In this document: piece by piece, positions 1 through 64,000 of the stretch
Position numbering within the stretch: position 1 is the first letter of the stretch
Layout: every line of letters begins with the position of its first letter
Origin: Shigella phage ESH35
Strand: one strand, 5' to 3'
Sequence record: ON528745
DNA length: 64,000 bases
Translations under genes and position numbers: made by a program
Notes under the pieces: model-generated
Told to the model about the DNA's origin: nothing
Seen by the model: the letters and a program-made list of their open reading frames with translations, nothing else
The model's database searches: none

Positions 1-1
1 G

Positions 2-475
2 AAGTTATCAGAAAAATATAAATTAAAGGAACTTGCTTTAATCTTTATAAGCAATTTGGTTGCTAACCAAGATGCTTGGATTGGTGACATCTCTGACGCT
101 GATGCACTTGTGTTTTATCGTGAATATATCGGACGCTTAAAACAAATTAAATTTAAGTTTGAAGAAGATATTCGCAATATTTACTATTTTAGTAAAAAAG
201 TTGAAGTTTCTGCTTTTAAAGAAATCTTTGAGTATAATCCAAAAGTTCAATCAAGTTATATTTTTAAACTACTTCAATCGAATATAATTTCGTTTGAGAC
301 GTTTATCTTGCTTGATTCGTTTTTAAATATAATCGATAAACATGATGAACAGACTGATAATTTAGTCTGGAATAATTATTCTATAAAGTTAAAGGCTTAT
401 AGAAAAATTTTAAATATTGATTCACAGAAAGCTAAAAGTGTTTTTATTGAAACTGTGAAATCTTGTAAGTATTAA
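2..475 (+). CDS. 59: Helicase-loading protein gp59, C-terminal part (5' end outside window)
   Basis: Reading frame open to window edge with no upstream stop; product ...KLKELALIFISNLVANQDAW...ETVKSCKY; sits directly upstream of gene 32 as in T-even phages. Confidence 0.8.
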   Translation, partial: KLSEKYKLKELALIFISNLVANQDAWIGDISDADALVFYREYIGRLKQIKFKFEEDIRNIYYFSKKVEVSAFKEIFEYNPKVQSSYIFKLLQSNIISFETFILLDSFLNIIDKHDEQTDNLVWNNYSIKLKAYRKILNIDSQKAKSVFIETVKSCKY

Positions 476-500
476 TTGCTTATTATAAATAGATTATAAT
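476..500 (+). promoter_or_regulatory. Gene 32 promoter cluster: MotA-box-like TTGCTTAT (476-483), late motif TATAAATA (484-491), -10 TATAAT (495-500)
   Basis: Motifs read directly from sequence upstream of gene 32. Confidence 0.5.
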
Positions 501-508
501 TATCTCAC

Positions 509-574
509 TGACCAGCTATGAGGTCATACATCGTCATAGCACCAACTGTTAATTAAATTAAAAAGGAAATAAAA
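509..574 (+). promoter_or_regulatory. Gene 32 autoregulatory translational operator (pseudoknot plus AU-rich gp32 binding site)
   Basis: Stems TGACC/GGTCA and GCTATGA/TCATAGC, then unstructured TTAATTAAATTAAAAAGGAAATAAAAATG. Confidence 0.7.
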
Positions 575-1483
575 ATGTTTAAACGTAAATCTACTGCTGA
601 ACTCGCTGCACAAATGGCTAAACTGGCTGGAAATAAAGGTGGTTTTTCTTCTGAAGATAAAGGCGAGTGGAAACTGAAACTCGACAATGCGGGTAACGGT
701 CAAGCAGTAATTCGTTTTCTTCCGTCTAAAAATGATGAACAAGCACCATTCGCAATTCTTGTAAATCACGGTTTCAAGAAAAATGGTAAATGGTATATCG
801 AAAATTGCTCATCTACCCACGGTGATTACGATTCTTGTCCAGTATGTCAGTACATCAGTAAAAATGATTTGTACAACACTGATAATAAAGAGTACAGTCT
901 TGTTAAACGCAAAACTTCTTACTGGGCTAACATTCTTGTTGTAAAAGACCCAGCTGCTCCAGAAAACGAAGGTAAAGTATTTAAATATCGTTTCGGTAAG
1001 AAAATCTGGGATAAAATCAATGCAATGATTGCAGTTGATGTTGAAATGGGTGAAACTCCAGTTGATGTAACTTGTCCGTGGGAAGGTGCTAACTTTGTAC
1101 TGAAAGTTAAACAGGTTTCTGGATTTAGTAACTACGATGAATCTAAATTCCTGAATCAATCTGCGATTCCAAACATTGACGATGAATCTTTCCAGAAAGA
1201 ACTGTTCGAACAAATGGTTGACCTTTCTGAAATGACTTCTAAAGATAAATTCAAATCGTTTGAAGAACTGAGCACTAAATTCGGTCAAGTTATGGGAACT
1301 GCTGTGATGGGCGGTGCCGCTGCAACTGCTGCTAAGAAAGCTGATAAAGTTGCTGATGATTTGGATGCATTCAATGTTGATGACTTCAATACAAAAACTG
1401 AAGATGATTTTATGAGCTCAAGCTCTGGCAGTTCATCTAGTGCTGATGACACGGACCTGGATGACCTTTTGAATGACCTTTAA
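575..1483 (+). CDS. 32: Single-stranded DNA-binding protein gp32
   Basis: 302-aa product [17 protein letters not shown]...[22 protein letters not shown] with acidic Ser/Asp C-tail and Cys/His zinc site typical of T4 gp32; AU-rich operator upstream. Confidence 0.95.
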
Positions 1484-1505
1484 TAGATTATATTACTAAT
1501 TAATT

Positions 1506-1531
1506 GGGGACCCTAGAGGTCCCCTTTTTTA
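1506..1531 (+). terminator. Rho-independent terminator after gene 32
   Basis: GGGGACC-CTAGA-GGTCCCC followed by TTTTTT. Confidence 0.75.
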
Positions 1532-1556
1532 TTTCAAAAAATTTTTTCACAAAACG

Positions 1557-1586
1557 GTTTACATCCTTGTCCTTCCATGGTACTAT
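1557..1586 (+). promoter_or_regulatory. T4 early-type sigma70 promoter
   Basis: GTTTACA -35, 17-nt spacer, TACTAT -10. Confidence 0.6.
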
Positions 1587-1629
1587 ACAACTATCGGCAA
1601 TACTGCTGATGATCAAAGAGGAAAATAAT

Positions 1630-1860
1630 ATGGCTAAAGTTGATATTGACATCGTTGATTTTGAATATATTGAAGAGATTATTCGTAATCGTTATCCTGA
1701 ACTTAGTATCACAAGTATTCATGATGATCCCAATTATTGCAATTTTTCTATTGTCATTGAAGGTCCTCTTGAAGACCTTACCCGCTTTATGGCTAATGAA
1801 TATTGCGATGGCATGGATTCTGAAGACGCAGAATTTTACATGGGACTGATTGAACAATAA
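1630..1860 (+). CDS. Hypothetical small protein (76 aa)
   Basis: ATG at 1630 preceded by AGAGGA; the longer ORF-track start at 1504 would span a terminator and promoter. Confidence 0.55.
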
Positions 1861-1906
1861 TTATCAAGGGGCTATTTGATAGCCCCGTTAAAATGAGGAA
1901 ATCAAA

Positions 1907-2293
1907 GTGGAAGTTGGAAAAACTTATATCATTAACCCTTTATTTAAAAATGACTTTGCTAACGAGTGCCGTTGCAATGTAATGATGCTAAATTTAATAG
2001 AGAAGCACGGACCTAGTTTTGTTGTAGATGAAATGGAAAGTGATGATTGTGCTGGTGAATGTGTGGTACGTGTAACTATGGAAGATGGTACTGAATACAT
2101 GGCGGGTGGCCCACTTGAGACGTATTTTGAGATTTACTCTGAAGAATTCAAATACTTTACTGAGGTAACTTTAGAAAAGCCTCAATCCGCTAATGAAGGT
2201 ATAGTTTCTGGCGTAACAAAAATTCACTGCATTGTTGACGAAAACAATGTAGATGAAATCATTGAACTTTTGCGAAAAACTTTCAAAAAGTAG
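1907..2293 (+). CDS. Hypothetical protein (128 aa), paralog of the 2352-2726 ORF
   Basis: GTG start 6 nt after GAGGA; shares GKxY...HGxSFxVxxM...DGT...YFE pattern with the next ORF. Confidence 0.55.
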   Translation: MEVGKTYIINPLFKNDFANECRCNVMMLNLIEKHGPSFVVDEMESDDCAGECVVRVTMEDGTEYMAGGPLETYFEIYSEEFKYFTEVTLEKPQSANEGIVSGVTKIHCIVDENNVDEIIELLRKTFKK

Positions 2294-2322
2294 TTTACAA
2301 CGGGCTATGGTAATGATACTAT
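2293..2322 (+). promoter_or_regulatory. T4 early-type sigma70 promoter
   Basis: GTTTACA, 17-nt spacer, TACTAT; spacer contains inverted repeat GGCTAT...ATAGCC. Confidence 0.6.
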
Positions 2323-2351
2323 AGCCTTATCAACTACATGAGGAAATTAAA

Positions 2352-2726
2352 ATGATGGAAACTGGTAAATTTTACGTATTAGACCCTGCTGCAAAAAAAC
2401 GATTCATCGCTGGTAATCCTGATGCTAATTCGTGCATGGTCAAGTTGATGGAACAACATGGCAGTTCCTTCAAAGTCCTGGATATGTGTTATATTGAAGG
2501 TGATTATTTTGTTGAAAAAGTTGAAATGAAAGATGGCACCATCCTGAATAGTATGAGTGATGATGAGTACTTTGAACTCGCTGAATGGGAATTCTGTCAC
2601 TTCCTGGAAGTTGATAGCGATGCTTCTGATGATGTTGATGATACTCAAACCATTCATGTACAGGTAAATCATAAAAATGCGGCAGAAGTCATTGCACTGA
2701 TTAAAGCAACTTTTGATATTCAGTAA
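2352..2726 (+). CDS. Hypothetical protein (124 aa), paralog of the 1907-2293 ORF
   Basis: ATG after GAGGA; own early-type promoter upstream; acidic C-terminal half. Confidence 0.6.
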   Translation: MMETGKFYVLDPAAKKRFIAGNPDANSCMVKLMEQHGSSFKVLDMCYIEGDYFVEKVEMKDGTILNSMSDDEYFELAEWEFCHFLEVDSDASDDVDDTQTIHVQVNHKNAAEVIALIKATFDIQ

Positions 2727-2732
2727 AAAGTA

Positions 2733-2762
2733 GTGTACAACTAAATGGGGCTATGATATAAT
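2733..2762 (+). promoter_or_regulatory. T4 early-type sigma70 promoter
   Basis: GTGTACA, 17-nt spacer, TATAAT. Confidence 0.6.
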
Positions 2763-2799
2763 GGTCCCATACTGAGTTACCAAATAACTGGAGAATAAA

Positions 2800-3042
2800 A
2801 TGAGATTACAACGTCAGAGCATCAAAGATTCAGAAGTTAGAGGTAAATGGTATTTTAATATCATCGGTAAAGATTCTGAGCTCGTTGAAAAAGCTGAACA
2901 TCTTTTACGTGATATGGGGTGGGAAGATGAATGCGATGGATGTCCTCTTTATGAAGATGGAGAAAGCGCAGGATTCTGGATTTATCATTCTGACGTCGAT
3001 CAGTTTAAAACTGATTGGAAAATTGTGAAAAAGTCTGTTTGA
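2800..3042 (+). CDS. Hypothetical small protein (80 aa)
   Basis: ORF with RBS GGAG upstream; downstream of an early-type promoter. Confidence 0.55.
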   Translation: MRLQRQSIKDSEVRGKWYFNIIGKDSELVEKAEHLLRDMGWEDECDGCPLYEDGESAGFWIYHSDVDQFKTDWKIVKKSV

Positions 3043-3052
3043 GGAAAATATT

Positions 3053-3408
3053 ATGTCTGACATTCGTGTAGCTGGAATTGCTCGAGTAAGTATTCGTTGC
3101 CAACTTAAAACTGCGCCCGGGACGGCTTATATTAATTTATCACACGACCTATGTTCTAGTGAAAGACCATTAACTGGTGTAATTACGTTTTACGCTGGAG
3201 TTGGCGGAAACGAATTTACTGTAGGCGAATTTGTTGGTTGTAAATTAAAAGTTCAGAAGAATGTGTTAGAACTTTTTAGCGATCTTTATGGTGATAGTGA
3301 TGAAGTTTTTGATGAAATCGCGCAAGCAGTTAACAGAGGAATGGTAACTTTAGTTAAAATGATTAAAGATAGCGGATTTGCTTCTGGCCCCTTTCAGTGG
3401 GAGGTAAT

Positions 3409-3412
<4 letters not shown>
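3053..3412 (+). CDS. Hypothetical protein (119 aa)
   Basis: ORF tightly packed after the previous gene with GAGGA RBS. Confidence 0.55.
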
Positions 3413-4235
<823 letters not shown>

Positions 4236-4254
4236 AATAACGCGCGGCGGAAAT

Positions 4255-4602
4255 ATGAATTTTAATTATTACCCTATTCTATTAGAAAAAGATGAGAAAC
4301 AGCCAAAGTGGCAGGGTCCTCAGTTTATTAAAGGTGTCTATCAATTAGTAGTTCCTAAAGACAAGATTTATAGCAGTTGTTTCACTGAATCCGCTTGTAG
4401 TATTTTCGGTAATAGTTCTCCGTATTGGAATTTTGACATAAAGCTGGATAGAAATATCGATATTTGGTTGAAAGCTATGGATATTGGTAATATCACGTTT
4501 GATGAGAATAATTATCATATTATTGGTCGCTTTTCCAAACGCGGTAAAGAATTATATTTCACGCCTGAAATTGAGAGAAAATTTGATGCTAAACCGTATT
4601 GA
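4255..4602 (+). CDS. Hypothetical protein (115 aa) in an insertion between frd and td
   Basis: ORF with upstream GGCGGAAAT-ATG; no family recognised; lies inside a 416-bp segment flanked by duplicated TAAATGAAA. Confidence 0.55.
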   Translation: MNFNYYPILLEKDEKQPKWQGPQFIKGVYQLVVPKDKIYSSCFTESACSIFGNSSPYWNFDIKLDRNIDIWLKAMDIGNITFDENNYHIIGRFSKRGKELYFTPEIERKFDAKPY

Positions 4603-4647
4603 TTATTTAGCTTCATAAAATGTATTATAATTTATATAAGGTACTAA

Positions 4648-5508
4648 ATGAAACAATACCAAGATTTAATTAAAGACATTTTTGAAAATGGCTATGAAAC
4701 CGATGACCGAACGGGCACAGGAACAATTGCTTTGTTCGGTACTAAATTGCGTTGGGATTTAACCAAAGGTTTTCCTGCAGTAACAACTAAAAAGCTCGCC
4801 TGGAATGCATGCATTGCTGAGCTAATATGGTTTTTATCAGGAAGCACAAATGTCAATGATTTGCGATTAATTCAACATGATTCATTAATTCAAGGCAAAA
4901 CAGTCTGGGATGAAAATTACGAAAATCAAGCAAAAGATTTAGGATACCATAGCGGTGAACTTGGTCCAATTTATGGAAAACAGTGGCGTGATTTTGGCGG
5001 TGTAGATCAAATTATAGAAGTTATTGATCGTATTAAAAAACTGCCAAATGATAGGCGTCAAATTGTTTCTGCGTGGAATCCAGCTGAACTTAAATATATG
5101 GCATTACCGCCTTGTCATATGTTCTATCAGTTTAATGTGCGTAATGGATACCTTGACCTTCAGTGGTATCAACGTTCGGTAGATGTTTTCCTCGGTCTTC
5201 CATTTAATATTGCATCATATGCTACGTTAGTTCATATTGTAGCTAAGATGTGTAATCTTATTCCGGGAGATTTGATATTTTCTGGTGGTAATACTCATAT
5301 CTATATGAATCACGTAGAACAATGTAAAGAAATTTTATGTCGTGAACCTATGGATTTATGCGAATTACAATTAAAATTTCCAGATGAATTTGATGAATGG
5401 GACACAGAATCGCAGGTATTTTGGTTGAGTCAATTTGCAAAGCCTCATAATTTTGTTCTTAACAACTATGAATCACATCCTCCTATTAAAGGAAAGATGG
5501 CGGTGTAA
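4648..5508 (+). CDS. td: Thymidylate synthase, uninterrupted (no group I intron)
   Basis: 286-aa continuous [29 protein letters not shown]...[11 protein letters not shown]...PIKGKMAV; TS active-site Cys motif present. Confidence 0.95.
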
Positions 5509-5528
5509 TTTTATTATTGCGAGGATAT

Positions 5529-5792
5529 ATGATTTTACGATTTAAAGATACTTCTGGTGTAGTTCTTTTTACACTTCCTAATCCAAGTGAGTTAGAAGTT
5601 CCAGGACCAAATCAGCCTATTATCATTTATGGTAAAAAGTATTATACTCATAAAATGACTCGTGAGTATTTTGATAATAAAATTTCCACAGTTAAAACTT
5701 CTTCTGATTGCTACTATGATATTACTGTTTTAACGGAACAACAATATGAAGAATTATTACCGCGCGGGCCGTCTATGCCAGGTAGTGAATAA
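5529..5792 (+). CDS. Hypothetical small protein (87 aa; start uncertain, TTG at 5517 possible)
   Basis: ATG at 5529 after GAGGA; overlaps the next ORF. Confidence 0.45.
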
Positions 5793-6072
5793 ATATAAAT
5801 CCGACTTTGATGTTAATATTCACCGCGGTACATTTTGGGGAAATTACGTCGGTAAAGATGCTGGCAGCCGGGAGGCTGCCATTGAATTATTCAAAAAAGA
5901 TTTTATACGTCGAATTAAATCCGGAGAAATAACTAAAGCACATTTAGAGCCTTTACGTGGAATGAGGCTAGGATGCACATGTAAACCAAAGCCGTGTCAT
6001 GGTGATATAATAGCTCATATAGTTAACCGATTGTTTAAAGACGATTTTCAAGTTGAGGACTTATGCAATTAA
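5746..6072 (+). CDS. Hypothetical protein with DUF4326-like Cys/His motif (108 aa)
   Basis: Product contains ...[22 protein letters not shown]... resembling the CxC...CHGD signature of DUF4326 proteins (recalled from memory); stop overlaps the nrdA start. Confidence 0.5.
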
Positions 6073-8327
6073 TTAATGTTATCAAAAGTAGTGGTGTTTC
6101 TCAGAGCTTTGACCCGCAAAAAATTATTAAAGTTTTATCTTGGGCAGCCGAAGGAACATCTGTAGATCCTTATGAATTATATGAAAATATTAAATCATAT
6201 CTCCGTGATGGAATGACCACTGATGACATTCAAACCATTGTAATTAAGGCTGCTGCGAATTCTATTTCAGTTGAAGAGCCTGATTATCAATACGTAGCCG
6301 CTCGCTGTTTAATGTTTGCTCTTCGTAAGCATGTTTACGGACAATATGAACCACGTTCATTTATTGACCATATTTCTTACTGTGTAAATGAAGGTAAATA
6401 TGACCCTGAACTGCTGTCAAAATATTCAGCAGAAGAAATTACATTTTTAGAATCAAAAATTAAGCACGAGCGGGATATGGAATTTACTTATTCCGGTGCG
6501 ATGCAATTAAAAGAAAAATATCTAGTTAAAGATAAAACCACTGGTCAAATTTATGAAACTCCGCAGTTTGCATTTATGACTATTGGAATGGCACTGCATC
6601 AAGATGAACCTGTTGATAGATTAAAACATGTTATTCGTTTTTATGAAGCAGTATCTACTCGACAGATTTCATTACCAACTCCTATTATGGCTGGTTGTCG
6701 TACTCCGACTCGACAGTTTAGTTCATGTGTTGTTATTGAGGCAGGTGATTCGCTGAAGTCTATTAATAAGGCTTCAGCTTCAATTGTTGAATATATCTCT
6801 AAACGCGCTGGAATTGGTATTAACGTTGGTATGATTCGTGCCGAAGGTTCTAAGATTGGCATGGGTGAAGTCCGCCATACTGGTGTTATTCCTTTTTGGA
6901 AACATTTTCAGACTGCTGTTAAATCATGCTCACAGGGTGGAATTCGTGGCGGCGCTGCTACTGCTTATTATCCTATTTGGCATTTGGAAGTTGAAAATCT
7001 TCTCGTTCTAAAAAATAACAAAGGTGTTGAAGAAAACCGTATTCGTCATATGGATTATGGTGTTCAGCTGAATGATTTGATGATGGAACGATTCGGAAAG
7101 AACGATTACATTACTTTGTTCAGTCCGCATGAAATGGGTGGCGAGCTTTATTATTCTTATTTTAAAGACCAAGACCGTTTCCGTGAATTATACGAAGCAG
7201 CAGAAAAAGACCCTAATATTCGTAAAAAACGTATTAAAGCCCGTGAACTATTTGAATTGCTCATGACTGAACGTTCAGGAACAGCAAGGATTTATGTACA
7301 GTTCATTGATAATACGAATAACTATACTCCGTTTATTCGTGAAAAAGCACCTATTCGTCAGAGTAACTTGTGCTGTGAAATTGCTATTCCAACAAATGAT
7401 GTGAATAGCCCCGATGCTGAAATTGGATTGTGTACTCTCTCTGCATTCGTACTGGATAATTTTGACTGGCAAGACCAAGATAAAATTAATGAATTGGCAG
7501 AAGTCCAAGTTCGTGCTCTTGATAATCTTTTGGATTACCAAGGATATCCAGTTCCTGAAGCAGAAAAAGCTAAAAAGCGTCGTAACCTCGGTGTAGGTGT
7601 TACCAACTATGCAGCTTGGCTGGCAAGTAACTTTGCTTCTTATGAAGATGCTAACGATTTAACACATGAACTATTTGAGAGATTACAGTATGGACTCATT
7701 AAAGCATCCATTAAGCTCGCCAAAGAAAAAGGACCTTGCGAATATTATTCAGACACTCGTTGGTCTCGAGGCGAATTACCTATCGACTGGTACAATAAAA
7801 AGATTGACCAAATCGCAGCTCCAAAATACGTTTGTGACTGGTCGTCGCTGCGGGAAGACCTTAAGCTCTTTGGCATCCGTAATAGCACATTATCAGCACT
7901 TATGCCATGTGAGTCATCTTCCCAAGTTTCTAACAGTACAAACGGTATCGAGCCTCCACGTGGACCAGTCTCTGTTAAAGAATCAAAAGAGGGCTCCTTT
8001 AATCAAGTCGTGCCCAATATTGAGCATAACATAGACCTCTATGATTATACATGGAAATTAGCTAAGAAAGGTAATAAACCTTATCTCACGCAGGTAGCTA
8101 TTATGCTGAAATGGGTTTGTCAATCAGCTTCGGCGAATACATATTATGACCCGCAGATTTTTCCAAAAGGAAAGGTTCCAATGTCAATAATGATTGATGA
8201 CATGCTATACGGATGGTATTATGGCATTAAAAACTTCTATTATCATAATACTCGTGATGGTTCCGGTACTGATGATTACGAAATAGAAACTCCAAAAGCC
8301 GATGATTGCGCAGCGTGTAAATTGTAA
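6063..8327 (+). CDS. nrdA: Aerobic ribonucleotide reductase large subunit
   Basis: 754-aa product with ATP-cone N-terminus and class I RNR catalytic core (NLCCEI, C-terminal CAACKL); T4 NrdA length. Confidence 0.95.
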   Translation: MQLINVIKSSGVSQSFDPQKIIKVLSWAAEGTSVDPYELYENIKSYLRDGMTTDDIQTIVIKAAANSISVEEPDYQYVAARCLMFALRKHVYGQYEPRSFIDHISYCVNEGKYDPELLSKYSAEEITFLESKIKHERDMEFTYSGAMQLKEKYLVKDKTTGQIYETPQFAFMTIGMALHQDEPVDRLKHVIRFYEAVSTRQISLPTPIMAGCRTPTRQFSSCVVIEAGDSLKSINKASASIVEYISKRAGIGINVGMIRAEGSKIGMGEVRHTGVIPFWKHFQTAVKSCSQGGIRGGAATAYYPIWHLEVENLLVLKNNKGVEENRIRHMDYGVQLNDLMMERFGKNDYITLFSPHEMGGELYYSYFKDQDRFRELYEAAEKDPNIRKKRIKARELFELLMTERSGTARIYVQFIDNTNNYTPFIREKAPIRQSNLCCEIAIPTNDVNSPDAEIGLCTLSAFVLDNFDWQDQDKINELAEVQVRALDNLLDYQGYPVPEAEKAKKRRNLGVGVTNYAAWLASNFASYEDANDLTHELFERLQYGLIKASIKLAKEKGPCEYYSDTRWSRGELPIDWYNKKIDQIAAPKYVCDWSSLREDLKLFGIRNSTLSALMPCESSSQVSNSTNGIEPPRGPVSVKESKEGSFNQVVPNIEHNIDLYDYTWKLAKKGNKPYLTQVAIMLKWVCQSASANTYYDPQIFPKGKVPMSIMIDDMLYGWYYGIKNFYYHNTRDGSGTDDYEIETPKADDCAACKL

Positions 8328-9058
8328 TGAATTATCAAAAAATCTATAATGACCTAATTTCCCGAGCTCAGGCTCGGGAATCTTTATCAGAATATAAAGA
8401 GACACATCATATAATCCCTAGATGTATGGGAGGTTCTGATGATAAGGAAAATTTAGTTGAATTAACAGCCAGAGAACATTTTATAGCTCATTTACTACTA
8501 TGTAAGATAAATGAAGGCCATTTTGGGCTTGCTTCTGCGTTAACGTTAATGGCAACAGATAAAGCTGGCAATAGAATTAATAACAGATTGTACAGCTTAC
8601 ACAGAAAATTATTTGCTAAAGCTAATTCTGAGTTCTTTAAGAAATATTGGAAAAATAATCCTCATCCTAAAGGAATGTTAGGCAAGCACCATAAAAACGA
8701 AACTAAACAGCATGTATCAAACGTGAATAGATATGCATGCCCATCTATAGAAATACATAAATTCTCATTAGATGGGGATTTCATAGAAACCTTTCACTCT
8801 ATTGCGGCAGCGTCCCGGTCAGTTAATGGAAACGGGTCAAATATCAAATATTGTGCCGAGGGTAAATTTCAATATGCTTATGGATTTAGATGGTCATATC
8901 AACTTGATGCAAAGTTTGACAAAATAAAACCAAGAGATTATAAAGGAATCCGCGGTAAGAAATGGATTAATAATGGAAGTGAATGCACGCTTATAGGTAA
9001 AGATGATATTATACCGCCAGGTTGGAAACACGGCAGAATTTTAAAGAGGAAAAATTAA
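8327..9058 (+). CDS. mobE: Freestanding HNH homing endonuclease (MobE-like)
   Basis: HNH motif ...THHIIPRCMGGSDDKENLVELTAREH... plus C-terminal IPPGWKHG module; inserted between nrdA and nrdB with ATGA/TAATG overlaps. Confidence 0.8.
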   Translation: MNYQKIYNDLISRAQARESLSEYKETHHIIPRCMGGSDDKENLVELTAREHFIAHLLLCKINEGHFGLASALTLMATDKAGNRINNRLYSLHRKLFAKANSEFFKKYWKNNPHPKGMLGKHHKNETKQHVSNVNRYACPSIEIHKFSLDGDFIETFHSIAAASRSVNGNGSNIKYCAEGKFQYAYGFRWSYQLDAKFDKIKPRDYKGIRGKKWINNGSECTLIGKDDIIPPGWKHGRILKRKN

Positions 9059-10236
9059 TGTCTACAGTTTTTAATACAAATCCAGTTGATGTTTTAAAAG
9101 AACCTATGTTCTTCGGTTCAGGTCTTGGTATTGCGCGTTACGATATTCAACGTCATAAAGTTTTTGAAGATTTAACTGAAAAGCAGTTGTCATTTTTCTG
9201 GCGTCCTGAAGAAGTAAACTTGATGATGGATGCTGCACAATTTAACAAGCTTCCTCAGTATCAGCAAGATATTTTTACTAATAACCTGAAGTATCAATCA
9301 CTTCTAGATAGCATTCAGGGTCGTGCACCGTCTGCAGTACTTATGTCATTAATTTCAGATCCAAGTCTTGATACATGGGTTGCTACATGGACTTTTAGTG
9401 AAACTATTCACAGCCGTTCATATACTCATATCATGCGAAATCTTTATACTGATCCATCAAAGGTATTTGATGAGATTGTATTAGATGAAGATATTATGAA
9501 ACGTGCTGAGTCCATTGGTCGCTATTACGATGATGTTCTTAAAAAGACCCGTGAATGGGAAAATGCTAAAGAATTTGTAGAACTAGCTAAAGAATCTCCT
9601 GATGCTGATTTTCGTTTAAATCGAGCTATTAAACAAGAAGCCGAAGCTAAACGAGCACTAATGAAATCTCTTTATCTTTGCCTCCATGTAATCAATGCAT
9701 TGGAAGCTATTCGTTTTTACGTATCTTTCGCATGTACCTTTAACTTCCATAAGAACATGGAAATCATGGAAGGTAATGCTAAGATTATGAAGTTCATTGC
9801 GCGTGATGAGCAACTTCATCTTAAAGGCACTCAATATATTATTCGTCAACTTCAACTTGGCACTGACGGTGATGAATGGGTTAAAATTGCTCAAGAGTGT
9901 GAACAAGAAGCAGTTGATATTTTCATGGAAGTTAACCGTCAAGAAAAAGACTGGGCAGTTCATTTATTTAAAGATGGCGATGTTCCCGGATTAAATACAA
10001 ATAGCATGTGGAGCTTTATTGATTACTTAACTGTATCTCGTATGAAACAGTGTGGTCTTCCATGCCCAATTACCGATGCTCCGGTTAAACATCCATATCC
10101 TTGGATTCGTGAATACCTTAATTCTGATAATGTTCAATCCGCGCCACAAGAAGTAGAACTGTCATCTTACCTTGTAGCACAGATTGATAATGATGTTGAT
10201 GATAAAGTTATGATGAGTTTTAAAAAATATTTTTAA
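9058..10236 (+). CDS. nrdB: Aerobic ribonucleotide reductase small subunit, uninterrupted
   Basis: 392-aa product from ATG at 9058 (AGAGGA RBS); di-iron/tyrosyl radical RNR R2 family; no intron. Confidence 0.9.
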   Translation: MSTVFNTNPVDVLKEPMFFGSGLGIARYDIQRHKVFEDLTEKQLSFFWRPEEVNLMMDAAQFNKLPQYQQDIFTNNLKYQSLLDSIQGRAPSAVLMSLISDPSLDTWVATWTFSETIHSRSYTHIMRNLYTDPSKVFDEIVLDEDIMKRAESIGRYYDDVLKKTREWENAKEFVELAKESPDADFRLNRAIKQEAEAKRALMKSLYLCLHVINALEAIRFYVSFACTFNFHKNMEIMEGNAKIMKFIARDEQLHLKGTQYIIRQLQLGTDGDEWVKIAQECEQEAVDIFMEVNRQEKDWAVHLFKDGDVPGLNTNSMWSFIDYLTVSRMKQCGLPCPITDAPVKHPYPWIREYLNSDNVQSAPQEVELSSYLVAQIDNDVDDKVMMSFKKYF

Positions 10237-10241
10237 GGAGT

Positions 10242-10263
10242 GGGCCGCAAGGCCCATTTTATT
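10242..10263 (+). terminator. Hairpin / probable terminator between nrdB and denA
   Basis: GGGCC-GCAA-GGCCC (GNRA-type loop) followed by ATTTTATT, abutting the denA start. Confidence 0.5.
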
Positions 10264-11851
<1,588 letters not shown>

Positions 11852-11854
11852 GTT

Positions 11855-11884
11855 GTTTACAAGTCCCTCGTGTTGTGTTATAGT
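11855..11884 (+). promoter_or_regulatory. T4 early-type promoter upstream of alc
   Basis: GTTTACA, 17-nt spacer, TATAGT. Confidence 0.6.
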
Positions 11885-11908
11885 AGTCTTACTGACATAA
11901 CATGAGGA
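11855..11908 (+). repeat. 54-bp promoter/SD-sequestering hairpin module, copy A
   Basis: Identical to 27142-27195 except one base (C/T in the loop). Confidence 0.85.
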
Positions 11909-11912
11909 CTTT

Positions 11913-12419
11913 ATGATGGATTTGCAGCTTATTACTACTGAAATGGTCGTTGAAGCATACGGTGATACTACAGATGGGATTTCTGTATTCAAAGGAAATC
12001 GTCGAGTTGGATATATCACCGATCTTAAGAAAGATTTAGCTAAGCAAGTCAAGCGGAAAACGACCATTAAAGAATATCGAAATCGTCGTCTTGAGCAAGC
12101 CCGTGATATGCTTCCTGATGCGGTTGAGGAGATGAAAGTCTTTTTAGAAAATCAACTCGCTAAGTATGATTGTGAAGTGTTTATTAATCAGACTCAACCT
12201 AATGTTCATATCAATAGCTGCAAATGCTATATCATCGTTAATCCTTTGACAGGAAAGCATCGTCTTGGAATTAGTAATCCAAATCGTAGCGCATCGGATA
12301 TGGCAGAAGATGTTGCGGCGTGCTTTAAAATTTCTAAATCTCCGGCTGAACATCATATTTTAATTAACGGGCTTGCTCAAGACGATATTATAGAGGTTAT
12401 TAAAACTTTATGCATGTAA
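11913..12419 (+). CDS. alc: Alc (host transcription shutoff on cytosine DNA)
   Basis: 168-aa ORF between rnlA and the spanin pair, position and size of T4 alc. Confidence 0.7.
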   Translation: MMDLQLITTEMVVEAYGDTTDGISVFKGNRRVGYITDLKKDLAKQVKRKTTIKEYRNRRLEQARDMLPDAVEEMKVFLENQLAKYDCEVFINQTQPNVHINSCKCYIIVNPLTGKHRLGISNPNRSASDMAEDVAACFKISKSPAEHHILINGLAQDDIIEVIKTLCM

Positions 12420-12763
12420 GTAATTTTACAGCTGGATTGCTATTACTTGTAATAGCATTTGGCGGAACATCTATTATTTTAAAAAATAAGGTAGAAAGAT
12501 TAGAAACGTCTGTTGTAGAAATTACAAAAACGGCCAATGAAAACGCCTTAGCATTAAATAATTTGCGAATTCAGTATAATTATATTGATGCGATGAATAA
12601 TAAAAATCGTGAGGCGATTGCTGCTATTGAGCGTGAAAATGAAAAACTGCGCAAAGATGCAAAGAAGGCGGATGTGGTGGCTCGTAAGCCAGGATTGGTT
12701 GAAAAACAAATCAACAACTCCTTCAACAAGTTCGCAGAAGACATCCAGGACCTTTCTAAATGA
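12410..12763 (+). CDS. pseT.3: i-spanin (Rz-like; pseT.3-like)
   Basis: N-terminal transmembrane helix (FTAGLLLLVIAFGGTSIIL) followed by coiled-coil periplasmic region; overlaps the o-spanin gene. Confidence 0.7.
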   Translation: MHVSNFTAGLLLLVIAFGGTSIILKNKVERLETSVVEITKTANENALALNNLRIQYNYIDAMNNKNREAIAAIERENEKLRKDAKKADVVARKPGLVEKQINNSFNKFAEDIQDLSK

Positions 12764-13059
12764 TTAAATTATCTGCAGTAATATTATCTATTGGTCTTCT
12801 AGTTGGTTGTTCGACAAAGCCTCTAGAAGTAAAGAAAGAAACAGTTCATCCTAATTGGCCTGTGCAAATAAAGTCATATGACGAAGCTAAACTATCTTGG
12901 CAAGTTAAAGTTATTGATGGTAAAGCTTGGGTCGGTATGCCATTTGAAGATTCCCAGGAATTTCGCATTTGGCTTAATGATGTAAAACGATATGTACATG
13001 ATCAGAAAACTATGATATGTTATTATCGTCAAGAGTTAAAAGAGGATAAATGCAAATGA
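12760..13059 (+). CDS. pseT.2: o-spanin lipoprotein (Rz1-like; pseT.2-like)
   Basis: Lipoprotein signal peptide with lipobox LLVGC at the N-terminus (MIKLSAVILSIGLLVGCSTKP). Confidence 0.75.
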   Translation: MIKLSAVILSIGLLVGCSTKPLEVKKETVHPNWPVQIKSYDEAKLSWQVKVIDGKAWVGMPFEDSQEFRIWLNDVKRYVHDQKTMICYYRQELKEDKCK

Positions 13060-13282
13060 TTTCATGGCATCAATTTGAACATCTCAAAGGATTGATTTAT
13101 GAATCCGAGATGGCTGCAATGATTTACGGACGCCAGATTCAGCGGTTAGAATCTTTACCTCCAACTAATGATGTTTTATTAGCTCAATCACGCGCTAATC
13201 TCAAAAATGAATATCAAAATAAGTGGGGTAAAGCATCTAAAGACCTGCATGATTATATTCAATCATTGGTTGAGAAAAATAA

Positions 13283-13286
<4 letters not shown>
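13050..13286 (+). CDS. Hypothetical small protein (78 aa)
   Basis: ORF in operon-like array upstream of pseT. Confidence 0.5.
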
Positions 13287-14486
<1,200 letters not shown>

Positions 14487-14487
<1 letters not shown>

Positions 14488-14684
14488 TGGCGTGGCATCA
14501 TGAAACTTGGGCTATTATTATTGTAAATAGTGGTTTAGTCGGTACTAGTAATGGGCAATTTTGTGTATTCACTAGTGAAATCAGAGCTTGGGAGGAATGC
14601 CTTAAATTAAGAGAAAAGAATCCTGATGTTGAACTAACAGTAAAGAAAACTAAACTGCCTTTACCATGGAAAACTTATGAATAA
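14487..14684 (+). CDS. Hypothetical small protein (65 aa)
   Basis: ORF in the pseT-cd small-gene array (one of five, as in T4 cd.1-cd.5). Confidence 0.5.
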
Positions 14685-14877
14685 CATAGAAAAGATTTAT
14701 CGTCTTTGTGATAAAATTGAAAAAGAAAAGAAATATCTATTTTGTTTATGGCCTATTGTTGATGGAAGAGTAGGTTTAGATGTTCTTGATTATGAAACAG
14801 AAGACAAAGTAGATGGTTCAACTTTTGATAATGCGTTGGATGTTATTGATTGGCTCGAAGAAAATTACGTGAGGTAA
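14677..14877 (+). CDS. Hypothetical small protein (66 aa)
   Basis: ORF in the pseT-cd small-gene array. Confidence 0.5.
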   Translation: MNNIEKIYRLCDKIEKEKKYLFCLWPIVDGRVGLDVLDYETEDKVDGSTFDNALDVIDWLEENYVR

Positions 14878-14879
14878 AT

Positions 14880-15155
14880 ATGTTTCCGACTTATTCTAAA
14901 ATTGTAGAAGTAGTGTTTAGTCAAATTATCGCTAATAATATGTTTGAAAAGCTTGATAACGCAGCCGAGCTTCGAATTCATGCTCAAGTGACTCATGTAT
15001 TGAACACTTTGCTTCCAGACCAGGTGGATTCTGTTGCCATTACGCTGTATCCAGGTTCCGCGCATATCATTGTCGTATTCGGTCTTGATGCTGAGTTAGT
15101 TATTAAAGGCGATATTCGTTTTGAATCGCAGACAGCAGAATTCAAAGCAATTTAA
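14880..15155 (+). CDS. Hypothetical protein (91 aa)
   Basis: ATG 14880 preceded by GAGGT; alternative upstream ATG 14850 lies inside the previous ORF. Confidence 0.5.
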   Translation: MFPTYSKIVEVVFSQIIANNMFEKLDNAAELRIHAQVTHVLNTLLPDQVDSVAITLYPGSAHIIVVFGLDAELVIKGDIRFESQTAEFKAI

Positions 15156-15157
15156 TA

Positions 15158-15187
15158 GTTTACTTTACGGTAGAGTTGTGATATTAT
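15158..15187 (+). promoter_or_regulatory. T4 early-type sigma70 promoter
   Basis: GTTTACT, 17-nt spacer, TATTAT. Confidence 0.55.
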
Positions 15188-15216
15188 AGCTCTACCAAAC
15201 AAATGAGGAAAACAAA

Positions 15217-15456
15217 ATGCTGCTAAGTGAAAAACCGATTACTGTTAAAGAATTCCAAGAAAAAGTTAAGCTATTTGCACAGGAATTGATAAATAAGGTT
15301 TCTGAACGATTTCCTGAAACATCGGTTCGTGTTATTACTGAAACTCCTCGTTCAGTATTAGTAATTGTGAATCCAGGTGATGGCGATCAAATATCGCATC
15401 TTAAATTAGATTTTGATGGATTAGTTGAAGCACAAAGGGTGTATGGCGTACTATGA
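15217..15456 (+). CDS. Hypothetical small protein (79 aa)
   Basis: ORF downstream of an early-type promoter, RBS GAGGA. Confidence 0.5.
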   Translation: MLLSEKPITVKEFQEKVKLFAQELINKVSERFPETSVRVITETPRSVLVIVNPGDGDQISHLKLDFDGLVEAQRVYGVL

Positions 15457-15791
15457 TGAATTTAACTGATATAATTGATAATTGTCTTGAAAATGATACT
15501 GGCGATCATAGAGCGCTTGACTCTGAAACAGCACAGTTCATTAGAATAACTTTAATGAATGACACTCTAGTAAATAGTATTCATCCTTCCGTATATGATG
15601 CTATTATTGTGACGAAGTATCCAGTTGAGCTTCACAAAAAGATGGTTGGCGCAATTTTTATTGATAAGAAAAACCGCTTTAAAGATGGGCAGAATATAAT
15701 TAGTTCTGTTATTAAAAGTATAACTAAACTTCGTCACGAAATTTATCGTGTTGAAACTGCTAAATCTGCTTATCTGGTGATTATGAAATGA
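15453..15791 (+). CDS. Hypothetical protein (112 aa)
   Basis: ORF overlapping neighbours by 4 nt. Confidence 0.5.
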   Translation: MMNLTDIIDNCLENDTGDHRALDSETAQFIRITLMNDTLVNSIHPSVYDAIIVTKYPVELHKKMVGAIFIDKKNRFKDGQNIISSVIKSITKLRHEIYRVETAKSAYLVIMK

Positions 15792-16369
15792 AAGCGAGTA
15801 CAGTACTTCAAATTGCATATTTAGTATCGCAGGAATCAAAATGTTGCTCCTGGAAGGTAGGAGCAGTAATTGAAAAGAATGGACGTATTATTTCTACCGG
15901 ATATAATGGTTCACCTGCTGGTGGTGTGAACTGTTGTGATTATGCTGCTGAGCAAGGTTGGTTGTTGAATAAGCCTAAACACACTATCATTCAAGGCCAT
16001 AAACCTGAATGCGTATCATTTGGTTCAACTGATCGTTTTGTCTTGGCGAAAGAACATCGTAGCGCTCACTCTGAATGGTCGTCTAAAAATGAAATTCATG
16101 CTGAACTAAATGCAATTTTGTTTGCTGCACGAAATGGTTCTTCTATTGAAGGTGCTACTATGTATGTAACACTTTCTCCTTGTCCAGATTGTGCAAAAGC
16201 GATAGCTCAATCTGGTATTAAAAAACTGGTTTATTGCGAAACATACGATAAAAATAAACCTGGCTGGGATGATATTCTGCGAAATGCAGGTATTGAAGTG
16301 TTTAATGTTCCTAAGAAAAACTTGAATAAGTTAAACTGGGAAAATATCAACGAATTCTGCGGTGAATAA
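15788..16369 (+). CDS. cd: dCMP deaminase
   Basis: 193-aa product with cytidine/deoxycytidylate deaminase zinc motifs (HAE ... PCPDC). Confidence 0.9.
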   Translation: MKASTVLQIAYLVSQESKCCSWKVGAVIEKNGRIISTGYNGSPAGGVNCCDYAAEQGWLLNKPKHTIIQGHKPECVSFGSTDRFVLAKEHRSAHSEWSSKNEIHAELNAILFAARNGSSIEGATMYVTLSPCPDCAKAIAQSGIKKLVYCETYDKNKPGWDDILRNAGIEVFNVPKKNLNKLNWENINEFCGE

Positions 16370-16605
16370 TGAAATTTCGTTTGGTAAAGCTTACAGCAAT
16401 TAGTTCTTATTCTAACGAGAACATCTCGTTTGCTGTAGAGTATAAGAAATATTTTTTCTCTAAATGGAAACAGTATTATAAAACTGATTGGACTAGTATT
16501 GATAGACCATATAGTTGGAAATCTGATTTAGAAAAATGCCAAAAATTACTTTCCACCCTTAAAGAACGTGGAACAACTCATATTAAAACTGTAATAGGTA
16601 AATAA
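16369..16605 (+). CDS. Hypothetical small protein (78 aa)
   Basis: ORF between cd and gene 31. Confidence 0.5.
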   Translation: MKFRLVKLTAISSYSNENISFAVEYKKYFFSKWKQYYKTDWTSIDRPYSWKSDLEKCQKLLSTLKERGTTHIKTVIGK

Positions 16606-16914
16606 ATGAAACTGACAACTGAGCAGAAAGTAGCAATTCGCGAAATTTTGAAAACCAAATTGTCCATGGGTGTTTCAAACGTAGTTTTTGAAAAGTCTGA
16701 TGGTACTATTCGTACTATGAAAGGTACTCGTGATGCAGACTTTATGCCAACCATGCAAATTGGTAAATTGACTGAATCTACTCGGAAAGAATCTACTGAC
16801 ATGATTCCAGTATTTGATGTTGAACTTGGCGCATGGCGAGGTTTTTCTATTGACAAATTGATTTCTGTTAATGGTATGAAAGTTGAGCATTTGCTTCAAT
16901 TTATTGGTAAATAA
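16606..16914 (+). CDS. Hypothetical protein (102 aa)
   Basis: ORF between cd and gene 31. Confidence 0.5.
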   Translation: MKLTTEQKVAIREILKTKLSMGVSNVVFEKSDGTIRTMKGTRDADFMPTMQIGKLTESTRKESTDMIPVFDVELGAWRGFSIDKLISVNGMKVEHLLQFIGK

Positions 16915-16970
16915 ATGCTTTAAGAATTATTTGTTATTATTAATTCATCTGTTAACAAAAAGGAAAAACG

Positions 16971-17306
16971 ATGTCTGAAGTACAACAGCTACCAATTCGT
17001 GCTGTCGGTGAATATGTTATTTTAGTTTCTGAACCTGCACAGGCTGGTGATGAAGAAGTTACAGAATCAGGACTTATTATCGGTAAACGTGTTCAAGGTG
17101 AAGTTCCTGAACTGTGTGTAGTTCACTCTGTTGGTCCTGATGTTCCTGAAGGTTTCTGCGAAGTTGGTGATTTGACTTCTCTTCCAGTTGGTCAAATTCG
17201 AAATGTTCCGCATCCTTTTGTAGCTCTGGGTCTTAAGCAGCCAAAAGAAATTAAACAAAAATTCGTCACTTGCCACTATAAAGCTATTCCATGTCTTTAT
17301 AAGTGA
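16971..17306 (+). CDS. 31: Co-chaperonin gp31 (GroES-like, capsid folding)
   Basis: 111-aa product [19 protein letters not shown]...; size and position of T4 gp31. Confidence 0.85.
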
Positions 17307-17453
17307 TATAAATAATAATATGAATTGGGTGTCGGAATAATAAGTTAACCGAACAATTCTATGTGGTAGTCTACAACTGAGAGATCTGTCGAAAGAAGAT
17401 GAAATTCAGAAGAACGTGACTACCGAGTTTTAATCTCTAACGAGAATTTTTAA

Positions 17454-17702
17454 ATGATTAAACAATTACAACACGCTCTTGAACTGCAACGAAACGCATG
17501 GAATAATGGTCACGAAAACTATGGCGCATCTATTGATGTTGAAGCCGAAGCTCTTGAAATCCTGCGTTATTTCAAACATCTAAATCCTGCTCAAACTGCA
17601 TTAGCTGCTGAGCTTCAGGAAAAAGATGAACTTAAGTATGCTAAGCCTCTGGCTTCTGCTGCACGAAAAGCAGTTCGTCACTTTGTGGTAACATTGAAGT
17701 AA
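17454..17702 (+). CDS. rIII: Lysis inhibition accessory protein rIII
   Basis: 82-aa ORF MIKQLQHALELQRNAWNN...; size and position of T4 rIII. Confidence 0.8.
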   Translation: MIKQLQHALELQRNAWNNGHENYGASIDVEAEALEILRYFKHLNPAQTALAAELQEKDELKYAKPLASAARKAVRHFVVTLK

Positions 17703-17947
17703 TTTATTGGAGATTCACTGCCTTAGTGTGAGCTAAAATCGAGGAGCCATCGAACTGTCTGATTAATGATTTGCGAATCATTATAGTTTTAAGACCCCGG
17801 CAGTTTTATGGTGTACCTCTTGAATGTGAATGATGACGGGTTTATGGTTATCCTGGTCGTTAAATACCCAAAAACCTATGTTCCCCTTGAGGGCTTGCGC
17901 AGGCAATGCCAATAAGTCCTGCATTTTCATTTAAAAGAGAATTTATA

Positions 17948-18124
17948 ATGGCAAAACAAGCTAAAGCAAAGAAAGCAGTTGAAAAGAAAGTTGGTGATTC
18001 TAAACGCGCTGGTTACAAGCGTGGGTCGAACTCTCGTATCAATCAAACTGTTGAGAAGATCATGCGCCGAGCACGTGCGGTTCTTCGAGATGATGCTTCT
18101 CGTTTTGGTAAGCAGAAAGCATAA
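17948..18124 (+). CDS. Hypothetical small lysine/arginine-rich protein (58 aa; start uncertain)
   Basis: ORF MAKQAKAKKAVEKK...; followed immediately by a strong terminator hairpin. Confidence 0.45.
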   Translation: MAKQAKAKKAVEKKVGDSKRAGYKRGSNSRINQTVEKIMRRARAVLRDDASRFGKQKA

Positions 18125-18128
18125 GTTG

Positions 18129-18158
18129 AGGACTCCTTCGGGAGTCCTTTTTTATTTT
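18129..18158 (+). terminator. Rho-independent terminator
   Basis: AGGACTCC-TTCG-GGAGTCCT followed by TTTTTTATTTT. Confidence 0.8.
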
Positions 18159-18177
18159 CCAAAGATTGCATAAAGTT

Positions 18178-18207
18178 GTTTACAGTATGGTTCCTTTGTG
18201 ATAGTAT
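18178..18207 (+). promoter_or_regulatory. T4 early-type sigma70 promoter
   Basis: GTTTACA, 17-nt spacer, TAGTAT. Confidence 0.6.
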
Positions 18208-18234
18208 TATCTTACACAAACAAAGGAGAATAAA

Positions 18235-18567
18235 ATGAAAACGATTAATCTGAACGCTGCAGTTAAAGCTAAATGCTTCAATGGTGAATATAACGAAACT
18301 ATGTGGTTCTTAATGGCAGTTGAAGGTGATATTATTGAAGTAGAAACAACAGAAGGTATGGGAACAGATTTCACCTTTACAATTCAAGTTCATAATTTCT
18401 TTACTGGTTGGATTTATGAATTGAATACAGTAATCGTTGGAAAAATTGAACAAAATGAATTAGGTGAATGGTATTATGTTACAGCTCGCCAACGTGCCGA
18501 ACGCTTAATTGAGAAGATGAAAAAAGTCGGTAAGCTTGACATGAAGCACTGGAAAGTAGTAAAATAA
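18235..18567 (+). CDS. Hypothetical protein (110 aa)
   Basis: ORF with AAAGGAG RBS downstream of an early-type promoter. Confidence 0.55.
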   Translation: MKTINLNAAVKAKCFNGEYNETMWFLMAVEGDIIEVETTEGMGTDFTFTIQVHNFFTGWIYELNTVIVGKIEQNELGEWYYVTARQRAERLIEKMKKVGKLDMKHWKVVK

Positions 18568-18569
18568 TT

Positions 18570-18599
18570 GTTTACTTTGGTACAGGATATGATATTATA
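18570..18599 (+). promoter_or_regulatory. T4 early-type sigma70 promoter
   Basis: GTTTACT, ~17-nt spacer, TATTAT; spacer inverted repeat GGTACAGG...CCTGTACC. Confidence 0.55.
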
Positions 18600-18635
18600 T
18601 ACCTGTACCGCAATTAAACATCTCGGAGAACAAAA

Positions 18636-19001
18636 ATGAACTACATCAACTTTGAACGTAAATATGTTTCTAATGGTATTGCAGGTTCTATTGATACTAT
18701 TTGCCTTTGGAAACATCAAAATGGATCAGTATGCGAAATTGAACAGTATATGACTCCTAACTACGTTTATATGCGATTTGAAAATGGCATCACGGTTTCA
18801 ATCACAATGGAAGGTTCAAATTTTAAAATCGCTTTAGATGATGATTTTCGTCAACGCGATTTAGGGACTCATCCTTGCTGGAATGGTGATAATCGCAAGC
18901 TTTTGGTTAAAACTTGGATTCGTCATATTCTGAGTAACAGAGCTAAACCTGAGCATCTTGAAGCAATCTTTGATGTAGTTCTTAACGAATTTGATATTTA
19001 A
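18636..19001 (+). CDS. Hypothetical protein (121 aa)
   Basis: ORF with GGAGAA RBS downstream of an early-type promoter. Confidence 0.55.
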   Translation: MNYINFERKYVSNGIAGSIDTICLWKHQNGSVCEIEQYMTPNYVYMRFENGITVSITMEGSNFKIALDDDFRQRDLGTHPCWNGDNRKLLVKTWIRHILSNRAKPEHLEAIFDVVLNEFDI

Positions 19002-19042
19002 AATAAAATGAGGGGCTTCGGCCCCTTACTGAGGAAAATATT

Positions 19043-19330
19043 ATGTTTATGACTACTTATTTTGACACCCGCAAAAATTTTTGTGAAGTGGTTTTCTCAA
19101 AGGCACCTAAAGACCTTCCTGCTCATTTGCAGCCTACCAGTGAATCGATTAAAAATTACGTTGATGTGGTTTGTCCTTTAGAATTCCGTACAGTAAATGG
19201 GCGTGATACTTTAGCTATCGCTAAACTTAATCGTGAAATTGACATTGACCCTTCAATTGCGCGTGAAATTAATATTTCTGATATTGGCGGCGGTAATGTT
19301 AAATCGCATGGTTTTCAGATGAGGTTCTAA
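19043..19330 (+). CDS. Hypothetical protein (95 aa)
   Basis: ORF with GAGGAAA RBS. Confidence 0.5.
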   Translation: MFMTTYFDTRKNFCEVVFSKAPKDLPAHLQPTSESIKNYVDVVCPLEFRTVNGRDTLAIAKLNREIDIDPSIAREINISDIGGGNVKSHGFQMRF

Positions 19331-19527
19331 TGAAATTCTTTTTAGGTCAAACTGTTGAATTAAAGGGAGTTGGTATACCTGGATTAATTTCTAAGGTTCT
19401 ACCTCCATTTAAATGGAGTGGTGTTCAAATAAAAGAGGCTTATATTGTTTCCTGGGTAGATGGAAATGAAGACCTTCGTATGGGTGATGAATTGTCTCCT
19501 ATTTACGGATTAAAGGAATTAGTATGA
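19330..19527 (+). CDS. Hypothetical small protein (65 aa)
   Basis: ORF overlapping neighbours (TAATG). Confidence 0.45.
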   Translation: MKFFLGQTVELKGVGIPGLISKVLPPFKWSGVQIKEAYIVSWVDGNEDLRMGDELSPIYGLKELV

Positions 19528-19730
19528 ATATAATTAATAAGATTTTTGGAATTCAGTACATTAAGGTCACATATAAAGTAACAGATAAAAATCCATATAC
19601 TGATGAACATGAAGAACCACAAGTTGAGTCTATTATATTAGAAAAGGACCCTAACTGGCCAGTTGAATTTCGTCTTCCTTGCTATGGTCATTGGGCTGAT
19701 GTTGAAATTATAAGTATTGAAAATGTCTGA
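19524..19730 (+). CDS. Hypothetical small protein (68 aa)
   Basis: ORF overlapping neighbours. Confidence 0.45.
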   Translation: MNIINKIFGIQYIKVTYKVTDKNPYTDEHEEPQVESIILEKDPNWPVEFRLPCYGHWADVEIISIENV

Positions 19731-20181
19731 GTTAGAGATTAGAAGCAATTTTAGATGGCCATCGTGTGCATTAAGTAATTTCGCCCAATGGCCTTTCGTC
19801 ATGGATGGTATTCAATTCGGAGGTCTTGAAGGATTCCTCCAAGGATGCAAGGTGAAAAATGTTGAACAACAAAAACGTATATTTGGGCTCTCCGGCTTGG
19901 CCGCCCAGCAAAGTGGAAGAGCTTATGCAAGAGCTGCGGACCGTGGGACGCTTTTCTGGCTTGGAATTCCCTTTTCAAGATACTCTGCAGCATGGAAAGA
20001 GTTGTATACAAATGCATATTTTGAAGCAGCGATTCAAAACAAGGGGTTTCGTGATGCCTTACAAGCCTCTAAAGGAAAAATTTTGAAGCATAGCATGGCT
20101 AGTGGTCTAACAAAAGATGATACAATACTAACCGAAGCTGAATTTATTGATGTGTTAAACCTATTAAGAGACTCTCTATGA
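19717..20181 (+). CDS. NADAR/YbiA-like (DUF1768-like) protein, divergent
   Basis: Motif LSNFAQWPFVMDGIQFGGLEGFLQGCK parallels the FSNFAxWP..DG...SEHYFQAxK signature of YbiA/NADAR proteins (pattern recalled from memory). Confidence 0.5.
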   Translation: MKMSELEIRSNFRWPSCALSNFAQWPFVMDGIQFGGLEGFLQGCKVKNVEQQKRIFGLSGLAAQQSGRAYARAADRGTLFWLGIPFSRYSAAWKELYTNAYFEAAIQNKGFRDALQASKGKILKHSMASGLTKDDTILTEAEFIDVLNLLRDSL

Positions 20182-21020
20182 AGCCTACTATTTTGACTGA
20201 TATTGACGGGGTGTGTTTAAGCTGGCAATCGGGCCTTCCTTATTTTGCCCAAAAATATAATCTTCCGTTGGAACATATTTTAAAAATGATTCAGGACGAA
20301 AAATTTATTTCTCCTGGTAAGCTCTTTAATTGCGATGAAGAACTTGGTGTTAAATTAATCGAAAAGTATAATCGTTCAGATTTTATTCGCTATTTGTCTC
20401 CATATAAAGATGCCCTGTGTGTAATTAACAAATTAAAAGAAGATTATAATTTTGTAGCTGTTACAGCACTGGGTGATTCTATTGACGCTCTGCTGAATCG
20501 TCAATTTAATTTGAATGCTCTTTTTCCTGGTGCCTTCTTAGAAGTATTGATGTGTGGTCATGATTCTTCAAAAGAAGAGTTGTTCAAAAAGGCAAAAGAG
20601 AAATATAACGTAATTTGTTATATTGACGATCTCGCTCACCACTGCGATCATGCGAGTGAAATATTAAATGTTCCTGTTTATTGGATGGCTCGAGGGGAGC
20701 GTGACAGTATTCCAAAAACTGCACAGCGAGTTTATACATGGAATGATGTAGAGAATAAGCTTTTTCCATCGAATGAAAATAAAGAAAGTTTTGATAGTGA
20801 AAAAGCTATAAAAGATGTAATTGAAAAGATGATTAAAAACGATTCTTTTCGTTGGAATACTACCTGGAGAACTCCTGGATTAAATCCATACCATCCATAT
20901 TATACACATCCATATCATGTGCATCCATTTCATACATGGAACTATATTAAACCTGGTGGCATAGAGTATTTGTATAATAGACCTACTAGTGGTGATAATA
21001 TTTTACAAGGAGCATTCTAA
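20178..21020 (+). CDS. HAD-superfamily hydrolase, 5'(3')-deoxyribonucleotidase-like, with His/Pro/Tyr-rich C-terminal tail
   Basis: N-terminal HAD motif I ILTDIDGVCLSW; C-terminal repeat NPYHPYYTHPYHVHPFHTW. Confidence 0.55.
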   Translation: MKPTILTDIDGVCLSWQSGLPYFAQKYNLPLEHILKMIQDEKFISPGKLFNCDEELGVKLIEKYNRSDFIRYLSPYKDALCVINKLKEDYNFVAVTALGDSIDALLNRQFNLNALFPGAFLEVLMCGHDSSKEELFKKAKEKYNVICYIDDLAHHCDHASEILNVPVYWMARGERDSIPKTAQRVYTWNDVENKLFPSNENKESFDSEKAIKDVIEKMIKNDSFRWNTTWRTPGLNPYHPYYTHPYHVHPFHTWNYIKPGGIEYLYNRPTSGDNILQGAF

Positions 21021-21289
21021 TGTTTGTTGTTCATACTATTTATGAAAATGAAGGTAATACTACACGTGATTACGGTCACGTAAATCAATTTTTTAGATGC
21101 AATCCAGAATTCCGAGCTCAAAAAGACGAACGAATTTTTAAAAAATGTGTAGAGCAAGGTTTCATTTACGTCAAGCACTGGATGCAAGGAAATAAAGTTA
21201 GAACCACGTACCACAGGTCTTTGACTGAGCTTAATGATGAATTGATTTATAATAGAGCTGTAAACCAAACTCTAAAGGATGAACAATGA
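21020..21289 (+). CDS. Hypothetical protein (89 aa)
   Basis: ORF immediately upstream of the DNA ligase gene. Confidence 0.45.
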   Translation: MFVVHTIYENEGNTTRDYGHVNQFFRCNPEFRAQKDERIFKKCVEQGFIYVKHWMQGNKVRTTYHRSLTELNDELIYNRAVNQTLKDEQ

Positions 21290-22749
21290 TTCTTAAAATT
21301 CTGAATGAAATAGCATCTATTGGTTCAACTAAGCAAAAGCAAGCAATTCTTGAAAAGAATAAAGATAATGAATTGCTCAAACGAGTATATCGTCTGACTT
21401 ATTCTCGTGGGTTACAGTATTATATCAAGAAATGGCCTAAACCTGGTATTGCTACCCAGAGTTTTGGAATGTTGACTCTTACCGATATGCTTGACTTCAT
21501 TGAATTCACATTAGCTACTCGGAAATTGACTGGAAATGCGGCAATTGAGGAATTAACTGGATATATTACTGACGGTAAAAAAGATGATGTTGAAGTTTTG
21601 CGTCGGGTGATGATGCGAGACCTTGAATGCGGTGCATCAGTATCTATTGCAAACAAAGTTTGGCCAGGTTTAATTCCTGAACAACCTCAAATGCTGGCAA
21701 GTTCTTATGATGAAAAAGGCATTAATAAGAATATCAAATTTCCAGCCTTTGCCCAATTAAAAGCTGATGGAGCTCGGTGCTTTGCTGAAGTCAGAGGTGA
21801 TGAATTAGATGATGTTCGTCTTTTATCACGAGCTGGTAATGAATATCTAGGATTAGATCTTCTCAAGGAAGAGTTAATCAAAATGACTGCAGAAGCTCGC
21901 CAGATTCATCCAGAAGGTGTGTTAATTGATGGCGAATTGGTATACCATGAGCAAGTTGAAAAGGAGCCAGAAGGCCTAGATTTTCTTTTTGATGCTTATC
22001 CTGAAATTAGTAAAGCTAAAGAATTCGCCGAAGTAGCTGAATCACGTACTACTTCTAATGGAATCGCTAATAAATCTTTAAAGGGAACTATTTCAGAAAA
22101 AGAAGCTCAATGCATGAAGTTTCAGGTCTGGGATTATGTTCCGTTGGTAGAAATATACGGTCTTCCGGCGTTTCGTTTAAAATATGATGTACGTTTTTCT
22201 AAACTAGAACAAATGACATCAGGCTATGATAAAGTAATTTTAATTGAAAACCAGATAGTAAATAACCTAGATGAAGCTAAGGTAATTTATAAAAAGTATA
22301 TTGACCAAGGTCTTGAAGGTATTATTCTTAAAAATATCGATGGATTATGGGAAAATGCTCGTTCAAAAAATCTTTATAAATTTAAAGAAGTAATTGATGT
22401 TGATTTAAAAATTGTAGGAATTTATCCTCACCGTAAAGACCCTACTAAAGCAGGTGGTTTCATTCTTGAATCAGAGTGTGGAAAAATTAAAGTAAATGCT
22501 GGTTCAGGCTTAAAAGATAAAGCCGGCGTAAAATCACATGAACTTGACCGTACTCGCATTATGGAAAACCAAAATTATTATATTGGAAAAATTCTAGAGT
22601 GCGAATGCAACGGCTGGGTAAAATTAGATGGACGTACTGATTACGTTAAGCTATTTCTTCCAATTGCAATTCGTTTACGTGAAGATAAAACTAAAGCTAA
22701 TACGTTCGAAGATGTATTTGGCGATTTTCATGAGGTAACTGGTTTATGA
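21286..22749 (+). CDS. 30: ATP-dependent DNA ligase
   Basis: 487-aa product with ligase adenylation motif KADGARC; same length as T4 gp30. Confidence 0.95.
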   Translation: MILKILNEIASIGSTKQKQAILEKNKDNELLKRVYRLTYSRGLQYYIKKWPKPGIATQSFGMLTLTDMLDFIEFTLATRKLTGNAAIEELTGYITDGKKDDVEVLRRVMMRDLECGASVSIANKVWPGLIPEQPQMLASSYDEKGINKNIKFPAFAQLKADGARCFAEVRGDELDDVRLLSRAGNEYLGLDLLKEELIKMTAEARQIHPEGVLIDGELVYHEQVEKEPEGLDFLFDAYPEISKAKEFAEVAESRTTSNGIANKSLKGTISEKEAQCMKFQVWDYVPLVEIYGLPAFRLKYDVRFSKLEQMTSGYDKVILIENQIVNNLDEAKVIYKKYIDQGLEGIILKNIDGLWENARSKNLYKFKEVIDVDLKIVGIYPHRKDPTKAGGFILESECGKIKVNAGSGLKDKAGVKSHELDRTRIMENQNYYIGKILECECNGWVKLDGRTDYVKLFLPIAIRLREDKTKANTFEDVFGDFHEVTGL

Positions 22750-22931
22750 AAGCTTACTTAGAAACAATTGTCGTGGCTCAAAAAGAAGGTGGAGATGTTT
22801 CCACTGCGGTATCGCAGGTTATTCTTGAATTCCCAGATAAACTAGCATATGATGAATTCACGGAAAGATTTGATCCATATGAAAAAGGTCCAAAGTTTGA
22901 AGTATATCGTACTCTTTTAGCTCTCTATTAA
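22746..22931 (+). CDS. Hypothetical small protein (61 aa)
   Basis: ORF overlapping the ligase stop; followed by a terminator hairpin. Confidence 0.45.
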   Translation: MKAYLETIVVAQKEGGDVSTAVSQVILEFPDKLAYDEFTERFDPYEKGPKFEVYRTLLALY

Positions 22932-22933
22932 TT

Positions 22934-22956
22934 AAAGGCCTTCGGGCCTTTAATTT
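22934..22956 (+). terminator. Terminator hairpin between ligase operon and alt
   Basis: AAAGGCC-TTCG-GGCCTTT followed by AATTTT. Confidence 0.6.
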
Positions 22957-22964
22957 TATAAATA
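22957..22964 (+). promoter_or_regulatory. T4 late promoter (TATAAATA) for alt
   Basis: Exact TATAAATA 24 nt upstream of the alt start. Confidence 0.6.
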
Positions 22965-22987
22965 GAATAAACACTAGAGAGGATAAC

Positions 22988-25081
22988 ATGGAACTTATTA
23001 CAGAATTATTTGACGAAGATACTACTCTTCCGATTACAAACTTAAATCCAAAGAAGAAAATACCACAAATTTTTTCAGTTCATGTTGATGATGCAATTGA
23101 ACAACCAGGCTTTCGTTTATGTACCTATACATCTGGAGGTGATACTAATCGCGATTTAAAGATGGGCGATAAAATGATGCATATTGTTCCTTTTACATTA
23201 ACTGCTAAAGGCTCAATTGCTAAATTAAAAGGTCTTGGTCCAAGCCCAATTAATTATATCAATTCAGTTTTTACTGTTGCAATGCAAACGATGCGTCAAT
23301 ATAAAATTGATGCCTGCATGCTTCGTATTCTTAAGTCTAAAACTGCTGGCCAAGCTCGACAAATTCAAGTTATTGCTGATAGACTTATCCGTAGTCGTTC
23401 AGGTGGCAGATACGTCCTTCTTAAGGAACTCTGGGATTACGATAAAAAGTATGCATATATTCTTATACATCGCAAAAATGTATCATTAGAAGACATTCCA
23501 GGAGTTCCAGAAATTAGCACTGAACTCTTTACTAAAGTTGAATCGAAGGTCGGTGATGTTTATATCAATAAAGATACTGGAGCTCAAGTAACTAAAAATG
23601 AAGCAATTGCAGCATCTATTGCGCAAGAAAATGATAAACGTTCTGACCAAGCCGTAATCGTTAAAGTTAAAATTTCCCGTAGAGCAATTGCACAAAGTCA
23701 GTCATTGGAATCTTCTAGATTTGAAAGTGAATTATTCCAGAAGTATGAATCTACAGCAGCTAATTTTAATAAACCAGCTACTGCACCTTTAATTCCCGAA
23801 GCAGAAGAAATGAAAATTGGAATTAATTCATTAGCTTCTAAAACAAAGGCAGCAAAAATTATTGCTGAAGGAACGGCAGATGAACTTCACTATGATTATA
23901 AATTCTTTCCAATGAGTCAAGTCGGTGAAGTTTCAGAAAAAATTAAAGAAGTAATTTTTAATGCAATTAAAAATGAACCAACTACTTCAATAAAATGTTT
24001 AGAGAAATACGCAGCAGCTGTAAATCAATTCTTTGAAGATTATAAAGATAAATGGCTTGCTAATCATAATAAAAATCGTAAAGGACAACCAGATGAAGTC
24101 TGGGAAGAAATAACTAAAAATTCCTGGAACGCAGCAAAAACTAAATTCCTCAAACGAATGATTTACAGTTTTTCTGGAATTGGTGCTGGTCCAATGATTG
24201 ATATTACTATTGCCCGCGATGGTTCTAAATATACTCCATCACAAAAGCGTGGCATTAGAGAATATTGCGGTTCAGGATATACTGACATCAATAATCTTCT
24301 TTTAGGTCGTTACAATCCAGAACGATATGATGTAATGAGTGAAAAAGAAATTGAATCTGCTATAAATAACTTAGATTCAGCTTTTGAAAATGGTGACCGT
24401 ATACCAGAAGGCATTACAGTTTATCGTGCTCAAAGTATGACTGCTCCTATATATGAAGCGTTAGTTAAAAATAAAGTGTTCTACTTCAGAAATTTTGTAT
24501 CTACTTCTTTAACTCCTATCATTTTTGGACGTTTTGGAATCACACATGCTGGTATTGGTCTTTTAGAACCAGAAGCTCGCAATGAATTAACAGTTGATAA
24601 AAATGAAGAAGGAATAACTATTAATCCAAACGAAATAAGAGCGTATAAAGAAAATCCTGAATACGTTAAAGTTCAAATAGGATGGGCAATTGATGGAGCT
24701 CATAAAGTTAATGTTGTATATCCAGGAAGTCTCGGAATAGCAACAGAAGCTGAAGTTATTCTACCGCGTGGATTGATGGTCAAAGTTAATAAAATAACTG
24801 ATGCTTCTAATAATGACGGAACAACATCTAATAATACAAAACTCATTCAAGCTGAAGTTATGACCACGGAAGAGCTCACCGAATCGGTAATCTATGACGG
24901 AGACCATTTAATGGAAACCGGTGAAGTAGTTGCAATGACAGGTGATACTGAAATAGAAGACAGAGTTGACTTTGCATCATTTGTTTCATCAAACGTTAAA
25001 CAGAAAGTAGAATCATCTCTTGGAATTATTGCGTCTTGCATAGATATTACAAACATGCCTTACAAGTTCGTTCAAGGATAA
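22988..25081 (+). CDS. alt: Alt-like NAD-protein ADP-ribosyltransferase (virion-packaged type), copy 1
   Basis: 697-aa product starting MELITELFD; ART R/STS/ExE motifs (VYRAQ, FVSTSLTP, ATEAEVILPRG); late promoter TATAAATA just upstream. Confidence 0.85.
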   Translation: MELITELFDEDTTLPITNLNPKKKIPQIFSVHVDDAIEQPGFRLCTYTSGGDTNRDLKMGDKMMHIVPFTLTAKGSIAKLKGLGPSPINYINSVFTVAMQTMRQYKIDACMLRILKSKTAGQARQIQVIADRLIRSRSGGRYVLLKELWDYDKKYAYILIHRKNVSLEDIPGVPEISTELFTKVESKVGDVYINKDTGAQVTKNEAIAASIAQENDKRSDQAVIVKVKISRRAIAQSQSLESSRFESELFQKYESTAANFNKPATAPLIPEAEEMKIGINSLASKTKAAKIIAEGTADELHYDYKFFPMSQVGEVSEKIKEVIFNAIKNEPTTSIKCLEKYAAAVNQFFEDYKDKWLANHNKNRKGQPDEVWEEITKNSWNAAKTKFLKRMIYSFSGIGAGPMIDITIARDGSKYTPSQKRGIREYCGSGYTDINNLLLGRYNPERYDVMSEKEIESAINNLDSAFENGDRIPEGITVYRAQSMTAPIYEALVKNKVFYFRNFVSTSLTPIIFGRFGITHAGIGLLEPEARNELTVDKNEEGITINPNEIRAYKENPEYVKVQIGWAIDGAHKVNVVYPGSLGIATEAEVILPRGLMVKVNKITDASNNDGTTSNNTKLIQAEVMTTEELTESVIYDGDHLMETGEVVAMTGDTEIEDRVDFASFVSSNVKQKVESSLGIIASCIDITNMPYKFVQG

Positions 25082-25084
25082 ATC

Positions 25085-27142
25085 ATGGAACTTATTACAG
25101 AATTATTTGACGGCGCTTCGGCGCCGGTTGTTAACTTAAATCCTAAGCATAAAATACCACAAATTTTTGCTATTCAAGCCGGTGAAGAAAGCGTGCTTCC
25201 TGGATTTAGATTTTGTACATACACCTCTGGCGGTGATACGAATAAAAACGTTAAGCCAGGCGACAAAATGATGCATATCGTAATGATAGGCGTCAACGAG
25301 AAATTATCGTTAGTTAAGCTTAAAAACTTGGGTGGAAATCCAATTGGCGTCATTAATGCGGTTTTTGATACTGCTCTTCAAACAATGAAACAGTATAAAA
25401 TTGATGCATGCCTATTCCGCGTACTAAAAAGTAAAACAAATGGCGCTGCTCGTCAAATGCAAGTTATTGCTGACCGTTTAGTACGTACTAAAGGAGCAGG
25501 TCGATATGTTCTTTTAAAGGAAATCTGGGACTATGATAAGAAATACGCATATATTATGGTTTACCGTAAAAATGCCAATTTAGAAGACATTCCAGGTGTA
25601 CCTCCTATTTCAACTGAGTTATTCACAAAAGTTGAATCAAAGGTTGGTGATGTTTATGTAGACGTTAAAACAGGTAATGCTGTTCCTAAAGCTGTCGCAG
25701 TTGCTGCTTCTATTGCTTTAGAAAATGATAAGCGTACGGATCAAGCTGTTATTCAGAAAACTAAAATTAGTCGTCGATTAGCAGCACAAGCTCAATATTC
25801 TACTGTTGATGCTTCACTTCAGGGTGATAGCTTCGCTGCTAAGAAATATCAAGAGTTTGAATCTAAAGTTCCGGTATATAAAGCAGAAGGACCAATGAAC
25901 TCTGGCGTTATTCAGATTGGTTCAAACTTCAGCAAAGGAGCTATCGGTGGTATGAGAAGTGCTTCTCGTTTTAAATCTAACGATTATGAACTAGAAAGCT
26001 TCCGAAATCATATTGCATTAGCCCATGCACGTTTACGTGATCCATCTATCAAGTTGCAGAGCGATATAACATATCAAAGTTCTCAAGAATATTTAAAGAA
26101 TAAAGAATTTTTTGATTATAAAACTGATAAAATTTTAAGCGATCTTGCTGACATTAATATTTCTAATAGCTTTGATGTTATTAAGAAAATTGTCAATGAT
26201 TTAGTTAAAGGTTCTAAAGCTACGCCAGATGAAAAGACAGCTATTATTCAATTTGTCATGAATGGCATTTATAAATTAATTGATGAATCCGCTGCTCAGG
26301 CGTATGAATATGCAAGCACTGAAGTAACTCCAAAAGGATTGACTCAGGCTGAGTCTGATGTAATTGAAGATTATTGCGCAGATTCGTATGTTGAAATGAA
26401 CTCATTCCTTTTAGGTAAACCTGATTCTACACGTGAAGAATACATGGAGCGCGCTATTAAGCACATCGAGACTATGGATTCTGCGTTTGCTAAAGGTTCA
26501 GTTCTTCCTCCGGGAACTACACTTTACCGTGGCCAAGAAGTTACTTTTAAAACTTTACGTCATAATATAGAAAATAAAATGTTCTATTTCAAGAACTTTG
26601 TATCTACTTCACTCAAGCCAAATATCTTCGGTGAATATGGTAAAAATTATATGGCTTTAGATGACGCTGGAACAGTATTTTCTGGTGAAGGAGAAGGTTC
26701 AGTTGATGCTGAAGATTTAATGCATATGGGTAGTCATTCTACATATGCGAATGAAGACGCTGAAACTAATGTAGGTATGGTAATTAAAGGAGCTGAACGA
26801 GTTAAAGTTATCGTTCCAGGTCATTTATCAGGATTTCCATCCGAAGCTGAAGTTATTTTGCCGCGTGGAATTTTACTGAAGATTAATAAAGTAAGTACGT
26901 ACATGATGAAAGAAACCGCTTATAATAAGTATCTAATTGAAGGCACGATTGTTCCTCCTTCTGAACAATTAGAGGAATCGGTATATGATGGTGACCATTT
27001 GATGGAAACCGGAGAAGTTCGTCCAATGGCTGGATTTAATCAATTCCTTGTAGAAGAATCAAAAGAAGAGGAAAGCGAAGTTTCTCAAATCTTAGCTTCT
27101 TTGGTTAACATCAACGGAATGTCTAAAAAGTTCAAAATGTAG
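25085..27142 (+). CDS. Alt-like ADP-ribosyltransferase paralog, copy 2
   Basis: 685-aa product also starting MELITELFD; ART motifs (LYRGQ, FVSTSLKP, PSEAEVILPRG); N- and C-terminal regions similar to copy 1, central region divergent. Confidence 0.8.
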   Translation: MELITELFDGASAPVVNLNPKHKIPQIFAIQAGEESVLPGFRFCTYTSGGDTNKNVKPGDKMMHIVMIGVNEKLSLVKLKNLGGNPIGVINAVFDTALQTMKQYKIDACLFRVLKSKTNGAARQMQVIADRLVRTKGAGRYVLLKEIWDYDKKYAYIMVYRKNANLEDIPGVPPISTELFTKVESKVGDVYVDVKTGNAVPKAVAVAASIALENDKRTDQAVIQKTKISRRLAAQAQYSTVDASLQGDSFAAKKYQEFESKVPVYKAEGPMNSGVIQIGSNFSKGAIGGMRSASRFKSNDYELESFRNHIALAHARLRDPSIKLQSDITYQSSQEYLKNKEFFDYKTDKILSDLADINISNSFDVIKKIVNDLVKGSKATPDEKTAIIQFVMNGIYKLIDESAAQAYEYASTEVTPKGLTQAESDVIEDYCADSYVEMNSFLLGKPDSTREEYMERAIKHIETMDSAFAKGSVLPPGTTLYRGQEVTFKTLRHNIENKMFYFKNFVSTSLKPNIFGEYGKNYMALDDAGTVFSGEGEGSVDAEDLMHMGSHSTYANEDAETNVGMVIKGAERVKVIVPGHLSGFPSEAEVILPRGILLKINKVSTYMMKETAYNKYLIEGTIVPPSEQLEESVYDGDHLMETGEVRPMAGFNQFLVEESKEEESEVSQILASLVNINGMSKKFKM

Positions 27143-27171
27143 TTTACAAGTCCCTCGTGTTGTGTTATAGT
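27142..27171 (+). promoter_or_regulatory. T4 early-type promoter (repeat copy B)
   Basis: GTTTACA, 17-nt spacer, TATAGT. Confidence 0.6.
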
Positions 27172-27195
27172 AGTTTTACTGACATAACATGAGGA
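27142..27195 (+). repeat. 54-bp promoter/SD-sequestering hairpin module, copy B
   Basis: Near-identical to 11855-11908. Confidence 0.85.
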
Positions 27196-27202
27196 ACACA
27201 AA

Positions 27203-27493
27203 ATGAAATCTTCTTTGCGCTTTTTAGGTCAAGAACTCGTCGTTGAGGGCGTTATTCCCGCTGATAACGCTTTCAATGAAGCAGTTTATGATGAATTTAT
27301 TAAAATTTTCGGAACCGATAAAAAGTTTGGAATTTTTCCTTCTGAAAATTTTTCAAAGCCAGAACAGACTGAAAGTATTTTCCAAGGTGTAGTAACAGGT
27401 AAATTTGAGTCAGAAGCTCCGGTAAAAATTGAGGTTTATATTGAAGAAACCTCTGTTGCTTCAGTTGCTGCTTTTATTTCATTTCGTAAATAA
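27203..27493 (+). CDS. Hypothetical protein (96 aa)
   Basis: ORF with GAGGAA RBS downstream of the repeated early promoter/hairpin module. Confidence 0.5.
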   Translation: MKSSLRFLGQELVVEGVIPADNAFNEAVYDEFIKIFGTDKKFGIFPSENFSKPEQTESIFQGVVTGKFESEAPVKIEVYIEETSVASVAAFISFRK

Positions 27494-27499
27494 AAATAT

Positions 27500-27517
27500 G
27501 GGGACCTTTCGGTCCCC
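27500..27517. terminator. Bidirectional terminator hairpin between convergent operons
   Basis: GGGGACC-TTTC-GGTCCCC flanked by A-rich and T-rich tracts. Confidence 0.65.
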
Positions 27518-27521
27518 ATTG

Positions 27522-28487
27522 TTATATTGCTCCTAATATTTTACTTTGCGAATTGACAATTCCTGTCATAGTATTAATATTTGAAATGCTTCCTGCAGTT
27601 CCCCCTAATCTACTAAGTCGTGAAAGCGAATTAGATAGTCCAGTAACACCTCCACTATTTCCGAGAACGCTTTGAATACCATTTATAGTAGCAGATTCAA
27701 GCCATTCAAGGGCAGCTTGTCTATCAACTGCTCCAGCCTGCATCACTCTATACGCAAAAGTAACGTCAAATGTAGTTATTTGGTTATCTCCATCATATGA
27801 TAACTCAGGAGCGCTCACTGATATTGGAATGCATCCAGTGAACATCACCGCAGTATGAGGTAATCCATTGCGAGAATGAAGATTAACCTGAATATCTGCC
27901 TCGACATCTTGCGGCAAAGCACGCAATCCAGTTACTGGGTCTTGAACAGCGTTAACCCAGTCTTGCATTGCACGATAGTTACAAGCTTCTGAATCCATTC
28001 TGAATGAAATAACCAAAGGGTCTAATTCTCTTCCAGTTATACGAATATTAGGAGAATTATAGTTCCAGTCAGTTTCATAGGATAATCTATTCTCTGGCAT
28101 TTTTACAGAATATATCATCAATCCAGATGAGTTATATGCCATGTTAAAGAAGTCAATTAAATATGTACCAACTGTAAATGAGCCTAATAAACTCTGAACA
28201 GTACGCTGACTCATAGCGCCAATAAGATATTTACTGACTCCCGATTTTCTTATTAGTTTTTGTGTGCCAGCGGTAATTAGCGTGGTAATTCCCTGATTAA
28301 TATCACCTTGAGTTAATCCCAACCAATCTGAATTTAGACCCAAGTTATTATAAGCAAAGTTACTAATTGAGCTTATTAACGATGAGCTTTTAGTTGATGG
28401 AGTTGTAGCAAAAACACAGCTGAACATATTATTACGTTGGAAGTCTGCGTTTATTGCTTGATTATTAAATTCCTCTAAAGAATACAT
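27522..28487 (-). CDS. 54: Baseplate tail tube initiator gp54
   Basis: 321-aa product MYSLEEFNNQAINADFQRNNMF...; matches T4 gp54 in sequence and length. Confidence 0.9.
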   Translation of the reverse strand: MYSLEEFNNQAINADFQRNNMFSCVFATTPSTKSSSLISSISNFAYNNLGLNSDWLGLTQGDINQGITTLITAGTQKLIRKSGVSKYLIGAMSQRTVQSLLGSFTVGTYLIDFFNMAYNSSGLMIYSVKMPENRLSYETDWNYNSPNIRITGRELDPLVISFRMDSEACNYRAMQDWVNAVQDPVTGLRALPQDVEADIQVNLHSRNGLPHTAVMFTGCIPISVSAPELSYDGDNQITTFDVTFAYRVMQAGAVDRQAALEWLESATINGIQSVLGNSGGVTGLSNSLSRLSRLGGTAGSISNINTMTGIVNSQSKILGAI

Positions 28488-29581
28488 TAGAAAGTCCCCG
28501 TATATAAAGAAGCACGGTTTAACGTAATAATCTCTCTCATAGTAATCTCGAGTGTAAAAGAACTTGGAAGGTTAGGAGCAATAGCTAATCCATTAAAGTT
28601 ACCATTTGGTGTTTTATCAAATCTAATACTCTGTATTTGGCATGGACCGAATACTTCAGTCTTTCCATCAAATTTAGAAGTTGCACCAAAGTTTTTCACC
28701 ATCCAAATTGTCGGGTTTGAAACTACAAGAACGTTCGTTAAACTCGATGTCATTTTTTCAAATAACGTCTTGTTTTTAATCGCGTCTTCTGGCGTTAATG
28801 GTTCAATAAATGTAGAACGATACCACTCATCTAAATATCCTTTTATTTCAGCAGCATATTGAGATTTACCAGTTTCACCGTAAGAAAAATAGTTAAAATA
28901 CTGATAGATATTAATAATAGCCATTAAATCTTCTGTTGAGCGCGGAGTTAAATCCCAAGTGAACACTTTAGTTCTATTTTCAGCACCGCCGTACATGCTT
29001 CTGGCTGTTGTATAGATCTGTTCATTATTATCAGCCATTATACCTTGTGTTATACTTTCCAACGCTCCAAATACTGCGGTTGAAGCCATATTGCTTAGAA
29101 CACCAGTAGCAGTACCTCCGCCTTTTGTAATAAGACTATCTTGAACATCATTAAATCTATGTGATGACGTATCGACGTCAGATTTAGATCTAGGTAAAAG
29201 AATATTTGCAACAGGAACTTTACTTATTGTTCCTGAATTATTATCTGATATTAGTCCATTTGATAGTTTTGATACTGTATTACTGATAGTGTTTCTGGCT
29301 GTACGTAAAATACTCGAAGATGAAGAAGAGTAGTTAGATCTCATCGTTCTAAGACTTCCAGAATCCCTAGATGACATATTGTATGCAGTAAATAATAATC
29401 CATTCTTATATAGATCTGTTACCTGGAAGTCCCCTGTAGTGTCATTACCACTAGCACGCCCAGTTGGAAACTGGGCTGTGTATGTTTTAGTTCCTACTTC
29501 TGATTTAGTACTCTGTCCGGCTGAAATTGTTTCACCGGACTTTTTAATTAAATCAGCAGTTATTTCTTTAACAATTGCCAT
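28487..29581 (-). CDS. 48: Baseplate tail tube cap gp48
   Basis: 364-aa product MAIVKEITADLIKKSGE...; T4 gp48 length and synteny. Confidence 0.9.
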   Translation of the reverse strand: MAIVKEITADLIKKSGETISAGQSTKSEVGTKTYTAQFPTGRASGNDTTGDFQVTDLYKNGLLFTAYNMSSRDSGSLRTMRSNYSSSSSSILRTARNTISNTVSKLSNGLISDNNSGTISKVPVANILLPRSKSDVDTSSHRFNDVQDSLITKGGGTATGVLSNMASTAVFGALESITQGIMADNNEQIYTTARSMYGGAENRTKVFTWDLTPRSTEDLMAIINIYQYFNYFSYGETGKSQYAAEIKGYLDEWYRSTFIEPLTPEDAIKNKTLFEKMTSSLTNVLVVSNPTIWMVKNFGATSKFDGKTEVFGPCQIQSIRFDKTPNGNFNGLAIAPNLPSSFTLEITMREIITLNRASLYTGTF

Positions 29582-29589
29582 ATTATTCC

Positions 29590-31362
29590 TTAATTAACTC
29601 CCGTCGCACCAAATACACCAGGAGCAGTTGTGCTTGTGACAGGTGTCATATTATGAACGACAGTATTTTTCTTAATAACATTATTAGTATTATTGATTGA
29701 AGGAGATGCTTGTTGAACAGGAGCTTGTTGCGCTTTGTTCTTTTCAATCACCTGGACCTGTTTTGCTTCTGGTGATTTAGCAGAAGTTTCAGGTTTTGCT
29801 TCAGGTTGATTTTTCTTGAGCTCTTGATAAGTGGCATCAATTTTAGCAAATCTAGAAGCAAGTTCTTTTTTAACCGCTGGTGAATTATTTAAATCCGGAT
29901 CATTCATTCGTTTTTTAAGGTCTTCATGAGCGGCTTCAATTGATTTAACTGTCGAGTCTTTGCTCATATCAGCTGAATCAGCGTATTTTTCAAAACGAAT
30001 CATCGCAGCACGAGCTTCATTAGCTTTCATTAAAGCATTTTTTCTTTCTTCCGGTGAAAGTTGTTTTAATTTTTCTTCTTCTGCTGCACGTTCTTCGTCA
30101 GTAGTCAATGCTTCTTTATTATCTACACCACGAATCCAGTTAGATGCACGAGTTTTCCAATTCGCAATTTTGTCTAATCCTTTTGCTATTGGGCCAAGAT
30201 CATCATTCATTCGTTTATCTTGATAATTTGCTACTTTTTCTTGGTCTTCTTTATTAAGAGATGCTCCAGTAGAATTTTGAAAATTTTCTAATGCTCTTCC
30301 TTCTACTTCATCAGCAGTATCCTTCATGCCAGGAATAACTCGAAGAATTGCTGCAGATAATTTAGCCATACCTAATTGAATAAGCTCTCCTAAATTATAA
30401 AGAACACTTCCAAGCCCTTCAACAATAGCTGCTGTTAATCCGCCCCAATCTCCAGCTTCCCAAAGTTGTTTAATTTTATCAATAGAATCAAAGATGCTCT
30501 GTAATAAAGGACCCCATGTTCCGGTTTCGCTAGAGAATTTAGTAAAATCAGTACCAAATAAATCCCAGGCTTTTGAAAATTTATCTGACCAGTATTTAAA
30601 ATGAACCATCAGCAGGTCTATTCCAATAACAACAGCCATTATCAATGCAACCATTTTAGCAGCTTCAATAGCAGCACTGACGGTATACTTAAATAGCATA
30701 CTAGATATTTTATCAGTAATTGAAATAGATTTCTTAAATCCGAAATCAACTGTCTTTGTTAATTTATCTAATGCATTAGATATTTTTAAGTTAAATGCGT
30801 CTCTTTTTTGCTTCTCTTCTGGAGACTCTTGTTTTGGTTCAATTGGCTGAGGAGTAGGGAAAAAATCAGCATCAGGATCATTATTAACTGCTTCAGGAGC
30901 CGGTAATAAAGGACCCACAGATTCAGCTGTATCATCCTCGACGACTTTAACAGGAATAGCATTTTCGACTACTGCTAAACTCGTTCCAGTTTGCTGAATT
31001 CCAGCTGTCTGAATTTTTTGTTCCAGTAAACTTGTTAATTTATCTAATTTGCTTCCGAGCGATTCACCGATTTCTTTATTAATATTGTTGCCAATTTCAA
31101 CAGTTTCAGCAATTAACTCAGAACCGGCAGTAGTATCACTTACTGCGCTTTCAACGTTATCAATTGCTCCAACTATTTCATTCGATTTTTCTTCGACAGT
31201 TTGAGCTATTAATTCAGAGGCAGCTTGAGCATCATCCAATTTCGTAGATATGTCATTAAGTCCAGATAAAGTGTTAGAAGCGGATTTAGCCGCTTCCTGT
31301 GTTGGTTTATTATCTGAAATAACTTTTCTACGCATCGTTTGCATTTCTTGTGGCTTTTTCAT
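29590..31362 (-). CDS. 29: Tail length tape-measure / baseplate hub protein gp29
   Basis: 590-aa product, Ala/Gln-rich with central hydrophobic segment; T4 gp29 length and synteny. Confidence 0.9.
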   Translation of the reverse strand: MKKPQEMQTMRRKVISDNKPTQEAAKSASNTLSGLNDISTKLDDAQAASELIAQTVEEKSNEIVGAIDNVESAVSDTTAGSELIAETVEIGNNINKEIGESLGSKLDKLTSLLEQKIQTAGIQQTGTSLAVVENAIPVKVVEDDTAESVGPLLPAPEAVNNDPDADFFPTPQPIEPKQESPEEKQKRDAFNLKISNALDKLTKTVDFGFKKSISITDKISSMLFKYTVSAAIEAAKMVALIMAVVIGIDLLMVHFKYWSDKFSKAWDLFGTDFTKFSSETGTWGPLLQSIFDSIDKIKQLWEAGDWGGLTAAIVEGLGSVLYNLGELIQLGMAKLSAAILRVIPGMKDTADEVEGRALENFQNSTGASLNKEDQEKVANYQDKRMNDDLGPIAKGLDKIANWKTRASNWIRGVDNKEALTTDEERAAEEEKLKQLSPEERKNALMKANEARAAMIRFEKYADSADMSKDSTVKSIEAAHEDLKKRMNDPDLNNSPAVKKELASRFAKIDATYQELKKNQPEAKPETSAKSPEAKQVQVIEKNKAQQAPVQQASPSINNTNNVIKKNTVVHNMTPVTSTTAPGVFGATGVN

Positions 31363-31892
31363 TCAAATAATCCAATAATATTGCCAATTCCGGTTATTGG
31401 ACCATTAGGGCCAGGAATTGCTAAAGTTGTAGAAATATCATTTGCCCATTTTAAAACAAATGCTGGCATCTCAAGAAAATTAATTTCTTTAACTTCATCA
31501 TTGACCTTAAGCAAGCATTTGGATAACATATCGCTTACAGTTAAAAATTGTTCAAATTTTCCAGGAGGTCTAAAATAAAATGTATTTCCTTGGTATTGAA
31601 ATTCCAATCTTTGGCATACATAAACGTCATTAATATCATAAGTATAACCATCTATTTCTTTACGAGATTTAATCTTTCCATTAAATTCTAGCAAATGAAT
31701 AGAAACGAAATCAACTTCTGCCGGTGATAAATTTGGACAAATAGAATCAATAAGAAGCTTTAAATTTTCATCAGGACCTTTAACATCTTTTAAAATGTTA
31801 TAATGTTTAAGACCCATCTTAGGAATAGAAACTTCTTTATTACTTATCGGAAGAACTACTTTCTTCAGTGGTAGTATCAGTTTTAAATTCAT
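31359..31892 (-). CDS. 28: Baseplate hub distal subunit gp28
   Basis: 177 aa from internal Met (MNLKLILPL...), chosen to match T4 gp28 length; overlaps the 3' end of gene 27. Confidence 0.75.
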
Positions 31893-33012
31893 TTTTAACC
31901 TTAACTGGGTCGATTGTTTCCAGTTTCGTTGCATTAGTGAACATATAAAGATGAGTTACGGAATTATTATTTGATAATTCGTGAATAACTTCATCAACGT
32001 AAAATTCTGTTTTAAATTGGTTTTTACTATCATTAAAAATAATTTTAACGCCGGGAGTCAAGTTAAAATTACCGACAGTAGAACATTTAGCGTAACCATC
32101 ATACTGCGCCATAGTCTGAAGACGAATAGCTTCTTCATATCCATTTCTATAAGTCATTTCAGAATAAGCACCTGACCTTGACACTACAATAGAGTTTTCA
32201 CCCTTTCCTGTAGTAATCATTGGTAATGAAGAATCTAAAAATGAATGAGCATAGATAGTAGCATTTTTCATTGGATCGCGTTTATGCGGGTTTGATTTAG
32301 TCAACCAAACAAAATCATATGCTAATGGATATTTCAATTCTTGGACGAATTGACCTATTAAAGTTGGCTCACCTACAATCATTGGATATGGTTCTTGATT
32401 TATCATCATATCATAGTCCATCATGTTAACTCCCATGATGTCTTGCCATACAAATACGAACTTATCGCTTCCTACCGCTAGAGCAACTTCTCTTACATAT
32501 GACAAATAGTTTTCAAATGTGCTAGTCCATGGAATATCAGGAACATAAGCATTAATAGCATTTATCGCTGGAGTTAATAATGTACGATCTTGATAAATTA
32601 CGCCAAGCATTTCCTTTATAGATTCACCGGCATCAGGGAAAAATGGTCTACCAAATTTAAGATTTTCTATAGAATGAATAGTTCCCAATTCAATAGCAAT
32701 GATGTTATCGCCTTTTGAATCTACTGACACGGAAAAATGCTTGCATCCATAAATTCGTGTTTTAACATTATTAATATCGTTTGCATTAGCTACAGAAATC
32801 TGAATTATTTCATTTCCATCCATTTTTGTATGGATGTTTTTAGAATCATAAAACTGCAGCATTCCTTCATTTCGACCATAAAGAGAGTCACGCATAGTTA
32901 ATGTGGTAATAGTAGCAGCTAATTCAACAAATCTATTATTACTCCAAGCGTCATAACTCTCAAATAATTTAACGCTGAGATTTGGATATCCAGGACGTTG
33001 TAACATACTCAT
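31840..33012 (-). CDS. 27: Baseplate hub subunit gp27
   Basis: 390-aa product [18 protein letters not shown]...; T4 gp27. Confidence 0.9.
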
Positions 33013-33761
33013 TGATGTTTATCCTTCTCAATCAGTTTTAATACGAATCCGCGCTCGGCAGGAATCATTTTCATTATTGAATTTAAGCTATAATTACTTT
33101 TTACAAGCGTGTGATTAATTTGATAAAAAGTAAATATCTCATCTGGATTAACTAATAGCTTAAACACATCTACTATATCAGTGTATTTTTTAATGTACTT
33201 ATCACAACACGACATGTGCAATGTTAAATTAATAGGATTCATTGCATCGAGAATTTTTTCTAATGTTTCTATCTCGATGGCGTCAACAAGTTCTATTTGA
33301 CTTGATTCACTAATTTCCTTCCAATCATACCACATTTCATCTACTTGAACAGAATGAATATTTTCAGTAATCATCTTTGCTTTATTTTCATAAAACTCAG
33401 AAGGAAAATTTAATTTAATTTTAACATTAGCTACATCAAAAATAGGTTCCTTTAATTCTTTTTGATATATTTCAAATGGAACTGTCTTTTCTTTTTTACA
33501 TTTTGGACATACAAATGTGACTGGTACTTTAGTTTTACCTATTGAACCTACAAATACCTGCAAAAATATAAATGGTTGCCAAGTCTTTGGATAGTCTCCA
33601 AAATAATCAGCAATTAAATCAGCAATTACTTCTTTTTGTTCTTGTGGTGACCGATGTTCTATATCGTTTCGAACTAACAAAAAATCTCGATAATCTTCTA
33701 CCGTAAATGGTTTAAAACGATGAACACCATCTGGTAATTTACAACGAATAATGTTTGCCAT
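33009..33761 (-). CDS. 51: Baseplate hub assembly catalyst gp51
   Basis: 250-aa product with CPKCKK zinc-ribbon-like motif; position between 27 and 26. Confidence 0.85.
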
Positions 33762-33811
33762 AGATGCTCCTTTTATTCTATTTATAAATATGATAAATAA
33801 AGGAGCTAAAT

Positions 33812-34438
33812 ATGTATGAATACAAATTTGATGTGAGAGTTGGTTCTAAAATAATCAATTGTCGCGCATTCACGCTTAAAGAATATCTAGAACTTATTAC
33901 TGCCAAAAATAATGGTTCCGTAGAAGTAATTGTTAAAAAGCTAATCAAAGACTGCACAAATGCAAAAGATTTAAATCGTCAAGAATCAGAACTATTGTTG
34001 ATTCATTTATGGGCACATTCTCTTGGCGAAGTTAATCACGAAAACTCCTGGAAGTGCACCTGCGGAACTGAAATACCAACCCATATAAATCTATTACATA
34101 CACAAATAGATGCACCAGAAGACCTCTGGTATACACTGGGTGACATTAAAATTAAATTCCATTACCCTAAAATTTTTGATGATAAAAATATAGCCCACAT
34201 GATAGTATCATGTATAGAAACGATTCACGCTAACGGGGAAAGCATTCCAGTTGAAGACTTAAATGAAAAAGAATTGGAAGATTTATATTCTATCATCACA
34301 GAGTCAGATATTGTAGCTATAAAAGATATGCTTTTAAAGCCTACTGTTTATTTGGCTGTTCCAATTAAATGTCCAGAGTGTGGAAAAACTCACGCTCATG
34401 TAATAAGAGGACTCAAAGAATTCTTTGAGCTATTGTAA
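33812..34438 (+). CDS. 26: Baseplate hub subunit gp26
   Basis: 208-aa ORF divergent from gene 51; T4 gp26 length. Confidence 0.85.
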
Positions 34439-34836
34439 TGGCAAATATTAATAAGCTTTATTCTGATATTGACCCAGAGATGAAAATGGATTGGAACAAA
34501 GACGTTTCAAGATCACTTGGATTAAGGTCAATTAAAAATAGTCTTTTAGGAATTATTACAACAAGAAAAGGTTCAAGACCGTTTGACCCTGAATTTGGAT
34601 GTGATTTATCTGACCAACTTTTTGAGAATATGACTCCTCTTACTGCTGACACGGTTGAGCGTAATATCGAAAGCGCAGTAAGAAACTATGAGCCACGTAT
34701 TGATAAATTAGCAGTTAATGTAATACCGGTTTATGATGATTATACTCTGATAGTAGAAATACGCTTTTCGGTCATCGATAATCCTGATGATATTGAGCAG
34801 ATAAAACTGCAACTGGCTTCCAGTAATAGGGTATAA
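34438..34836 (+). CDS. 25: Baseplate wedge subunit gp25
   Basis: 132-aa product [20 protein letters not shown]...; GPW/gp25 family. Confidence 0.9.
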   Translation: MANINKLYSDIDPEMKMDWNKDVSRSLGLRSIKNSLLGIITTRKGSRPFDPEFGCDLSDQLFENMTPLTADTVERNIESAVRNYEPRIDKLAVNVIPVYDDYTLIVEIRFSVIDNPDDIEQIKLQLASSNRV

Positions 34837-34862
34837 TGCTTCACGTTAAAACGTGGTATAAT
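34834..34862 (+). promoter_or_regulatory. MotA-dependent middle promoter of uvsY
   Basis: MotA box TAATGCTTCA, 13-nt spacer, -10 TATAAT. Confidence 0.6.
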
Positions 34863-35000
34863 GAATCTAAGTCCATCCAATAACAATTGAATAGAGAACA
34901 ATATGAGATTAGAAGATCTTCAAGAAGAATTGAAGAAAGATGTGTTTATAGATTCGACTAAATTACAGTATGAAGCAGCTAATAATGTGATGTTATATAG
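34834..35000 (+). other. Candidate replication origin oriF (uvsY middle promoter plus downstream region)
   Basis: Established knowledge that T4 oriF coincides with the uvsY middle promoter; extent approximate. Confidence 0.4.
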
Positions 35001-35316
35001 TAAATGGCTTAATAAGCATTCAAGTATTAAAAAGGAAATGCTTAGAATTGAAGCACAGAAAAAAGTTGCTCTTAAAGCTAAATTAGATTACTACTCGGGA
35101 CGAGGAGATGGTGATGAATTTAGTATGGATCGTTACGAGAAATCAGAAATGAAAACAGTTCTATCAGCTGATAAGGATGTTTTAAAGGTTGATACCTCGT
35201 TACAATATTGGGGGATTTTATTGGATTTCTGTAGCGGAGCTCTTGATGCTATTAAATCACGTGGATTTGCTATTAAGCATATTCAAGACATGCGAGCATT
35301 TGAGGCTGGAAAATAA
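34903..35316 (+). CDS. uvsY: Recombination mediator UvsY
   Basis: 137-aa product MRLEDLQEELKKDVFIDSTKLQYEAANN...; MotA-type middle promoter upstream. Confidence 0.9.
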   Translation: MRLEDLQEELKKDVFIDSTKLQYEAANNVMLYSKWLNKHSSIKKEMLRIEAQKKVALKAKLDYYSGRGDGDEFSMDRYEKSEMKTVLSADKDVLKVDTSLQYWGILLDFCSGALDAIKSRGFAIKHIQDMRAFEAGK

Positions 35317-35543
35317 TGAGATATAGCATTGATGATGCTTTTAATTATGAAGAAGAATTTGAAACGGAAATTCAATTCTTAATGAAAAAGCATAATCTTA
35401 AGCGTCAGGATATTCGTATCCTGGCCGACCACCCATGTGGTGAAGATGTCCTTTATATTAAAGGAAAATTTGCCGGATATCTTGATGAATATTTTTATTC
35501 TAAAGATATGGGCATTGATATGCATATGAGAGATATGGGGTAA
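35316..35543 (+). CDS. Hypothetical small protein (75 aa; uvsY.-1 position)
   Basis: ORF overlapping the uvsY stop (TAATG). Confidence 0.55.
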   Translation: MRYSIDDAFNYEEEFETEIQFLMKKHNLKRQDIRILADHPCGEDVLYIKGKFAGYLDEYFYSKDMGIDMHMRDMG

Positions 35544-35666
35544 ATATGACAGATTATAAAGAAGTATTTCGACTATTAGCAGAGATGGAAGCTTGCTTAA
35601 TCCGTGTACAAAAAATGCGGATTAAAATGGGTTTATAAATATTACTATATTCAAAAGGAGACAATC

Positions 35667-35834
35667 ATGTCAGATAAGATTTGTGTTGTCTGTAAAACTC
35701 CAATCGATTCTGCATTGGTTGTTGAAACAGACAAAGGTCCTGTACATCCTGGGCCTTGCTATAATTACATTAAAGAACTACCAGTTTCAGAAAGTTCGGA
35801 AGAACAATTAAATGAAACACAACTTTTGCTATAG
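35667..35834 (+). CDS. Hypothetical small Cys-containing protein (55 aa; uvsY.-2 position)
   Basis: ATG 35667 preceded by AAAGGAGA; product MSDKICVVCKTPIDS...HPGPC. Confidence 0.5.
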   Translation: MSDKICVVCKTPIDSALVVETDKGPVHPGPCYNYIKELPVSESSEEQLNETQLLL

Positions 35835-35857
35835 TGTGACCTTTAGTCTATAGTTTT

Positions 35858-35888
35858 GGCCCTTCCTTTTTTGGTTGGGCCTTTTTTT
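35858..35888. terminator. Possible bidirectional terminator between convergent uvsY and uvsW operons
   Basis: GGCCC...GGGCC stem with T-rich loop followed by TTTTTTT. Confidence 0.4.
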
Positions 35889-35891
35889 AAT

Positions 35892-36134
35892 TTAAAAGCT
35901 TTCTTCTACTTCATCGTCTGAATCTTCTAATTCAGCTCTTTTTCCTGCCAAAGCATCTCTGACTGAGATGTCATCAGTATCTTTTAATTCAGTTTCTTTG
36001 ACTCTTTTCTTATAATAAGCTTCAAGTTCTTCTAAACCTTCTAATGTTTGACAAGAGGCAATTTTACTCATAAATTCATCAATAGAAGCTTCATAAAGAA
36101 ATTGTTTAAATTCTAGTAACATCTTTTTCTCCAA
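35892..36134 (-). CDS. uvsW.1: UvsW.1 small acidic protein
   Basis: 80-aa ORF immediately downstream of uvsW on the same strand. Confidence 0.6.
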   Translation of the reverse strand: MEKKMLLEFKQFLYEASIDEFMSKIASCQTLEGLEELEAYYKKRVKETELKDTDDISVRDALAGKRAELEDSDDEVEESF

Positions 36135-36147
36135 AGGGCCGAAGCCC

Positions 36148-37656
36148 TTATAAATTAACTGTTTTCATTACGTAATTAAATTTTTCATCTGCGTAGCGCT
36201 GAATACGATCAATGCCGTGTTTTAAAAGATAGTTCAAATGAACATATTTCTTTTTCGTATTAGCAGATTTTGGCTTAACGCCACAATCATCTATGAGGTC
36301 CCAGACGGTTGCTATTGTCTTAGAACCATGCTTACGTAATACACGACCGATTGTTTGTAATACAATGATTTTTGATTTAACACCGTGCGCTAAAACAACG
36401 TGATGCAGATTTTTAACTGAAATACCAGTAGAAAATACACCATAACTAGCTACTATAATTATTCCTTTACCATTTTCAGCTAAGGTTTTCATTATATTGC
36501 GGGTTTCGGTATCAACTTCCCCTGATACGTAATAAACTTTATCGTATTCATTTTTAATTAAATCGAAAATAGCTTTACCATGTGATACATGTTTAAACAT
36601 GACAAAAGCGTTTTCATCTTTTTGCGCAAGCTTAATAGCTAATTTAGCGATCCATTTATTTCTTTTACTAAGCCCCGTAATAATTTTTATTTCTTCTTGA
36701 TAAGTTTTTCCCTTTAATTTAGTAGTGAACTCATCGGGATAGCGAAGAAAAATACTATTAATTTTTAGCTCAGTTACTTGTCCATCTTCCATTAACTTAG
36801 AAGTCGTTACTGGCTTAAATATTTCACCAAACATTCCAACATACTGCATGATATTGGCTTTGCCATCACGTAATGAACCAGATAGACCAAATTTGAACAT
36901 GCAGTTATTTAAACCTGATATGATAGATGAAATACTTTTTCCTGTAGCAAGATGACATTCATCATTCATCATCATTCCAAACTGTGAGAACCATTCTTTT
37001 GGTTGTTTAACTACAGTTTGCCATGTACCAACAACGACTGGTGCATCATTTTTATATTTATCATCTTTTGATGCTCCGCCACCAATTTTCTTTATCATTG
37101 CATGACTGAATAAACGATAGTCAACGAAGTCATCAGCCATCTGAGTTGTTAGAGCAGTTGTTGGAACAATGATAAGAATTTTACCTTCGTAATTTTCCAA
37201 ATAATACCGAGCGAGCAGAGCCTGAATTAAAGATTTACCAGCGGATGTTGGAAGATTAAGAATTCTACGACGATTAACTAATCCTTCGAACACTGCATCT
37301 TTTTGATACCAGTGTGGTTCAATTCTTTTATTTCCTGAATAGATTTCTAATTTAGAAAGCCATTCATCAAAATCTTTTCTTGATAATTCTTCTTTTTCGT
37401 TAATTTGTGGGTCAATCCAGGCTTTATAGCCAAAGTTATCACAGAACTTTTTAATTTGCCCGACTAAGCCGAATGGAAGAAGACGATTATAATCTAAAAG
37501 ACGGATTCGTCCATCCCAGTTGCCATATCTGAAGCGAGGATTAAACCTATATCCATCGGCCTCAAACGAAAAGAAATCTCTTAATTCGTGGAACGTGCTC
37601 TCTTCACAATCGATGCGTACATGGCTGAAGTCGTGAAAATGTACTTTAATATCCAT
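36148..37656 (-). CDS. uvsW: RNA-DNA / DNA-DNA helicase UvsW
   Basis: 502-aa product with SF2 helicase motifs (LPTSAGKS Walker A, DECH box); T4 UvsW length. Confidence 0.9.
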   Translation of the reverse strand: MDIKVHFHDFSHVRIDCEESTFHELRDFFSFEADGYRFNPRFRYGNWDGRIRLLDYNRLLPFGLVGQIKKFCDNFGYKAWIDPQINEKEELSRKDFDEWLSKLEIYSGNKRIEPHWYQKDAVFEGLVNRRRILNLPTSAGKSLIQALLARYYLENYEGKILIIVPTTALTTQMADDFVDYRLFSHAMIKKIGGGASKDDKYKNDAPVVVGTWQTVVKQPKEWFSQFGMMMNDECHLATGKSISSIISGLNNCMFKFGLSGSLRDGKANIMQYVGMFGEIFKPVTTSKLMEDGQVTELKINSIFLRYPDEFTTKLKGKTYQEEIKIITGLSKRNKWIAKLAIKLAQKDENAFVMFKHVSHGKAIFDLIKNEYDKVYYVSGEVDTETRNIMKTLAENGKGIIIVASYGVFSTGISVKNLHHVVLAHGVKSKIIVLQTIGRVLRKHGSKTIATVWDLIDDCGVKPKSANTKKKYVHLNYLLKHGIDRIQRYADEKFNYVMKTVNL

Positions 37657-37658
37657 AA

Positions 37659-38276
37659 TTATGCCTTACTAAATTTGCCTTTAGAATCTCTTTTCATGAG
37701 ACGACCTTTAATAAATCCGTCGGGAATAATACCGTCTGGTTGTATTAATTTATTTATTGCACCATTATTGACCCAAAAAGTTCCTGTGGTAGTCGGTTTG
37801 ACTTTACATCCTTTTCTGGACTTTCTATTAGGATGAACCATCCCTTTTACAAATCCTTCTGGAACAAGTTCTCCAGGTTTAATAAAAATATTTTTAGTTC
37901 CATTAGTGTAACAAGTTGTACCTAATACCGTGCCCGGTGAGTTTTCAAATCTCTTAGCGGAAGATTCTTTCATCTTTGCTATAACCTCTGTAGTCATAAC
38001 AATTCCACCAATTCCACCAGGTTTCATATTATAATAATTTTTGCTTTTTATTATTTCAGGAGTTATAATTTCTTCTTCATACATGTACGCTTCTTCGGAA
38101 GTTTTAAACTCTTTTAGTATTGTTCTAGAGAAATTGTTTTCACCATATTTCTTTATAGCCTGCTGAATTGCCTTACCGGAACCAAGGTAACCATCATTCA
38201 AGTCATCAGTAGAGTGTTTTCCTATATACTTTTTACCATTTATTAGATTTGTTGTTTCATATACAAAGTGGTACAT
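37659..38276 (-). CDS. GIY-YIG homing endonuclease, Seg-like
   Basis: N-terminal GIY-YIG module MYHFVYETTNLINGKKYIGKH; C-terminal repeated IPxGFxKG DNA-binding motifs; freestanding upstream of uvsW; late promoter motif upstream. Confidence 0.8.
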   Translation of the reverse strand: MYHFVYETTNLINGKKYIGKHSTDDLNDGYLGSGKAIQQAIKKYGENNFSRTILKEFKTSEEAYMYEEEIITPEIIKSKNYYNMKPGGIGGIVMTTEVIAKMKESSAKRFENSPGTVLGTTCYTNGTKNIFIKPGELVPEGFVKGMVHPNRKSRKGCKVKPTTTGTFWVNNGAINKLIQPDGIIPDGFIKGRLMKRDSKGKFSKA

Positions 38277-38325
38277 ACTATTTTCCGAGTAATAAATATA
38301 TCTATATTTATACTGAGGAAATATT

Positions 38326-39006
38326 ATGATAGATAAAGATTATATTGCAGAGTTAAAGGCTCTTGATGATAATAAAGAAGCTAAAGCTAAATTAGCTGAA
38401 TATGCTGAGCAATTTGGTATAAAGGTCAAAAAGAATAAATCTTTTGATAATATCGTTGTTGATATTGAAGAAGCCCTCCAGAAGCTCGCTAGTGAACCTA
38501 TGCCAGAGACTGATGGGTTATCTATTAAAGACTTAATTGATGCTGCTGATGCTGCAGAGGGATTAAAATATGACGATGAAGAAGTTAATCCAGAAGCAGC
38601 ACTTCTGATTGATTCTCCAGTTAAATCTGATATTAAAATTGAAGTGGTAGAAACGGATAAAATTCCTGAAAATACTGATGTTTTGATTGAAGACACTCCT
38701 TTTGTTGAAGAAAAGTTTGAACAAGCTGTAGATAAGATTATTGAATCTGAAAAGCCGTCTGTATTTACTCTTCCGGAAAACTTTAGCCCGAATCTTCAGC
38801 TGATTGGAAAAAATCCAGGATTCTGCACTGTTCCTTGGTGGATTTACCAATGGATTGCTGAAACTCCGGATTGGAAATCTCACCCAACTAGTTTTGAGCA
38901 TGCTTCTGCACACCAAACATTATTTAGCTTAATTTATTACATTAACCGTGACGGATCAGTTCTAATTCGTGAAACACGCAATTCTTCTTTCGTAACATTA
39001 AAATAA
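38326..39006 (+). CDS. inh: Inh-like protein (inhibitor of prohead protease; assignment by position)
   Basis: 226-aa acidic ORF immediately upstream of hoc, as T4 inh. Confidence 0.6.
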   Translation: MIDKDYIAELKALDDNKEAKAKLAEYAEQFGIKVKKNKSFDNIVVDIEEALQKLASEPMPETDGLSIKDLIDAADAAEGLKYDDEEVNPEAALLIDSPVKSDIKIEVVETDKIPENTDVLIEDTPFVEEKFEQAVDKIIESEKPSVFTLPENFSPNLQLIGKNPGFCTVPWWIYQWIAETPDWKSHPTSFEHASAHQTLFSLIYYINRDGSVLIRETRNSSFVTLK

Positions 39007-39015
39007 GGATAACTT

Positions 39016-40146
39016 ATGGCTTTTACAGTTGATATAACTCCTAAAACACCTACTGAAGTTATAGATCAGACTCAGCAGTTTACTGCTACACCCAGTGGTC
39101 AAACTGGAGATGGACCTATTACATATGCTTGGACTGTAGATGATGTTCCACAAGATGGAGCTGAAGCAACTTTTAGTTATGTACTAAAAGGACCTGCCGG
39201 TCAAAAGACTATTAAGGTGGTTGCAACCAATCAAGTTGCAGAATCTGAACCTGAAACAGCAGAAACTACTACAACTATCACAGTTCAAAATAAGACACAG
39301 ACAACTACATTAGCCGTAACTCCTGGTAGCCCCGCTGCTGGAGTAATCGGAACCCCCGTTGAATTTACTGCTGCCTTAGCTTCTCAACCAGTTGGAGCGT
39401 CTGCTACGTATCAGTGGTATGTAGATGATTCACAAGTTGGTGGAGAAACTAACGCTACATTTAGCTATACTCCAACTACAAGTGGAGTAAAAAGAATTAA
39501 ATGTGTAGCCCAAGTAACCGCGGCAGATTATGATGCAAAGGAAGTTACTTCTAATGAAGTATCACTGACTGTTAATAAGAAGACAATGAATCCACAGGTT
39601 ACATTGACTCCTCCTTCTATTAACGTTCAGCAAGATGCTTCGGCTACATTTACGGCTAATGTTACGGATGCTCCAGAAGAAGCGCAAATTGAATATTCAT
39701 GGAAGAAAGATTCTTCTCCTGTAGAAGGGTCAACTAATGTATATACCGTTGATACCTCATCTATTGGAAGTCAAACTATTGAAGTTACTGCAATTGTTAC
39801 TGCTACTGATTATGATAGCAAAACTATTACAGCAGAAGGTCAAGTTCAGGTAACTGATAAAGTTGCTCCAGAACCAGAAGGTGAATTACCTTATGTTCAT
39901 CCTCTTCCACATCGTACTTCAGCTTACATCTGGTGCGGTTGGTGGGTTATGGATGAAATCCAAAAAATGACCGAAGAAGGTAAAGATTGGAAAACTGACG
40001 ATCCAGATAGTAAGTACTACTTGCATCGTTACACTCTCCAGAAGATGATGAAAGATTATCCAGAAGTTGATGTTCAAGAATCGCGTAATGGATACATCAT
40101 TCATAAAACTGCTTTAGAAACTGGTATCATCTATACCTATCCATAA
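39016..40146 (+). CDS. hoc: Highly immunogenic outer capsid protein Hoc
   Basis: 376-aa product with repeated Ig-like segments (TATPSGQTGDGPITYAW..., SATYQWYVDD..., IEYSWKKD...). Confidence 0.9.
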   Translation: MAFTVDITPKTPTEVIDQTQQFTATPSGQTGDGPITYAWTVDDVPQDGAEATFSYVLKGPAGQKTIKVVATNQVAESEPETAETTTTITVQNKTQTTTLAVTPGSPAAGVIGTPVEFTAALASQPVGASATYQWYVDDSQVGGETNATFSYTPTTSGVKRIKCVAQVTAADYDAKEVTSNEVSLTVNKKTMNPQVTLTPPSINVQQDASATFTANVTDAPEEAQIEYSWKKDSSPVEGSTNVYTVDTSSIGSQTIEVTAIVTATDYDSKTITAEGQVQVTDKVAPEPEGELPYVHPLPHRTSAYIWCGWWVMDEIQKMTEEGKDWKTDDPDSKYYLHRYTLQKMMKDYPEVDVQESRNGYIIHKTALETGIIYTYP

Positions 40147-40150
40147 TCGT

Positions 40151-40176
40151 AGGGGCTTCGGCCCCTTTCTTCATTT
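40151..40176 (+). terminator. Rho-independent terminator after hoc
   Basis: AGGGGC-TTCG-GCCCCT followed by TTCTTCATTTT. Confidence 0.7.
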
Positions 40177-40234
40177 TGAAAGCACACAAAACACAATCAG
40201 AAAATGATGTATATAATGGCACCAACTCGATAAC

Positions 40235-40450
40235 ATGAGATTAATTATGAGAACTGAGGTTGTGGTGTTTACGCTTCATGAGTCTGGAAAGTCATTCATT
40301 GAAATTGCTCGTGAATTAAACTTACAGGCAAAGGAAGTGGCTGTATTATGGGCTCGAGCTATGACTGCTAAGAATAAATTTGAAACTCGAGAAAAAGTTG
40401 TCTATAGAAAAAGACATATCAATAAAAAGGTGAAAAATGGAACAGTATGA
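40235..40450 (+). CDS. Hypothetical small protein (71 aa), possible helix-turn-helix
   Basis: ORF after the hoc terminator; segment SGKSFIEIARELNLQAKEVAVLW looks HTH-like. Confidence 0.45.
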   Translation: MRLIMRTEVVVFTLHESGKSFIEIARELNLQAKEVAVLWARAMTAKNKFETREKVVYRKRHINKKVKNGTV

Positions 40451-40715
40451 TCTTTATGAAAATGAATCTTTTGCTAATCAATTACGTGAAAAAGCATTAA
40501 AAAGTAAACAGTTTAAGCTAGAGTGTTTTATTAAAGATTTTTCAGAACTTGCTAATAAAGCAGCTGAACAAGGTAAAACATATTTTAGTTATTATTGTAC
40601 TGCTCGTGATAAATTGATTACTGAAGAAATTGGTGATTGGCTGAGAAAAGAAGGATTTAATTTTAAAGTCAATAGTGATCAGCGTGATGGTGATTGGTTA
40701 GAAATTACATTTTGA
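40437..40715 (+). CDS. Hypothetical protein (92 aa)
   Basis: ORF overlapping neighbours, upstream of rnlB. Confidence 0.5.
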   Translation: MEQYDLYENESFANQLREKALKSKQFKLECFIKDFSELANKAAEQGKTYFSYYCTARDKLITEEIGDWLRKEGFNFKVNSDQRDGDWLEITF

Positions 40716-40724
40716 GGATTAATT

Positions 40725-41729
40725 ATGTTTAAAAAGTATAGCAGTCTTGAAAATCATTACAACTCTAAATTTATTGAAAAACTTTATAGCTTGGGATTGA
40801 CTGGCGGCGAATGGGTAGCTCGTGAAAAGATTCACGGCACAAATTTCTCATTGATTATTGAGCGTGATAAAGTAACTTGCGCTAAACGTACTGGACCGAT
40901 TCTTCCTGCTGAAGATTTCTTTGGGTATGAAATTATTCTAAAGAATTACGCTGATTCCATTAAAGCAGTACAAGATATTATGGAAACTTCAGCTGTTGTG
41001 ACTTATCAAGTTTTTGGCGAATTCGCTGGACCTGGCATTCAGAAGAATGTTGATTATGGTGATAAAGATTTCTATGTATTTGACATTATTGTCACTACAG
41101 AAAGTGGTGACGTGACTTATGTCGATGATTATATGATGGAATCATTCTGCAATACATTTAAATTTAAAATGGCTCCACTTTTAGGTCGCGGTAAATTTGA
41201 AGAGCTTATTAAATTGCCAAATGATTTAGATTCTGTCGTCCAAGATTATAATTTTACAGTAGACCATGCTGGATTAGTTGATGCAAATAAATGCGTTTGG
41301 AATGCCGAAGCCAAAGGCGAAGTATTTACCGCTGAAGGATATGTATTGAAACCTTGTTATCCTTCTTGGCTGCCTAATCGCAATCGTGTAGCCATCAAAT
41401 GCAAGAATTCTAAATTTAGTGAAAAGAAAAAGTCTGATAAGCCTATTAAAGCTAAAGTTGAATTGTCAGAAGCTGATAACAAATTGGTGGGAATTTTAGC
41501 TTGTTACGTTACACTGAACCGAGTAAATAACGTTATTTCTAAAATTGGCGAAATTGGTCCAAAGGATTTTGGAAAGGTGATGGGGCTAACTGTCCAAGAT
41601 ATTTTGGAAGAAACTTCTCGTGAAGGTATTACTCTAACTCAAGCAGATAATCCTTCTTTGATTAAAAAGGAATTAGTTAAAATGGTGCAAGATGTACTTC
41701 GTCCGGCTTGGATTGAATTGGTGAGCTAA
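40725..41729 (+). CDS. rnlB: RNA ligase 2
   Basis: 334-aa product [23 protein letters not shown]... with nucleotidyltransferase lysine in REKIHGTNF; matches T4 Rnl2. Confidence 0.9.
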
Positions 41730-41736
41730 ATAAAAA

Positions 41737-41760
41737 GGGACCGAAAGGTCCCTTTGTTTT
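41737..41760. terminator. Bidirectional terminator between rnlB (+) and gene 24 (-)
   Basis: GGGACC-GAAA-GGTCCC flanked by AAAAA / TTTGTTTT. Confidence 0.75.
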
Positions 41761-43042
41761 ATTCATCAACAATAATTTTTGGTAATTTAACACCTAATAA
41801 AACAGACAAATCTGAACGACCCGCCATTTTATCCATGTCTCCACCATCAATTACTCTTGCTTCTTTTTCATCTTTTGCTACAGTGTAAGGATTTGCAGAT
41901 AAAGCATATCTAACTAATAAACCGATAGATGGCTGCAAACTTTCTGGGTCAACTACAACTTTAAATGCACCTACATGTTCAGGGTCATCTAAGTCGAGAC
42001 CTTCTGTATACGGAGCATAGAAAATTGATCCAACAATTTCTTTTTCACCGATATTTTCTACTACGCCAACGATTACATAATCTAATGGGCTGTTAGTATC
42101 GCAATAAAGCGGTAAACCATTAGCTAAGAACCCGTAGGCATTTTGTGAAAGATATTTATCATCTTCTGGTTTATGTTTTAACCAACCTGATGCAGCAAGA
42201 ATCGCAGCGGCACGAGCTGAAGCAACACAGAACGTTGCTGTATAAGTTGATTCTTTTTGGATATGCGAAACCATTTCACATACCATTCGGTATAATGAAC
42301 GACCAGCTTCAGGAGCAGATGCATAACTCAAATCAATGAATCCAGTATCAGTAATTCCTGTAACTTTATAGCGTTTTGACACTGTAATCAAAGACTGCAG
42401 AATATCTTTATTGATTTCATCTGCCATTTCAGTTGCAAGCAAATCTTCCAAGAAATTAGGAGCATCGAATCCATTTGCTTCTAAATCTTGCGCTAATTCA
42501 ACTGTGATGCCAGTTTTAAGTTTACGAGATTTAACCGCGGTTTGCCATTTATTAATCTGAAATCTAGCATCCGCAATTTCGCTATCAGAGCTTTCAAATT
42601 TGCTTGTTGACGCTGCGTCAGAAAATAGACGAACCTTTAAAAGAACAATTGCAATCTGAAGAGCTAACTCTAAGTCGCTTTCTTCAATATCAGCGAATGG
42701 AGTATCTTCTAATACTTTATAAACGATGTTATTATATTTGAATAAATCGCCTTTATTGAGAGTTAATTTAGACTCTTCTGTTAATTCTGTGATTTGTTCT
42801 CGGTCTACATATCCAGCTTCGCCAGCGTAAGTAGCACCAGTTTTAAATGTAAATTCATTGTCTGGGTTAAGGTATTTGATACCATAAAAAGCAGCAACAG
42901 GTTGATTAGTTCTTTGCGTTGCTACAATGTCAGAATATATTAATTTAGTGGTAGCGCGAGTCAAAGCAACGAGATTTGGGCGACCGATTGAGTTGCTATT
43001 CGTTGTGGTTGATTCGCGCAGAAGTTCGTTGATTTTAGCCAT
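41759..43042 (-). CDS. 24: Head vertex protein gp24
   Basis: 427-aa product, paralog of the major capsid protein; T4 gp24 length. Confidence 0.9.
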   Translation of the reverse strand: MAKINELLRESTTTNSNSIGRPNLVALTRATTKLIYSDIVATQRTNQPVAAFYGIKYLNPDNEFTFKTGATYAGEAGYVDREQITELTEESKLTLNKGDLFKYNNIVYKVLEDTPFADIEESDLELALQIAIVLLKVRLFSDAASTSKFESSDSEIADARFQINKWQTAVKSRKLKTGITVELAQDLEANGFDAPNFLEDLLATEMADEINKDILQSLITVSKRYKVTGITDTGFIDLSYASAPEAGRSLYRMVCEMVSHIQKESTYTATFCVASARAAAILAASGWLKHKPEDDKYLSQNAYGFLANGLPLYCDTNSPLDYVIVGVVENIGEKEIVGSIFYAPYTEGLDLDDPEHVGAFKVVVDPESLQPSIGLLVRYALSANPYTVAKDEKEARVIDGGDMDKMAGRSDLSVLLGVKLPKIIVDE

Positions 43043-43069
43043 TGCGCTTTCCTTTTGGTTTATATGATT

Positions 43070-43077
43070 TATTTATA
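43070..43077 (-). promoter_or_regulatory. T4 late promoter (TATAAATA on minus strand) for gene 24
   Basis: TATTTATA on + strand about 28 nt upstream of the gene 24 start. Confidence 0.6.
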
Positions 43078-43092
43078 CCATAAAAACAACTA

Positions 43093-43112
43093 AAGGGACC
43101 CGAAGGTCCCTT
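43093..43112 (-). terminator. Terminator hairpin downstream of gene 23
   Basis: AAGGGACC-CGAA-GGTCCCTT. Confidence 0.75.
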
Positions 43113-43125
43113 AAATCGTCAAAGA

Positions 43126-44691
43126 TTAGATACCTTTAACATATACACGTCTAAAGTAAGCGTTTTTACCAAGGCTATTCAGAATAGAAGGCATACCGCT
43201 CTGGATGCGAGAAGCCGGAGCCTGAGCAGCGGATTCTGCAAATGGGTTGATACCGATACCGTAACGAGTTTTGAATCCCATTACCGGTTGGAAGTTCTTC
43301 GGATCGGAACCACGCAGCGGAGTCAGAGCTACATATGGAGCATAGTAAATACCAGCATCCATTTCGTTCGGACCTTTATAACCTACAGTGAAATAATCCT
43401 GCTTAGCATACTGGTCGATATATACACGGTATTTACCACCCAGAACACCAGCAAATACTGACTTGGTAGTATCAGTGTTAAAGCCGGTAGCCAGACCCTG
43501 TGCAGCATAAGAAATGCCAGTATCAACTGAAGCCAGAACGTTAACTACGTTACGGGAAGCGATAATGAAGTTACCTTCACCACGACCGGTCTGACGAGCA
43601 ATTTCAACTGCTTCTTTGTCAATCTGGAACAGCAGAGCTTTAAAGGATTCACCCGCCCAGCGAGCACCACGAATATCAATTGGATCCTGGAAGTCAAACA
43701 CACCAGCTTTAGAACCCGGAGTCAGGGTCATACCAGATTTACCAACCTGAGCTGAGTAGTTAATCCAATCAACAACTTCACGGTTGATTTCCAGCATGAT
43801 TTCGGTAGCCAGAATACCAGACAGTTCAGCATCAGCATCCATACCGTGAACAGCGCGGAGGTCTTGTGCTAATTCGATAGAGTAAGCAGCTTTCAGCTGA
43901 CGAGATTTAGCTTCGATAACTTGTTTATCGATACGGAAGCCCATTTCATTCCATGGGTTATCGGTAGAACCGTTGAAACCTTCCTGAAGTTCAGCGATAG
44001 AAGTAGCCATGCCTTCAGCGATTTCTACCAGTACACCAGCTTCCATTTGTTTCTTAACTTCGGCATCTAATTTAGCAGCATCAGTCGCACTAGCATCGAT
44101 TGTTACTACAGCGGAAGCTTGCAGATACACAGTACCAGTTTCCTGGAAGAAGTGAGTATAGATATCACCTACAACGGTTTGTGTGCTAGCAGCCAGAGCT
44201 GGGAATTTCTTAGCAGCACCCTGACCAGAGAACATTGCATCTGGACCATACATTGGGTGGAATGCTTCTTTAGCATCGGCAGCGATTGGGTCTTTACCAT
44301 ATACTGCGCGGAGTGCGAATACCTGACCGGTTGGGCTGTTCATCGGCTGAACACCGCAAATATCGAAAGCAATCAGGTTAGGAATAGCACGACGTACCAT
44401 ACCCATAACAGCTGGGCCAATCTGAGTTACTGCGCCAGAAGTCTGACCTGCAGCGATGTTAGTAGCGTTGTAACCGTGGTCACCACCGATTTCAGCTTCT
44501 GTTAAGAAAGAACCAAATGCCTGAGCAATTTTTTCGTCTTTATATTCCGGAGCTGTCTGGAAATCTTTTTCCTGGTTTTCAAAGATTTTAGCGATAATCG
44601 CTTGTTTGCTATTAGCAATTTCCGGTAAACCTTCACCTTCCAGTAATGGCTTCCATTTGTTCAAAAGTTCAGCTTTAGTTTTGATAGTCAT
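43126..44691 (-). CDS. 23: Major capsid protein gp23
   Basis: 521-aa product MTIKTKAELLNKWKPLLEGEGLPEIANSKQAI...; T4 gp23. Confidence 0.95.
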   Translation of the reverse strand: MTIKTKAELLNKWKPLLEGEGLPEIANSKQAIIAKIFENQEKDFQTAPEYKDEKIAQAFGSFLTEAEIGGDHGYNATNIAAGQTSGAVTQIGPAVMGMVRRAIPNLIAFDICGVQPMNSPTGQVFALRAVYGKDPIAADAKEAFHPMYGPDAMFSGQGAAKKFPALAASTQTVVGDIYTHFFQETGTVYLQASAVVTIDASATDAAKLDAEVKKQMEAGVLVEIAEGMATSIAELQEGFNGSTDNPWNEMGFRIDKQVIEAKSRQLKAAYSIELAQDLRAVHGMDADAELSGILATEIMLEINREVVDWINYSAQVGKSGMTLTPGSKAGVFDFQDPIDIRGARWAGESFKALLFQIDKEAVEIARQTGRGEGNFIIASRNVVNVLASVDTGISYAAQGLATGFNTDTTKSVFAGVLGGKYRVYIDQYAKQDYFTVGYKGPNEMDAGIYYAPYVALTPLRGSDPKNFQPVMGFKTRYGIGINPFAESAAQAPASRIQSGMPSILNSLGKNAYFRRVYVKGI

Positions 44692-44709
44692 TTGTGTTAA
44701 CCTTTAAAA

Positions 44710-45519
44710 TTAGAAACGAGATGCGACTTTCGCATATACACTTACAATATCTTCTGCACCTTGTGCAGATTTATCTTCTACAGCTTCAGTGACGAAATTC
44801 AGTCCGGCTGCTTCAGTATCAGGAGTATTTATACTCTCAGTAATAGTGCTTTCATCTTTATTAGATTTCTTCACCATTTCTACGATTGCACTCAATTTAC
44901 TTGAGAATGCATCTGAATAATCCATACCTTCGACCAGAGCAGAGACTTTTTCTTTTTGAGACTCAGTCAGATCTTTAGTACTTTCGCTCAATGCCACTTC
45001 ACGCTGCACATAATTGATATATGCGTCACGCTTATTGAGTTCTTCGAACAGACGAGCTGATTCTTCTTTATGTTCTTGCAGTTCTTCTTCCATTTCAGCT
45101 ACAACATCAACTGATTCTTCTGGAATAACAACGTTGTGTTCAACGAAGAGCTCTTTCAATCCACCAAGCATGGATTCAAACAGTTCGGCTTTGATACCTT
45201 TATCAACTGCTAATTTATTTTCAGCGAGCCATTCTTTCGCAAGATGGTCAATGAATTTAGAAGCTTGCTCAGCGATTTTCTTCTCAGCTTTTTCTTCGGC
45301 TTCTTCTTTATTTTTTTCTACTTCTTCTTCTGCTTTTTCAGCAATTTTAGCGATATGAGATTCAGCTAATTTAACGGCGTGCTGCTTGACGGTAGCTTCG
45401 AATACAGTGCCGAAAGTTTCTTTTGCTTCCGGAGAAATATTAACTGATTCGAAAATACTATCAAGAGCAACGGAAGCATCAATTTTCTGCGCTTCGGCAA
45501 TCAGTTGTTCTTTAAGCAT
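44710..45519 (-). CDS. 22: Prohead core scaffold protein gp22
   Basis: 269-aa highly charged coiled-coil protein MLKEQLIAEAQKIDASVALD... Confidence 0.9.
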   Translation of the reverse strand: MLKEQLIAEAQKIDASVALDSIFESVNISPEAKETFGTVFEATVKQHAVKLAESHIAKIAEKAEEEVEKNKEEAEEKAEKKIAEQASKFIDHLAKEWLAENKLAVDKGIKAELFESMLGGLKELFVEHNVVIPEESVDVVAEMEEELQEHKEESARLFEELNKRDAYINYVQREVALSESTKDLTESQKEKVSALVEGMDYSDAFSSKLSAIVEMVKKSNKDESTITESINTPDTEAAGLNFVTEAVEDKSAQGAEDIVSVYAKVASRF

Positions 45520-45549
45520 TTTGTAGTCCTGTTGTTTAGATAATAATAT

Positions 45550-46188
45550 TTATAACGCTTTTTTCATGGCCTCTGCGAGAGCCATATAGGCGTCATCGGC
45601 ACTTGTATCGGCTTCCGCCGTCTGTGATTCGGTAATTTCCTTAGGAGTTACCCATGCATCTGGAGCACTTGGACCCCATACTGCATCAACACCTACAGTT
45701 AATTTGAATCCTTCGTTTACGATACGATAACCTTTATTTGTGTCAGTCAATGAACCTAATCCACGAGAAGAAACTCCTGGAATCCATCCGGCACGAATAT
45801 TAGCTGCTAATTTATCTCCAGGACCATGGTCACCTTCAATAACACGAGCTCGTCCGTATACGTCATTTCCTTTCCACCACATATCTTCTATAATGATAGC
45901 GGCTTGCATCGGGTCAACATTAGCGCGTGGAGGATGATTTAATTCTCCGAGAGCTTGTTTAGTTAAAACTTGCTCATTAATATAGTCTTTTACCGCTTTT
46001 TCTAATATACGTTTTGGATAAAGACGTTTATTTCTATTGACGACTTCCGCTTGCATGAATATTCCTTCGATGTATAAACCCGGTTTTAAACCTAAGTCTT
46101 TTCCATCATGAGATTCAAGCATTGGTACGCCATCAATAATTTCGCCAGGTTGACCCCAAGTTTCAATTAGTAATTGGGGTTCATTCAT
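45550..46188 (-). CDS. 21: Prohead core protease gp21
   Basis: 212-aa product [20 protein letters not shown]...; T4 gp21 length. Confidence 0.9.
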   Translation of the reverse strand: MNEPQLLIETWGQPGEIIDGVPMLESHDGKDLGLKPGLYIEGIFMQAEVVNRNKRLYPKRILEKAVKDYINEQVLTKQALGELNHPPRANVDPMQAAIIIEDMWWKGNDVYGRARVIEGDHGPGDKLAANIRAGWIPGVSSRGLGSLTDTNKGYRIVNEGFKLTVGVDAVWGPSAPDAWVTPKEITESQTAEADTSADDAYMALAEAMKKAL

Positions 46189-46613
46189 TAGCTTAATCCT
46201 AATGCTTTACGGCGTTTAAGAGCTTTTTTACGCTTACGCTGAGCACGAGATTGACCTGCTGGATTGGCAATCTTCGTTTTGGTAGCTTTACGAGCAATTT
46301 GTCTACGTTTTGCTTTAGACAGCCCAGTGGTTTGAAATGCATTACGTTCACGCGTTTTGCGGTCTTTAGTGCGAGTAATTTCACCACGGGCGGAAACATG
46401 TTTAACGATGAATTCATTTAACGGCATATTTTCATTAATAGAAGCTAATGCAACCGCTAAATCAGTTTCATCATCAAGCATATTCTCGACAATTGTATTT
46501 ATATCGTCTTTATTTAAAGCAGAAGACAATTCGTCAAAGCGACCCTGTGCTTCAGGAATAAGTGCTTCGACATTCTCGAGAACTAATTCATGAGTTTCAG
46601 GGATCAGAAGCAT
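46188..46613 (-). CDS. 68: Prohead core protein gp68
   Basis: 141-aa product with basic C-terminus; T4 gp68 length and position. Confidence 0.8.
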
Positions 46614-46857
46614 TATTCATCATCCTCGTCTTCGTCAGAGTCTTTGTCTTTTTTGTCGTCTTTATCATCGCTATCTTCGTCATCATCTTCATCTTCATCC
46701 TCGTCTTCAGGTTCTTCACCTTCGATTAAGAAATTACGAGCGATAGCGATTTTTTCTTCTTTAATTAAATCAATCGTTCTTGCAGCCATGGCTTCAGCAA
46801 ATAATTTACGAGCGGCTACGAGGTCGTTTGATTTAATAGCTTCAATTAAACCTTCCA

Positions 46858-46858
<1 letters not shown>
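46613..46858 (-). CDS. 67: Prohead core protein gp67
   Basis: 81-aa product with poly-acidic C-tail ([15 protein letters not shown]...). Confidence 0.8.
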
Positions 46859-48483
<1,625 letters not shown>

Positions 48484-48515
48484 TTAAGCAGGATGGGGAT
48501 TTCTCCCCATTCATT

Positions 48516-49007
48516 TTATTCCCAATAATCGAGAGCAAGAGTTACTTCAAAGGTTTGAATTTCATTGTTTGAATCCCAATCTAATTGAAGTTCACCCACG
48601 TTAGTAGGCCATAGACCTTTAATTTCAATTTCTTTTGTTACTGTTTTAGCGTCACGAGCATATTGACGAACGATAGCGCTCTTTTTATACTCTGCAGGTT
48701 TTCCACCAGTAATTTCGTTTCCTTGACCAGCAGCAATGCTTTGCCAATCAACAAACTTCTGACGAGCATCATGAGCTTCATCATTCATCACTGTAACAGT
48801 CCAATCATCGAATGTACGGTCTCCTGCTACATTAATTTTACGGTTCATAAATCCGACTGGAATTTTTTCTACAATACCAGCTGGTAAAGCAGTAGCTTTA
48901 CATTGGAACGTAAAATTTTGGCCAAGATAAGAAATCTCTACTTGGAATAAGTTAGGTCGCGCAAAATCACCAGATTCAAACGCTCGTGTTACATCATCTA
49001 CAAACAT
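48516..49007 (-). CDS. 19: Tail tube protein gp19
   Basis: 163-aa product MFVDDVTRAFESGDFARPNLF... Confidence 0.9.
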   Translation of the reverse strand: MFVDDVTRAFESGDFARPNLFQVEISYLGQNFTFQCKATALPAGIVEKIPVGFMNRKINVAGDRTFDDWTVTVMNDEAHDARQKFVDWQSIAAGQGNEITGGKPAEYKKSAIVRQYARDAKTVTKEIEIKGLWPTNVGELQLDWDSNNEIQTFEVTLALDYWE

Positions 49008-49022
49008 ATTAGCCTCTGTAGT

Positions 49023-49030
49023 ATTTATAT
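49023..49030 (-). promoter_or_regulatory. T4 late promoter for gene 19 (second copy at 49082-49089)
   Basis: TATAAATA on minus strand upstream of gene 19. Confidence 0.5.
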
Positions 49031-49123
49031 CCCTATGTTTAACCTAGGGCATATAGAATTAAAGAATTAAGGATATAGTGTATTTATATGGCCTGTCGAA
49101 ACAGGCCTTTAGAATGCACCGTA

Positions 49124-51103
49124 TTAACCAGCAAGACCAGTTAACTCATCGAAATCTGCACCAGTAGCAGTCGCAACGAAGTTAAGCTGGATATAATTTA
49201 TACTGCGCGCCGGTTGGATGTAGAATGTTGCAACAAACTCATTTCTATCAATTACTGACGGAGTGTTATTTGTTGTATCGCAAACTACACGATATTCATA
49301 AATTCCGCCAAGAGCTTTAATTCCTTGCAAGTACTGAGCAGTTTCTGTACGGAATGAAGAACGAGTAAACGCGTTGTTTAATTCGAACAAACGATATTTT
49401 GAACTACGTCCGATATTCGTTTTCAACATATTAAACAGACGACGAACGTTAATACGATCAAATGGAGAAGGAACAGAAGTAGCTGTTTTATCACCATACA
49501 ATACGTAACCATCACCACCTGTACCAGTTACTGGGTTGATAGCTTCTTGATATAAGCGGTCACGTTGTGCCTGGCGAGTTTCAATAGCAAGTTTAATAAC
49601 GTTAAGAATCTGGCCACGATTATAACCAGCTGGTGACATCCAAGTCTGAGATACGTTATCAGTTCTTGCGCATAAACCAGCAATATCAGCTGCTAATGGA
49701 ACCCAACGATTCACATCATTATATTTGTCATACTGATATTTGTAGTTACCATCAATTGCTGCGTAGGTTGAACTAATATTAAAGTTATTATCAGTATATG
49801 AACCTGCGGCAGTTCTCCAATTGACTAAGTTGTCAACAGCACGGGTTACAGGAATTCCAACTACAGTTTCACGCGGTGGTGAGCACAATACTAAGCAATC
49901 CTGGCGAGCATCACCAATTGAAACGACGTGTTTTTGGACAGTAGATGCTGTTTCAAGAGATTCACCGGCACAAGAACCCGCAATAAACAGTTGAACATCA
50001 ACGGATTCACGGTCAGCAAAGAAGTCCCAAGCTTCCATCAAATCTCCTGCTGTTACTTCAGCATTTGATGATAATCCACCAGACAGAGTTAAAATTCCAG
50101 AGAAGCCTTCTGGCCAGTTTTGTGCAGTTGCAAAAATATATTCTGAACCACCTTTTGCGAAAAAGTCATCGATATAGATGTTACTATCGTAAATATCTTT
50201 TTCACCACGCTTAGTTGAAAGAACAACGCTTTGAACAATAGCATCATTACGACGAACTATAATAGCGTACTGTGAATCAGTTTGTGGTCCATATCCAAAC
50301 ACTGCTTTAGCAGTAGATGCACGAGTACCACCACCTGGATAAATTGGCAGTAATGCAGAAGCTCCTTTTGCGTAGTCAGCTTTAGATACGATTTCAATTT
50401 CAATTTTATCGCCTAATTCGCCTGGATAAAGAGCTACTACTCCTGGAATTCCGTATTTTTCGAGACTTGCTTGAAAGTCAACCGCTGTCATAGCAGCTTC
50501 AGCATTTTCAATTTCAGCTAATAAAATACCAGAATCAGTAATAATTTTTCCAAGAGTTATTACTGCAGCTAAACCAGAGGAAGACGAAGAAATTTCCGCA
50601 GTCCAGTTAGAACCTAATTCCGGATATTCACCGACTTCTTTCGCTTTAGCGATAATTTTTGCAGTAGGAATATTAATTTTCTTAATTTTTCCATCTGCGT
50701 CTACTTCAGTAATTTTACCTTCAGTTTCAATATCATCCGAAACATATTTGACCGTGATTTTATCTCCAACCGCGTAGTTACTACCTGGGGTAGAAATAGT
50801 GTATTCAATATTACCAGCAATCGGAGATGAGTTTTTAGCGGTATCTCTATCGACAGCGCGCACAACTCGCAAATCATTTCCATATTGTAAGAAATTCATT
50901 GCAGACATAAAATAATCAGCAGTTTCAGCTGTAGGTTGACCAAAAGTATTAACTAAATCTACCTCATTTGTAACCTGTTTAATCTGAAAAGCAGGACCCC
51001 ACTGGAATTTACCGGCCAAAGCTGCTGTACCAGTAGAGTTATTAACTACGGTGCTTTGAACCGTAGTTTCTTTGAGCTCAATGCCCGGAGATAATAAAGT
51101 CAT
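49124..51103 (-). CDS. 18: Tail sheath protein gp18
   Basis: 659-aa product MTLLSPGIELKETTVQSTVVNNSTG... Confidence 0.95.
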   Translation of the reverse strand: MTLLSPGIELKETTVQSTVVNNSTGTAALAGKFQWGPAFQIKQVTNEVDLVNTFGQPTAETADYFMSAMNFLQYGNDLRVVRAVDRDTAKNSSPIAGNIEYTISTPGSNYAVGDKITVKYVSDDIETEGKITEVDADGKIKKINIPTAKIIAKAKEVGEYPELGSNWTAEISSSSSGLAAVITLGKIITDSGILLAEIENAEAAMTAVDFQASLEKYGIPGVVALYPGELGDKIEIEIVSKADYAKGASALLPIYPGGGTRASTAKAVFGYGPQTDSQYAIIVRRNDAIVQSVVLSTKRGEKDIYDSNIYIDDFFAKGGSEYIFATAQNWPEGFSGILTLSGGLSSNAEVTAGDLMEAWDFFADRESVDVQLFIAGSCAGESLETASTVQKHVVSIGDARQDCLVLCSPPRETVVGIPVTRAVDNLVNWRTAAGSYTDNNFNISSTYAAIDGNYKYQYDKYNDVNRWVPLAADIAGLCARTDNVSQTWMSPAGYNRGQILNVIKLAIETRQAQRDRLYQEAINPVTGTGGDGYVLYGDKTATSVPSPFDRINVRRLFNMLKTNIGRSSKYRLFELNNAFTRSSFRTETAQYLQGIKALGGIYEYRVVCDTTNNTPSVIDRNEFVATFYIQPARSINYIQLNFVATATGADFDELTGLAG

Positions 51104-51134
51104 TTTTAATCCTCTTTAATATGCTTTAATATAT

Positions 51135-54272
<3,138 letters not shown>

Positions 54273-54313
54273 GATTTCTCCTAATCTGGGCTTTAATTAG
54301 TTTATAATATTTA

Positions 54314-56015
<1,702 letters not shown>

Positions 56016-56046
56016 TTAAAATCCTTTGGGGCCTTGCGGCCCCATG

Positions 56047-57504
56047 TTATGCTGGTGATAAAAAGGTAGAAAGTAATACCCATTCGCCGTCTTTACGAAC
56101 GTAAGCTTGACCATCTTTTGGAGCTTCAGGAATATAACCTGCTTCCTGCAAAGTCTGAACATCCCCCTGTAATGAAGATACATTACTTTTAATACTACGC
56201 ATTTCTTGATTAATTGAAGCAATGTTAGTCTCATTAGCTTTTATTGAATTAGTCAATCCGCGTTCTTCGACAGTTGAACCATTTGGATTTGTTCCATTTA
56301 CTAATTTATTTAATGCTACAACTTGTCCTTTAATTCCGGAATTGTTATTACCAATTTCAACTTGTAAGTTTTGAACATCATTGTTCAATCTATTAACGGA
56401 AGTTTCAATAGTTGAAACCCTATTTAAAAGAGACCCAGGAGGAGAAGGCTGACCTCCACTAGAATCAGTTCCAACGATTTGGTTTAGCCATGAAACATTT
56501 GCTCGTAGTCCAGATGAAGTGTTTTCACCAACAATTCCATTTAAAAACTCAATTGATGTGGTATTATCTTTAATTTGACCTTTAATACTAGAAGGAATAT
56601 CATCTGAGCCAATTGATGTTTCAATGACAGTCAATCGTTGTTTAATACCTCCGCTTTTATTTAGTTCATCATTTAAAGCTGAAATTTCTCGTGTATTAGT
56701 GTTAACATCTGTGATTATTGAAGTATTTCCTGGATATCCAATAGAAGTTTTGATAGATTTAATTTCGGAACTAAGATTAATCTGTGATTGATCTAAATTA
56801 TGCACACGTGAATATATGCTTTCACTAAATGAAGATGGTCTTTGTCCAAGTTCTTGTCTAAGATTTCCGACTTCAATTGTCAGTGAACCTACATCAGATT
56901 CAATAAATTTTTCTTCCAAATCACTTAGACGTATTCCTTGGGAAGTTATAGCATCTGTATTATTAATGATACGGTGCTTCATACCCGTGCTGCTATTTCC
57001 TACAACAGGAAGACCGTTAATGTCTTGCCCAGCATATTGTCCTAATTCCCTTTTAATCCATAACAAATCATTTCTAATCGTTCTATAAACTGAATTTGCT
57101 TGCGAATTAAATGGACCAATGTCAGCAAGAATGCTATCGACAGTATTATTAGTTCCATTTAATATATCAGTATGTTCACTCGTAAGCGTTTTTAAATTTG
57201 ATATGTCATTTTTATTAACGCTGATCTGTGATAGCGCTTCTATATCTCCTGATACATCTAAGATACCCTGAATGGTTTTAATATCTTCCTGGGATGTTTC
57301 TAATGCTGTTTTAAGAATTCCTATATTTTCGTCAAGAACCTCAACATTTTTAAACACGGAAACAGTTGGTCTATTCATTGATCCATCGTTTCCATACTTA
57401 GTACTAGCTCCTAATATTTCTTCACCATTTTTAATCCATGAAATACGCTCCTGACCTTCGCCAGGAACGCTATCAACAAAAGGTAAATCTTTTAATTCAA
57501 TCAT
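56047..57504 (-). CDS. wac: Fibritin (whisker protein)
   Basis: 485-aa coiled-coil protein ending with foldon [30 protein letters not shown]. Confidence 0.95.
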
Positions 57505-57513
57505 TTGTAATCC

Positions 57514-59064
57514 TTAGTAATGAATTTTAATAATATAGTTTAATGATATATTCCATGGTCTAGTTTCATAACCAATTAATCCTTCACGATTAAGTGTACC
57601 AAGGGCATCTCTCGGTCCACCCAATTCAAATCCATCATTAGTGAAGTATGAAGCATTATCCCAGTCGGAATATTTTCTAGTTCCAAGATATCCTTGATAA
57701 ACGGACGCGCCAAATGGACCTTCACTTCTGTTATATTCCCCCCAACCACCAGCGTGTTTATGGTATGACATTTGTTGTGCTTGAACGCCACCAACATGCA
57801 TTCCGTCACATCCTACACCAAGTCTATCCTTCCCATAACCATCTTGTCCACGTTGATTTAAAATATGACCGCCCGTGCCAGCTCCTCTAACAAAAAGACC
57901 TCTCATATCAGGAATGCCAGGGTTATTCCAATCACCACCAAATCTTGTTCCAACTGTGTTTCTATAATCAGGATATTGATCTCCTGACACTGTTCCACCG
58001 TGGCACATAATCCAACCCGGAGGTGCTGAATCACCCGCAAACATCATAATAGTTCCAACTGGAACTCTTTCGGACGCATATCTTTCAGTGGCAACAGGTT
58101 GATCGCCATTTTTCCACATTCCGCCGCGCGACCAAATTCCGTTTGCTGTAAGATGGTCTAAATTTAAAGAACCATTAATAGTTTGTCCACCACGAGTATT
58201 AATTACATCTGCGTTCCATGCTAATGCTCCAGAGCTATCACCTTCAGGGGCAATACCGGCTTGCGTCGTTAATTTTACTACCCCACGCATAGAACCGGTA
58301 GCTCCTCGACCATTTAGTGTTTCACCTGTTACTGCAACATCTCCTAAATTACTGTTAATTTCCGATTGTGTTCCTAAACGTATAACGCCCTTATATTCTT
58401 GTGTTGCAACAGAATTCATAAATGTATACGGAGAAATTGCATATCCTTCGCGGAGAGTTCCTTGACGTGTTTGCGCAACAGTAGATAATTGAACTACACC
58501 TCTCACAGATTCTGATGCAGTATCTTCGGAAGGAGCTATTTGTGAAATTAATTTTATTGCAAGTTTTTGTGTTTTCAGTGGAGTCATTGCCGTAGTATCA
58601 TCAACTCCAGCTAAAGCTGCAGGCGTAGATGATATTTTAATAACCCCGTTTGATGACTCAGACGAATATCTATTTTGGAACACATCGTCAGTATGGTATT
58701 TCAGTTTTTGCGGCGTTATTGATGAATTATTATCTGAGCCTTCTAATGTTTCTTCATTTGTTGAATAGCGCGTTAAACCATACTTAGTTTCAGTAGCATT
58801 TGGATACAATAATCTTGTTGCTAATGTAGCTGGTGTAACGATTTTAGAATTATTAGTTCCATCTAAAACCTCTTGCTCTGACGCAATCATTGCTATTCCT
58901 TTAACTTCCATAGTTGCATCAGGAATACCATTTACGCCGATATTACTTATTTTTGATAATGCAGACTGCACTGTCGTGACAGTGTCAGGAAAATTCGATC
59001 CTACTGGATCGAATTTAACATATTTTGATTCATTTGATACGTGCTGATATGTATTGTTACTCAT
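57514..59064 (-). CDS. 12: Short tail fibre protein gp12
   Basis: 516-aa product [39 protein letters not shown]... Confidence 0.9.
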
Positions 59065-59720
59065 GCTATTCTCTCAAAATAATAAAATACCGTAGGTTGT
59101 GTGTGACTATCTAGCGTGACAGTTTGCGCACCTAATAATTGCCAAGTTCCGTATCCAGGTTTAGAAGGAGAAATTATTTCTTGTTTGAAAGTAATTCCTT
59201 TATCAGAGTATTGTTCTAAGATATGTTCTTGGTTATCTAAATACTTAACTTGTATTTTATTTCCTATGGTAGGATGGTCTTCAAATGAATCAATTGCAAT
59301 AAATTTTGCAACCATTTCCTGCAGAGCTGTTCTAACGGCACTGGTAAATTCGATTGAAGTCATTCCATTAGTAGCTTTAACTGGAATACCAAACATGTTA
59401 ACAATAACTGTGTCACCTGGTTTGGCTGAAGTATCATTGACAGTTCCTTCAAATGACCAGTAGTCTGTTTGTTGCACTCCAGTAGGAGATACGCCGCTTA
59501 TATTAACTAATACAGCTCCAACCTGTTGCTCTGCCATATTTCTAACATCATTAATAGCAGATTCTACATTTGGGTCATAAAAACCTTTTGCTATTTGTGA
59601 AATTGTTACAGCACCTACTGGCTGATTATTCATAACCGAAATATCATTTTTCTTAGTTCTAAAACCAAGAAAATCTGCTAAGCGGGAAATAACTCCCGCT
59701 TTATTATTAAGTAAACTCAT
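59061..59720 (-). CDS. 11: Baseplate wedge protein gp11 (short tail fibre attachment)
   Basis: 219 aa from Met of [20 protein letters not shown], chosen to match T4 gp11; start overlaps the gene 10 stop. Confidence 0.85.
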
Positions 59721-61525
59721 TATGCAATCCTTATCCAACGGTATACAGTAATAGACGGTTGAATATTACTAATATTAGCAGGAGGAGTATGTGAAGAGTT
59801 TGTTGTTGCGTAGTCTTCACGATATTTTGTATATATAGGACCAGTTTCATCTGGGTCATATTGACATCCTCCAATAATAACTGATCCATTTTCGTCTTCA
59901 ATTAAAACTCTTTCATCAGTTTTAGTCGCAGGAAGATTTGCGTTTTCAAGCGTTACTGATGTTGTTCCAACTGTTCCACCGGCAGTATGTGAAGGATTTC
60001 CGCTAGAATCTAAATCATTATTGTTTAAAGCAAAGTTTGGATCCGTAACATCATCATTCCATCCTACTAAAACTTGTCCTTTACCAAATAATTTCCATGA
60101 ACCAAATCCCATATAAGTCACCGGATTATTTGGATTTATAGCATTTTCATAAATTGAACCTACAGGATAAATGCTATCGAAAATAGATGATATTGAATTA
60201 TACGTTCTAGTATAAGAATCAACTTTTTCAACATTTGGCCAACCGATTTTATCAAAATCTGTTAAGGCCACATCACCAGTAACTTCAGTAGATGATCCTT
60301 TACTAACATAACGGTCATCAGTCAATTCAATGATGTCATCTTTTTCTAAAAGAGTTCCTAAATCATTATTGAACCACGTTATAACGATTATATCGCCTGA
60401 TTCAAATTTTCTATCAAATAAAAGACTGGTAGGTTTTCCATCTTCATATTCTATAGAATAATCTGTGTTTGATTCTTTCCATTCGCCACCAAGAGATATA
60501 CATCCTTCTTGCGTATCTGAATTAGCGCCTTCACACAAAAACAGAGGATATCCAGCTGTTCCAGCCTGCTGCTGTAAAATTCCATTAAAACGAACCTCAA
60601 GAGAGTTAGGATTAATAGGTTCACCAGGAATTAATCCAAATGCAGAAAATGGAATTGATTTCATCGCCGATAAATCAGTAACATAAATGCTTCCTTCTAA
60701 AGAAGTCTTTGATGTTAGTTTTGAATCTAGTACTTTTATTTGGCGTCTTGTATATGAACTTCTCCATTGTGATACACCATCCATAAATGTTTCAATTTGA
60801 ACGGTGTCACCAATATTACAAGGCTGTCTTAATCGAATATTAAATCCATCAAGAGGAACTAATTCGCCTTCATTTTCGCCCGGAGAGCCAAAGTCACTGT
60901 TTTCGCTAAATACATCGCCGTAATACAATTCGTTACCACGATGTTTTACTCTGATGTTATTGACATTATAACTAGTTCCATTGAAAACATCTAAAAAGTC
61001 AGTTTGTCCTTGAACTTCAACTAAAAATTCTTTGCGAGCTACATTACTAATATCTGAACTAACAATTTTGTCAATTTGTTTGTTTTTGACATATTCCCAA
61101 CGTCCTGGAGCGCAATAAACGAGCTCTAAATCACTAAATTGAATATTAATTTCAACTGACGATGACGACCCTTTAATTGTATCTCCGGAAGCAGCTACTA
61201 AAGTAACTGGATTGATGTTCCATGTAGCGAATACGTCTCTAGCTCTAATTACCTTGTTGTAATCATTAACAGTTCCTTTAGGAAGTTGTAGAGTTACTCT
61301 TCCAGACGAAGTATTAATGGCATATGATTTTCCCCATTCTGCCGTTAGTGTTTGTCCAGATGAAGCATCATAAGTTTTCCAGGCACCGGCTGAATATGGA
61401 ACATCTCCATCACCAAGTTCATAATAAAGTTCATCAAAGTTTTCATTTATTTTTATACCACCTTTACGCAGGTAGTCACCGGTACCATCATCAACAACAT
61501 TACCGATATTAATATTTTGTTTCAT
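59720..61525 (-). CDS. 10: Baseplate wedge protein gp10
   Basis: 601-aa ORF; T4 gp10 length and synteny. Confidence 0.9.
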
Positions 61526-62391
61526 TATTGAGCCACCCCGATTTTCTGCGTAGCGATAACTTTAACTGCTGCTCTCATACCGACAGTTGAAGAACTTATA
61601 GTCGCCGTTACGTAATTTTCTTTAATACTAAATGCAATATTAGCGATTTCGTCTTCTTCGGTTTCATTCCCAACTCGCATGACAGCATATTCAGAAGAAA
61701 TTACCTCTGAATTGACAGTATCCACAAGAATATTTATTTCTGCTGTTTTAATTTTTCTTCCATCTACCGATTGGCATGTAACTAGTAATTTAGCCATATT
61801 GTATTCAGTGCGATGAAATAGTGGAATATCAACTGATCCAGATGTAGAAATATTCCATGTACCTTCAGCTGGTGATTCCTTTTGTCCAAACATACTTTCA
61901 ATAGAATAATTCCAAACCGACGTAGAATTATCAGATGAAATACAGCGTAAAGTAACTTTACTATATGGGCTAGTTACTACTAAATTACCTGAAACACCTT
62001 TAATTGAATCAATAGCTTGAATTGTCAAAGGATTAGTAACTGATATTGATCCATTAGAGTTAATGAATTCAACACAATCGCCGAGTTCGCCTCTTTCAAT
62101 GATAACTTTAACACCTACAGTAGAGGTATCAATATCATGCCTAGTGCCAACTTTTACTGGAGTTGCATACTCTGCAATAGAGTGTTTTTGATAATACCCA
62201 GTAGCATGGATAATTTGACCATCTGCTCCGGTGCCATTTGCTACTGCCATTTTACGTTGATCGCCAAACGCATTATAAATTGCGTTAAAATCACTATTAA
62301 TTTTATTACCACCGTCGAATAAGATATCACCAGTAGAAGCGTTACCAATTTCGCCGGTATCAATCAATTTCTTTGGTTCTTGAATGAACAT
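61525..62391 (-). CDS. 9: Baseplate wedge protein gp9 (long tail fibre socket)
   Basis: 288-aa ORF; T4 gp9 length and synteny. Confidence 0.9.
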   Translation of the reverse strand: MFIQEPKKLIDTGEIGNASTGDILFDGGNKINSDFNAIYNAFGDQRKMAVANGTGADGQIIHATGYYQKHSIAEYATPVKVGTRHDIDTSTVGVKVIIERGELGDCVEFINSNGSISVTNPLTIQAIDSIKGVSGNLVVTSPYSKVTLRCISSDNSTSVWNYSIESMFGQKESPAEGTWNISTSGSVDIPLFHRTEYNMAKLLVTCQSVDGRKIKTAEINILVDTVNSEVISSEYAVMRVGNETEEDEIANIAFSIKENYVTATISSSTVGMRAAVKVIATQKIGVAQ

Positions 62392-62415
62392 AGCGGTTTC
62401 CTTATGAGTTTATAG

Positions 62416-62423
62416 TATTTATA
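62416..62423 (-). promoter_or_regulatory. T4 late promoter for gene 9
   Basis: TATAAATA on minus strand 25 nt upstream of the gene 9 start. Confidence 0.6.
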
Positions 62424-62431
62424 AAGAAAAA

Positions 62432-62449
62432 GGGAGCCCATGGGCTCCC
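62432..62449 (-). terminator. Terminator hairpin after gene 8
   Basis: Palindrome GGGAGCCCATGGGCTCCC followed on the minus strand by TTTTTCTT. Confidence 0.65.
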
Positions 62450-62454
62450 TTAAT

Positions 62455-63459
62455 TTAAAATGTAAACAGAATATTGATTTCTTCTGTCTGATCCATTGCC
62501 ATAATAATAGGTGGCCTATTTTCCATATAAATCATTTCACCCGAATGCCTCATTAAATCTTCTGGGTCATAATAATCCTTTTCAGCTTTAACGTTTGGGT
62601 CATTTGGATGAGCTTTAGCTTCAAGAGGATTTGTAATTATCGATATTTGTCTAAATCCTTTATTTCCCGGCAATGCAGCTTCAGGAAAATAAACTGAATC
62701 TAAATATGCTTTAAAACGAATTGTATTAGCTTTAACACGATAAATTAACCCAAAATCATCTTGCTGCCAAGTGAGATTATCTTCATACCCCCATCTAGTC
62801 GGGTCTTCTTTTAATTCCTCAGGCCAAGGAACCACGATATATTCATTCGTGCATCTATTTATAGATACATCAGGCGGAATCTCAAAAAGATATTCCCATA
62901 CATATCCATCGCCGGGTTCAATTGTTCCTTCAGCATCTCCTCGGCCTTCAGGAGGAGTCATTGACCTAGCAGAAGGAGTCCATTTTCCACCTAATTTGAG
63001 GCATTCATCCTTATCAGTTAAAGATGTTATTGAACACATTCCAGTATCAGGAACATCTAAACAACGATATACTAACCAGCCTGCGCCTGATTCAGTAGCA
63101 TTGTAAGGAGCTGAGTTACACACTACAATATCGTTAATTCTAAATGTGTATGGATCCGGATATCTAGTATCTCCCCAATCTCGACGAGGAATAACAGCAT
63201 CAAGCATTGATGGAAGAACCTTTACTGTTCCCATCATATGAGTCCACATGTCAGTTACACCTAATACAGAATCGGTAGGATAAGGTGGGGCAAAGCCCAC
63301 CTCATTTTCATTTGATGACCACGGTTCTGATCTTCCAAATGTGATAAAGATAGTGTTTTTATCCGGACCACTTCCAATTGAATTATAAAAATTCAACATT
63401 TTTTCTGTTCTAAATTTTGAAGTAACTATCGCACGATAGATAACACTTGAATCATTCAT
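62455..63459 (-). CDS. 8: Baseplate wedge protein gp8
   Basis: 334-aa ORF; T4 gp8 length and synteny. Confidence 0.9.
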   Translation of the reverse strand: MNDSSVIYRAIVTSKFRTEKMLNFYNSIGSGPDKNTIFITFGRSEPWSSNENEVGFAPPYPTDSVLGVTDMWTHMMGTVKVLPSMLDAVIPRRDWGDTRYPDPYTFRINDIVVCNSAPYNATESGAGWLVYRCLDVPDTGMCSITSLTDKDECLKLGGKWTPSARSMTPPEGRGDAEGTIEPGDGYVWEYLFEIPPDVSINRCTNEYIVVPWPEELKEDPTRWGYEDNLTWQQDDFGLIYRVKANTIRFKAYLDSVYFPEAALPGNKGFRQISIITNPLEAKAHPNDPNVKAEKDYYDPEDLMRHSGEMIYMENRPPIIMAMDQTEEINILFTF

Positions 63460-64000
63460 CTATTTTAACCTGTATTGGATTTTCAGGGTCTCTTGGATTT
63501 CCTATATTATCTTTTAGACGTTTATTAACTAAATCTCTAAATTGCGCAAATGTTGTTCCAGATGCATCAAATAAAGGACTCATTAATTTACGTCGTTCAG
63601 ACGGCAATTGACCTTGAAATATTGAATTATTATTTTCAGCATTATAGTCATCAGGAAGAGGATATTCTACACCAGCCATTGGGCCAGGCTCATAAATTGC
63701 TTCGCCTGTTACTGAATCATGCTCAATTTCACCGGTTGGAGTTAATTTAGCTACTCTATCAGCATATTCAGTAGGCAATCCAGAATCCCATTTATAGTTT
63801 TTGTATTTATTAATTATAGTCTCTGTGTGTTTAAGAGTTAAACCAACATTAATAAACATCGTTAAAAGGGTAATTGCTATAAATCCAAATCCTACTGGAT
63901 GAACAAAACGAATAACGTCAGATTTCCAACGGGAAGAAGGTAAATTGGATTTAATTTTCATTACATAGTATGATCTACTTCTATTAATATAGTCTATATT
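63452..64000 (-). CDS. 7: Baseplate wedge initiator gp7, C-terminal part (5' end outside window)
   Basis: Minus-strand frame stays open to the window edge; synteny upstream of gene 8. Confidence 0.7.
   Translation of the reverse strand, partial: NIDYINRSRSYYVMKIKSNLPSSRWKSDVIRFVHPVGFGFIAITLLTMFINVGLTLKHTETIINKYKNYKWDSGLPTEYADRVAKLTPTGEIEHDSVTGEAIYEPGPMAGVEYPLPDDYNAENNNSIFQGQLPSERRKLMSPLFDASGTTFAQFRDLVNKRLKDNIGNPRDPENPIQVKIDE

Follow-up and report, generated by a model that had tools for sequence, protein, structure and literature searches.

Gene content between gene 32 and frd

We have analysed a 64,000-nt stretch of DNA from Shigella phage ESH35 (sequence record ON528745), referred to as the window, which belongs to a T4-like coliphage (Tequatrovirus) whose backbone is of RB51/SfPhi01 type. 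Two tandem ORFs of 128 and 124 aa, referred to as copy A and copy B, are located on the plus strand between gene 32 (575-1483) and frd (3654-4235), as a sequence-only reading of this DNA had placed them. The order of genes from 32 to frd is that of T4, RB51 and slur07. The resident features of this region and the two copies are as follows.

1506..1534, plus strand: intrinsic terminator 3' of gene 32, GGGGACC-loop-GGTCCCC followed by a T run (terminator scan)
1558..1586, plus strand: predicted early-type promoter TTTACA-N17-TACTAT, 5' of frd.3 (motif scan)
1630..1860, plus strand: frd.3, 76 aa, Pfam PF05798 Phage_FRD3 (E 6e-38)
1868..1886, plus strand: hairpin GGGGCTAT-TTG-ATAGCCCC between frd.3 and copy A (folding, dG -13.6 kcal/mol)
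1907..2293, plus strand: copy A, resident frd.2 of RB51 type, GTG start, 128 aa, pI 4.45 (Pfam FRD2)
1923..2203, plus strand: hypervariable segment within copy A, encoding the N-terminal domain (blastn segments)
2352..2726, plus strand: copy B, second Frd.2-family gene, ATG start, 124 aa, pI 4.34 (Pfam FRD2)
2800..3042, plus strand: frd.1, 80 aa, DUF5417, Tequatrovirus type, where resident sequence resumes (profile and nucleotide identity)

The record of phage fPS-90 carries a terminator annotation at the site homologous to 1506..1534 and a "predicted early promoter" at the site homologous to 1558..1586. The DNA of frd.3 is 100% identical to RB51 frd.3, and frd.1 shows 95.9% nucleotide identity to SfPhi01 and slur07 versus 76-79% to Gaprivervirus and Dhakavirus.

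The sequence-only reading had given copy A a GTG start after a hairpin, and our analysis agrees with it. The hairpin at 1868-1886 (z -2.5, with equally good folds in 4 of 200 shuffles) is accompanied by neither a T run nor a promoter, and a Shine-Dalgarno sequence, GAGGA at 1895-1899, lies between it and the GTG. The same GTG is annotated as the start in RB51, and T4, slur07 and SfPhi01 have ATG at that codon; the near-invariant family residues G4, K5, Y7 and P11 are all encoded downstream of it. The stem of this hairpin resembles the hairpins of the promoter cassettes further downstream. Because the gap between frd.3 and copy A holds no promoter, the promoter predicted at 1558..1586 probably drives copy A as well.

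Copy A shares 98% amino-acid identity with RB51 frd.2, and its dN/dS against close relatives is 0.12-0.35. When compared with T4 frd.2, the segment 1923..2203 showed no similarity detectable by blastn, while the DNA on either side of it shares about 90% identity with T4. At the protein level, the N-terminal domains of copy A and T4 Frd.2 are 32% identical and the last 28 residues are identical at 28 of 28 positions. Copy A is thus a mosaic in its own right.

Copy A and copy B are paralogues of the FRD2 family

The two products had been described from the sequence as paralogues of about 30% identity, without being recognised as frd.2 (Pfam FRD2). BLASTP aligned them at 34% identity over 130 columns (E 3e-14). 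A comparison with shuffled controls had been named beforehand as the refuting test for this paralogy; the Smith-Waterman score of 140 compares with 28.6 +/- 5.0 for 2000 shuffles of copy B (z = 22), and none of the 2000 reached the score of the real pair, which rules out chance or composition as the source of the likeness. Against Pfam PF03197 (FRD2), for which membership is set by the curated gathering threshold of 29 bits on the whole-protein HMM score, copy A scored 117 bits (E 6.6e-34) and copy B 108.6 bits (E 2.7e-31). Both also matched phrog_622. A six-frame HMM search of the 64-kb window found no Frd.2 paralogues besides these two. The ORF at 18235-18564 gave a borderline Frd.2 match and was rejected, as it is gp30.8 (Pfam Phage_30_8).

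The N-terminal domain of copy A is 32% identical to that of T4 Frd.2 and 38% identical to that of copy B. A neighbour-joining tree of N-terminal domains showed three deep clades, with copy B nested in a Dhakavirus/Gaprivervirus "B" clade and copy A placed in a different clade, together with RB51 and Mosigvirus frd.2. Among Frd.2 proteins, the N-terminal barrel exists in at least four types that have diverged deeply (A, B, T4 and K); they are swapped between phage genera against a conserved C-terminal tail and conserved promoter cassettes. Distant relatives include fused, double-domain versions of Frd.2.

An exhaustive profile search of 1.84 billion representatives retrieved only 48 clusters, nearly all of small phage-type proteins. 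Matches in very long repetitive proteins (P0099, P0109, P0114, P0115) consisted of a single helix-strand motif and were set aside as uninformative. A sequence search of copy B against solved structures gave nothing below E 0.3, and ankyrin matches of copy A (E 0.001 and 0.017, residues 85-122) are not meaningful, no stretch passing alone. A Foldseek match to an 85-aa protein of VR25 prompted the idea of a tail-less Frd.2; the candidate relative, RB51ncORF239c/JS98 orf232 (86 aa), reached only 1.7 bits with the family HMM (E 0.07, five sequences) and was rejected.

Copy B and gene arrangements in related phages

Copy B has a second ATG at 2355, which would give a product of 123 aa if used. Its protein shares 93% identity with the product of the second FRD2 gene in DK-13 and 84% with JS98 frd.2a, and 66 phage records hold a match of at least 60% amino-acid identity. 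Its dN/dS is 0.20-0.58. On the one hand, most Tequatroviruses are without copy B. T4 carries only one frd.2 and lacks the B type (order 32, frd.3, frd.2, frd.1), slur07 has A directly followed by frd.1, and neither has an annotated gene in the slot of copy B; RB51 and SfPhi01 have A, then the unrelated 86-aa orf239c, then frd.1. On the other hand, the B-type gene stands beside a T4-type frd.2 in JS98 (32, B, T4-type, orf232, frd.3, frd.1), in SP18 (T4-type, B) and in DK-13 and TH54 (T4-type, frd.3, B). The search for the family in other phages, which had been suggested as a check, led to FRD2 and to JS98 and SP18, where frd.2a/frd.2b pairs had been annotated before. Copy B is a member of a deeply separate Frd.2 subfamily, whose normal setting is beside a T4-type frd.2 in Dhakavirus and Gaprivervirus.

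None of the 636 phage records matching window positions 1861-2860 covers at least 80% of that stretch, and ECp13 is the only one among them with copy B in the frd.2-frd.1 slot, in a form shortened by a 1-nt deletion. The order frd.2, B, frd.1 is also present in ten contigs of public assemblies, in which the B reading frame is unbroken and nearly invariant. In some carrier contigs, the N-terminal-domain type of the upstream frd.2 has been replaced after the import of copy B described below.

Promoter-hairpin cassettes and the edges of the B segment

In published PeSL elements (PMC2839356; PMC4122927), the stop codon of one gene is combined with a sigma-70-like promoter, which reads TTTACW-N17-TAYWAT in the T4/PST group, with a stem-loop that lies between the promoter boxes or over them, and with the Shine-Dalgarno sequence and start codon of the next gene. 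We found two modules of this type around copy B, together with a segment of foreign type that they delimit.

2291..2354, plus strand: PeSL-type cassette, from the stop codon of copy A to the ATG of copy B (motif scan, folding)
2294-2322, plus strand: predicted promoter of copy B, TTTACA (2294-2299)-N17-TACTAT (2317-2322), directly 3' of the stop of copy A
2302-2327, plus strand: hairpin overlapping the -10 box of this promoter (folding, dG -14.7 kcal/mol)
2328-2335, plus strand: TATCAACT, in the cassette 5' of copy B
2340-2344, plus strand: Shine-Dalgarno sequence GAGGA of copy B
about 2336..2789, plus strand: imported segment of Gaprivervirus/Dhakavirus type, about 454 bp, with ribosome-binding site, copy B and downstream cassette (junction alignments, blastn, dS)
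2727..2799, plus strand: second PeSL-type cassette, Gaprivervirus type; 2724-2802 when taken as a PeSL module (motif scan, folding, junction alignment)
2734-2762, plus strand: predicted promoter TGTACA-N17-TATAAT of the second cassette
2745-2770, plus strand: hairpin of the second cassette (folding, dG -18.4 kcal/mol, z -3.0)

The early promoter that the sequence-only reading had assigned to the second copy corresponds to the early-type motif predicted at 2294-2322, for whose counterpart in fPS-90 an early promoter was likewise predicted by the annotators. Strict promoter matches in the 64-kb window number four, three of them at this locus, against 0.45 expected by chance. The hairpin at 2302-2327 has a z of -4.45, and none of 200 shuffles folded equally well. 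The second cassette carries the Shine-Dalgarno sequence that now serves frd.1.

Through position 2335, the cassette at 2291..2354 is identical to the slur07 cassette 5' of frd.1. The left crossover zone of the import is TATCAACT (2328-2335), and the right one is the common ribosome-binding site and start of frd.1, GGAGAATAAAATGAG (2790-2804); both are short sequences common to all promoter-hairpin-SD cassettes of the hyperplastic region. The edges of the B segment, and also those of the alternative occupant orf239c, fall within PeSL-type modules. By blastn, window 1401-2286 was 99.3% identical to RB51, 2338-2715 was 93.4% identical to DK-13, and 2790-3800 was 96.1% identical to SfPhi01.

When copy B was compared with the frd.2a/frd.2b-type genes of Dhakavirus and Gaprivervirus, DNA identity was 92-94% and dS was 0.09-0.20. 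In the same genome pairs, dS for gp32, frd.3, frd.1 and frd ranged from 0.7 to saturation (above 2.5). The cross-genus dS of copy B is accordingly at least 4-fold, and mostly more than 5-fold, below that of the flanking genes. The 42-nt left junction was identical in all eight of the other public contigs whose DNA was examined, and the exact junction string had no match in IMG/VR viral contigs. One identical left junction in eight contigs points to a single import event.

Predicted structures

The AF2 models of copies A and B have mean pLDDT values of 86.8 and 89.6, and structure prediction, another of the suggested checks, gave secondary-structure elements in the same order in both. In the model of copy A, an SH3/LSm-like barrel takes up about residues 1-88 at the N-terminus, residues 91-100 form a disordered linker, and a strand-helix tail makes up the C-terminus. 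The model of copy B has strands at 7-10, 39-48, 51-59, 64-66 and 84-87 and a helix at 107-121, with a linker of low confidence at 92-95. In a 2025 study, Kim et al. (PMC12152347) placed Frd.2, GoF and MotB.1 in one group of early proteins whose N-terminal part is an SH3/LSm-like beta-barrel. The bent N-terminal barrel of five antiparallel strands that marks this group, and the flexible linker and C-terminal part behind it, are present in our models. A Foldseek search of copy B against BFVD retrieved GoF of phage VR7 (E 1.4e-5) and T4 MotB.1 (P39415; E 7.5e-4). With hhalign, the family profile aligned co-linearly with single T4 sequences, but not significantly (GoF E 0.057, MotB.1 E 0.037). Both copies are strongly acidic (pI about 4.4), with 25 D+E versus 10-12 K+R.

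Discussion

We have shown that ESH35 carries two members of the Frd.2 family side by side. Considering the tree, the contrast in dS, the Tequatroviruses that are without copy B and the edges that are bounded by cassettes, we conclude that copy B arrived by recombination. The sampled arrangement closest to the imported segment is that of Gaprivervirus TH54. The true donor is unsampled, because the closest sampled B genes still differ by about 6% in DNA. The direction of transfer rests on prevalence, copy B being common in Dhakavirus and Gaprivervirus and rare in Tequatrovirus. We propose that the crossovers occurred by homologous recombination between PeSL-type cassettes. As a result of the import, copy B now stands behind the promoter that slur07 and similar relatives have 5' of frd.1, and frd.1 stands behind the promoter brought in with copy B. 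Accounting for the locus as a whole by a resident frd.2 joined by an imported Frd.2-family gene is in our judgement very probably right.

The sequence-only reading had proposed an old duplication with diversification. A and B are indeed anciently diverged paralogues, but the pair did not arise locally; the tree, the dS values, the slot and the edges show that copy B was imported. A tandem duplication of frd.2 in place in the ESH35 lineage, followed by long divergence, would readily explain that the two are adjacent, homologous, on the same strand and of similar length. However, they are only 34-38% identical to each other, yet at the DNA level copy B shares 92-94% identity with genes from other genera. 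After a local duplication, the closest relative of each copy should be the other copy or one in the same lineage, with a divergence matching that of the flanks, and A and B do not show this pattern. The N-terminal domain of copy A is as distant from T4 Frd.2 (32%) as from copy B (38%), and most close relatives have the slot unannotated (T4, slur07) or filled by an unrelated ORF (RB51, SfPhi01). Moreover, the edges of the B segment switch between Tequatrovirus-type and Gaprivervirus-type sequence, and the dS contrast (0.09-0.20 for copy B versus at least 0.7 for the flanks) contradicts this origin, which we consider barely credible. Vertical inheritance of an ancestral A-like and B-like pair, with repeated loss in other Tequatroviruses, agrees with the age of the three N-terminal-domain clades and with the two FRD2 genes per genome that are normal in Dhakavirus and Gaprivervirus; it is nevertheless very improbable, as it does not fit a dS of 0.09-0.20 between copy B and its counterparts in those genera, at least 4-fold below the flanking genes, nor a Gaprivervirus-type cassette 3' of copy B next to a Tequatrovirus-type frd.1, nor one identical left junction in all sampled carriers. 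Given that copy B was imported, it could be a functionless passenger, a piece of hitch-hiking DNA decaying in its new genome, as the shortened gene of ECp13 and the ability of T4 to manage without copy B might suggest. We regard this as improbable, since the frame is intact and nearly invariant in the ten other contigs, dN/dS is 0.2-0.58, a consensus promoter and Shine-Dalgarno sequence precede the gene, its predicted fold is confident, and numerous phages from other genera have kept it (66 records with a match at 60% amino-acid identity or above). Both genes look functional, with intact ORFs, dN/dS below 1 and confident AF2 models.

In terms of function, we propose that both genes would be read by the sigma-70 RNA polymerase of the host during the first minutes after infection, copy A probably from the frd.3 promoter and copy B from its own promoter and by read-through. 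The products would be acidic proteins of about 14 kDa, in each of which a floppy linker joins a five-stranded barrel of SH3/Tudor/LSm-like type to a short strand-helix tail. As a tentative model, each protein may use its variable barrel to bind a macromolecule of the host or the phage stoichiometrically; the two barrel types would then provide two specificities, and the conserved tail would serve both copies alike, for instance in dimerisation or in contacting a shared partner. [quoted passage not shown] The LSm-like fold predicted by Kim et al. (2025, PMC12152347), the stabilisation of an mRNA reporter by GoF(D25Y) in the same study, and the Foldseek link from copy B to GoF and MotB.1 are in its favour; however, wild-type GoF and MotB.1 had no reporter effect and PMC12152347 gives no reporter result for Frd.2, and the strong acidity of both copies fits protein binding better than RNA binding, on an argument from composition only. 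We consider the chaperone role unlikely, though worth keeping in mind. At somewhat longer odds, Frd.2 may be a host-targeting adaptor of early infection whose barrels serve as exchangeable modules of specificity, and A and B together would then broaden the hosts or defences that the phage can handle. Such an adaptor might, for instance, be a Tudor/SH3-like binder of the RNA polymerase beta lobe, as CarD, UvrD and Mfd are, or might bind a factor of host defence or of RNA decay. Plating of a T4 frd.2 amber mutant was normal (PMC12152347). In a transcriptome-wide knock-down screen, no T4 gene of unknown function other than frd.2 was scored "Fit" (PMC11879866); the CRISPRi-ART call for frd.2 was weak (score 0.83, p 0.027, versus 3.29 for gene 32).

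In summary, the ESH35 pair consists of real paralogues in a new arrangement, but it is an ordinary instance of known gene shuffling. Alone it adds little, namely a further clean case, resolved to the base, in which cassettes were shuffled in a hyperplastic region of a T4-like phage. In practice, the natural variation of Frd.2 could guide swap, deletion and host-range experiments on its binding target; the usable variation includes four N-terminal types on one tail, genomes with one or two copies, fused versions and a recent cross-genus transfer that was kept intact. If the adaptor reading were true, the locus would record an arms race, and the A, B, T4 and K variants would be reagents for finding the target of frd.2.

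Comparison with known systems

Both ESH35 modules have the anatomy of published PeSL cassettes (PMC2839356; Comeau et al. 2014, PMC4122927), here with predicted activity, and like them they border genes that differ between close relatives. GoF and MotB.1 share with Frd.2 a small N-terminal beta-barrel, a linker and a variable C-terminal part, and all three are early genes in dispensable regions. Frd.2 does not fall among the Hfq/Sm proteins proper, which are ring-forming RNA chaperones and would have the Sm fold as closest structural neighbour. Three Tudor/SH3-like domains that bind the beta subunit of RNA polymerase (the N-terminal domain of CarD, the C-terminal domain of UvrD/PcrA and the RID of Mfd), and also FeoA, show only 9-17% identity to Frd.2, with match scores typical of any small barrel, and Frd.2 differs from them in two helices inserted after strand 1.

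T4 frd.2 (PF03197, phrog_622) agrees with copy A in family, neighbourhood, its length of 128 aa and its last 28 residues, but the N-terminal domain differs (32% identity) and the DNA there is not alignable. The nearest parallel to two adjacent copies is provided by JS98 (Dhakavirus) and SP18 (Gaprivervirus), whose frd.2a/frd.2b paralogues lie side by side 3' of gene 32 and were already annotated as such. The B-type member of the Dhakavirus and Gaprivervirus pairs shows 84-93% protein identity to ESH35 copy B; its partner, however, is a T4-type frd.2, whereas in ESH35 it is the RB51-type copy A. The order within the pair also varies, with the B-type gene first in JS98 and second in SP18, and frd.3 lies between the two genes in DK-13 and TH54. 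An additional ORF (orf232/gp251) usually comes after them.

Organization of the frd region

By megablast, the region belongs to the genus Tequatrovirus, with RB51, SfPhi01 and similar phages as its nearest relatives. The small ORFs from gene 32 to frd all lie on one strand, and two of them encode FRD2 proteins (PF03197, threshold 29 bits), here called copy A and copy B.

Genes and predicted promoters of the region (window positions)
Window start: end of gene 59
575-1483: gene 32
1558-1586: predicted promoter of similar pattern to the two below, before frd.3
1630-1860: frd.3 (Pfam PF05798)
1907-2293: copy A, GTG start, 128 aa (PF03197, 117 bits)
2294-2322: predicted promoter TTTACA-N17-TACTAT, after the copy A stop codon
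2352-2726: copy B, ATG start, 124 aa (PF03197, 108.6 bits)
2734-2762: predicted promoter TGTACA-N17-TATAAT, after copy B
2800-3042: frd.1 (DUF5417)
3053-3412: DUF7247 protein (Pfam)
Also in the run: small ORF with a PHROG match and nothing else
3654-4235: frd (dihydrofolate reductase)
4648-5508: td, intron-less

A sequence-only reading had described the two products as paralogues, and this observation is real. They align over their full length with 34% identity (E 3e-14), and the local score of 140 was equalled in 0 of 2000 shuffles (28.6 +/- 5.0, z = 22). The GTG start after a hairpin, claimed for copy A, is also borne out: GAGGA lies 7 nt upstream, RB51 is annotated with the same start, the codon is ATG in T4, slur07 and SfPhi01, and nearly invariant family residues stand directly downstream. 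The hairpin (1868-1886, -13.6 kcal/mol) is not a canonical terminator because it has no T run. Its stem (GGGGCTAT…ATAGCCCC) is nearly that of the promoter-cassette hairpins (GGGCTATGG…ATAGCC) and promoter boxes are absent; the hairpin could be what is left of a cassette of that kind.

Elsewhere in the region, td is uninterrupted, without the group I intron and I-TevI, both of which T4 has. Between frd and td, at 4255-4602, where the two genes overlap in T4, the window has an RB32ORF229c-like ORF of 115 aa, which the RB51 record describes as 'flanked by 9 bp repeat'. The gap between genes 59 and 32 (475-575) has no homing-endonuclease gene, whereas T4 has SegG and SfPhi01, SP18 and DK-13 likewise have a homing endonuclease gene. 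The homologues of the ORF beginning at GTG 3397 (3397-3654, 85 aa) are all annotated as 81 aa (246-bp genes), and its true start is probably ATG 3409, which falls in the last bases of the DUF7247 gene.

Promoter cassettes

The early-type promoter that had been claimed for copy B is present in the sequence right behind the copy A stop (TTTACA-N17-TACTAT, 2294-2322). The strict promoter pattern has four matches in 64 kb at a chance expectation of 0.45, three of them at 1558-1586, 2294-2322 and 2734-2762, and the fPS-90 annotation has predicted early promoters at homologous positions. Every intergenic gap here follows a common plan, namely the upstream stop, (G)TTTACA, 17 nt and TAYWAT, with an inverted repeat over the spacer and the -10 box, then TATCAACT, a Shine-Dalgarno sequence and ATG. 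The hairpin at 2302-2327 has -14.7 kcal/mol (z -4.45; none of 200 shuffles was as stable) and that at 2745-2770 has -18.4 kcal/mol (z -3.0). On sequence grounds, these gaps are built like the PeSL cassette, the promoter and stem-loop module of T4-type phages, which in the T4/PST group has the promoter consensus TTTACW-N17-TAYWAT (PMC2839356, PMC4122927). These cassettes border genes that differ among close T4-type relatives (Arbiol et al. PMC2839356; Comeau et al. PMC4122927), and the same papers proposed that they drive modular shuffling by recombination. A like module at 18172-18237 precedes the gp30.8 gene (18235-18564); there a terminator hairpin is followed by GTTTACA, then after a spacer by a -10 box resembling TAGTAT, and finally by GGAGAATAAAATG. 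The last string is identical to the RBS and start of frd.1, so cassettes of this type are not confined to the frd region.

Origin of the two genes

Copy A is the resident frd.2, with 98% protein identity to RB51 frd.2 and the same length as T4 frd.2 (387 bp). Against T4 Frd.2, its N-terminal 100 residues are 32% identical and its last 28 residues are 28/28; no DNA similarity to T4 was detectable at 1923-2203, between flanks that are both about 90% identical. The reverse case is seen between T4 Frd.2 and the first FRD2 gene of Gaprivervirus DK-13, where the N-terminal domain is 89% and the tail 67% identical. These contrasting identities indicate that the N-terminal barrel and the C-terminal strand-helix tail differ in history. 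Between any two of the A, B and T4 barrels, identity is much the same (32-39%), and a third N-terminal type on the same tail, K, occurs in ECp13 and the public contigs L010 and L013. Copy A is a domain-level mosaic.

Copy B has its best protein matches outside the genus, first in the second FRD2 gene of DK-13 (93%), with 91% identity to 'frd.2b' of SP18 and 84% to 'frd.2a' of Dhakavirus JS98; as these names show, tandem Frd.2 paralogues were already labelled as such in public records. For 82 family members, neighbor-joining of the N-terminal domains gave three deep clades, B, A with Mosigvirus genes, and the T4 type with the K subtype, and copy B is nested in the Dhakavirus/Gaprivervirus B clade.

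Gene order after gene 32
T4: frd.3, frd.2, frd.1
slur07: frd.3, A, frd.1
RB51 and SfPhi01: frd.3, A, orf239c, frd.1
JS98: B, T4-type, orf232, frd.3, frd.1
SP18: T4-type, B, gp251, frd.1
DK-13: T4-type, frd.3, B, orf, frd.1
TH54: T4-type, frd.3, B, frd.1

The matching phage changes along the locus: RB51 over 1401-2286 (99.3% identity), DK-13 over 2338-2715 (93.4%) and SfPhi01 over 2790-3800 (96.1%). On the left, the window equals slur07 up to 2335 (end of A, promoter, hairpin, TTATCAACT) and beyond it runs as SP18/JS98 (ACATGAGGAAATTAAAATGATGG...). On the right, the end of copy B (…ATFDIQ*) and the next promoter cassette are of the TH54/SP18/DK-13 type up to 2789, and from the shared GGAGAATAAAATGAG on, frd.1 is of the Tequatrovirus type (95.9% to slur07/SfPhi01 versus 76-79% to Gaprivervirus/Dhakavirus).

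dS, window versus DK-13, TH54, SP18 and JS98, gene by gene
copy B: 0.09-0.20
frd.3: 0.7-0.8
gp32: 1.4-1.6
frd.1: 1.1 to saturation
frd: 1.4 to saturation

The dS of copy B is far below that of the other genes, and therefore B crossed genera long after their split. On the basis of gene orders, segment matches, junctions and the dS contrast, local duplication of the window pair was rejected. Accordingly, the 'old duplication' of the sequence-only reading holds for the Frd.2 family and not for this locus. Many Dhakavirus and Gaprivervirus phages have B but few Tequatrovirus phages do, and the parsimonious direction of transfer is into the Tequatrovirus lineage. Among the 636 phage records matching 1861-2860, none covers at least 80% of it and ECp13 alone has B in this slot. 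The frd.2-B-frd.1 arrangement also occurs in 10 contigs from public assemblies and metagenomes; the 42-nt left junction is identical in all eight examined, suggesting a single import event. In L010, L013 and ECp13, the upstream frd.2 has the K-type N-terminal domain instead. The import would have occurred by recombination between PeSL-type cassettes. Both crossover zones fall in conserved cassette parts, so that the promoter preceding frd.1 in slur07 now stands before B, and the Gaprivervirus-type one imported along with B stands before frd.1.

The frd.2/frd.1 slot holds other small ORFs. In T4 (record about 146005-146142), an unannotated 22-codon ORF behind a promoter cassette has its own GGAG RBS and encodes the hydrophobic peptide MFAPYIMAAVMLVCLYLLIKAC; thus the slot is not empty in T4. 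In RB51 and SfPhi01, an 86-aa ORF fills it (RB51ncORF239c, L002 2295-2555; counterparts JS98 orf232, L004 3261-3521; L005 2930-3184; L007 2871-3125). The RB51 and JS98 proteins are 97% identical; window gp32 is 99% identical to that of RB51 but about 65% to that of JS98. This ORF follows an FRD2 gene of any type via a TAATATG overlap in 5/5 phages examined, and from its sequence it looks like another mobile cassette; no relationship to Frd.2 was detectable. In ECp13 (L006 556-900), the B copy lacks one base that the window has (…GTTATTGC-TGATTAAAGC…) and so ends after 114 aa; either the base was missed in sequencing or the gene is a pseudogene.

Protein structure and possible function

The AF2 models from a 63-sequence alignment are confident (mean pLDDT: A, 86.8; B, 89.6). 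They share one succession of elements, in which a strand and two helices lead into three strands, followed by a short helix, another strand, a linker of low confidence and, at the end, a helix. Against viral models, Foldseek found Frd.2 relatives first, then GoF (E 1.4e-5) and T4 MotB.1 (E 7.5e-4). Profile-to-sequence matches to T4 GoF (E 0.057) and MotB.1 (E 0.037) were co-linear and below significance. The models thus independently reproduce the GoF/MotB.1/Frd.2 grouping of Kim et al. 2025 (PMC12152347), and 'SH3/Tudor-like small barrel' fits them better than 'LSm'. In a full profile search, the family is narrow, with 48 clusters among 1.84 billion representatives, nearly all small phage-type proteins. 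The more distant relatives P0107, P0112 and P0113 (225-254 aa) have two tandem-fused barrels and one strand-helix tail, indicating that barrel duplication arose repeatedly, sometimes inside one gene and sometimes as separate genes.

The dN/dS values of copy A (0.12-0.35) and copy B (0.20-0.58), with small substitution counts, point to purifying selection on both genes. T4 with an amber mutation in frd.2 shows normal plating (PMC12152347). In a CRISPRi-ART screen, frd.2 alone among the T4 genes of unknown function was called 'Fit' (PMC11879866); its score was small (0.83, p 0.027; gene 32, 3.29). The likeliest role, if still somewhat doubtful, is that early in infection each protein uses its variable barrel to bind a host or phage macromolecule stoichiometrically, the conserved tail having a shared role such as dimerisation; two barrel types would then provide two specificities. 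The published alternative, an Hfq-like RNA chaperone, is somewhat less probable, given the acidity of A and B (pI 4.45 and 4.34; 25 acidic versus 10-12 basic residues) and the structural neighbours. The locus is useful mainly as a well-resolved example and a set of natural variants for finding the role of Frd.2. The Frd.2 family and the rearrangement mechanism are both known, and the arrangement itself is new.

Follow-up and report, generated by a model that had tools for sequence, protein, structure and literature searches.

An RB3-type mobE allele probably occupies the polymorphic nrdA/nrdB site in the intron-less td/nrdB block of a T4-like phage

The window, the whole 64,000-nucleotide stretch of Shigella phage ESH35 that was analysed (sequence record ON528745), comes from an ordinary T4-like coliphage of the genus Tequatrovirus. 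All of the features described here lie on its plus strand. An intron-less td (positions 4648 to 5508) encodes a thymidylate synthase of 286 amino acids (Pfam PF00303, Thymidylat_synt, E 3.9e-94), while nrdA (6063 to 8327, assigned from Pfam matches) encodes the 754-aa RNR large subunit, and nrdB (9058 to 10236, Pfam PF00268), also without an intron, encodes the RNR small subunit, which is 392 aa long when its start is taken as the ATG aligned to the T4 and T2 start codons. Between nrdA and nrdB sits a freestanding HNH homing-endonuclease gene of 243 codons (8327 to 9058), which we assign to the RB3-type mobE alleles from its identity to RB3 mobE. Both of its junctions read TAATG, so that neighboring stop and start codons share one base, as the initial annotation had described, and a GAGG Shine-Dalgarno sequence for nrdB can be read directly within the terminal codons of the endonuclease ORF (9046 to 9049). 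The likely reading of the region is the frd-td-nrdA-nrdB-denA block of Tequatrovirus in its common form, with intron-less td and nrdB and with the polymorphic nrdA/nrdB site occupied by RB3-type mobE. A 115-aa extra ORF between frd and td is present in both the window and T2.

We found that the window td is collinear with spliced T4 td and with T2 td, and that the window nrdB is collinear with spliced T4 nrdB, spliced RB3 nrdB, and T2 nrdB. The td alignment runs without a gap where T4 carries 1017 additional bases (insertion point at td nt 549/550), and the nrdB alignment does so where T4 carries 598 (nrdB nt 676/677). These comparisons bear out the earlier description of td and nrdB as continuous ORFs of 286 and 392 aa, as well as its statement that the T4 genes carry introns with I-TevI in td and I-TevIII in nrdB, the I-TevIII of T4 being defective. 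A degenerate intron remnant was sought in both genes and none was found at either insertion point, since both genes are collinear with those of intron-less T2. An Rfam scan of the window returned no intron match, but it also missed the introns of the RB3 control and is given no weight.

The initial annotation had presented this arrangement as notable, which the phage collection does not support. The td junction lacks an intron in 199 of 382 matching records (about half), the nrdB junction in 496 of 600 (about 80%), and of 497 matches to the nrdA-nrdB junction, 377 (about 75%) are empty. The whole block is matched uninterrupted at 92-97% in at least 12 GenBank phages, so that the window haplotype is one that many GenBank phages share. 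A scan of IMG/VR with NrdB yielded 34 loci, mostly from other genera, and provided context plus four extra Tequatrovirus sequences. Intron-less td and nrdB are thus the usual state and nothing unusual.

A different history would be that both introns were once present and then precisely lost, in which case the phage would not be a naive recipient. RB3 shares the same backbone (96.4% identity) and has both introns, and many intron-bearing td alleles match the window exon 2 exactly from the insertion point onward. However, at both insertion points the exon sequence immediately upstream belongs to the T2-like intron-less type rather than the co-converted T4/RB3 type, and the genes hold no remnant, although a recombinational exchange that brought in an intron-less allele would leave the same picture. 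Loss is quite unlikely on this evidence, and it would have a small effect on function either way.

With td and nrdB read as the common intron-less alleles, we located the counterparts of the two intron endonuclease sites by alignment. An I-TevI site needs a C..G motif that lies 23-27 nt before the insertion point, together with a tolerated binding region (PMC2988022). The window counterpart spans 5170 to 5214, with the insertion point between 5196 and 5197, and has the cleavage motif CAACG at 5170-5174, which corresponds to -27 to -23. Its exon junction differs from that of T4 by seven synonymous changes (-22, -19, -6, -4, +3, +6, and +18), mostly at positions that are also altered in T2, an experimentally good recipient that itself differs from T4 at -22, -7, -6, -4, +3, +6, and +18. 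At the level of sequence, the window td therefore has the features of an I-TevI substrate, and because CAACG is kept and the binding-region differences are largely T2-like, the window phage is probably a recipient for the td intron. In nrdB, the I-TevIII site counterpart spans 9700 to 9760. Its insertion point separates 9733 from 9734, and cuts at the mapped positions -14/-16 (PMC1865063) would fall at 9718-9720. Relative to T4 and RB3, this junction has substitutions at -2, -5, and -14, and the 35 nt downstream are unchanged; the substitution at -14 adjoins the mapped I-TevIII cut.

The gene between nrdA and nrdB was recognized as a freestanding HNH endonuclease in the initial annotation, and its features fit the Mob family of homing-endonuclease genes, with an N-terminal HNH motif of the beta-beta-alpha-metal type, a modular C-terminal NUMOD region, and patchy presence between conserved genes. 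Pfam places NUMOD1 above the cut-off (1.1e-5) and HNH slightly below it (6e-4; 20.3 bits against a curated cut-off of 21.4), and the HNH motif also gave a match to the En domain of group II intron maturases. The protein is 97% identical to RB3 "mobE" and 99.6% identical to its counterpart in Shigella phage SF2-1, and it matches phrog_655, "homing endonuclease," with an E value of 7e-58. We checked for loss of the catalytic residues and found that H27, H28, N42, H51, and H55 are all present and are invariant in 31 homologues, while an AlphaFold model (pLDDT 88.6) folds residues 25-61 as strand-strand-helix. A split or frameshifted gene was considered and rejected, since the ORF is continuous and full-length like its homologues. 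A search of the literature collection used here found no paper on the RB3-type MobE protein. Since the gene is a mobE allele, annotated as such in RB3, the earlier picture of the phage as a recipient only does not hold; the part of it that concerns intron homing probably stands for the I-TevI site, but the phage is likely also a donor of its own predicted endonuclease.

We considered whether this ORF may no longer be a mobile nuclease and may instead be a decaying relic or have another role, such as regulation of nrdA/nrdB. In vitro activity of MobE was never demonstrable even for T4, whose authors allowed a possible regulatory role (PMC2790892), and the related phage L021 has a truncated copy of 146 aa. 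Against this, the full-length ORF is found in 54 records, dN/dS among the Tequatrovirus copies is 0.02-0.14 with invariant catalytic residues, and the gene is patchily present among near-identical phages, which is typical of a mobile element. Several allele types also have N-terminal haplotypes in common, which indicates continuing exchange. Together, these observations make an inactive ORF very unlikely, and we retain the reading of a mobile endonuclease gene.

Comparison with T4 mobE revealed that the gene is chimeric. Codons 1-55 (8327 to 8491, with the protein motif ...HHIIP...NLVELTAREHFIAH) form a catalytic module common to all mobE forms, with about 96% DNA identity and 98% amino acid identity to T4 mobE, and the homology breaks sharply after codon 55. 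The same module heads a 213-aa NUMOD3 form, which diverges from about nt 143. Within this module, a terminator scan identified a terminator-like hairpin (8359 to 8390) with a 9-bp stem, a 4-nt loop, and a short T tract, the stem and loop of which are identical to those of the T4 mobE hairpin, which stops about 30-50% of transcripts (PMC2790892). The allele-specific tail (8492 to 9055) joins a helical linker to a helix-turn-helix of the NUMOD1 type at aa 147-177 and a beta-hairpin module (KWINNG...PPGW), and its 188 codons (56-243) resemble the T4 mobE/nrdB.1 region in neither DNA nor protein sequence. Aligned sequences thus show that, relative to T4 mobE, the whole C-terminal part is replaced by an unrelated NUMOD1-type tail, and the window gene, which shares the insertion site, 5' module, and hairpin of T4 mobE but not a homologous DNA-binding domain, is not its orthologue over the DNA-binding two-thirds. 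Copies of the RB3-type tail with ≥95% identity occur in 54 phage records, and other Tevenvirinae have versions of 47-66% identity at the same locus. With a dN/dS of 0.02-0.07 at a dS of about 0.1, the tail is under purifying selection. Derivation of the tail from RB3 I-TevIII was rejected, as the two have only the generic HNH motif in common.

Among known systems, the closest are the RB3 gene (AIT72962, also called nrdB.2) and its copies in Sf23, SF2-1, G9062, Aplg8, and other phages, which represent the same gene as in the window: they are 97-99.6% identical to it in amino acid sequence and agree with it in length (243 aa), location, and TAATG overlaps. Unlike the window, RB3 also has a td intron with I-TevI and an nrdB intron with intact I-TevIII. 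T4 MobE (Wilson and Edgell 2009, PMC2790892) resembles the window gene in its insertion site, first 55 aa, hairpin, and nrdA stop/start overlap, but its tail carries NUMOD3 repeats and a zinc finger, split into mobE and nrdB.1 in the T4 reference, where the window tail carries NUMOD1. The 213-aa NUMOD3/zinc-finger mobE of Ge15, slur02, FL08, and HY03 sits at the same site, begins with the same N-terminal ~47 codons, and has N-terminal haplotypes in common with RB3-type copies (L006 and L041); it differs from the window in its tail and in a linked haplotype at nrdB nt 22-141 that is found only in its carriers. The best PDB match to the window protein model is I-HmuI, the HNH nicking endonuclease of SPO1 (PDB 1u3e), which likewise begins with an HNH domain and continues into an extended DNA-binding tail with a helix-turn-helix at its end, although the match is weak (E 2.5e-3, TM 0.2-0.3, identity 11%) and I-HmuI is intron-encoded. 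T2, with a collinear td and a collinear nrdB of 392 aa, differs from the window in having an empty 51-nt nrdA-nrdB spacer.

We compared the target side of these alleles in nrdB and nrdA. The in vivo function of T4 MobE, its super-Mendelian inheritance, its nrdB nick site, and the terminator are described in PMC2790892. The window counterpart of this target lies at 9171 to 9213 (nt 114-131, with the nick at nt 122-126, or 9179-9183, and the FFWRPEE codons at 9193-9213). Carriers of T4-type and 213-aa-type mobE have a cluster of nrdB changes around this nick site, and the substitution block at nrdB nt 101-141 is linked to those forms only; the T4 block is missing in the window. The RB3-type carriers (window, Sf23, and L006) are T2-like at nt 114-131 and lack these carrier-type substitutions. 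The window nick site equals that of MobE-sensitive T2 except for a silent C>T at nt 120, which also occurs in the empty-site phages L005 and L036, and the window is identical to L036 over nrdB nt 7-200. Judged from this likeness to T2, the window phage would probably be a recipient for T4-type MobE, and the marker exclusion that the initial annotation had anticipated is plausible for a T4-type enzyme.

On the nrdA side, four RB3-type carriers and four empty-site phages showed fixed differences from each other only within the final 27 nt of nrdA (-27, -17, -14, -12, -3, and -1), at position -122, and in nrdB codon 2. Endonuclease-linked divergence again fell on the nrdA side in a second genus, where one carrier was compared with two empty-site phages. 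The substitutions in the last ~27 nt of nrdA occur in endonuclease-bearing phages only, but since they are also shared with the T4 and 213-aa forms, they may simply mark a common left flank.

These patterns bear on whether the RB3-type enzyme instead recognizes the nrdB site of T4 MobE (nt ~114-156) and tolerates self-cutting. Protective substitutions are missing from nrdB nt 7-300 of its carriers, its catalytic head is identical to that of T4, and self-cutting has a precedent: the freestanding enzymes SegH and Hef reportedly cut their own DNA, in work attributed to Sandegren and colleagues in 2005. Yet in this class of enzymes the site is picked by the C-terminal domain, which in the window is unrelated to that of T4, and in both genera compared the divergence linked to the endonuclease is found on the nrdA side. 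We consider a shared target unlikely, and because the tail differs from that of T4, the target of the RB3-type enzyme would probably differ from that of T4 MobE; the endonuclease-linked substitutions sit at the nrdA 3' end and not in nrdB.

The RB3-type protein is probably a modular enzyme like I-HmuI, in which the tail would bind a long asymmetric site and the HNH head would nick nearby. Its low-level synthesis would draw on nrdA transcripts, some of which would end at the hairpin, and would rely on re-initiation at the nrdA stop (TAATG), the gene lacking its own Shine-Dalgarno sequence. A MotA-type middle or late promoter for nrdB was sought inside the HNH ORF with no convincing match, so the transcriptional wiring of T4 is unconfirmed in the window. 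In mixed infection, the endonuclease would damage phages that lack its gene, and repair would copy the gene and its flanks across. The window phage itself is probably still open to I-TevI and to T4-type MobE, the latter of which could replace its allele. We tentatively suggest that the "mobE" genes comprise three or more alleles that compete for a single site, with a shared head as a recombination handle and different DNA-binding tails. If so, in phages with an empty site the RB3-type tail would bring the nick to the 3' end of nrdA or to the nrdA/nrdB junction, and the T4/213-aa tail would bring it into nrdB. Each allele could then cut carriers of the other and replace it, and a cross of T4 with the window phage would show one allele replacing the other, in one direction or in both, instead of simple homing into an unoccupied site.

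As first stated, the finding is of little importance, as the haplotype is common, the phage group is much studied, and the endonuclease gene is already in the GenBank annotation. The locus does offer a cheap, testable case of freestanding homing endonucleases retargeted by tail swap and of alleles competing at one insertion site. It also calls for a correction, since the literature and annotation treat RB3 and T4 "mobE" as one gene when their common part is the first 55 codons only. Pooling of the nrdB target sites of "mobE-containing" phages is an example of this conflation; the protective substitutions in nrdB follow the T4 and 213-aa forms only.

The source phage is a Tequatrovirus, a T4-like coliphage. 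As the initial annotation had claimed, it carries an HNH homing endonuclease gene (8327-9058, 243 aa) between nrdA (6063-8327) and nrdB (9058-10236) with stop/start overlaps; the two junctions are GTAAATTGTAATGAAT and AAAAATTAATGTCT, so each stop codon and the next ATG have one base in common. The HNH ORF is 97% identical to the RB3 gene annotated as mobE and 99.6% identical to a gene of Shigella phage SF2-1. The backbone is the same in RB3, which additionally carries a td intron with I-TevI and an nrdB intron with full-length I-TevIII. Compared with T4, the DNA is about 96% identical from nrdA onward and up to nt 165 of the ORF, but similarity stops exactly past the last HNH-motif histidine (EHFIAH), with none until the nrdB ATG. 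Inside the stretch common to T4 lies a hairpin (8359-8380; 9-bp stem, 4-nt loop), which Wilson and Edgell found to terminate 30-50% of transcripts in T4 (PMC2790892). Full-length relatives of the RB3 type, 60-74% identical in both halves, lie directly after nrdA in phages of other genera, among them Citrobacter CF1, Yersinia P8, and Salmonella S16/Melville. Among Tequatrovirus copies of the RB3 type, tail dN/dS is 0.02-0.07 at a dS of about 0.1, which means that the protein is maintained. An AlphaFold model (pLDDT 88.6) comprises an HNH strand-strand-helix core, a long helical linker, a helix-turn-helix region, and terminal beta hairpins, and its best PDB match is I-HmuI, a nicking homing endonuclease.

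Protein searches revealed three forms at the nrdA-nrdB site in Tequatrovirus, all with one common head: the RB3 type (243 aa), whose tail is a NUMOD1 one; a second type, 213 aa long, that combines NUMOD3 repeats and a C-terminal CPHC...C zinc finger (Ge15, slur02, FL08, and HY03); and the T4 form, annotated as mobE (141 aa) plus nrdB.1 (83 aa) and apparently related to the 213-aa type but disrupted. At the T4 locus (L001, 6717-7417), mobE and nrdB.1 jointly match the NUMOD3/zinc-finger endonuclease (213 aa) that Ge15, slur02, and FL08 carry intact, and nrdB.1 is near-identical to its final 83 residues. The T4 gene thus looks either mis-annotated or disrupted, yet it is genetically active. N-terminal haplotype does not follow tail type: L006, an RB3-type carrier, is identical to L041, of the 213-aa type, up to about nt 140, which shows recombination within the common head. 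Furthermore, a 281-aa relative from Vibrio phage PVA8 / PC-Liy1 (P0017) joins the NUMOD1 tail of the RB3 type to the CPHC...C zinc finger that is otherwise found in the T4/213-aa forms, which suggests that exchangeable modules make up the tails. Modular shuffling of this kind is familiar among homing endonucleases (PMC10448857). The point worth keeping is that genes called "mobE" include alleles whose DNA-binding tails are unrelated and whose targets probably differ; in the literature searched, this does not seem to be stated explicitly.

Other occupants of this site were also seen. In a 169,650-bp Tequatrovirus contig with td and nrdB introns (L035), a 530-aa ORF (6409-8001) rather than any mobE form lies between nrdA and nrdB and is a fourth occupant, possibly Hef; the nrdA 3' end there is of the type found in empty-site phages, which have no gene at this position. 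Two further loci look like decayed copies, one with a truncated 146-aa RB3-type ORF (L021, 7275-7715) and one whose sole remnant is an 18-residue relic of the T4-type C-terminus directly before nrdB (L030, 7948-8001).

T4 MobE nicks T2 nrdB at nt 122-126, adjoining the FFWRPEE codons, and substitutions at nt 114-131 have been proposed to shield carrier genomes (PMC2790892). Across a set of four empty-site phages, four RB3-type carriers, three carriers of the 213-aa type, and T4, a dense block of substitutions at nrdB nt 101-141 was found in T4 and the 213-aa-type carriers only; in those carriers, it stretches upstream as far as nt 22. The window's nrdB is the same as that of the empty-site phage L036 over nt 7-200 and differs from T2 within nt 114-131 by a single silent C>T at nt 120, so the window has the T4 MobE site in its sensitive form. 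Wilson and Edgell counted RB3 among "mobE-containing" phages (PMC2790892), and because of this pooling both AAG and CGG appear at codon 42 there.

Where the window's own enzyme acts may be different. The only fixed differences that separate RB3-type carriers from empty-site phages are at nrdA positions -122, -27, -17, -14, -12, -3, and -1 from the gene's 3' end and, in nrdB, at codon 2. In a second genus, where the small sample comprises one carrier (L014) and two empty-site relatives (L015 and L034), differences are dense over the last ~170 nt of nrdA and sparse in nrdB. These patterns are a weak hint that the target is at the junction or on its nrdA side; insertion of the endonuclease gene would itself disrupt such a target. 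We offer this as a hypothesis, because the sample is small and the last ~17 nt of nrdA are common to other mobE forms too. The initial annotation cast the phage as a natural recipient for intron homing and marker exclusion; this is reasonable for I-TevI and for T4-type MobE but overlooks that the phage is itself likely a donor of a mobE allele.

The claim that td (4648-5508) and nrdB are continuous also held, since both align to their T4 counterparts without gaps across the sites of the 1017 and 598 extra bases, respectively, and are collinear with the genes of T2, which lacks both introns. An Rfam scan of the window found no intron, a result given no weight because the scan also missed both real introns of RB3. 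I-TevI cleaves 23 and 25 nt before the intron insertion point; it favors a C..G motif there, and many changes are tolerated (PMC2988022). CAACG is kept in the window at -27..-23, and the seven differences from the T4 exon junction (-22, -19, -6, -4, +3, +6, and +18) are all silent. T2 also has seven, six at the same positions, and in crosses T2 inherited the td intron at about twice input (PMC2790892). Many intron-bearing phages have the same exon 2 as the window directly from the insertion point. Together, these features lead us to infer that the td site would be cleavable by I-TevI. I-TevIII cuts at -14/-16 (PMC1865063), and the part of the recipient idea that concerns this enzyme is uncertain, with differences in the window at -2, -5, and -14. 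Short hypervariable patches with indels lie at 5355-5439 (td nt ~708-792) and 9594-9647 (nrdB nt ~537-590), both mosaic among otherwise close phages; the latter sets NrdB length (392 aa in the window, RB3, and T2; 388 aa in T4 and Sf23).

A 120-nt probe spanning the td insertion point matched 199 of 382 records end to end, most others matching exon 2 alone, the pattern of intron carriers, while the equivalent nrdB probe did so in 496 of 600; absence of introns is therefore the usual condition of td and nrdB. A probe over the empty nrdA-nrdB junction of T2 matched over its full length in 377 of 497 records, and 54 records have the C-terminal region of the window's HNH protein at ≥95% identity. 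Thus, the site is occupied in about a quarter of relatives, and by this particular gene in about a tenth. The whole uninterrupted arrangement is present in at least 12 sequenced phages; it is an ordinary configuration that databases already list under the name mobE.

Bases 4200-10700 are matched by 918 phage records, the top matches (Ec_O157kw, Sf23, EO1, JLBYU31, G9062, Aplg8, and G50, among others) being full length, in one piece, and 96-97% identical. Gene order is the same as in T4 and even closer to that of T2, RB3, and Sf23, running from frd (3654-4235) through a 115-aa ORF (4255-4602), td, nrdA.2 and nrdA.1 (5517-6072), nrdA, the HNH ORF, nrdB, and denA (10240-10674, GIY-YIG endonuclease II) to rnlA (10691-11851). 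The 115-aa ORF (PHROG 1928, function not known) is also found in T2, RB3, and Sf23, and other genera have relatives at 26-44%. T4 is the exception, as it lacks the ORF and its frd and td overlap. Past nrdB, the window's denA ORF, with a GTG start at 10240, runs across a GC-rich inverted repeat, GGGCCGCAAGGCCC (about 10243-10256), whereas in Sf23 and RB3 the annotated start lies 24 nt downstream, beyond the repeat; the annotated start codon differs among relatives, giving 144 or 136 aa.

Follow-up and report, generated by a model that had tools for sequence, protein, structure and literature searches.

Among described genes, the closest counterpart of the open reading frame (ORF) analysed here is nrdA.1 of bacteriophage T4, part of the "dark matter" of the best-studied phage. 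In the T4 record (NC_000866.4) this gene spans 327 nt, of which 47 are shared with nrdA.2 and 10 with nrdA, and its product (NP_049846; UniProt P32279; gene T4p235) is catalogued under Pfam DUF4326 and phrog_464, the latter annotated as "unknown function". DUF4326 proteins have been predicted to process the ribose-linked phosphates of ADP-ribose derivatives (PMC9503650; PMC7824862) and to connect NAD signalling with the modification of DNA (PMC7824862). An earlier reading of the sequence alone had stated that these proteins have no established function. This agrees with the searchable literature, which gives computational predictions alone and reports a biochemical activity for no DUF4326 protein.

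The window, a stretch of 64,000 nt from Shigella phage ESH35 (ON528745), belongs to a Tequatrovirus (T4-like phage) genome; of the 516 phage records matched by a 1-kb query around the ORF, 503 are 95-99% identical to it. The ORF lies at 5746..6072 on the + strand and encodes, from an ATG, a product of 108 aa followed by a stop codon, coordinates and length that the sequence-only reading had given and that the ORF list bears out. It is preceded by frd (3654-4235), by an ORF of 115 aa (4255-4602), by td (4648-5508) and by nrdA.2 (5529..5792, ATG at 5529), which encodes an 87-aa DUF5496 protein (Pfam PF17600, E=1.4e-58) and spans 264 nt in RB51 and T4. Downstream follow nrdA for the class Ia ribonucleotide reductase large subunit (6063..8327), a gene for an HNH/NUMOD1 homing endonuclease (8327-9058) and nrdB (9058-10236). 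All of these genes are on the + strand; frd, td and nrdB were recognised from the ORF list and profile matches, and nrdA from the ORF list and the annotation of matching phage records. The two overlaps described earlier are exact, as nrdA.2, read in another frame, ends at 5792 (47 nt, 5746..5792) and nrdA starts at 6063 (10 nt).

ESH35 shares the synteny td-nrdA.2-nrdA.1-nrdA with T4. It differs in that its td and nrdB are free of introns, in the additional 115-aa ORF between frd and td, and in the larger size of the HNH endonuclease between nrdA and nrdB. The product is identical to T4 NrdA.1 at 103 of 108 positions (95%); the five substitutions are confined to residues 2-12, within the overlap with nrdA.2, and from residue 13 to residue 108 the two proteins do not differ. 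Phage ECP2301 encodes a product 100% identical to that of ESH35 (tblastn), and the match to phrog_464 reaches E=2e-48, so that the protein belongs with the T4 nrdA.1 orthologs by identity as well as by position. Given this degree of identity, the matching T4 annotation and the identical ECP2301 protein, we equate the ORF with the catalogued T4 gene nrdA.1 and regard it, with near certainty, as its ortholog and as a genuine protein-coding DUF4326 gene. The feature is therefore already known, and the earlier reading of it, which did not name the T4 gene, is correct without being new; from the ESH35 stretch itself nothing new emerges, the identical protein being in GenBank and the family assignment in Pfam.

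Domain assignment and start codon

NrdA.1 consists of a single DUF4326 domain (residues ~11-97). It matches Pfam PF14216 with E=1.3e-21 and 77.5 bits, against a cut-off of 25, and residues 12-90 align with profile positions 2-81 of 82; NCBIfam and PADLOC give no match. Among 1.84 billion cluster representatives, a profile search recovered 4,933 relatives at E<=1e-3, and 50 sequences are close relatives of NrdA.1. The family was said to be common in phages, which is consistent with tblastn matches to DUF4326 in 1,957 of 50,697 phage records (~4%), and it extends to giant viruses and bacteria, with thousands of sequence clusters.

The Cys/His segment on which the first reading was based is present at residues 75-96 (window 5968-6033). 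It contains the core C77-T-C79-K-P81-K-P-C84-H85-G86-D87 (5974..6006). Conservation was counted in the best 150 of the 4,933 relatives, taken as diverse representatives, and in a set of 26 T4-like homologs. Among the 150 representatives, N33, C77, C79 and C84 are present without exception and P81 and H85 in 149, followed by R27 (147), G32 (146), N15 (143), D22 (142), G86 (141) and D87 (136). NrdA.1 has every one of these family-wide residues. Within the T4-like set C77, C79, P81, C84, H85 and G86 never vary, D87 hardly does, and N15, D22, R27 and G32-N33 are likewise fully or almost fully conserved. The profile match and the retention of the cysteines in homologs were the two points on which the DUF4326 reading could have failed, and the assignment accordingly stands. 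The T4 subgroup departs from the rest of the family at two positions: the usual W-G-N-P-F is replaced by W-G-N-Y-V (P34 to Y; proline occurs in 132 of the 150 relatives), and C11, invariant in 26/26 T4-like homologs, is specific to T4-like members, whereas threonine is usual at this position elsewhere.

In RB51 and some other records, nrdA.1 is annotated from an in-frame GTG (5785..5787), which yields a gene of 288 nt, a product of 95 aa and an overlap of 8 nt. We favour the ATG at 5746, on account of the domain start in relatives, the start of the profile matches, the modelled strand beta1 and the conservation of C11 and of the ATG itself; translation is unlikely to begin at the GTG at 5785. 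In stand-alone relatives the protein starts 1-4 residues ahead of the C/T-x-V-V-N strand (residues 11-15 in NrdA.1), and the profile matches of the 150 representatives begin at positions 9-12. Initiation at the GTG would delete residues 11-13 of this conserved strand and cut strand beta1, placed at residues 12-15 by the structure model. The 47-nt overlap with nrdA.2 encodes residues 1-10, a poorly conserved tail, together with C11 and the start of beta1. The DNA alignment shows the ATG to be kept in ESH35, T4 and RB51. A weak GGAA lies 7 nt 5' of the ATG, and the sole purine-rich stretch ahead of the GTG is AGG at 5780-5782, just 2 nt away.

Modelled fold and the Cys3His cluster

An AlphaFold2 model of NrdA.1 built on a 104-sequence alignment has a pLDDT of 90.6 and a pTM of 0.83, and its five models are concordant; residues 1-10 have a mean pLDDT of 73. 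An earlier model from T4-like sequences alone was weaker, with a pLDDT of 83 and values of 63-70 for the remaining four models. The model contains three short strands (residues 12-15, 23-24 and 74-77), helices at 36-39, 42-59, 64-70, 85-96 and 103-106, and a loop at 78-84. According to this prediction, the domain folds into a compact alpha/beta structure and carries a Cys3His cluster on the loop that leads from strand beta3 (74-77) to helix alpha3 (85-96): C77 is placed at the end of the strand, C79 and C84 on the loop, and H85 at the start of the helix.

The cluster thus brings together four conserved residues of ligand type (C77, C79, C84 and H85). Three invariant cysteines and a histidine would, in our interpretation, be no less compatible with metal binding than with a nucleophilic thiol; metal binding would imply a different chemistry. 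NrdA.1 does not resemble any known zinc-finger, zinc-ribbon or treble-clef fold. No DUF4326 protein has a solved structure: searches of PDB sequences by phmmer and with profiles found no relative at E<0.1, and Foldseek against the PDB gave no match.

Expression, genomic company and candidate functions

In time-resolved omics data, T4 NrdA.1 (P32279) is detected both as RNA and as protein (PMC9697503 supplements 4 and 6). Its class, "early RNA, late protein", is shared by nrdA, nrdB and nrdB.1, whereas nrdA.2 and td are classed as "early RNA, middle protein" (PMC9697503). The co-expression with nrdAB that the sequence-only reading had recommended checking is therefore found for the T4 ortholog in the form of a common temporal class (PMC9697503). 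That reading had also suggested translational coupling with the nucleotide metabolism operon, which in this stretch is the nucleotide-precursor operon frd-td-nrdA-nrdB. As read from the sequence of the nrdA.1/nrdA junction (6055..6072), such coupling is plausible, since the Shine-Dalgarno sequence of nrdA (GAGGA, 6055-6059) falls within the terminal part of nrdA.1, ahead of the nrdA ATG at 6063, and nrdA.1 stops (TAA, 6070-6072) 10 nt past the nrdA start; the T4 timing class is also consistent with it. Sigma-70-like sites are no commoner than in shuffled sequence (28 vs 29.8), a MotA-box-type middle-promoter pattern does not occur on the + strand from 310 to 16900, and no promoter-like signal specific to nrdA.1 was found, for which reason we assume co-transcription from upstream. 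A CRISPRi-ART knock-down of T4 nrdA.1 was scored "Not Fit" with a log2FC of -0.12, i.e., no fitness effect in the laboratory host, and nrdA, nrdB, td and frd of T4 likewise showed no fitness effect (PMC11879866 supplement 15).

Fusions and neighbours in other genomes provide insight into what DUF4326 might do. Among the 49 longest relatives, all multidomain proteins, SLOG-type domains occur in 15 (seven YAcAr, six mSLOG and two DprA-like), NADAR in six (five NADAR and one DarT1-type NADAR), TIR in one and an RNA polymerase domain in one; tandem proteins with two or three DUF4326 domains also exist. This census independently reproduces observations of the Aravind group. The fusions to SLOG, NADAR and TIR, together with a weak alignment to DUF488 that we describe below, agree with the published prediction that DUF4326 is an enzyme that processes phosphates in the metabolism of NAD/ADP-ribose or of nucleotides.

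A back-translated motif scan of viral contigs yielded 120 loci, of which 116 are true DUF4326. Their direct neighbours comprise dCMP deaminase in three cases, RtcB, family A polymerase, DNA methylase, NADAR and 5'-3' exonuclease in two each, and DUF488, SLOG and thioredoxin in one each. A universal operon partner was sought among the direct neighbours of the 116 loci and not found, the largest family accounting for 3 of 150 proteins. This heterogeneity suggests early DNA and nucleotide metabolism modules as the general setting of the domain, without a universal partner.

We consider that NrdA.1 may be a small stand-alone DUF4326 enzyme, made from the ATG at 5746 inside the frd-td-nrdA-nrdB operon. 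Its pocket would be formed by N15, D22, R27, G32-N33 and D87 together with the Cys3His residues on the strand-to-helix loop, a loop whose position would correspond to that of the active-site loop in the protein-tyrosine-phosphatase/rhodanese superfamily and in RapZ-C. Such an enzyme would bind a phosphorylated ribose moiety and remove or transfer the phosphate, with a nucleotide, a breakdown product of NAD or ADP-ribose, or a nucleic-acid end as candidate substrates, and the Cys3His cluster would serve either as a metal (zinc) site shaping the loop or as a thiol catalytic centre. For T4-like phages this would mean an accessory function made along with ribonucleotide reductase and dispensable in laboratory hosts. 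Its benefit might plausibly lie in the salvage or tidying of ribose-phosphate by-products, or in countering host responses based on NAD or ADP-ribose.

The statement that joins the identity of the gene with a small phosphate-processing enzyme appears to us evenly balanced. The biochemical reading proper, an enzyme acting on a phosphorylated ribose moiety, we hold more tentatively, at somewhat short of even. It is supported by the occurrence of NADAR, SLOG and DUF488 as separate genes directly next to DUF4326. On the other side stand the loop, which runs C-X7-H-G-D in place of the C-X5-R motif, and the heterogeneity of direct neighbours across the 116 viral loci. Furthermore, no SLOG, NADAR or Macro domain is fused to the T4 protein or encoded next to it, so that the link to ADP-ribose is carried over from distant relatives.

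Some of the same neighbours would also suit an activity on DNA or RNA ends, in modification or repair, rather than on small molecules, in the manner of cassettes that combine DuOB, SLOG-DUF4326 and DUF488. A DuOB (dual OB-fold) gene adjoins a fused DUF4326 protein in 6 of the 116 viral loci, and in a prophage the order is DuOB, then DUF488, then an mSLOG-DUF4326 fusion. For part of the clade that includes DUF4326, Burroughs and Aravind reportedly predicted, in 2023, the processing of DNA ends. The RtcB RNA ligase, family A DNA polymerase, 5'-3' exonuclease and DNA methylases among the neighbours point in the same direction, as does the predicted connection of NAD signalling with the modification of DNA (PMC7824862). 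The DuOB-linked proteins, however, all bear an extra N-terminal domain of ~180 aa, whereas the T4-like gene encodes a solo domain in an operon that contains no DuOB, SLOG or DUF488 partner. T4 moreover has dedicated end-healing enzymes in PseT, RnlA and RnlB, which counts against end processing by NrdA.1. On balance we regard a role on nucleic-acid ends as unlikely, if worth weighing.

The position of nrdA.1 directly ahead of nrdA, with the 10-nt overlap, raises the possibility of an accessory to the reductase, that is, a small metal- or redox-active Cys3His protein that gives electrons, metal or thiol reduction, by analogy with the small proteins YfaE, NrdH and NrdI of cellular nrd operons. 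It would suit this role that T4 NrdA.1 belongs to the temporal class of NrdA and NrdB and that the four Cys/His residues show little or no variation. Comparable placements occur elsewhere. In other T4-like genera the gene follows nrdB, with the order nrdA-nrdB-DUF4326-denA in phage Margaery (Pseudotevenvirus); Asteriusvirus, an unrelated jumbo phage, has it flanked by nrdD and nrdG, which encode the anaerobic class III enzyme; and in two uncultured viral contigs it is found 0.3-1 kb from a reductase large-subunit gene. The reductase large subunit is also the commonest neighbour family within three genes (8/116 loci). DUF4326 proteins encoded beside a reductase resemble one another no more than they resemble the rest (31-55% identity), hence their placements look independent. 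The same lack of mutual closeness leads us to reject a dedicated reductase-associated DUF4326 subfamily.

Several observations nevertheless weigh against an accessory. A reductase gene lies within ~1.2 kb in only 6 of the 116 randomly sampled viral loci, four of which are T4-like, and the DUF4326 genes of Det7 and nt-1 have none nearby. These neighbour counts are raw, and reductase genes share early nucleotide-metabolism clusters with many small genes. In the 49 multidomain relatives the domain is fused to SLOG, NADAR and TIR and never to reductase or redoxin domains, and NrdA.1 has no similarity to the thioredoxin, glutaredoxin, flavodoxin or ferredoxin families (NrdH, NrdI, YfaE and NrdC types). 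The link between DUF4326 and ribonucleotide reductase is therefore best called suggestive, and we retain it as the main rival, not as our explanation; an accessory role for NrdA.1 appears to us more doubtful still than one on nucleic-acid ends. A longer shot again is the extension of this idea to the family, in which DUF4326 would be an unrecognised accessory of ribonucleotide reduction, a metal- or thiol-dependent Cys3His enzyme recruited independently to different reductase classes. If this were true, these classes would include the aerobic Ia (T4-like phages, before nrdA or after nrdB), and the anaerobic III (Asteriusvirus), with other large-subunit genes in the two uncultured viruses, and the protein might clear a ribose-phosphate species that is damaged or inhibits the reductase, or else maintain the redox or metal centre of that enzyme.

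A non-catalytic role is considerably less probable. NrdA.1 would then be a binder or adaptor like the small-RNA-binding C-terminal domain of RapZ, and might control the translation of nrdA or take a nucleotide as its ligand. RapZ is its best structural match, the catalytic C-X5-R loop is absent and nrdA.1 overlaps the ribosome-binding site of nrdA. Yet an invariant pattern of polar and Cys/His residues, maintained over thousands of clusters, is what active or metal sites typically show; the fusion partners are enzymatic domains, and most DUF4326 members are not beside reductase genes. Finally, that this small ORF, overlapped at both ends, is a chance frame or a decayed remnant between td and nrdA has a negligible probability and is refuted by the Pfam match (E=1.3e-21), by the complete identity of residues 13-108 with T4, by the retention of every motif residue in other phage lineages down to 31-55% identity, and by the detection of the T4 protein by mass spectrometry (PMC9697503).

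The published prediction for the family concerns the processing of ribose-linked phosphate in virus-host conflicts centred on NAD and ADP-ribose. Produced alongside ribonucleotide reductase in a phage for which genetics are at hand, the T4 ortholog is a convenient entry for testing this prediction, and work on a T4-like NrdA.1 would at the same time show whether the Cys3His cluster binds a metal.

Relation to DUF488, RapZ and other families

Burroughs and Aravind are said to have defined, in 2023, a RapZ-C/DUF488/DUF4326 clade within the rhodanese-phosphatase superfamily. In our comparison, the half of DUF488 (PF04343; "Active DUF488-N3" PF22751) that consists of a helix, a strand, the C..P..CH motif and a further helix can be aligned with DUF4326, whereas the N-terminal halves give no alignment. 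The hhalign comparison covers the C-terminal 59 columns with E=3.1e-4 and a probability of 39%, the DUF488 profile being of low diversity (66-87% identity), and it pairs C77 with C114, P81 with P119, C84 with C122 and H85 with H123 (DUF4326 and DUF488, respectively). The two families differ within the motif. The DUF488 loop is one residue longer (C114..C122, against C77..C84 in NrdA.1), CHRR replaces CHGD, and the position of C79 is taken by Glu or His, depending on the placement of the gap. A DUF488 query against PDB sequences found no match. In a Pantoea prophage, a DUF488 gene adjoins an mSLOG-DUF4326 fusion, and the C-terminal motif of its product, LLCSEHKPHHCHRR, is visibly like the DUF4326 Cys motif. 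As far as the sequences go, we take this as weak positive evidence for a relationship between DUF4326 and DUF488.

NADAR (PF08719; PDB 8bau, 2b3w) was considered as a further relative, but homology is rejected, as hhalign gives E=0.21 and there is no Pfam match; judged by sequence comparison, NADAR is a partner domain of DUF4326 and not a relative.

The canonical phosphate-binding loop C-X5-R(S/T) is absent from NrdA.1, in which C77-TCKPKPC-H85-G-D gives C-X7-H with no Arg after the His. From RapZ-C and from the protein-tyrosine and dual-specificity phosphatases, NrdA.1 is further set apart by the much smaller size of its domain and by two extra invariant cysteines. The similarity to the RapZ C-terminal domain (PDB 5o5q) stays below the level that would prove homology. 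In the model, C77 ends a central strand and is followed by a loop and a helix, an arrangement expected of the rhodanese-phosphatase superfamily. With respect to its own family NrdA.1 is an ordinary member of the large DUF4326 group, and the modest lead that it offers is the recurrent placement of such genes beside different classes of reductase.

Start codon of nrdA.1 and naming of its homologs

In phage RB51 and in similar records, nrdA.1 is annotated from an internal GTG (in RB51 at 3486-3773 of locus L001, which corresponds to window positions 5785-6072). This start shortens the first conserved strand of the protein, and the ATG upstream of the annotated GTG is intact in RB51. The gene nrdA.1 varies most in the 47 nt that it shares with nrdA.2 (window 5746-5792). 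This overlap has 7 nucleotide differences in 47 nt, and all five amino-acid differences between NrdA.1 of the window and that of T4 fall within it.

DUF4326 homologs in several phage records (H65, H82 and H84) are named "putative NrdA protein" or [quoted passage not shown], and phrog_24867 likewise carries the label "ribonucleotide reductase NrdA-like". The homologs misnamed in this way lack a reductase domain. Such labels are an error of name propagation, and their source is apparently the gene name nrdA.1.

ORFs between the nucleotide metabolism genes

Between frd and td the window holds an ORF of 115 aa (4255-4602, plus strand; phrog_1928), for which no Pfam match was found. In contrast, the corresponding interval of T4 has no gene, because frd and td abut there. 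The RB51 record annotates the homologue of this ORF as "flanked by 9 bp repeat", which suggests that the ORF is a small mobile insertion.

The gap between nrdA and nrdB is occupied by a homing endonuclease of 243 aa with HNH and NUMOD1 domains (8327-9058, plus strand; phrog_655, E=7e-58), the ATG of which overlaps the nrdA stop codon, while its own stop codon overlaps the ATG of nrdB (TAATG). In T4 the same gap instead holds mobE, which is shorter, together with nrdB.1. Within the endonuclease ORF, about 30 nt 3' of the nrdA stop codon, a GC-rich hairpin with a 9-bp stem is followed by a T-rich tract (8359-8380, plus strand). This hairpin may serve as a terminator or have a regulatory role; hairpin/T-tract sites of this kind are no more numerous in the region than expected by chance.

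DUF4326 in other contexts and comparison with T4

Elsewhere, DUF4326 occurs in tandem proteins, with three domains in P0074 (352 aa) and two in P0079 (324 aa), and in fusions. A Pantoea prophage (locus L027, 297-1977, minus strand) encodes, next to a terminase gene, a dual OB-fold protein (DuOB), then a DUF488 protein of the active N3 subclade and then an mSLOG-DUF4326 fusion; of the 116 viral loci, 6 have DuOB beside a DUF4326 fusion protein. T4 lacks this cassette, which represents a separate system type. T4 also differs from the window in its td and nrdB genes, both of which contain group I introns, with I-TevI and I-TevIII, whereas the window copies of td (4648-5508, plus strand) and nrdB (9058-10236, plus strand) are uninterrupted.

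Follow-up and report, generated by a model that had tools for sequence, protein, structure and literature searches.

A duplicated early-promoter cassette that may tie translation of alc and alt.-3 to its own transcripts in T4-type phages

The window analysed here, a stretch of 64,000 nucleotides from Shigella phage ESH35 (ON528745), can be assigned to Tequatrovirus as a close relative of T4, with best matches to ECML-363, AR1 and REP2 at 98-99% identity, and its + strand corresponds to the early-gene strand of T4. On this strand, rnlA (gene 63; 10727-11851, the start coordinate being taken by homology with T6) is followed by alc, the gene of the host-transcription inhibitor (11913-12419; an open reading frame with a Pfam ALC match at E = 8e-91), whose start in the T4 annotation is the second ATG, at 11916. 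Further along the same strand lie alt (22988-25081), an intact second alt paralogue of 685 aa with an ADP-ribosyltransferase domain (25085-27142), and alt.-3 (27203-27493), an open reading frame for a 96-aa protein assigned by Pfam to DUF5498 and kept in other genera at 36-58% identity. The alt.-3 unit is closed against gene 54 by a terminator-like feature from the terminator scan (27498-27519), a perfect 9-bp hairpin, GC-rich and with a T-run on each strand, between the converging alt.-3 and 54, which is likely a bidirectional terminator. In T4, alt.-1 and alt.-2 match residues 1-56 and 62-116 of the second alt paralogue (T4 locus L001, 7066-7451), and the end of alt.-2 also matches the C-terminal end of the paralogue at the DNA level; the two T4 genes are therefore what is left of this paralogue once about 1.7 kb of its interior had been deleted, and do not represent a duplication of the start of alt alone.

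The intervals upstream of alc and alt.-3 share a module of 54 bases. The 54-mer GTTTACAAGTCCCTCGTGTTGTGTTATAGTAGTCTTACTGACATAACATGAGGA occurs exactly at 11855-11908 (+; copy 1), in the rnlA-alc intergenic region and with the same sequence in T4, and again at 27142-27195 (+; copy 2) with one mismatch (C34T, in the hairpin loop described below); the T4 counterpart of copy 2 carries G40A. Shuffled window sequences yielded no match to the 54-mer. Both edges of the identity are sharp: it begins with GTTTACA and ends with GAGGA, and beyond these the sequence around the two copies is unrelated. A preliminary description of this DNA, made from the sequence alone, had reported a 54-bp duplicate with one mismatch in unrelated contexts before alc and a 96-aa ORF; exact search, shuffles and flank comparison bear this out, and the ORF proved to be the conserved gene alt.-3. 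The stop codon of rnlA is 4 nt before copy 1, with no terminator predicted in the intervening interval. Copy 2 is placed between the second alt paralogue and alt.-3, its first base being the last base of the paralogue stop codon, and the T4 deletion in the paralogue, which adjoins this copy, has no end inside the module.

In both copies, the promoter scan identified TTTACA, a 17-base spacer and TATAGT, with TG two bases before the -10 hexamer, a combination that carries the signature of a sigma-70 early promoter of T4 type (GTTTACA-17-TGn-TATAGT). The -35 element GTTTACA of copy 1 is at 11855-11861 (+) and its extended -10, TGT plus TATAGT, at 11876-11884 (+), from which we infer a start site near 11891, about 7 nt past the -10. 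An alignment of 28 cassettes from several genera agrees with this assignment, in that GTTTACA, T22, T25, A26 and T30 are invariant and G23 is nearly so, T25, A26 and T30 being the TAnnnT of the -10. The late-promoter motif TATAAATA is found inside neither copy.

The same 54 bases are predicted to fold into a hairpin. In copy 1, the 5' arm (11866-11880, +) sits in the promoter spacer and consists of the anti-Shine-Dalgarno CCTC and 11 more bases, and the 3' arm (11893-11907, +) ends in the Shine-Dalgarno GAGG at 11904-11907; in copy 2, the arms occupy 27153-27167 and 27180-27194 (+), with GAGG at 27191-27194. All four arms were delimited with RNAfold, together with the opening cost for the two 3' arms. 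The two arms, CCTCGTGTTGTGTTA and TGACATAACATGAGG, pair over their full length in 15 pairs, 3 of them G-U, as the preliminary description had it. That description had also put the -10 TATAGT within the 5' arm, which is correct for the last 2 arm bases only, as the rest of the hexamer lies in the loop together with the expected start point. The RNAfold structure contains in addition a 4-bp inner stem and, in copy 1, 5-6 outer pairs into the unique flank, so that the 5' arm of the minimum-energy fold runs outward to 11861. The folding energies are -24.4 kcal/mol (z = -5.4) for copy 1 and -23.0 kcal/mol (z = -4.8) for copy 2, and none of 200 shuffles folded as stably as the real copies; the folding check proposed with the first description therefore returned a stable, non-random hairpin in both cases (z about -5). 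An RNA that starts after the -10 is unstructured (z = +1.1). Opening of the alc ribosome-binding site (16 nt, Shine-Dalgarno to AUG) is predicted to cost 16.9 kcal/mol in read-through RNA versus 3.6 kcal/mol in promoter-proximal RNA, and the corresponding values for alt.-3 are 13.7 and 2.8 kcal/mol, a predicted drop of 11-13 kcal/mol for both genes when the RNA begins at the embedded promoter.

The antisense strands fold at -15.4 and -17.2 kcal/mol, 6-9 kcal/mol worse than the sense strands, because three of the pairs are G-U; the pairing is therefore a feature of the RNA of the transcribed strand and does not reflect a DNA palindrome. The terminator scan gave no intrinsic terminator at either copy, and a T-run 3' of the hairpin is absent at both (ACTTTATG and AACACAAA), the tails downstream of the hairpins reading ACUUUAUG and AACACAAA. 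Two candidate identities were rejected: an intrinsic (Rho-independent) terminator as the main function, as there is no U-run and the scan was negative at both sites, and a curated Rfam RNA family, as the covariance models gave no match at either copy at E <= 1.

Transcripts that enter the two modules from upstream have several candidate sources. In T4, the middle promoters PnrdB+ (139,878) and PI-TevIII (138,939) lie upstream of rnlA and alc, and alt and alt.-3 are preceded by P30.2 and P30 (PMC2988021, Table 1). In the window, the late-promoter motif TATAAATA at 22957-22964 (+), which ends 23 nt 5' of the alt start codon, is a probable source of late RNA reading through copy 2; no + strand terminator was predicted between 22964 and 27142, the sole nearby site (22804-22817) being upstream of the motif. 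As no + strand terminators were predicted between these middle and late promoters and the two copies, the published middle promoters and the late motif upstream of alt can, to judge from their positions, supply read-through RNA. Across the whole window, TATAAATA occurs 19 times versus 9.4 expected, mostly on the - strand at 33-63 kb, an excess that fits late promoters of the structural-gene block.

With moderate confidence, we propose that the cassette is an early promoter carrying its own translational licence, with a hairpin that hides the ribosome-binding site in all other RNAs. The spacer of the early promoter would carry the complement of the Shine-Dalgarno region of the next gene. As the 5' arm is in the spacer, any start past the -10 excludes it, and an RNA from the embedded promoter, starting in the loop about 7 nt past the -10, would have a short open leader and be translated. 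An RNA started upstream, from the middle promoters before nrdB-rnlA or before gene 30 or from the late promoter of alt, would hold both arms and form a hairpin of about 20 bp that buries GAGG, leaving alc or alt.-3 untranslated. The net effect would be to tie translation of alc and alt.-3 to the few minutes in which their own early promoter fires. We infer the start site, the read-through and the translational block; masking in read-through RNA and an open promoter-proximal RNA, both anticipated in the preliminary description, draw support at the sequence level from the folding, the strand asymmetry and the opening cost given above and from the covariation described below.

The closeness of the upstream stop codons, which precede copy 1 by 4 nt and share the first base of copy 2, with a TAG stop overlapping GTTTACA in other genera, could also be read as translational coupling, in which alc and alt.-3 on read-through RNA are translated only if the ribosome ending rnlA or alt melts the stem. 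Termination obliges a ribosome to unwind roughly 6 nt, and the core helix, which begins 11 nt into the module, is thus beyond its reach under the usual ribosome geometry; moreover, coupling would make a promoter of its own superfluous, and we regard this explanation as improbable. Nevertheless, the outer pairs of the hairpin might be disrupted in part by ribosomes that terminate at the upstream stop, a point against promoter-gated translation.

The distribution of the module was surveyed in phage and host sequences. A blastn search with the 54-mer against 50,697 phage records matched 997 places in 499 records, about two per genome and all at least 94% identical, and all 499 records are Tequatrovirus, with none outside the genus. 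In IMG/VR, a 20-mer of the module had two occurrences in each of five T4-like genomes or bins and none elsewhere, and it was absent from 5,426 complete E. coli genomes; the search for further copies, which had been suggested as a check, thus ended with two near-identical copies per genome and none in other phage genera or in these E. coli genomes. The copies occupy the same two loci in the four genomes examined in full, as well as in the IMG/VR loci retrieved with the Alc and Alt.-3 proteins. Orthologous copies show the same identity as the flanking genes, which gives the module no conservation within the genus beyond that of the sequence around it; between the two copies of a single genome there are 1-5 base differences. 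The earlier idea of a mobile or recently duplicated cassette does not survive these observations of about two copies per genome, fixed loci, absence outside the genus and identity equal to that of flanking genes; the repeat appears instead to be an old, fixed feature of the genus, neither recent nor mobile. Recombination between the copies, which had also been considered, would delete about 15 kb including genes 30 and 31, which are essential in T4, and no such product was seen. A mobile multi-copy element and an origin from host or plasmid were likewise rejected, given two fixed copies per genome and none in the E. coli genomes.

Variation within Tequatrovirus leaves the hairpin intact. Among the variants in T6, GBLB0003 and the IMG/VR genomes, its energy stays at -22 to -27 kcal/mol, and changes at stem positions are mostly structure-neutral or strengthening. 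Both G16A and G40A turn wobbles into Watson-Crick pairs, as in T4, which holds both copies, the alc copy identical to that of the window and the alt.-3 copy with a U-G wobble made U-A by G40A. The pair C15-G50 has become U-G in the alt.-3 copy of T6 and U-A in that of GBLB0003, a series that reads as a stepwise compensatory path, and C11T lets the helix reach into the unique flank of copy 2. Weakening variants are G16T (T6) and G40T (GBLB0003), each of which makes one pair weaker. As regards continuing gene conversion between the two copies, the alleles A16 and C27 are present at both loci in different genomes, but most genomes have independent variants.

The main comparative evidence comes from the rnlA-alc spacers of 11 GenBank genera and 46 IMG/VR loci, the latter collected with an Alc alignment as query because a single-protein query retrieved only close relatives in IMG/VR. 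The T4 layout upstream of alc, present in at least six Tevenvirinae genera, was also found in Dhakavirus, Gelderlandvirus, Jiaodavirus, Karamvirus, Winklervirus and four further IMG/VR lineages: GTTTACA is directly followed by a 5' arm that opens with an anti-Shine-Dalgarno (CTCC or CCTC), and the 3' arm has GGAG or GAGG at its end. The inner arms differ between lineages yet remain complementary (ATCTCCGTTTAGTT/AACTAAACGGAGAT, ATCCTCATCAG/CTGATGAGGAT and TCCTCATTTCGTT/AACGAAATGAGGA), and changes of the Shine-Dalgarno between GGAG and GAGG are matched by changes between CTCC and CCTC in its partner. Among 17 distinct non-T4 sequences, aligned with a covariance model built from 9 in-register sequences and hence fitted to, and biased towards, the model structure, 93.9% of pair cells hold standard pairs, and both sides have changed in 10 of the 14 pairs. 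This bias is mitigated in part by three controls: the covariation score is 0.498 versus 0.191 in shuffles, none of 500 shuffles reaching 0.498; sliding the partner by 1-3 columns lowers pairing to 31-51% of cells; and RNAalifold, run on the same structure-fitted alignment, predicts the same outer helix unaided, with 7 compensatory pairs. A plain MAFFT alignment of the class-A sequences (A2) was out of structural register, with the T4-type arm off by 3 columns. A first model search (A5) mixed in antisense matches and other promoters and misregistered most T4-type rows (the two alc copies together with the alt.-3 copies of T4 and the window); because this register was wrong, the T4-type sequences were treated in a separate analysis and did not enter the formal pair count.

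These comparisons bear on the simplest alternative, that the hairpin is functionless and the repeat a neutral leftover of duplication between two ordinary promoters. A module no more conserved than its flanks within the genus would suit such a history, but the folds are strongly non-random and the alc hairpin shows compensatory covariation across genera; we give this explanation almost no weight, as it is already contradicted by the alc covariation and the RNAalifold result.

Masking is not universal, however. The hairpin of Kanagawavirus and of some Acinetobacter phages stops immediately 5' of the alc Shine-Dalgarno and leaves it unmasked, and the alc promoter of Mosigvirus has only a small hairpin within the spacer, with the Shine-Dalgarno unmasked; masking of alc is therefore not obligatory. 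The alc promoter of Acinetobacter phage ZZ1 (locus L015, 615-660; also L062) overlaps a perfect hairpin, AACCCATTATG...CATAATGGGTT, followed by TTTATTCTTTTT, a terminator-like stem-loop with a T-run behind it and the -10 hexamer in its 3' arm. Gapriverviruses (VR25, locus L009, 457-690) carry one more small ORF in the rnlA-alc interval, which bears the annotation 'inhibitor of host transcription', and two alc-like pieces are present in some of their records (hits H81 and H82); the masking hairpin of this genus, GGTTCCATCA/TGATGAGGACC, is located before that ORF, with its 5' arm downstream of the putative -10.

Promoters upstream of alt.-3 in other genera indicate how the second copy may have been acquired. 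In Dhakavirus, Gaprivervirus, Karamvirus, Gelderlandvirus and Mosigvirus, alt.-3 is preceded by an early promoter of a different class, in which a small hairpin lies wholly within the spacer, with a loop close to AAGGAAG, and leaves the Shine-Dalgarno free; its stem also covaries (CACC/GTGG, GCAC/GTGC and TCCAC/GTGGA). Spacer hairpins of this class were located at L018 8942-8998, L019 12857-12916, L074-L087, L088 5024-5081 and L007 641-703. The alc-type cassette is found at the alt.-3 site in Tequatrovirus only, and the older alt.-3 promoters share with the alc cassette GTTTACA and AACATGAGGA, which are the exact ends of the 54-base identity. Copy 2 most likely arose when the alc cassette overwrote an older alt.-3 promoter in the Tequatrovirus ancestor, and the shared ends GTTTACA and AACATGAGGA could have bounded such a conversion. 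In Mosigvirus, the other hairpin class is present at both the alc and the alt.-3 sites; the two are about 75% similar, which suggests that an exchange has also taken place the other way round.

This apparent exchange of promoter type between the two sites in two genera raises the question of whether the module is an element of the DNA, that is, a cruciform, a palindrome bound by a protein, or a site of recombination or mobility by which the cassette spreads. Precedent exists in the promoter-early stem-loop cassettes of T4-like phages, or PeSLs (Arbiol 2010, PMC2839356; Comeau 2014, PMC4122927), which recombine with one another and form mini-circles in RB49/phi1 (PMC2839356). Against this stand the 3 G-U pairs among 15, the much poorer pairing of the complementary strand and the covariation through G-U intermediates, as well as the number of copies, about two per genome (the 997 in 499 records), with none outside the genus or in host genomes; a role at the DNA level is thus very improbable.

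The proposed element joins two known ideas, the masking hairpins of T4 genes and the PeSL cassettes. Inhibitory hairpins at translation initiation regions have been described for T4 e, soc, 49 and I-TevI (McPheeters 1986 and later; PMC3014915), and alc and alt.-3 resemble them in that the Shine-Dalgarno is buried in the long RNA, by prediction within a stable helix, and a promoter within the 5'-arm region would give a shorter, translatable RNA. The internal promoter of those genes is late (or middle), leading to a late switch-on, whereas the promoter embedded before alc and alt.-3 is of the sigma-70 early class and would reverse the timing; since it is early-type and neither copy contains TATAAATA, the cassette is a variant in timing, not in mechanism. 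A local hairpin that blocks 30S binding on read-through RNA is likewise known from mobE (Aeh1), segB and I-TevII/III (cited in PMC3014915), but the hairpins of these homing endonucleases limit selfish genes, and neither an early promoter in the 5' arm nor cross-genus covariation is described there. The 2010 review (PMC3014915) does not name alc, alt.-3 or 30.8 (discussed below) as masked genes, and the accessible literature, a search that left outside the main T4 genome review and older sequence papers, contained nothing specific on their masking or on T4 start-site maps. What is new here would be a comparatively well supported further example of a known T4 trick, for which the cross-genus comparison is the main new evidence.

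With PeSLs, the cassette shares an intergenic position, an AT-rich upstream region, a sigma-70-like early promoter with a 3' Shine-Dalgarno and ATG, and a stem-loop in the spacer or over the -10; the stem-loops of RB49/phi1 lie between -35 and -10 or over -10 (PMC2839356). Like PeSLs, it recurs within the genome and is implicated in the exchange of cassettes; PeSLs occur as many similar copies clustered in hyperplastic regions, beside insertions and deletions. It differs in that its 3' arm is the Shine-Dalgarno itself, that no T-run follows, and that only two near-identical, fixed copies exist. PeSL stem-loops have been interpreted as terminators or attenuators and recombination sites, and those of PST and T4 are drawn upstream of the promoter (PMC2839356, PMC4122927).

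The remaining early promoters of the window allow this interpretation to be weighed for the alc and alt.-3 cassette. There are eight canonical + strand early promoters, at 1557, 2293, 2733, 11855, 15158, 18178, 18570 and 27142, and at all eight a hairpin spans the region from the spacer to beyond the -10; in four, the Shine-Dalgarno is uninvolved. At the GTTTAC promoters at 1557, 2293, 2733, 15158 and 18570, which have the PeSL layout, the hairpin reaches z = -3.1 to -5.4 in four of five cases and the Shine-Dalgarno is usually free. A more general function of these hairpins is thus possible, which speaks against our model, and the alc and alt.-3 hairpins could be insulators of the PeSL type that attenuate or terminate upstream transcription, or mark the 3' end of rnlA or alt RNA for processing or stabilisation, with masking of the Shine-Dalgarno as a by-product. 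One RB49/phi1 PeSL stem-loop cut lacZ expression as strongly as rrnB T1 (PMC2839356), and the ZZ1 alc promoter combines such a hairpin with a T-run. Neither copy of the module, however, is followed by a T-run or scored by the terminator scan; a terminator needs no Shine-Dalgarno in its 3' arm, yet the pairing has been kept by compensatory changes in at least 9 lineages, including the swap of GGAG/CTCC for GAGG/CCTC. We therefore consider the insulator reading unlikely, although it carries more weight than any other alternative raised here.

If promoter-gated translation holds, T4-type phages would use the early promoter of alc itself to confine Alc, which shuts off host transcription, to the first minutes of infection. 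Early-promoter stem-loops, so far read as terminators and recombination sites, would gain a testable function, and in the engineering of T4-like phages or the borrowing of their early promoters, the promoter spacer and the ribosome-binding site would have to be handled as one unit. A wider extension is tentative and, in our view, possible at best: T-even early promoters may commonly carry in the spacer a 5' arm that silences or insulates the next cistron in RNAs started elsewhere, PeSL stem-loops being in part translation licences instead of terminators and time-gating proteins such as Alc, with cassettes of different hairpin classes swapped between alc and alt.-3 by conversion.

The promoter of gene 30.8 (18178-18237; ORF 18235-18567) is a third early promoter of the same design. 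Its spacer sequence TTCCTTTG pairs with the Shine-Dalgarno region CAAAGGAG at -12.1 kcal/mol (z = -2.1), and the predicted cost of opening the ribosome-binding site is 8.1 kcal/mol in read-through RNA versus 0.5 kcal/mol in promoter-proximal RNA. Under the model, Alt.-3 and gp30.8, both small conserved proteins, would be limited in the same way as Alc, with no extra regulator needed. At 18080-18163, Rfam gave a sub-threshold match to the Rhizobiales sRNA Atu_C8 (31 bits versus a gathering score of 50); a terminator-like hairpin at 18128-18149 falls in the same interval, and the match most likely reflects chance resemblance to a terminator stem. The 30.8 promoters of NP4 (locus L019, 18358-18429, - strand) and JS98 (locus L018, 17816-17888, - strand) have different arms, which are again complementary.

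Follow-up and report, generated by a model that had tools for sequence, protein, structure and literature searches.

The stretch of DNA analysed here, referred to as the window, comprises 64,000 nucleotides of Shigella phage ESH35 (ON528745) and is a T4-type genome in an orientation opposite to that of the T4 map, the region 17400-18250 matching Shigella phage SfPhi01 at 100% identity and T4 at 98-99%. In this region the genes rIII and 30.9 are separated by a gap of about 245 nt, whose true bounds are 17703-17948, as set by the end of rIII (17702) and the start of 30.9 (17949) (Table 1). Searches of the 30.9 protein against Pfam and PHROG found no family. The equivalent 244-nt gap of T4 (NC_000866.4, 130541-130784) is free of annotation, and the gap sequence was found to be present in 767 phage records. 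Scanning the gap for promoters returned no sigma-70-like, MotA-type (MotA box) or late motifs, and the sole Rfam match nearby, to Atu_C8 (31 bits, where the gathering score is 50), falls on the terminator that follows 30.9. The gap is probably co-transcribed with rIII and 30.9. The expression of these two genes was reportedly the subject of a paper by Driukas and Nivinskas in Biologija in 2003. Our literature search found no expression, end-mapping or probing data for the rIII-30.9 gap and no account of this intergenic region; the supplement of a survey of 10,006 candidate viral RNAs (PMC10690425) lay outside that search.

Table 1. Genes, signals and RNA structures at the rIII-30.9 locus (positions in the window)
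Feature	Position	Strand	Description
Gene 31	end at 17306
Late-promoter motif TATAAATA	17307-17314		upstream of rIII
rIII CDS, 82 aa	17454-17702	+	PHROG 1457 (lysis inhibition accessory protein), E = 4.7e-44
Module E hairpin UUCAC/GUGAG, 9-nt loop	17714-17732	+	whole E segment 17703-17736, optional
Module A, 95-nt extended hairpin	17734-17828	+	covariance model, RNAalifold, pair counts
Module A, P1	17741-17744 / 17816-17819	+
Module A, P2-P3 helix	17747-17759 / 17799-17811	+	conserved C-U mismatch, invariant G-U pair
Module A, P4	17764-17771 / 17776-17783	+	8-bp stem of the first-pass annotation
Variable A/B junction	17832-17833		empty in this window; from alignments
B1 hairpin GACGGG/CCUGGUC	17835-17840 / 17852-17858	+	module 17835-17878; conserved linker GUUAAAUA
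B2a short hairpin CCC(C)-UUGA-GGG	17883-17893	+	hairpin in every Tevenvirinae form examined
B2b GCAGG/CCUGC stem	17899-17922	+	conserved 14-nt loop CAAUGCCAAUAAGU
RBS hairpin AUUUUC/GAGAAU	17923-17942	+	covers SD-like GAG of 30.9; in MFE fold
Gene 30.9, 58-aa basic protein	17949-18124	+	conserved ORF; matches T4 gp30.9
Intrinsic terminator closing the rIII-30.9 unit	18128-18149	+	9-bp GC-rich stem, then U-tract

Layout and conservation of the gap

The first-pass annotation of this DNA had described the gap as devoid of any convincing ORF of 60 aa or more, and this was confirmed, the longest ORFs being of 49 aa on the - strand and of 35 and 34 aa on the + strand, while a 72-aa ORF from 17906 is only an upstream-extended 30.9. 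That the gap encodes one or more small proteins is nevertheless an explanation to be weighed, as the ORFs exist and some are annotated in certain records, the candidates being the 35-aa 'protein rIII' of SfPhi01 (17808-17915), the 34-aa ORF at 17830-17934 and the 72-aa form of 30.9. None of the small gap ORFs is conserved among relatives, whose gaps differ by single-nucleotide, 44-nt and 154-nt indels that break every frame. Most relatives have ACG in place of the ATG at 17808, in covariation with its partner in the RNA fold, the ORF at the AUGAUG motif measures 34, 19, 10, 5 or 4 codons depending on the phage, and the ATG at 17906 is ACG in Dhakavirus, with a 1-nt indel lying between 17906 and 17949. 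We consider a coding role very improbable.

The two stems singled out earlier proved to be real with slightly shifted coordinates: the perfect 8-bp stem TAATGATT-TGCG-AATCATTA lies at 17764-17783 (given before as 17765-17785), and the GCAGG/CCTGC stem is formed by 17899-17903 and 17918-17922 around a 14-nt loop (given before as 17900-17925). In dinucleotide shuffles of the gap a perfect hairpin of at least 8 bp arose in 35 of 2000 cases and a 5-bp stem in 1893 of 2000, so that the GCAGG/CCTGC stem is by itself unremarkable. The minimum free energy of the whole gap is also ordinary (z = -1.46 on the + strand and -0.53 on the - strand). The sequence alone is therefore weak evidence and the case rests on relatives, comparison with which upheld both stems. 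A long-range pairing of UUUAUUGG (17703-17710) with CCAAUAAG (17909-17916), which appears in the MFE fold, was discarded, as it is not kept in Mosigvirus-type sequences.

Comparison across T4-like relatives, proposed in the first-pass annotation as a check, was positive, with the gap surpassing its flanking genes in conservation and with covariation in its + strand helices. Against Dhakavirus PSD2002 and Yersinia phage P8, module A (17737-17828 compared) is 94-96% identical and module B (17829-17922 compared) 89-94% identical, compared with 83-85% for rIII and 73-74% for 30.9; the non-coding stretch is thus better conserved than the neighbouring genes in these two comparisons.

The gap is built as a mosaic of + strand RNA folds, each of them autonomous, which in order are E, A, B1, B2a, B2b and the RBS hairpin, and the idea of a single element, as the gap had been pictured before, was too simple. 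HY01-type phages retain B alone, with neither E nor A, and HMD-9 and STML-198 have only the basal helices of module A. Module E is missing in F2, PSD2002, ECO111 and HY01; where it is present, direct reading of the sequences found two of its pairs doubly changed among relatives (A-U to G-C in Mosigvirus and Klebsiella types, C-G to U-A in KpV477), and the Grimontviridae phage PKM.Lu.22.1 has an E-like copy placed after module C. This last module, of 154 nt, is one of two structured inserts, the other being of 44 nt, that occupy the A/B junction in many relatives; it occurs in 404 phage records, the copies from different genera being mostly 93-98% identical, and 20 of its 45 predicted pairs are compensatory. 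The 3' block B (17835-17942) is nearly invariant among the variants aligned.

Recent recombination, instead of selection, could explain part of the high identity of modules A and B between genera.

Fold and strand of module A

A covariance model of module A found a single copy in the 64-kb window, scoring 118 bits with the next best hit at 17 bits, and RNAalifold predicted 25 pairs, 12 of them with compensatory change. When a hand-drawn structure was applied to 19 sequences, 95% of cells were paired and 12 pairs were doubly changed; the covariation score was matched by 0 of 500 shuffles, and slid controls were 34-56% paired. In a covariance-model alignment of 32 distinct sequences, which leans towards structure because it was fitted to the model, 98% of cells were paired and 12 of 23 pairs were doubly changed (62 cells). 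The covariation score and the number of doubly changed cells were each matched by 0 of 500 shuffles and the count of doubly changed pairs by 6 of 500, with slid controls at 25-67%. MAFFT followed by RNAalifold agreed independently with the covariance-model result. Four of the doubly changed pairs lie in P4, the perfect stem seen at the outset.

The strand on which module A folds could be fixed from its wobble pairs. One G-U pair stays unchanged in all 32 sequences and a U-G pair occurs in 15; as both would be A-C mismatches on the - strand, the fold belongs to the + strand. Module A therefore shows compensatory pairs beyond those of the controls on a defined strand, which is the behaviour of a conserved structured non-coding RNA. 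These same pairs bear on the proposal that the conserved gap acts as DNA, whether by binding a protein, as an origin or as a hotspot of recombination. The region is indeed very conserved and recombines between phages, but its conservation obeys base-pairing rules, including G-U pairs valid on one strand only, and neither repeats nor promoter motifs were found in the gap, making action at the DNA level an extremely improbable account. In distant copies of module A many of the paired positions differ while the junction nucleotides are identical, the constant elements being GGAGC, UCGAA, CUGAUUA, UAUAGUUUUA and GUGUACC. As a conserved fold that has moved between unrelated phage families, module A probably makes a functional RNA.

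Known classes of RNA were compared with the gap. Rfam 15 gave no match in 17703-17948 at E up to 10, and scans of seven relatives carrying modules A, B, C and E gave no match in those modules at E up to 1. ARAGORN searches of the window and of SHFML-26 gave neither a tRNA nor a tmRNA, and in W70, A5-4 and phi92 the Rfam tRNA model matched only neighbouring genes. Searches with blastn-short for T4 rnaC and rnaD returned only matches of 8-12 nt with E values of at least 0.016, and thus no homology. Inspection by eye for K-turn, loop-E, C/D-box and boxA motifs, and for a hammerhead core, an 11-nt tetraloop receptor and CRISPR repeats, found the key nucleotides absent or not conserved. A pseudoknot in which the A-rich 5' flank would pair with the GUUUU junction of module A was rejected, being 78% paired with zero covariation.

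The 3' half of the gap and gene 30.9

Downstream of module A, the pairs of the B modules are uninformative within close T4-likes because they are invariant there, and the structure drawn for them comes from a few distant genera and from comparison by hand, by which compensatory pairs were found across genera in the outer stem of B1, in B2b and in the SD hairpin. The outer three pairs of B1 take five Watson-Crick forms across genera (GAC/GUC, GGC/GCC, GUG/CAC, GUC/GAC and GUU/AAC). A pseudoknot between the B1 loop GGUU (17846-17849) and AACC (17873-17876) is possible, the sequences being no more than suggestive: in Merlin both partners are changed (UUGUGAG/CUCACAA) and KpV477 could form 7-10 bp, with the individual duplexes of each sequence not above chance. 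B2a varies to CCUC-UUA-GAGG in PS2 and to GCCU-UCG-AGGC in Cronus. The B2b hairpin is present with altered sequence in every Tevenvirinae form examined, its stem being GGGAGC/GCUCCC in Merlin and KpV477, GGAAC/GUUCC in CIP9, GGCGA/UCGCC in Cronus and ACUGG/CCAGU in STML-198, with a G-U pair in L018. B2b was also considered as an intrinsic terminator and rejected; it was unreported in the terminator scan and has a stem of 5 bp, a 14-nt loop that is too long (a terminator loop has 3-8 nt) and the tail AUUUUCAUUU.

The last hairpin of the gap covers the ribosome-binding site of 30.9, and among T4-likes 90% of its cells pair. Occlusion of the SD is found elsewhere with other sequences, by UCUCCA/UGGAAGA in Merlin, KpV477, CIP9 and STML-198 and by CCUC/GAGG in Cronus. 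Three different sequence solutions that each occlude the SD of 30.9 lend support to translational control of 30.9, and we infer that the 3' block controls translation of this gene. The stretch 17835-17942 (B1, B2a, B2b and the RBS hairpin) would accordingly act in cis as the leader of 30.9, whose translation would depend on folding or processing of that leader since the final hairpin hides its SD. The earlier suggestion that the gap might encode a small RNA or serve as regulatory leader to the basic protein that follows thus stands in part: a leader role fits the SD-covering hairpin and the different sequences that replace it in relatives, but it does not hold for the module bearing the 8-bp stem as a leader only, as that module is found in unrelated phages with no 30.9-like gene downstream.

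Module A in other phages and its possible roles

As judged by its sequence and fold, module A has moved among four lineages of E. coli phages, namely Tevenvirinae, Kuravirus, Vequintavirinae and Justusliebigvirus (phi92-like), and in two of these it lies among tRNA genes. In Kuravirus it is carried alone, as a clean insertion of about 100 nt, by ES17, SU10, 172-1 and others (about 28 of 74 matching records), between terL and the gene for a 157-aa protein annotated without function, with an intrinsic terminator directly after the insertion; kuraviruses of the phiEco32 type have identical flanks and no module A. Three Vequintavirinae phages, A5-4, W70 and A73, also carry it. In A5-4 it is followed in order by B1, the last 11 nt of the T4-type gap, an odd tRNA-like RNA, tRNA-Met and a homolog of T4 rnaD, in an array of 675 nt that has no annotated CDS and lies between two promoter-like sites. 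B1 is lost from W70 and A73, and the progressive deletion from A5-4 to W70 suggests that module A may be decaying in Vequintavirinae. Justusliebigvirus phages phi92 and arall and related contigs hold the entire gap at 99.6% identity inside a tRNA cluster. A search of 5,426 complete E. coli genomes found no homolog, which speaks against a host origin, and in pattern scans of IMG/VR, GTDB genomes and metagenomes the matches were confined to T4-like, phi92-like and Kuravirus sequences, apart from chance AT-rich hits.

The junctions of the phi92 insert suggest how such movement might occur. The insert is permuted, running E-A-B and then the last 83 nt of rIII, and is flanked on both sides by the 13-nt TTTATTGGAGATT, which includes the first 8 nt of tRNA-Gln and of which the insert-free relative PHB05 has one copy. 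A permuted insert with a 13-nt duplication is the product expected from integration of a small circle via short homology, and these junctions point to such an event in phi92; they fit the shuffling of cassettes via mini-circles that is reported for T4-type phages (Arbiol et al. 2010, PMC2839356). On this evidence the modules could be seen as selfish or neutral mobile DNA, that is, miniature cassettes spread by T4-type recombination with a conservation that merely reflects recent spread, an account in keeping with the presence/absence polymorphism of modules in every lineage, with the clean short-homology insertion in phi92 and with the deletions in the Vequintavirinae copies. We think it quite improbable as a full explanation, because helices that survive many compensatory and wobble changes in lineages diverged by 20% require selection on the RNA fold; mobility and function can, moreover, coexist.

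The reading that we favour, with somewhat more confidence than doubt, is that the gap lies on the + strand of the rIII-30.9 mRNA with its 3' half serving as the leader of 30.9 and with module A as a portable RNA independent of that gene. The transcribed gap would fold into a chain of autonomous structures, of which module A would be self-contained. As module A occurs in phages that have no 30.9-like gene downstream, it cannot be solely a leader of 30.9, and as it thrives where 30.9 does not follow, we infer that it acts independently of that gene. That it is found in the stable-RNA array of A5-4 and within tRNA clusters favours a discrete RNA or a site for a host factor. Most likely it would be either a stable RNA in its own right or a site where a host factor shared by E. 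coli phages binds or processes the RNA, spreading between phage lineages by short-homology recombination. A role in trans or in binding a factor is thus the one that its distribution suggests, with a processing or stability signal or an attenuator as possible roles.

Were the whole gap, including module A, a cis-acting processing or stability element that separates the fates of the rIII and 30.9 cistrons, for example a cleavage site of the RNase III or RNase E type or an obstacle to exonucleases or Rho, its portability would follow from the use that any operon can make of an insulator. Such a role agrees with the finding that module A, wherever it occurs, is internal to a transcription unit, with genes on both sides or tRNAs after it and no promoter of its own, and that in ES17 it sits in the 3' UTR of the upstream gene, just ahead of the terminator. 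It accounts less well for the invariance of CUGAUUA, UAUAGUUUUA, GUGUACC and GGAGC across lineages whose helices have changed, which is more than a generic double-strand signal needs, and the A5-4 copy belongs to an array of non-coding RNAs, where no annotated cistron is there for it to insulate. RegB/S1 sites were rejected, since the two GGAGs of the gap, in GGAGAUUCACU (17709) and GGAGCCAUCGA (17743), miss the consensus GGAGRAYARAA, the latter lying within helix P1 and the adjoining internal loop. We regard this account as unlikely, though not negligible.

The Kuravirus copies raise the further idea that module A is an attenuator sensing a ligand or factor, either riboswitch-like or a put-like antiterminator, that governs read-through into what lies downstream. 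There it stands directly upstream of an intrinsic terminator, with whose 5' arm the 3' strand of P1 can pair, and this complementarity tracks the variants (CCCUU/AAGGG in ES17 and CCUC/GAGG in L056); the conserved junction nucleotides are also typical of binding pockets. This possible alternative pairing was found in two Kuravirus variants, but T4-likes have no fixed platform for it, as their module A is followed by 0, 44 or 154 nt of other structured RNA and by no canonical terminator. The Vequintavirinae copy is followed by tRNA-type RNAs, kuraviruses that lack module A retain the same terminator, and module A matches no known riboswitch or antiterminator family, so that we judge an attenuator improbable.

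A broader reading, which we hold to be rather unlikely, takes in other modules besides A. Modules A, B1, E and C would all be portable RNA cassettes that fold autonomously and that unrelated phages of E. coli and other enterobacteria swap through integration of small circles at short homologies, often into tRNA-type operons. As stable RNAs working in trans they might, for instance, serve as decoys or sponges that tie up an RNA-binding protein, a host nuclease or a molecule of immune signalling. If true, this would reveal an RNA-based layer of host takeover or counter-defence in the best-studied phage. More generally, RNAs of this kind that act on host factors would add to the few phage non-coding RNAs of known function.

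T4 is a reference phage, yet this stretch has stood unannotated though its RNA folds are more constrained than the neighbouring genes. Many deposited genomes contain spurious CDS calls that the result for the gap corrects. Module A itself offers a concrete candidate for a new family of phage RNAs that can be put to the test, and relatives hold several more.

Hairpins that sequester the ribosome-binding site are known from the T4 genes e, soc and 49, where, in the classic examples, a shorter, translatable mRNA starts from a late promoter that lies within the hairpin. The hairpin that lies 7-26 nt upstream of the 30.9 AUG is alike in covering an SD-like GAG, with an occlusion that is kept in other genera, but unlike these cases it contains no late promoter motif. 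The early mRNA of phage T7 is processed at intercistronic RNase III hairpins, to which module A may be analogous, its interrupted helix being some 20 bp long, having conserved internal loops and lying between the cistrons of a phage operon; its junctions, however, are conserved far beyond what a double-strand need would explain and it also occurs where there are no cistrons to separate. Like GOLLD, ROOL and the Y-RNA-like YrlA, which are structured non-coding RNAs carried by phages, often near or in tRNA clusters, module A is found in such clusters in phi92-like phages and in A5-4 and W70, but it has no Rfam match and is much smaller (95 nt), forming a simple extended hairpin.

The modules also resemble the PeSL and mini-circle cassettes reported for T4-type phages (PMC2839356; PMC4122927) in being short intergenic stem-loop cassettes that are gained and lost among close relatives and move by short-homology recombination. 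PeSLs are reported to be composite promoter-terminator motifs. Set against that definition, a PeSL cassette was rejected for this gap, which has no promoter-like site or canonical terminator and whose modules are long single-copy folds and not a dispersed repeat, module A being present once in 64 kb.

In kind, then, these are phage structured non-coding RNAs, and they form a new RNA family, or several, of that familiar type, the comparison being with the systems named here and not with the 10,006 candidates surveyed (PMC10690425). The closest parallels include T4 rnaC and rnaD (the species 1 and 2 RNAs), phage-encoded structured non-coding RNAs of about 120-140 nt that are expressed together with tRNAs. 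Module A is alike in character, and in A5-4 it shares an array with an rnaD homolog, the tRNA-like RNA and tRNA-Met, but in T4-type phages it differs in lying between two protein genes outside the tRNA cluster. Since a homolog of one of these long-unexplained stable RNAs of T4 shares its array in Vequintavirinae, module A might help to illuminate them.

Module C and the A/B junction

The junction at 17832/17833, which lies between the 95-nt extended hairpin RNA (module A) and the downstream hairpin modules (B), was found to be occupied by a structured RNA, module C, in many relatives. We identified this RNA in 404 records, with identity across genera mostly at 93-98%, and the fold obtained with RNAalifold comprised 45 pairs, of which 20 were compensatory. 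Kissing loops would likely form within module C, and a comparison of module C with Rfam gave no match. In T4-like phages of Klebsiella, Enterobacter, Citrobacter, Erwinia and Serratia, module C was the chief occupant of the gap between rIII and 30.9, and a Grimontviridae phage was also found to carry it, followed by a hairpin resembling module E (the small hairpin upstream of module A) and a terminator.

The (U)AUGAUG motif at the edge of B1, the first hairpin and linker of module B, is probably structural. It could alternatively be the start of a tiny leader ORF, with the ORFs that it opens varying widely in length (34, 19, 10, 5 or 4 codons).

Coordinates of the features considered here (L numbers are loci of relatives)
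Feature	Position	Remarks
Module C	L003 905-1058 (SHFML-26); L042 1150-1295 (Merlin); L044 1501-1633 (PKM.Lu.22.1)	structured RNA of 146-154 nt; empty site in window, 17832/17833
(U)AUGAUG motif	window 17829-17834 and relatives	5' edge of B1; conserved in most genera
Gap from gene 31 to rIII	window 17307-17453	147 nt
Stretch in Vequintavirinae phages	L039 1338-1999 (A5-4); L005 2853-3467 (W70)	675 nt; no annotated CDS; promoter-like site at either end
Atypical tRNA-like RNA	L005 3106-3184 (W70)	annotated as 'tRNA-OTHER' in some records

Pairing and annotation around rIII and 30.9

Directly 3' of the rIII stop, UUUAUUGG (17703-17710) is complementary over a perfect, long-range 8 bp to CCAAUAAG (17909-17916), a site within the loop of the GCAGG/CCUGC hairpin, and a second complementarity, CACUGCC with GGCAAUG (GGCAGUG in STML-198), adjoins it. 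The 8-bp pairing is included in the minimum-free-energy fold of the gap and is not kept in Mosigvirus-type sequences.

On the other side of rIII, a late-promoter motif, TATAAATA, is present at 17307-17314, directly 3' of the gene 31 stop. Annotation of the region was found to contain errors: in SfPhi01 a 35-aa ORF within modules A and B (window 17808-17915) is named 'protein rIII' and 30.9 is lengthened to 72 aa (window 17906-18124), and 30.9 is mislabelled '1,4-alpha-glucan branching enzyme' in several RAST-annotated genomes.

The gap and its RNAs in phi92-type and Vequintavirinae phages

The 5' edge of tRNA-Gln in phi92-type phages is the acquisition site of the T4-type gap together with the last 83 nt of rIII, and gp113 of phi92, annotated as 'putative rIII', is the acquired piece of rIII. 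Reading the insertion from phi92 (L001 3001-3352) against PHB05 (L061, about 1000-1020) revealed that the 13-nt TTTATTGGAGATT is present in duplicate and that the insert is circularly permuted. The T4-type gap is also present in four GenBank 'Campylobacter phage' records (MG065639, MG065645, MG065656 and MG065689). Across the 301 nt compared, these records match phi92 at 100% identity, and they look like misnamed phi92-type coliphages.

The Vequintavirinae stretch contains module A, B1, the atypical tRNA-like RNA, tRNA-Met and a homolog of T4 rnaD. The tRNA-like RNA scored 35.8 bits to Rfam tRNA and was not called when ARAGORN was run on W70; close copies, at 85-94% identity, were found in Felix O1-like phages, the jumbo phage PBECO4, Klebsiella KpS8, phi92-like phages and a Kuravirus-sized phage. 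The rnaD (species 2 RNA) homolog is clear, with GUAAGUCGUCGGACUGAUG and CACAGCAGAAACGGCGCACC common to it and to the T4 RNA.

Follow-up and report, generated by a model that had tools for sequence, protein, structure and literature searches.

A predicted intact copy of the T4 anti-DarT gene adfN and a neighbouring gene for a HAD-superfamily hydrolase in Shigella phage ESH35

We analysed a stretch of 64,000 nucleotides from Shigella phage ESH35 (sequence record ON528745; hereafter, the window) and found an intact allele of adfN (gene 30.3), whose product most probably has the same function as T4 AdfN, an anti-DarT factor, while the product of the adjoining gene 30.2 most probably stands outside the anti-DarT mechanism. 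We give this explanation as a whole a probability of about 0.93. We infer the shared function from the 95% identity of the two AdfN proteins, from the presence of all key residues and from the full C-terminus of the window protein.

How would AdfN act during infection? In a host that carries the toxin-antitoxin defence DarTG1, the DarT1 toxin would ADP-ribosylate guanines of the phage DNA and so block replication. AdfN, a stand-alone N-glycosidase of NADAR fold, would cut the guanine–ADP-ribose bond, which would restore the DNA and allow the phage to escape. Catalysis would depend on E36, on K43 and on H123, a residue of the phage subfamily that replaces the Glu of YbiA or the Asp of DarG1. 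Gene 30.2 would be translationally coupled to adfN; its position would follow from the T4-type gene order and from its tie to the ligase gene, and its product would most likely dephosphorylate a small nucleotide-like substrate.

In sequence comparison, the region 19000–23000 of the window shares 99.5% identity with Escherichia phage MLF4. A total of 732 phage records match the region, almost all of them of Tequatrovirus type and from E. coli, Shigella and their relatives. Judged by its sequence, the window is that of a Tequatrovirus, a T4-like phage. The genes keep the T4 order (30.6, 30.5, 30.4, 30.3, 30.2, 30.1, 30 for the ligase, alt.1, alt) on the opposite strand. The following features are relevant here:

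19524..19730, plus strand: gene 30.4 (context), a small gene upstream of adfN; phrog_2042, E 4e-35
19717..19722, plus strand: in-frame TTG AAA, two codons 5' of the adfN ATG; part of the program's ORF call
19723..20181, plus strand: adfN (gene 30.3), NADAR-superfamily DNA ADP-ribosylglycohydrolase, function predicted from the T4 orthologue; 152 aa
19859..20086, plus strand: 30.3' (context), an ORF of 75 aa in another frame within adfN; annotated in T4
20178..21020, plus strand: gene 30.2, predicted C1-capped HAD-superfamily hydrolase, NT5C-like; 280 aa
21020..21289, plus strand: gene 30.1 (context), DUF3045; Pfam PF11243, E 3e-64
21286..22749, plus strand: gene 30 (context), ATP-dependent DNA ligase; PF01068, E 2e-32
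22988..25081, plus strand: alt (context), Alt-type ADP-ribosyltransferase, 697 aa, at the position of T4 alt; PF03496, E 1e-37
25085..27142, plus strand: second full-length Alt paralogue (context), 685 aa; PF03496, E 5e-20

From 30.4 through the ligase gene, all genes lie on one strand with stop and start codons that overlap from gene to gene: the 30.4 stop overlaps the adfN ATG by 8 nt, the start of 30.2 lies over the end of adfN (4-nt overlap, ATGA) and 30.1 overlaps the stop of 30.2 by 1 nt (TAATG). A promoter and terminator scan of positions 17000–23200 returned 22 promoter-like sites against 21.8 in shuffled sequence, which is no difference. Because the promoter and terminator counts equal those of shuffled sequence, we confine any claim of an operon to the overlapping stop and start codons. 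Further downstream, the two Alt ADP-ribosyltransferases that a preliminary description of this DNA had placed 2 kb away are both present, the first gene beginning ~2.0 kb beyond the end of the segment 19717–21020 to which that description applied; the ligase gene is also found downstream, after 30.1. The two Alt proteins are 41% identical to one another. Where the window has its full-length second Alt, T4 has no more than the remnants alt.-1 and alt.-2.

The preliminary description had proceeded from a 154-aa ORF. This ORF (19717–20181, plus strand) is present and contains the peptide LSNFAQWPFVMDGIQFGGLEGFLQGCK, but its TTG start is probably not the true one, and an ATG at 19723, two codons further on, is favoured. 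The T4 annotation uses the ATG (459 nt, 152 aa), and we rejected the TTG at 19717 as the adfN start. The ATG also brings the numbering of E36 and K43 into line with the literature. Since the T4 annotation and the residue numbering agree, the true adfN is most likely 19723–20181 with an ATG start and a predicted product of 152 aa, and the codons TTG AAA (19717..19722) probably lie outside of translated AdfN. We also considered the overlapping frame 30.3' as a genuine second gene and rejected it: at 71%, the identity of its protein to T4 30.3' falls short of the 95% in the AdfN frame, which gives no sign of selection. In distant relatives, the 30.3' ORF is lost.

Over all 152 of 152 residues, AdfN aligns to T4 gp30.3 with 95% identity and no gaps, and the eight substitutions are conservative and fall at non-catalytic positions. 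In a Pfam search, the sole match of the window protein was PF08010 (Phage_30_3, "Bacteriophage protein GP30.3"), at E 3e-67 and 225 bits for a cut-off of 36; the NADAR family PF08719 was not reached by the window protein alone. The ORF is not a chance find, because it scores 225 bits against PF08010 and lies in a region 99.5% identical to a sequenced phage. To place the protein more widely, we gathered 105 homologues, of which 65 were full-length and were aligned. PF08719 was matched by 24 of these 65 family members (best E 1.5e-7), and a search of PDB sequences with the family profile gave a single meaningful match, E. coli YbiA (2b3w, E 0.007), whose SEH Glu pairs with E36 and whose QAQK Lys pairs with K43 in the alignment. 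Eleven positions are invariant in the alignment (n=65): P13, S18, N19, F20, F25, E36, G37, Q40, H123, T134 and T137. Thus E36 and H123 occur in 65 of 65 members, and K43 in 63 of 65.

An AlphaFold (AF2) model of AdfN built from the 65-member alignment reached a pLDDT of 92.5 and a pTM of 0.88. The comparison with NADAR/YbiA structures that had been proposed for this protein gave three matches when the model was run against the PDB with Foldseek: YbiA 2b3w (probability 1.00), the G. lovleyi NADAR 8bat (0.99) and the P. nicotianae NADAR 8bau (0.98), the last a structure with ADP-ribose. Everything beyond these three entries was at noise level. In the model, H123 directly follows a predicted strand (120–122), and the C-terminal helix (aa 138–151) is intact and modelled with a pLDDT above 90. 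On the evidence of profiles and model, we assign AdfN to the NADAR superfamily (YbiA fold; PF08719, PF08010) and, within it, to the phage gp30.3 subfamily. The preliminary reading of the ORF as a NADAR/YbiA-like protein is thereby borne out by the PF08719 matches, by the YbiA profile alignment and by the AF2 and Foldseek results; no unrelated family emerged, and the NADAR catalytic residues are in place, E36 and K43 aligning to the YbiA Glu and Lys. The putative catalytic residues would be E36 and K43 in the segment LEGFLQGCK and H123 in the last strand. In NADAR enzymes, ADP-ribose is contacted by the conserved Glu and Lys of the (S)E(H)xFQxxK segment. It had been remarked that the His of the SEH motif is replaced, and this is so: G37 occupies the position, is invariant in the family, and H123 would serve as the third catalytic residue.

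The activity itself has been worked out with T4. Phage crosses by Johannesman, Carlson and LeRoux placed T-even resistance to DarTG1 in gene 30.3, which was renamed adfN, for anti-DarT factor NADAR (PMC11257639). Deletion of adfN sensitised T4 and T2 to DarTG1 by ~10^4-fold, and ectopic AdfN alone rescued RB69 on DarTG1, a rescue abolished by the substitutions E36A and K43A (PMC11257639). Purified T4 AdfN strips ADP-ribose off DarT1-modified DNA (PMC11257639), and T4 gp30.3 hydrolyses DNA guanine-ADP-ribose in vitro but not thymine-ADP-ribose (PMC11125620). In an independent transposon screen of T4 (HIDEN-SEQ) on DarTG1, gene 30.3 had a log2FC of −7.25 (padj 0), and it was non-essential on K-12 without DarTG1 (10.1101/2025.11.20.689424). 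Insertions in T4 30.4 were mildly depleted on DarTG1 (log2FC −1.79; 10.1101/2025.11.20.689424), which we would attribute to polarity on adfN. The idea that the phage gene counters DarT by removing ADP-ribose from guanine, suggested earlier from the letters of the window, is therefore experimentally proven for the 95%-identical T4 orthologue (PMC11257639, PMC11125620, 10.1101/2025.11.20.689424).

How does the window protein compare with the known systems? With T4 AdfN it has in common its length, PF08010, the residues E36, K43 and H123, and its neighbours, 30.4 upstream and 30.2 downstream. Phage gp30.3 proteins constitute a NADAR subfamily in which the last strand bears a His, as opposed to Glu in YbiA and Asp in DarT-associated NADARs (PMC11543638, PMC11125620). 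The nearest cellular clade to AdfN is reported to be DarG1, the NADAR antitoxin of DarTG1 (PMC11257639). DarG1 (G. lovleyi 8bat, E. coli C7) has the fold of AdfN (Foldseek probability 0.99) and, taking AdfN from its T4 orthologue, catalyses the same hydrolysis of DNA guanine-ADP-ribose. It differs from AdfN in that it has an Asp at the position of H123, counts 219 residues to the 152 of AdfN and has its gene beside that of DarT1, whereas AdfN is an orphan. Moreover, AdfN is no substitute for DarG1 in uninfected cells (PMC11257639, PMC11125620). The top structural match, E. coli YbiA (2b3w; NADAR/DUF1768, PF08719; E 1.5e-4, TM 0.69), has the core SNFA...DG...E..FQ..K in common with AdfN, but it reads SEH where AdfN reads LEG and has Glu in place of the last-strand His; it belongs to a separate subfamily with a separate role, as an N-glycosidase of riboflavin intermediates (PMC11125620, PMC11543638). 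Two other T4 anti-DarT factors, AdfA (gp61.2) and AdfM (the Tk.4 macrodomain), serve the purpose of AdfN without sequence kinship to it. AdfA binds and blocks DarT1 and, unlike AdfN, does not repair DNA, and AdfM is a macrodomain that acts against DarTG2 (thymine-ADPr).

Two alternatives concern AdfN itself. The protein could act mainly on soluble substrates, such as immune signals derived from ADP-ribose or, like YbiA, riboflavin-pathway intermediates, and not on DNA. Such a role was proposed for phage NADARs from an analysis of their context, before experiments were available (PMC9503650), and YbiA is the best structural match of AdfN. However, for T4 the removal of ADP-ribose from DNA has been shown in vitro and the phenotype is specific to DarTG1, gene 30.3 being non-essential in its absence, so that we hold a mainly soluble substrate to be very improbable; as a second substrate beside DNA, a soluble one may exist. 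Alternatively, the window gene could be an inactive remnant, as in RB69, whose gp30.3 is frameshifted, lacks 15 C-terminal aa and is inactive (PMC11257639); truncated or fused gp30.3 products are indeed often found in databases. The window protein, in contrast, is full length at 152 aa, aligns to T4 without gaps, keeps its C-terminal helix and has every invariant residue, and loss of function is hardly credible.

The gene that overlaps the end of adfN encodes the T4 gene 30.2 product (94% identity), whose N-terminus reads MKPTILTDIDGV. PHROG places the protein in phrog_420, of "unknown function", and a literature search for "gp30.2" returned no papers. On its own, gp30.2 had no HAD match in Pfam or NCBIfam, only sub-threshold thiamine pyrophosphokinase noise; the link to HAD and NT5C was reached via scans of homologues, profiles and structure. 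All four HAD motifs are conserved: motif I as D8 and D10, motif II as T96 (or Ser) and motif III as K132 in 69 of 69 homologues, and motif IV as D150 and D151 in 68 of 69. An Asp two residues after the nucleophile distinguishes HAD phosphatases and mutases from dehalogenases, and this Asp, D10, is invariant among the 69 homologues. In the model, the HAD core (aa 1 to ~200) is confidently predicted as a Rossmann-like HAD fold, with the motifs at the ends of strands 1, 2 and 4 (aa 4–7, 91–96 and 145–150) and K132 before helix 133–142. A helical insertion between motifs I and II (aa 16–86) forms the C1 cap. The tail (aa ~225–280, ~55 residues) is disordered; it abounds in His, Pro and Tyr and differs from phage to phage. 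Together, motifs and fold establish gp30.2 as a predicted C1-capped HAD-superfamily hydrolase, which confirms the overlapping downstream HAD gene of the preliminary description.

The same description had named the 5'(3')-deoxyribonucleotidase type, and here the support is indirect. Among 105 Foldseek matches in the PDB at E<=1e-3, the top one was mouse cytosolic 5'(3')-deoxyribonucleotidase (cdN, 2jao, E 2e-8), and deoxyribonucleotidase entries ranked first both in rmsd (lowest) and in target-normalised TM (highest). A comparison of the family profile with the cdN sequence was marginal (E 0.058). The window protein itself did not match NT5C (PF06941) at E<=1 and thus falls below the threshold of the family, yet 14 of 69 close relatives matched it (best 1.2e-4), as did 17 of 50 distant relatives from an exhaustive search (best E 1.5e-9), among which NT5C was the commonest Pfam family. 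In metagenomes, gp30.2 has ~1,280 cluster representatives. The NT5C proteins cdN, mdN and bacterial 3bwv resemble gp30.2 in their capped HAD fold, DxDGV motif I and DD motif IV, but identity to 5'(3')-deoxyribonucleotidases is 16–20%, and gp30.2 has an extra C-terminal extension of ~80 aa that includes the disordered, aromatic- and His-rich tail. Thus, NT5C, reached only through relatives, is the nearest family and the best-supported guess at a subfamily.

Are adfN, 30.2 and the alt genes a functional unit? One could imagine a single module for ADP-ribose and nucleotide handling, made up of adfN, 30.2 and the two alt genes, with the HAD enzyme processing the ADP-ribose or phosphorylated product released by AdfN, for example, or AdfN balancing the Alt ADP-ribosyltransferases. 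The genes are close and co-stranded, with the stop/start overlaps described above, and in T4-like phages NADARs belong to the early genes and lie close to ARTs (Iyer et al. 2022; PMC9503650). We counted gene neighbourhoods in 158 IMG/VR loci, 80 centred on AdfN and 78 on 30.2. Of the 78 HAD-centred loci, 35 had AdfN upstream of the HAD gene, and 20 had it directly beside the 30.2 homologue. From the side of AdfN, however, a 30.2 homologue lay within 8 kb in only ~22 of the 80 viral contigs, and in ~58 of the 80 loci that span was free of homologues of 30.2, ligase and Alt; distant AdfN genes had none of these three neighbours within 8 kb. Only some T4-like phages have adfN and 30.2 side by side, and several genomes have the two genes 50–60 kb apart. 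Alt targets protein arginines, as against the guanine-ADPr for which AdfN is specific. Genetic data also speak against a module: with T4 on DarTG1, insertions in 30.2 (log2FC −0.12, p 0.61), 30.1 (−0.01) and alt (−0.01) were neutral, compared with −7.25 for 30.3 (10.1101/2025.11.20.689424), and AdfN needed no partner in the rescue of RB69 (PMC11257639). On the T4 transposon-sequencing data and the 158 neighbourhoods, we rejected the functional AdfN-HAD-Alt cluster that had been suggested from the gene order. As far as DarTG1 is concerned, the functional claim is largely refuted and the cluster is a physical one; a common module is quite improbable.

The same counts revealed a different companion of gene 30.2. 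In 67 of 78 loci centred on a 30.2 homologue, the ligase gene, its most constant neighbour, lay downstream at a distance of <=700 bp; in three loci (L157–L159) the order was inverted (ligase, two small ORFs, HAD gene, then UvsY) with the pair kept, and in another (L151) the HAD gene came before UvsX. It is ligase and recombination genes, rather than adfN, that gene 30.2 follows. Consequently gp30.2 could be a partner of the ligase, for instance as a DNA-end phosphatase, like the HAD 3'-phosphatase of PNK, or in the removal of a by-product of ligation. Weak matches to PNK-type phosphatases (phrog_415, E 0.0075; HAD_PNKP in 1 of 50 relatives) point the same way, and the nearness to ligase persists in very divergent T4-like phages and even in the inverted order. 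Against it, the gp30.2 model has a helical C1 cap. Burroughs et al. 2006 are said to have noted that C1 caps close over small substrates, macromolecule phosphatases such as PNK being capless. Matches to NT5C outnumber those to PNKP by 17 to 1, and within one phage family of conserved gene order adjacency is weak evidence. Finally, 30.2 is dispensable for T4 on E. coli K-12 whereas ligase is essential (transposon screen; 10.1101/2025.11.20.689424). We regard a ligase partner as unlikely. We are equally doubtful of the broader proposition that gp30.2 is not a generic nucleotidase but a dedicated partner of DNA ligation or repair or an editor of the nucleotide pool that becomes essential under some defence or nutritional condition, or of its weaker variant, in which AdfN would have a second, Alt-linked substrate, either a nucleic acid or soluble ADP-ribose.

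The AdfN system has already been published for T4 (2023–2025), to which the window adds one more intact allele, and the preliminary description, in its central point, correctly recognised a system that was already known. Both genes are mostly labelled "hypothetical protein" in database records. The analysis is therefore of value for annotation: homologues of 30.3 can be labelled as AdfN, and those of 30.2 as HAD-family, NT5C-like phosphatases. For phage biology, AdfN is a textbook case of an antitoxin-type repair enzyme borrowed by a phage, which undoes a DNA-modifying defence.

Two genes of T4 stand out in transposon sequencing on hosts carrying the toxin-antitoxin defence DarTG1: besides 30.3, the counterpart of adfN in the window, the sole significant gene was 30.4, with a log2 fold change of -1.79 and an adjusted P of 0.014 (10.1101/2025.11.20.689424). 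What does the depletion of 30.4 reflect? In the window, gene 30.4 runs into adfN, and two signal-like sequences lie further upstream:

18128-18149, + strand: strong terminator-like hairpin whose 9 bp stem is followed by a T run, 3' of a 72-aa ORF at 17906-18124
18536-18565, + strand: sigma-70-like promoter (11/12 match, TTGACA-18-TAAAAT), directly 5' of gene 30.7
19524-19730, + strand: gene 30.4, whose end, with the stop codon, shares 8 nt with the start of adfN at its ATG

The depletion of 30.4 on DarTG1 is probably an effect of polarity or translational coupling onto adfN, and not of a function of its own. When 17000-23200 of the window was scanned, promoter-like sites overall were no commoner than in shuffled sequence.

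A further reading frame, also annotated in T4, lies within adfN:

19859-20086, + strand: 30.3', a 75-aa alternative-frame ORF

Identity to T4 is just 71% for the 30.3' product, against 95% for the overlapping AdfN frame. The frame is open in close relatives (53-75 aa) and interrupted in distant ones. The 30.3' frame shows no evidence of purifying selection.

Downstream, the gene for gp30.2, a C1-capped HAD hydrolase, keeps company with DNA ligase. An ATP-dependent DNA ligase gene adjoins the gp30.2-type HAD gene in 67 of 78 IMG/VR viral loci centred on a gp30.2 homologue (the window counterpart spans 20178-22749). In three loci (L157-L159) the order is inverted, with ligase followed by two small ORFs, the HAD gene and UvsY, and even there HAD and ligase are near each other; in L151, UvsX lies downstream of the HAD gene. 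The protein and the genes beyond ligase show these features:

~20850-21017: gp30.2 C-terminal tail (residues ~225-280), disordered, pLDDT 40-59
22746-22931, + strand: alt.1, 3' of ligase and 5' of alt; 61-aa product with a match to Pfam PF24647 'Phage blade protein', E 7e-28
25085-27142, + strand: second Alt paralogue, full-length, 685 aa; PF03496; 41% identity to the first Alt

His, Pro and Tyr are abundant in the tail (NPYHPYYTHPYHVHPFHTWNY...). Compared with T4, it has an indel of 2 aa and exchanges among His, Gln and Asn at several positions; the relatives of ~200 aa lack it. At the position of the second Alt, T4 retains only the remnants alt.-1 and alt.-2, in contrast to the full-length paralogue of the window.

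Among the 65 full-length members of the AdfN family alignment, His replaces the catalytic Lys (K43 column) in two.

Many public gp30.3 products are shortened to 86-126 aa or joined to other Pfam domains, namely PF11097, PF06919 and PF06019 (collected homologues P0004-P0006, P0008, P0013-P0016 and P0044). These products recall the inactive allele of RB69 and suggest that frameshifts, recombination or miscalls are frequent at the gp30.3 locus.
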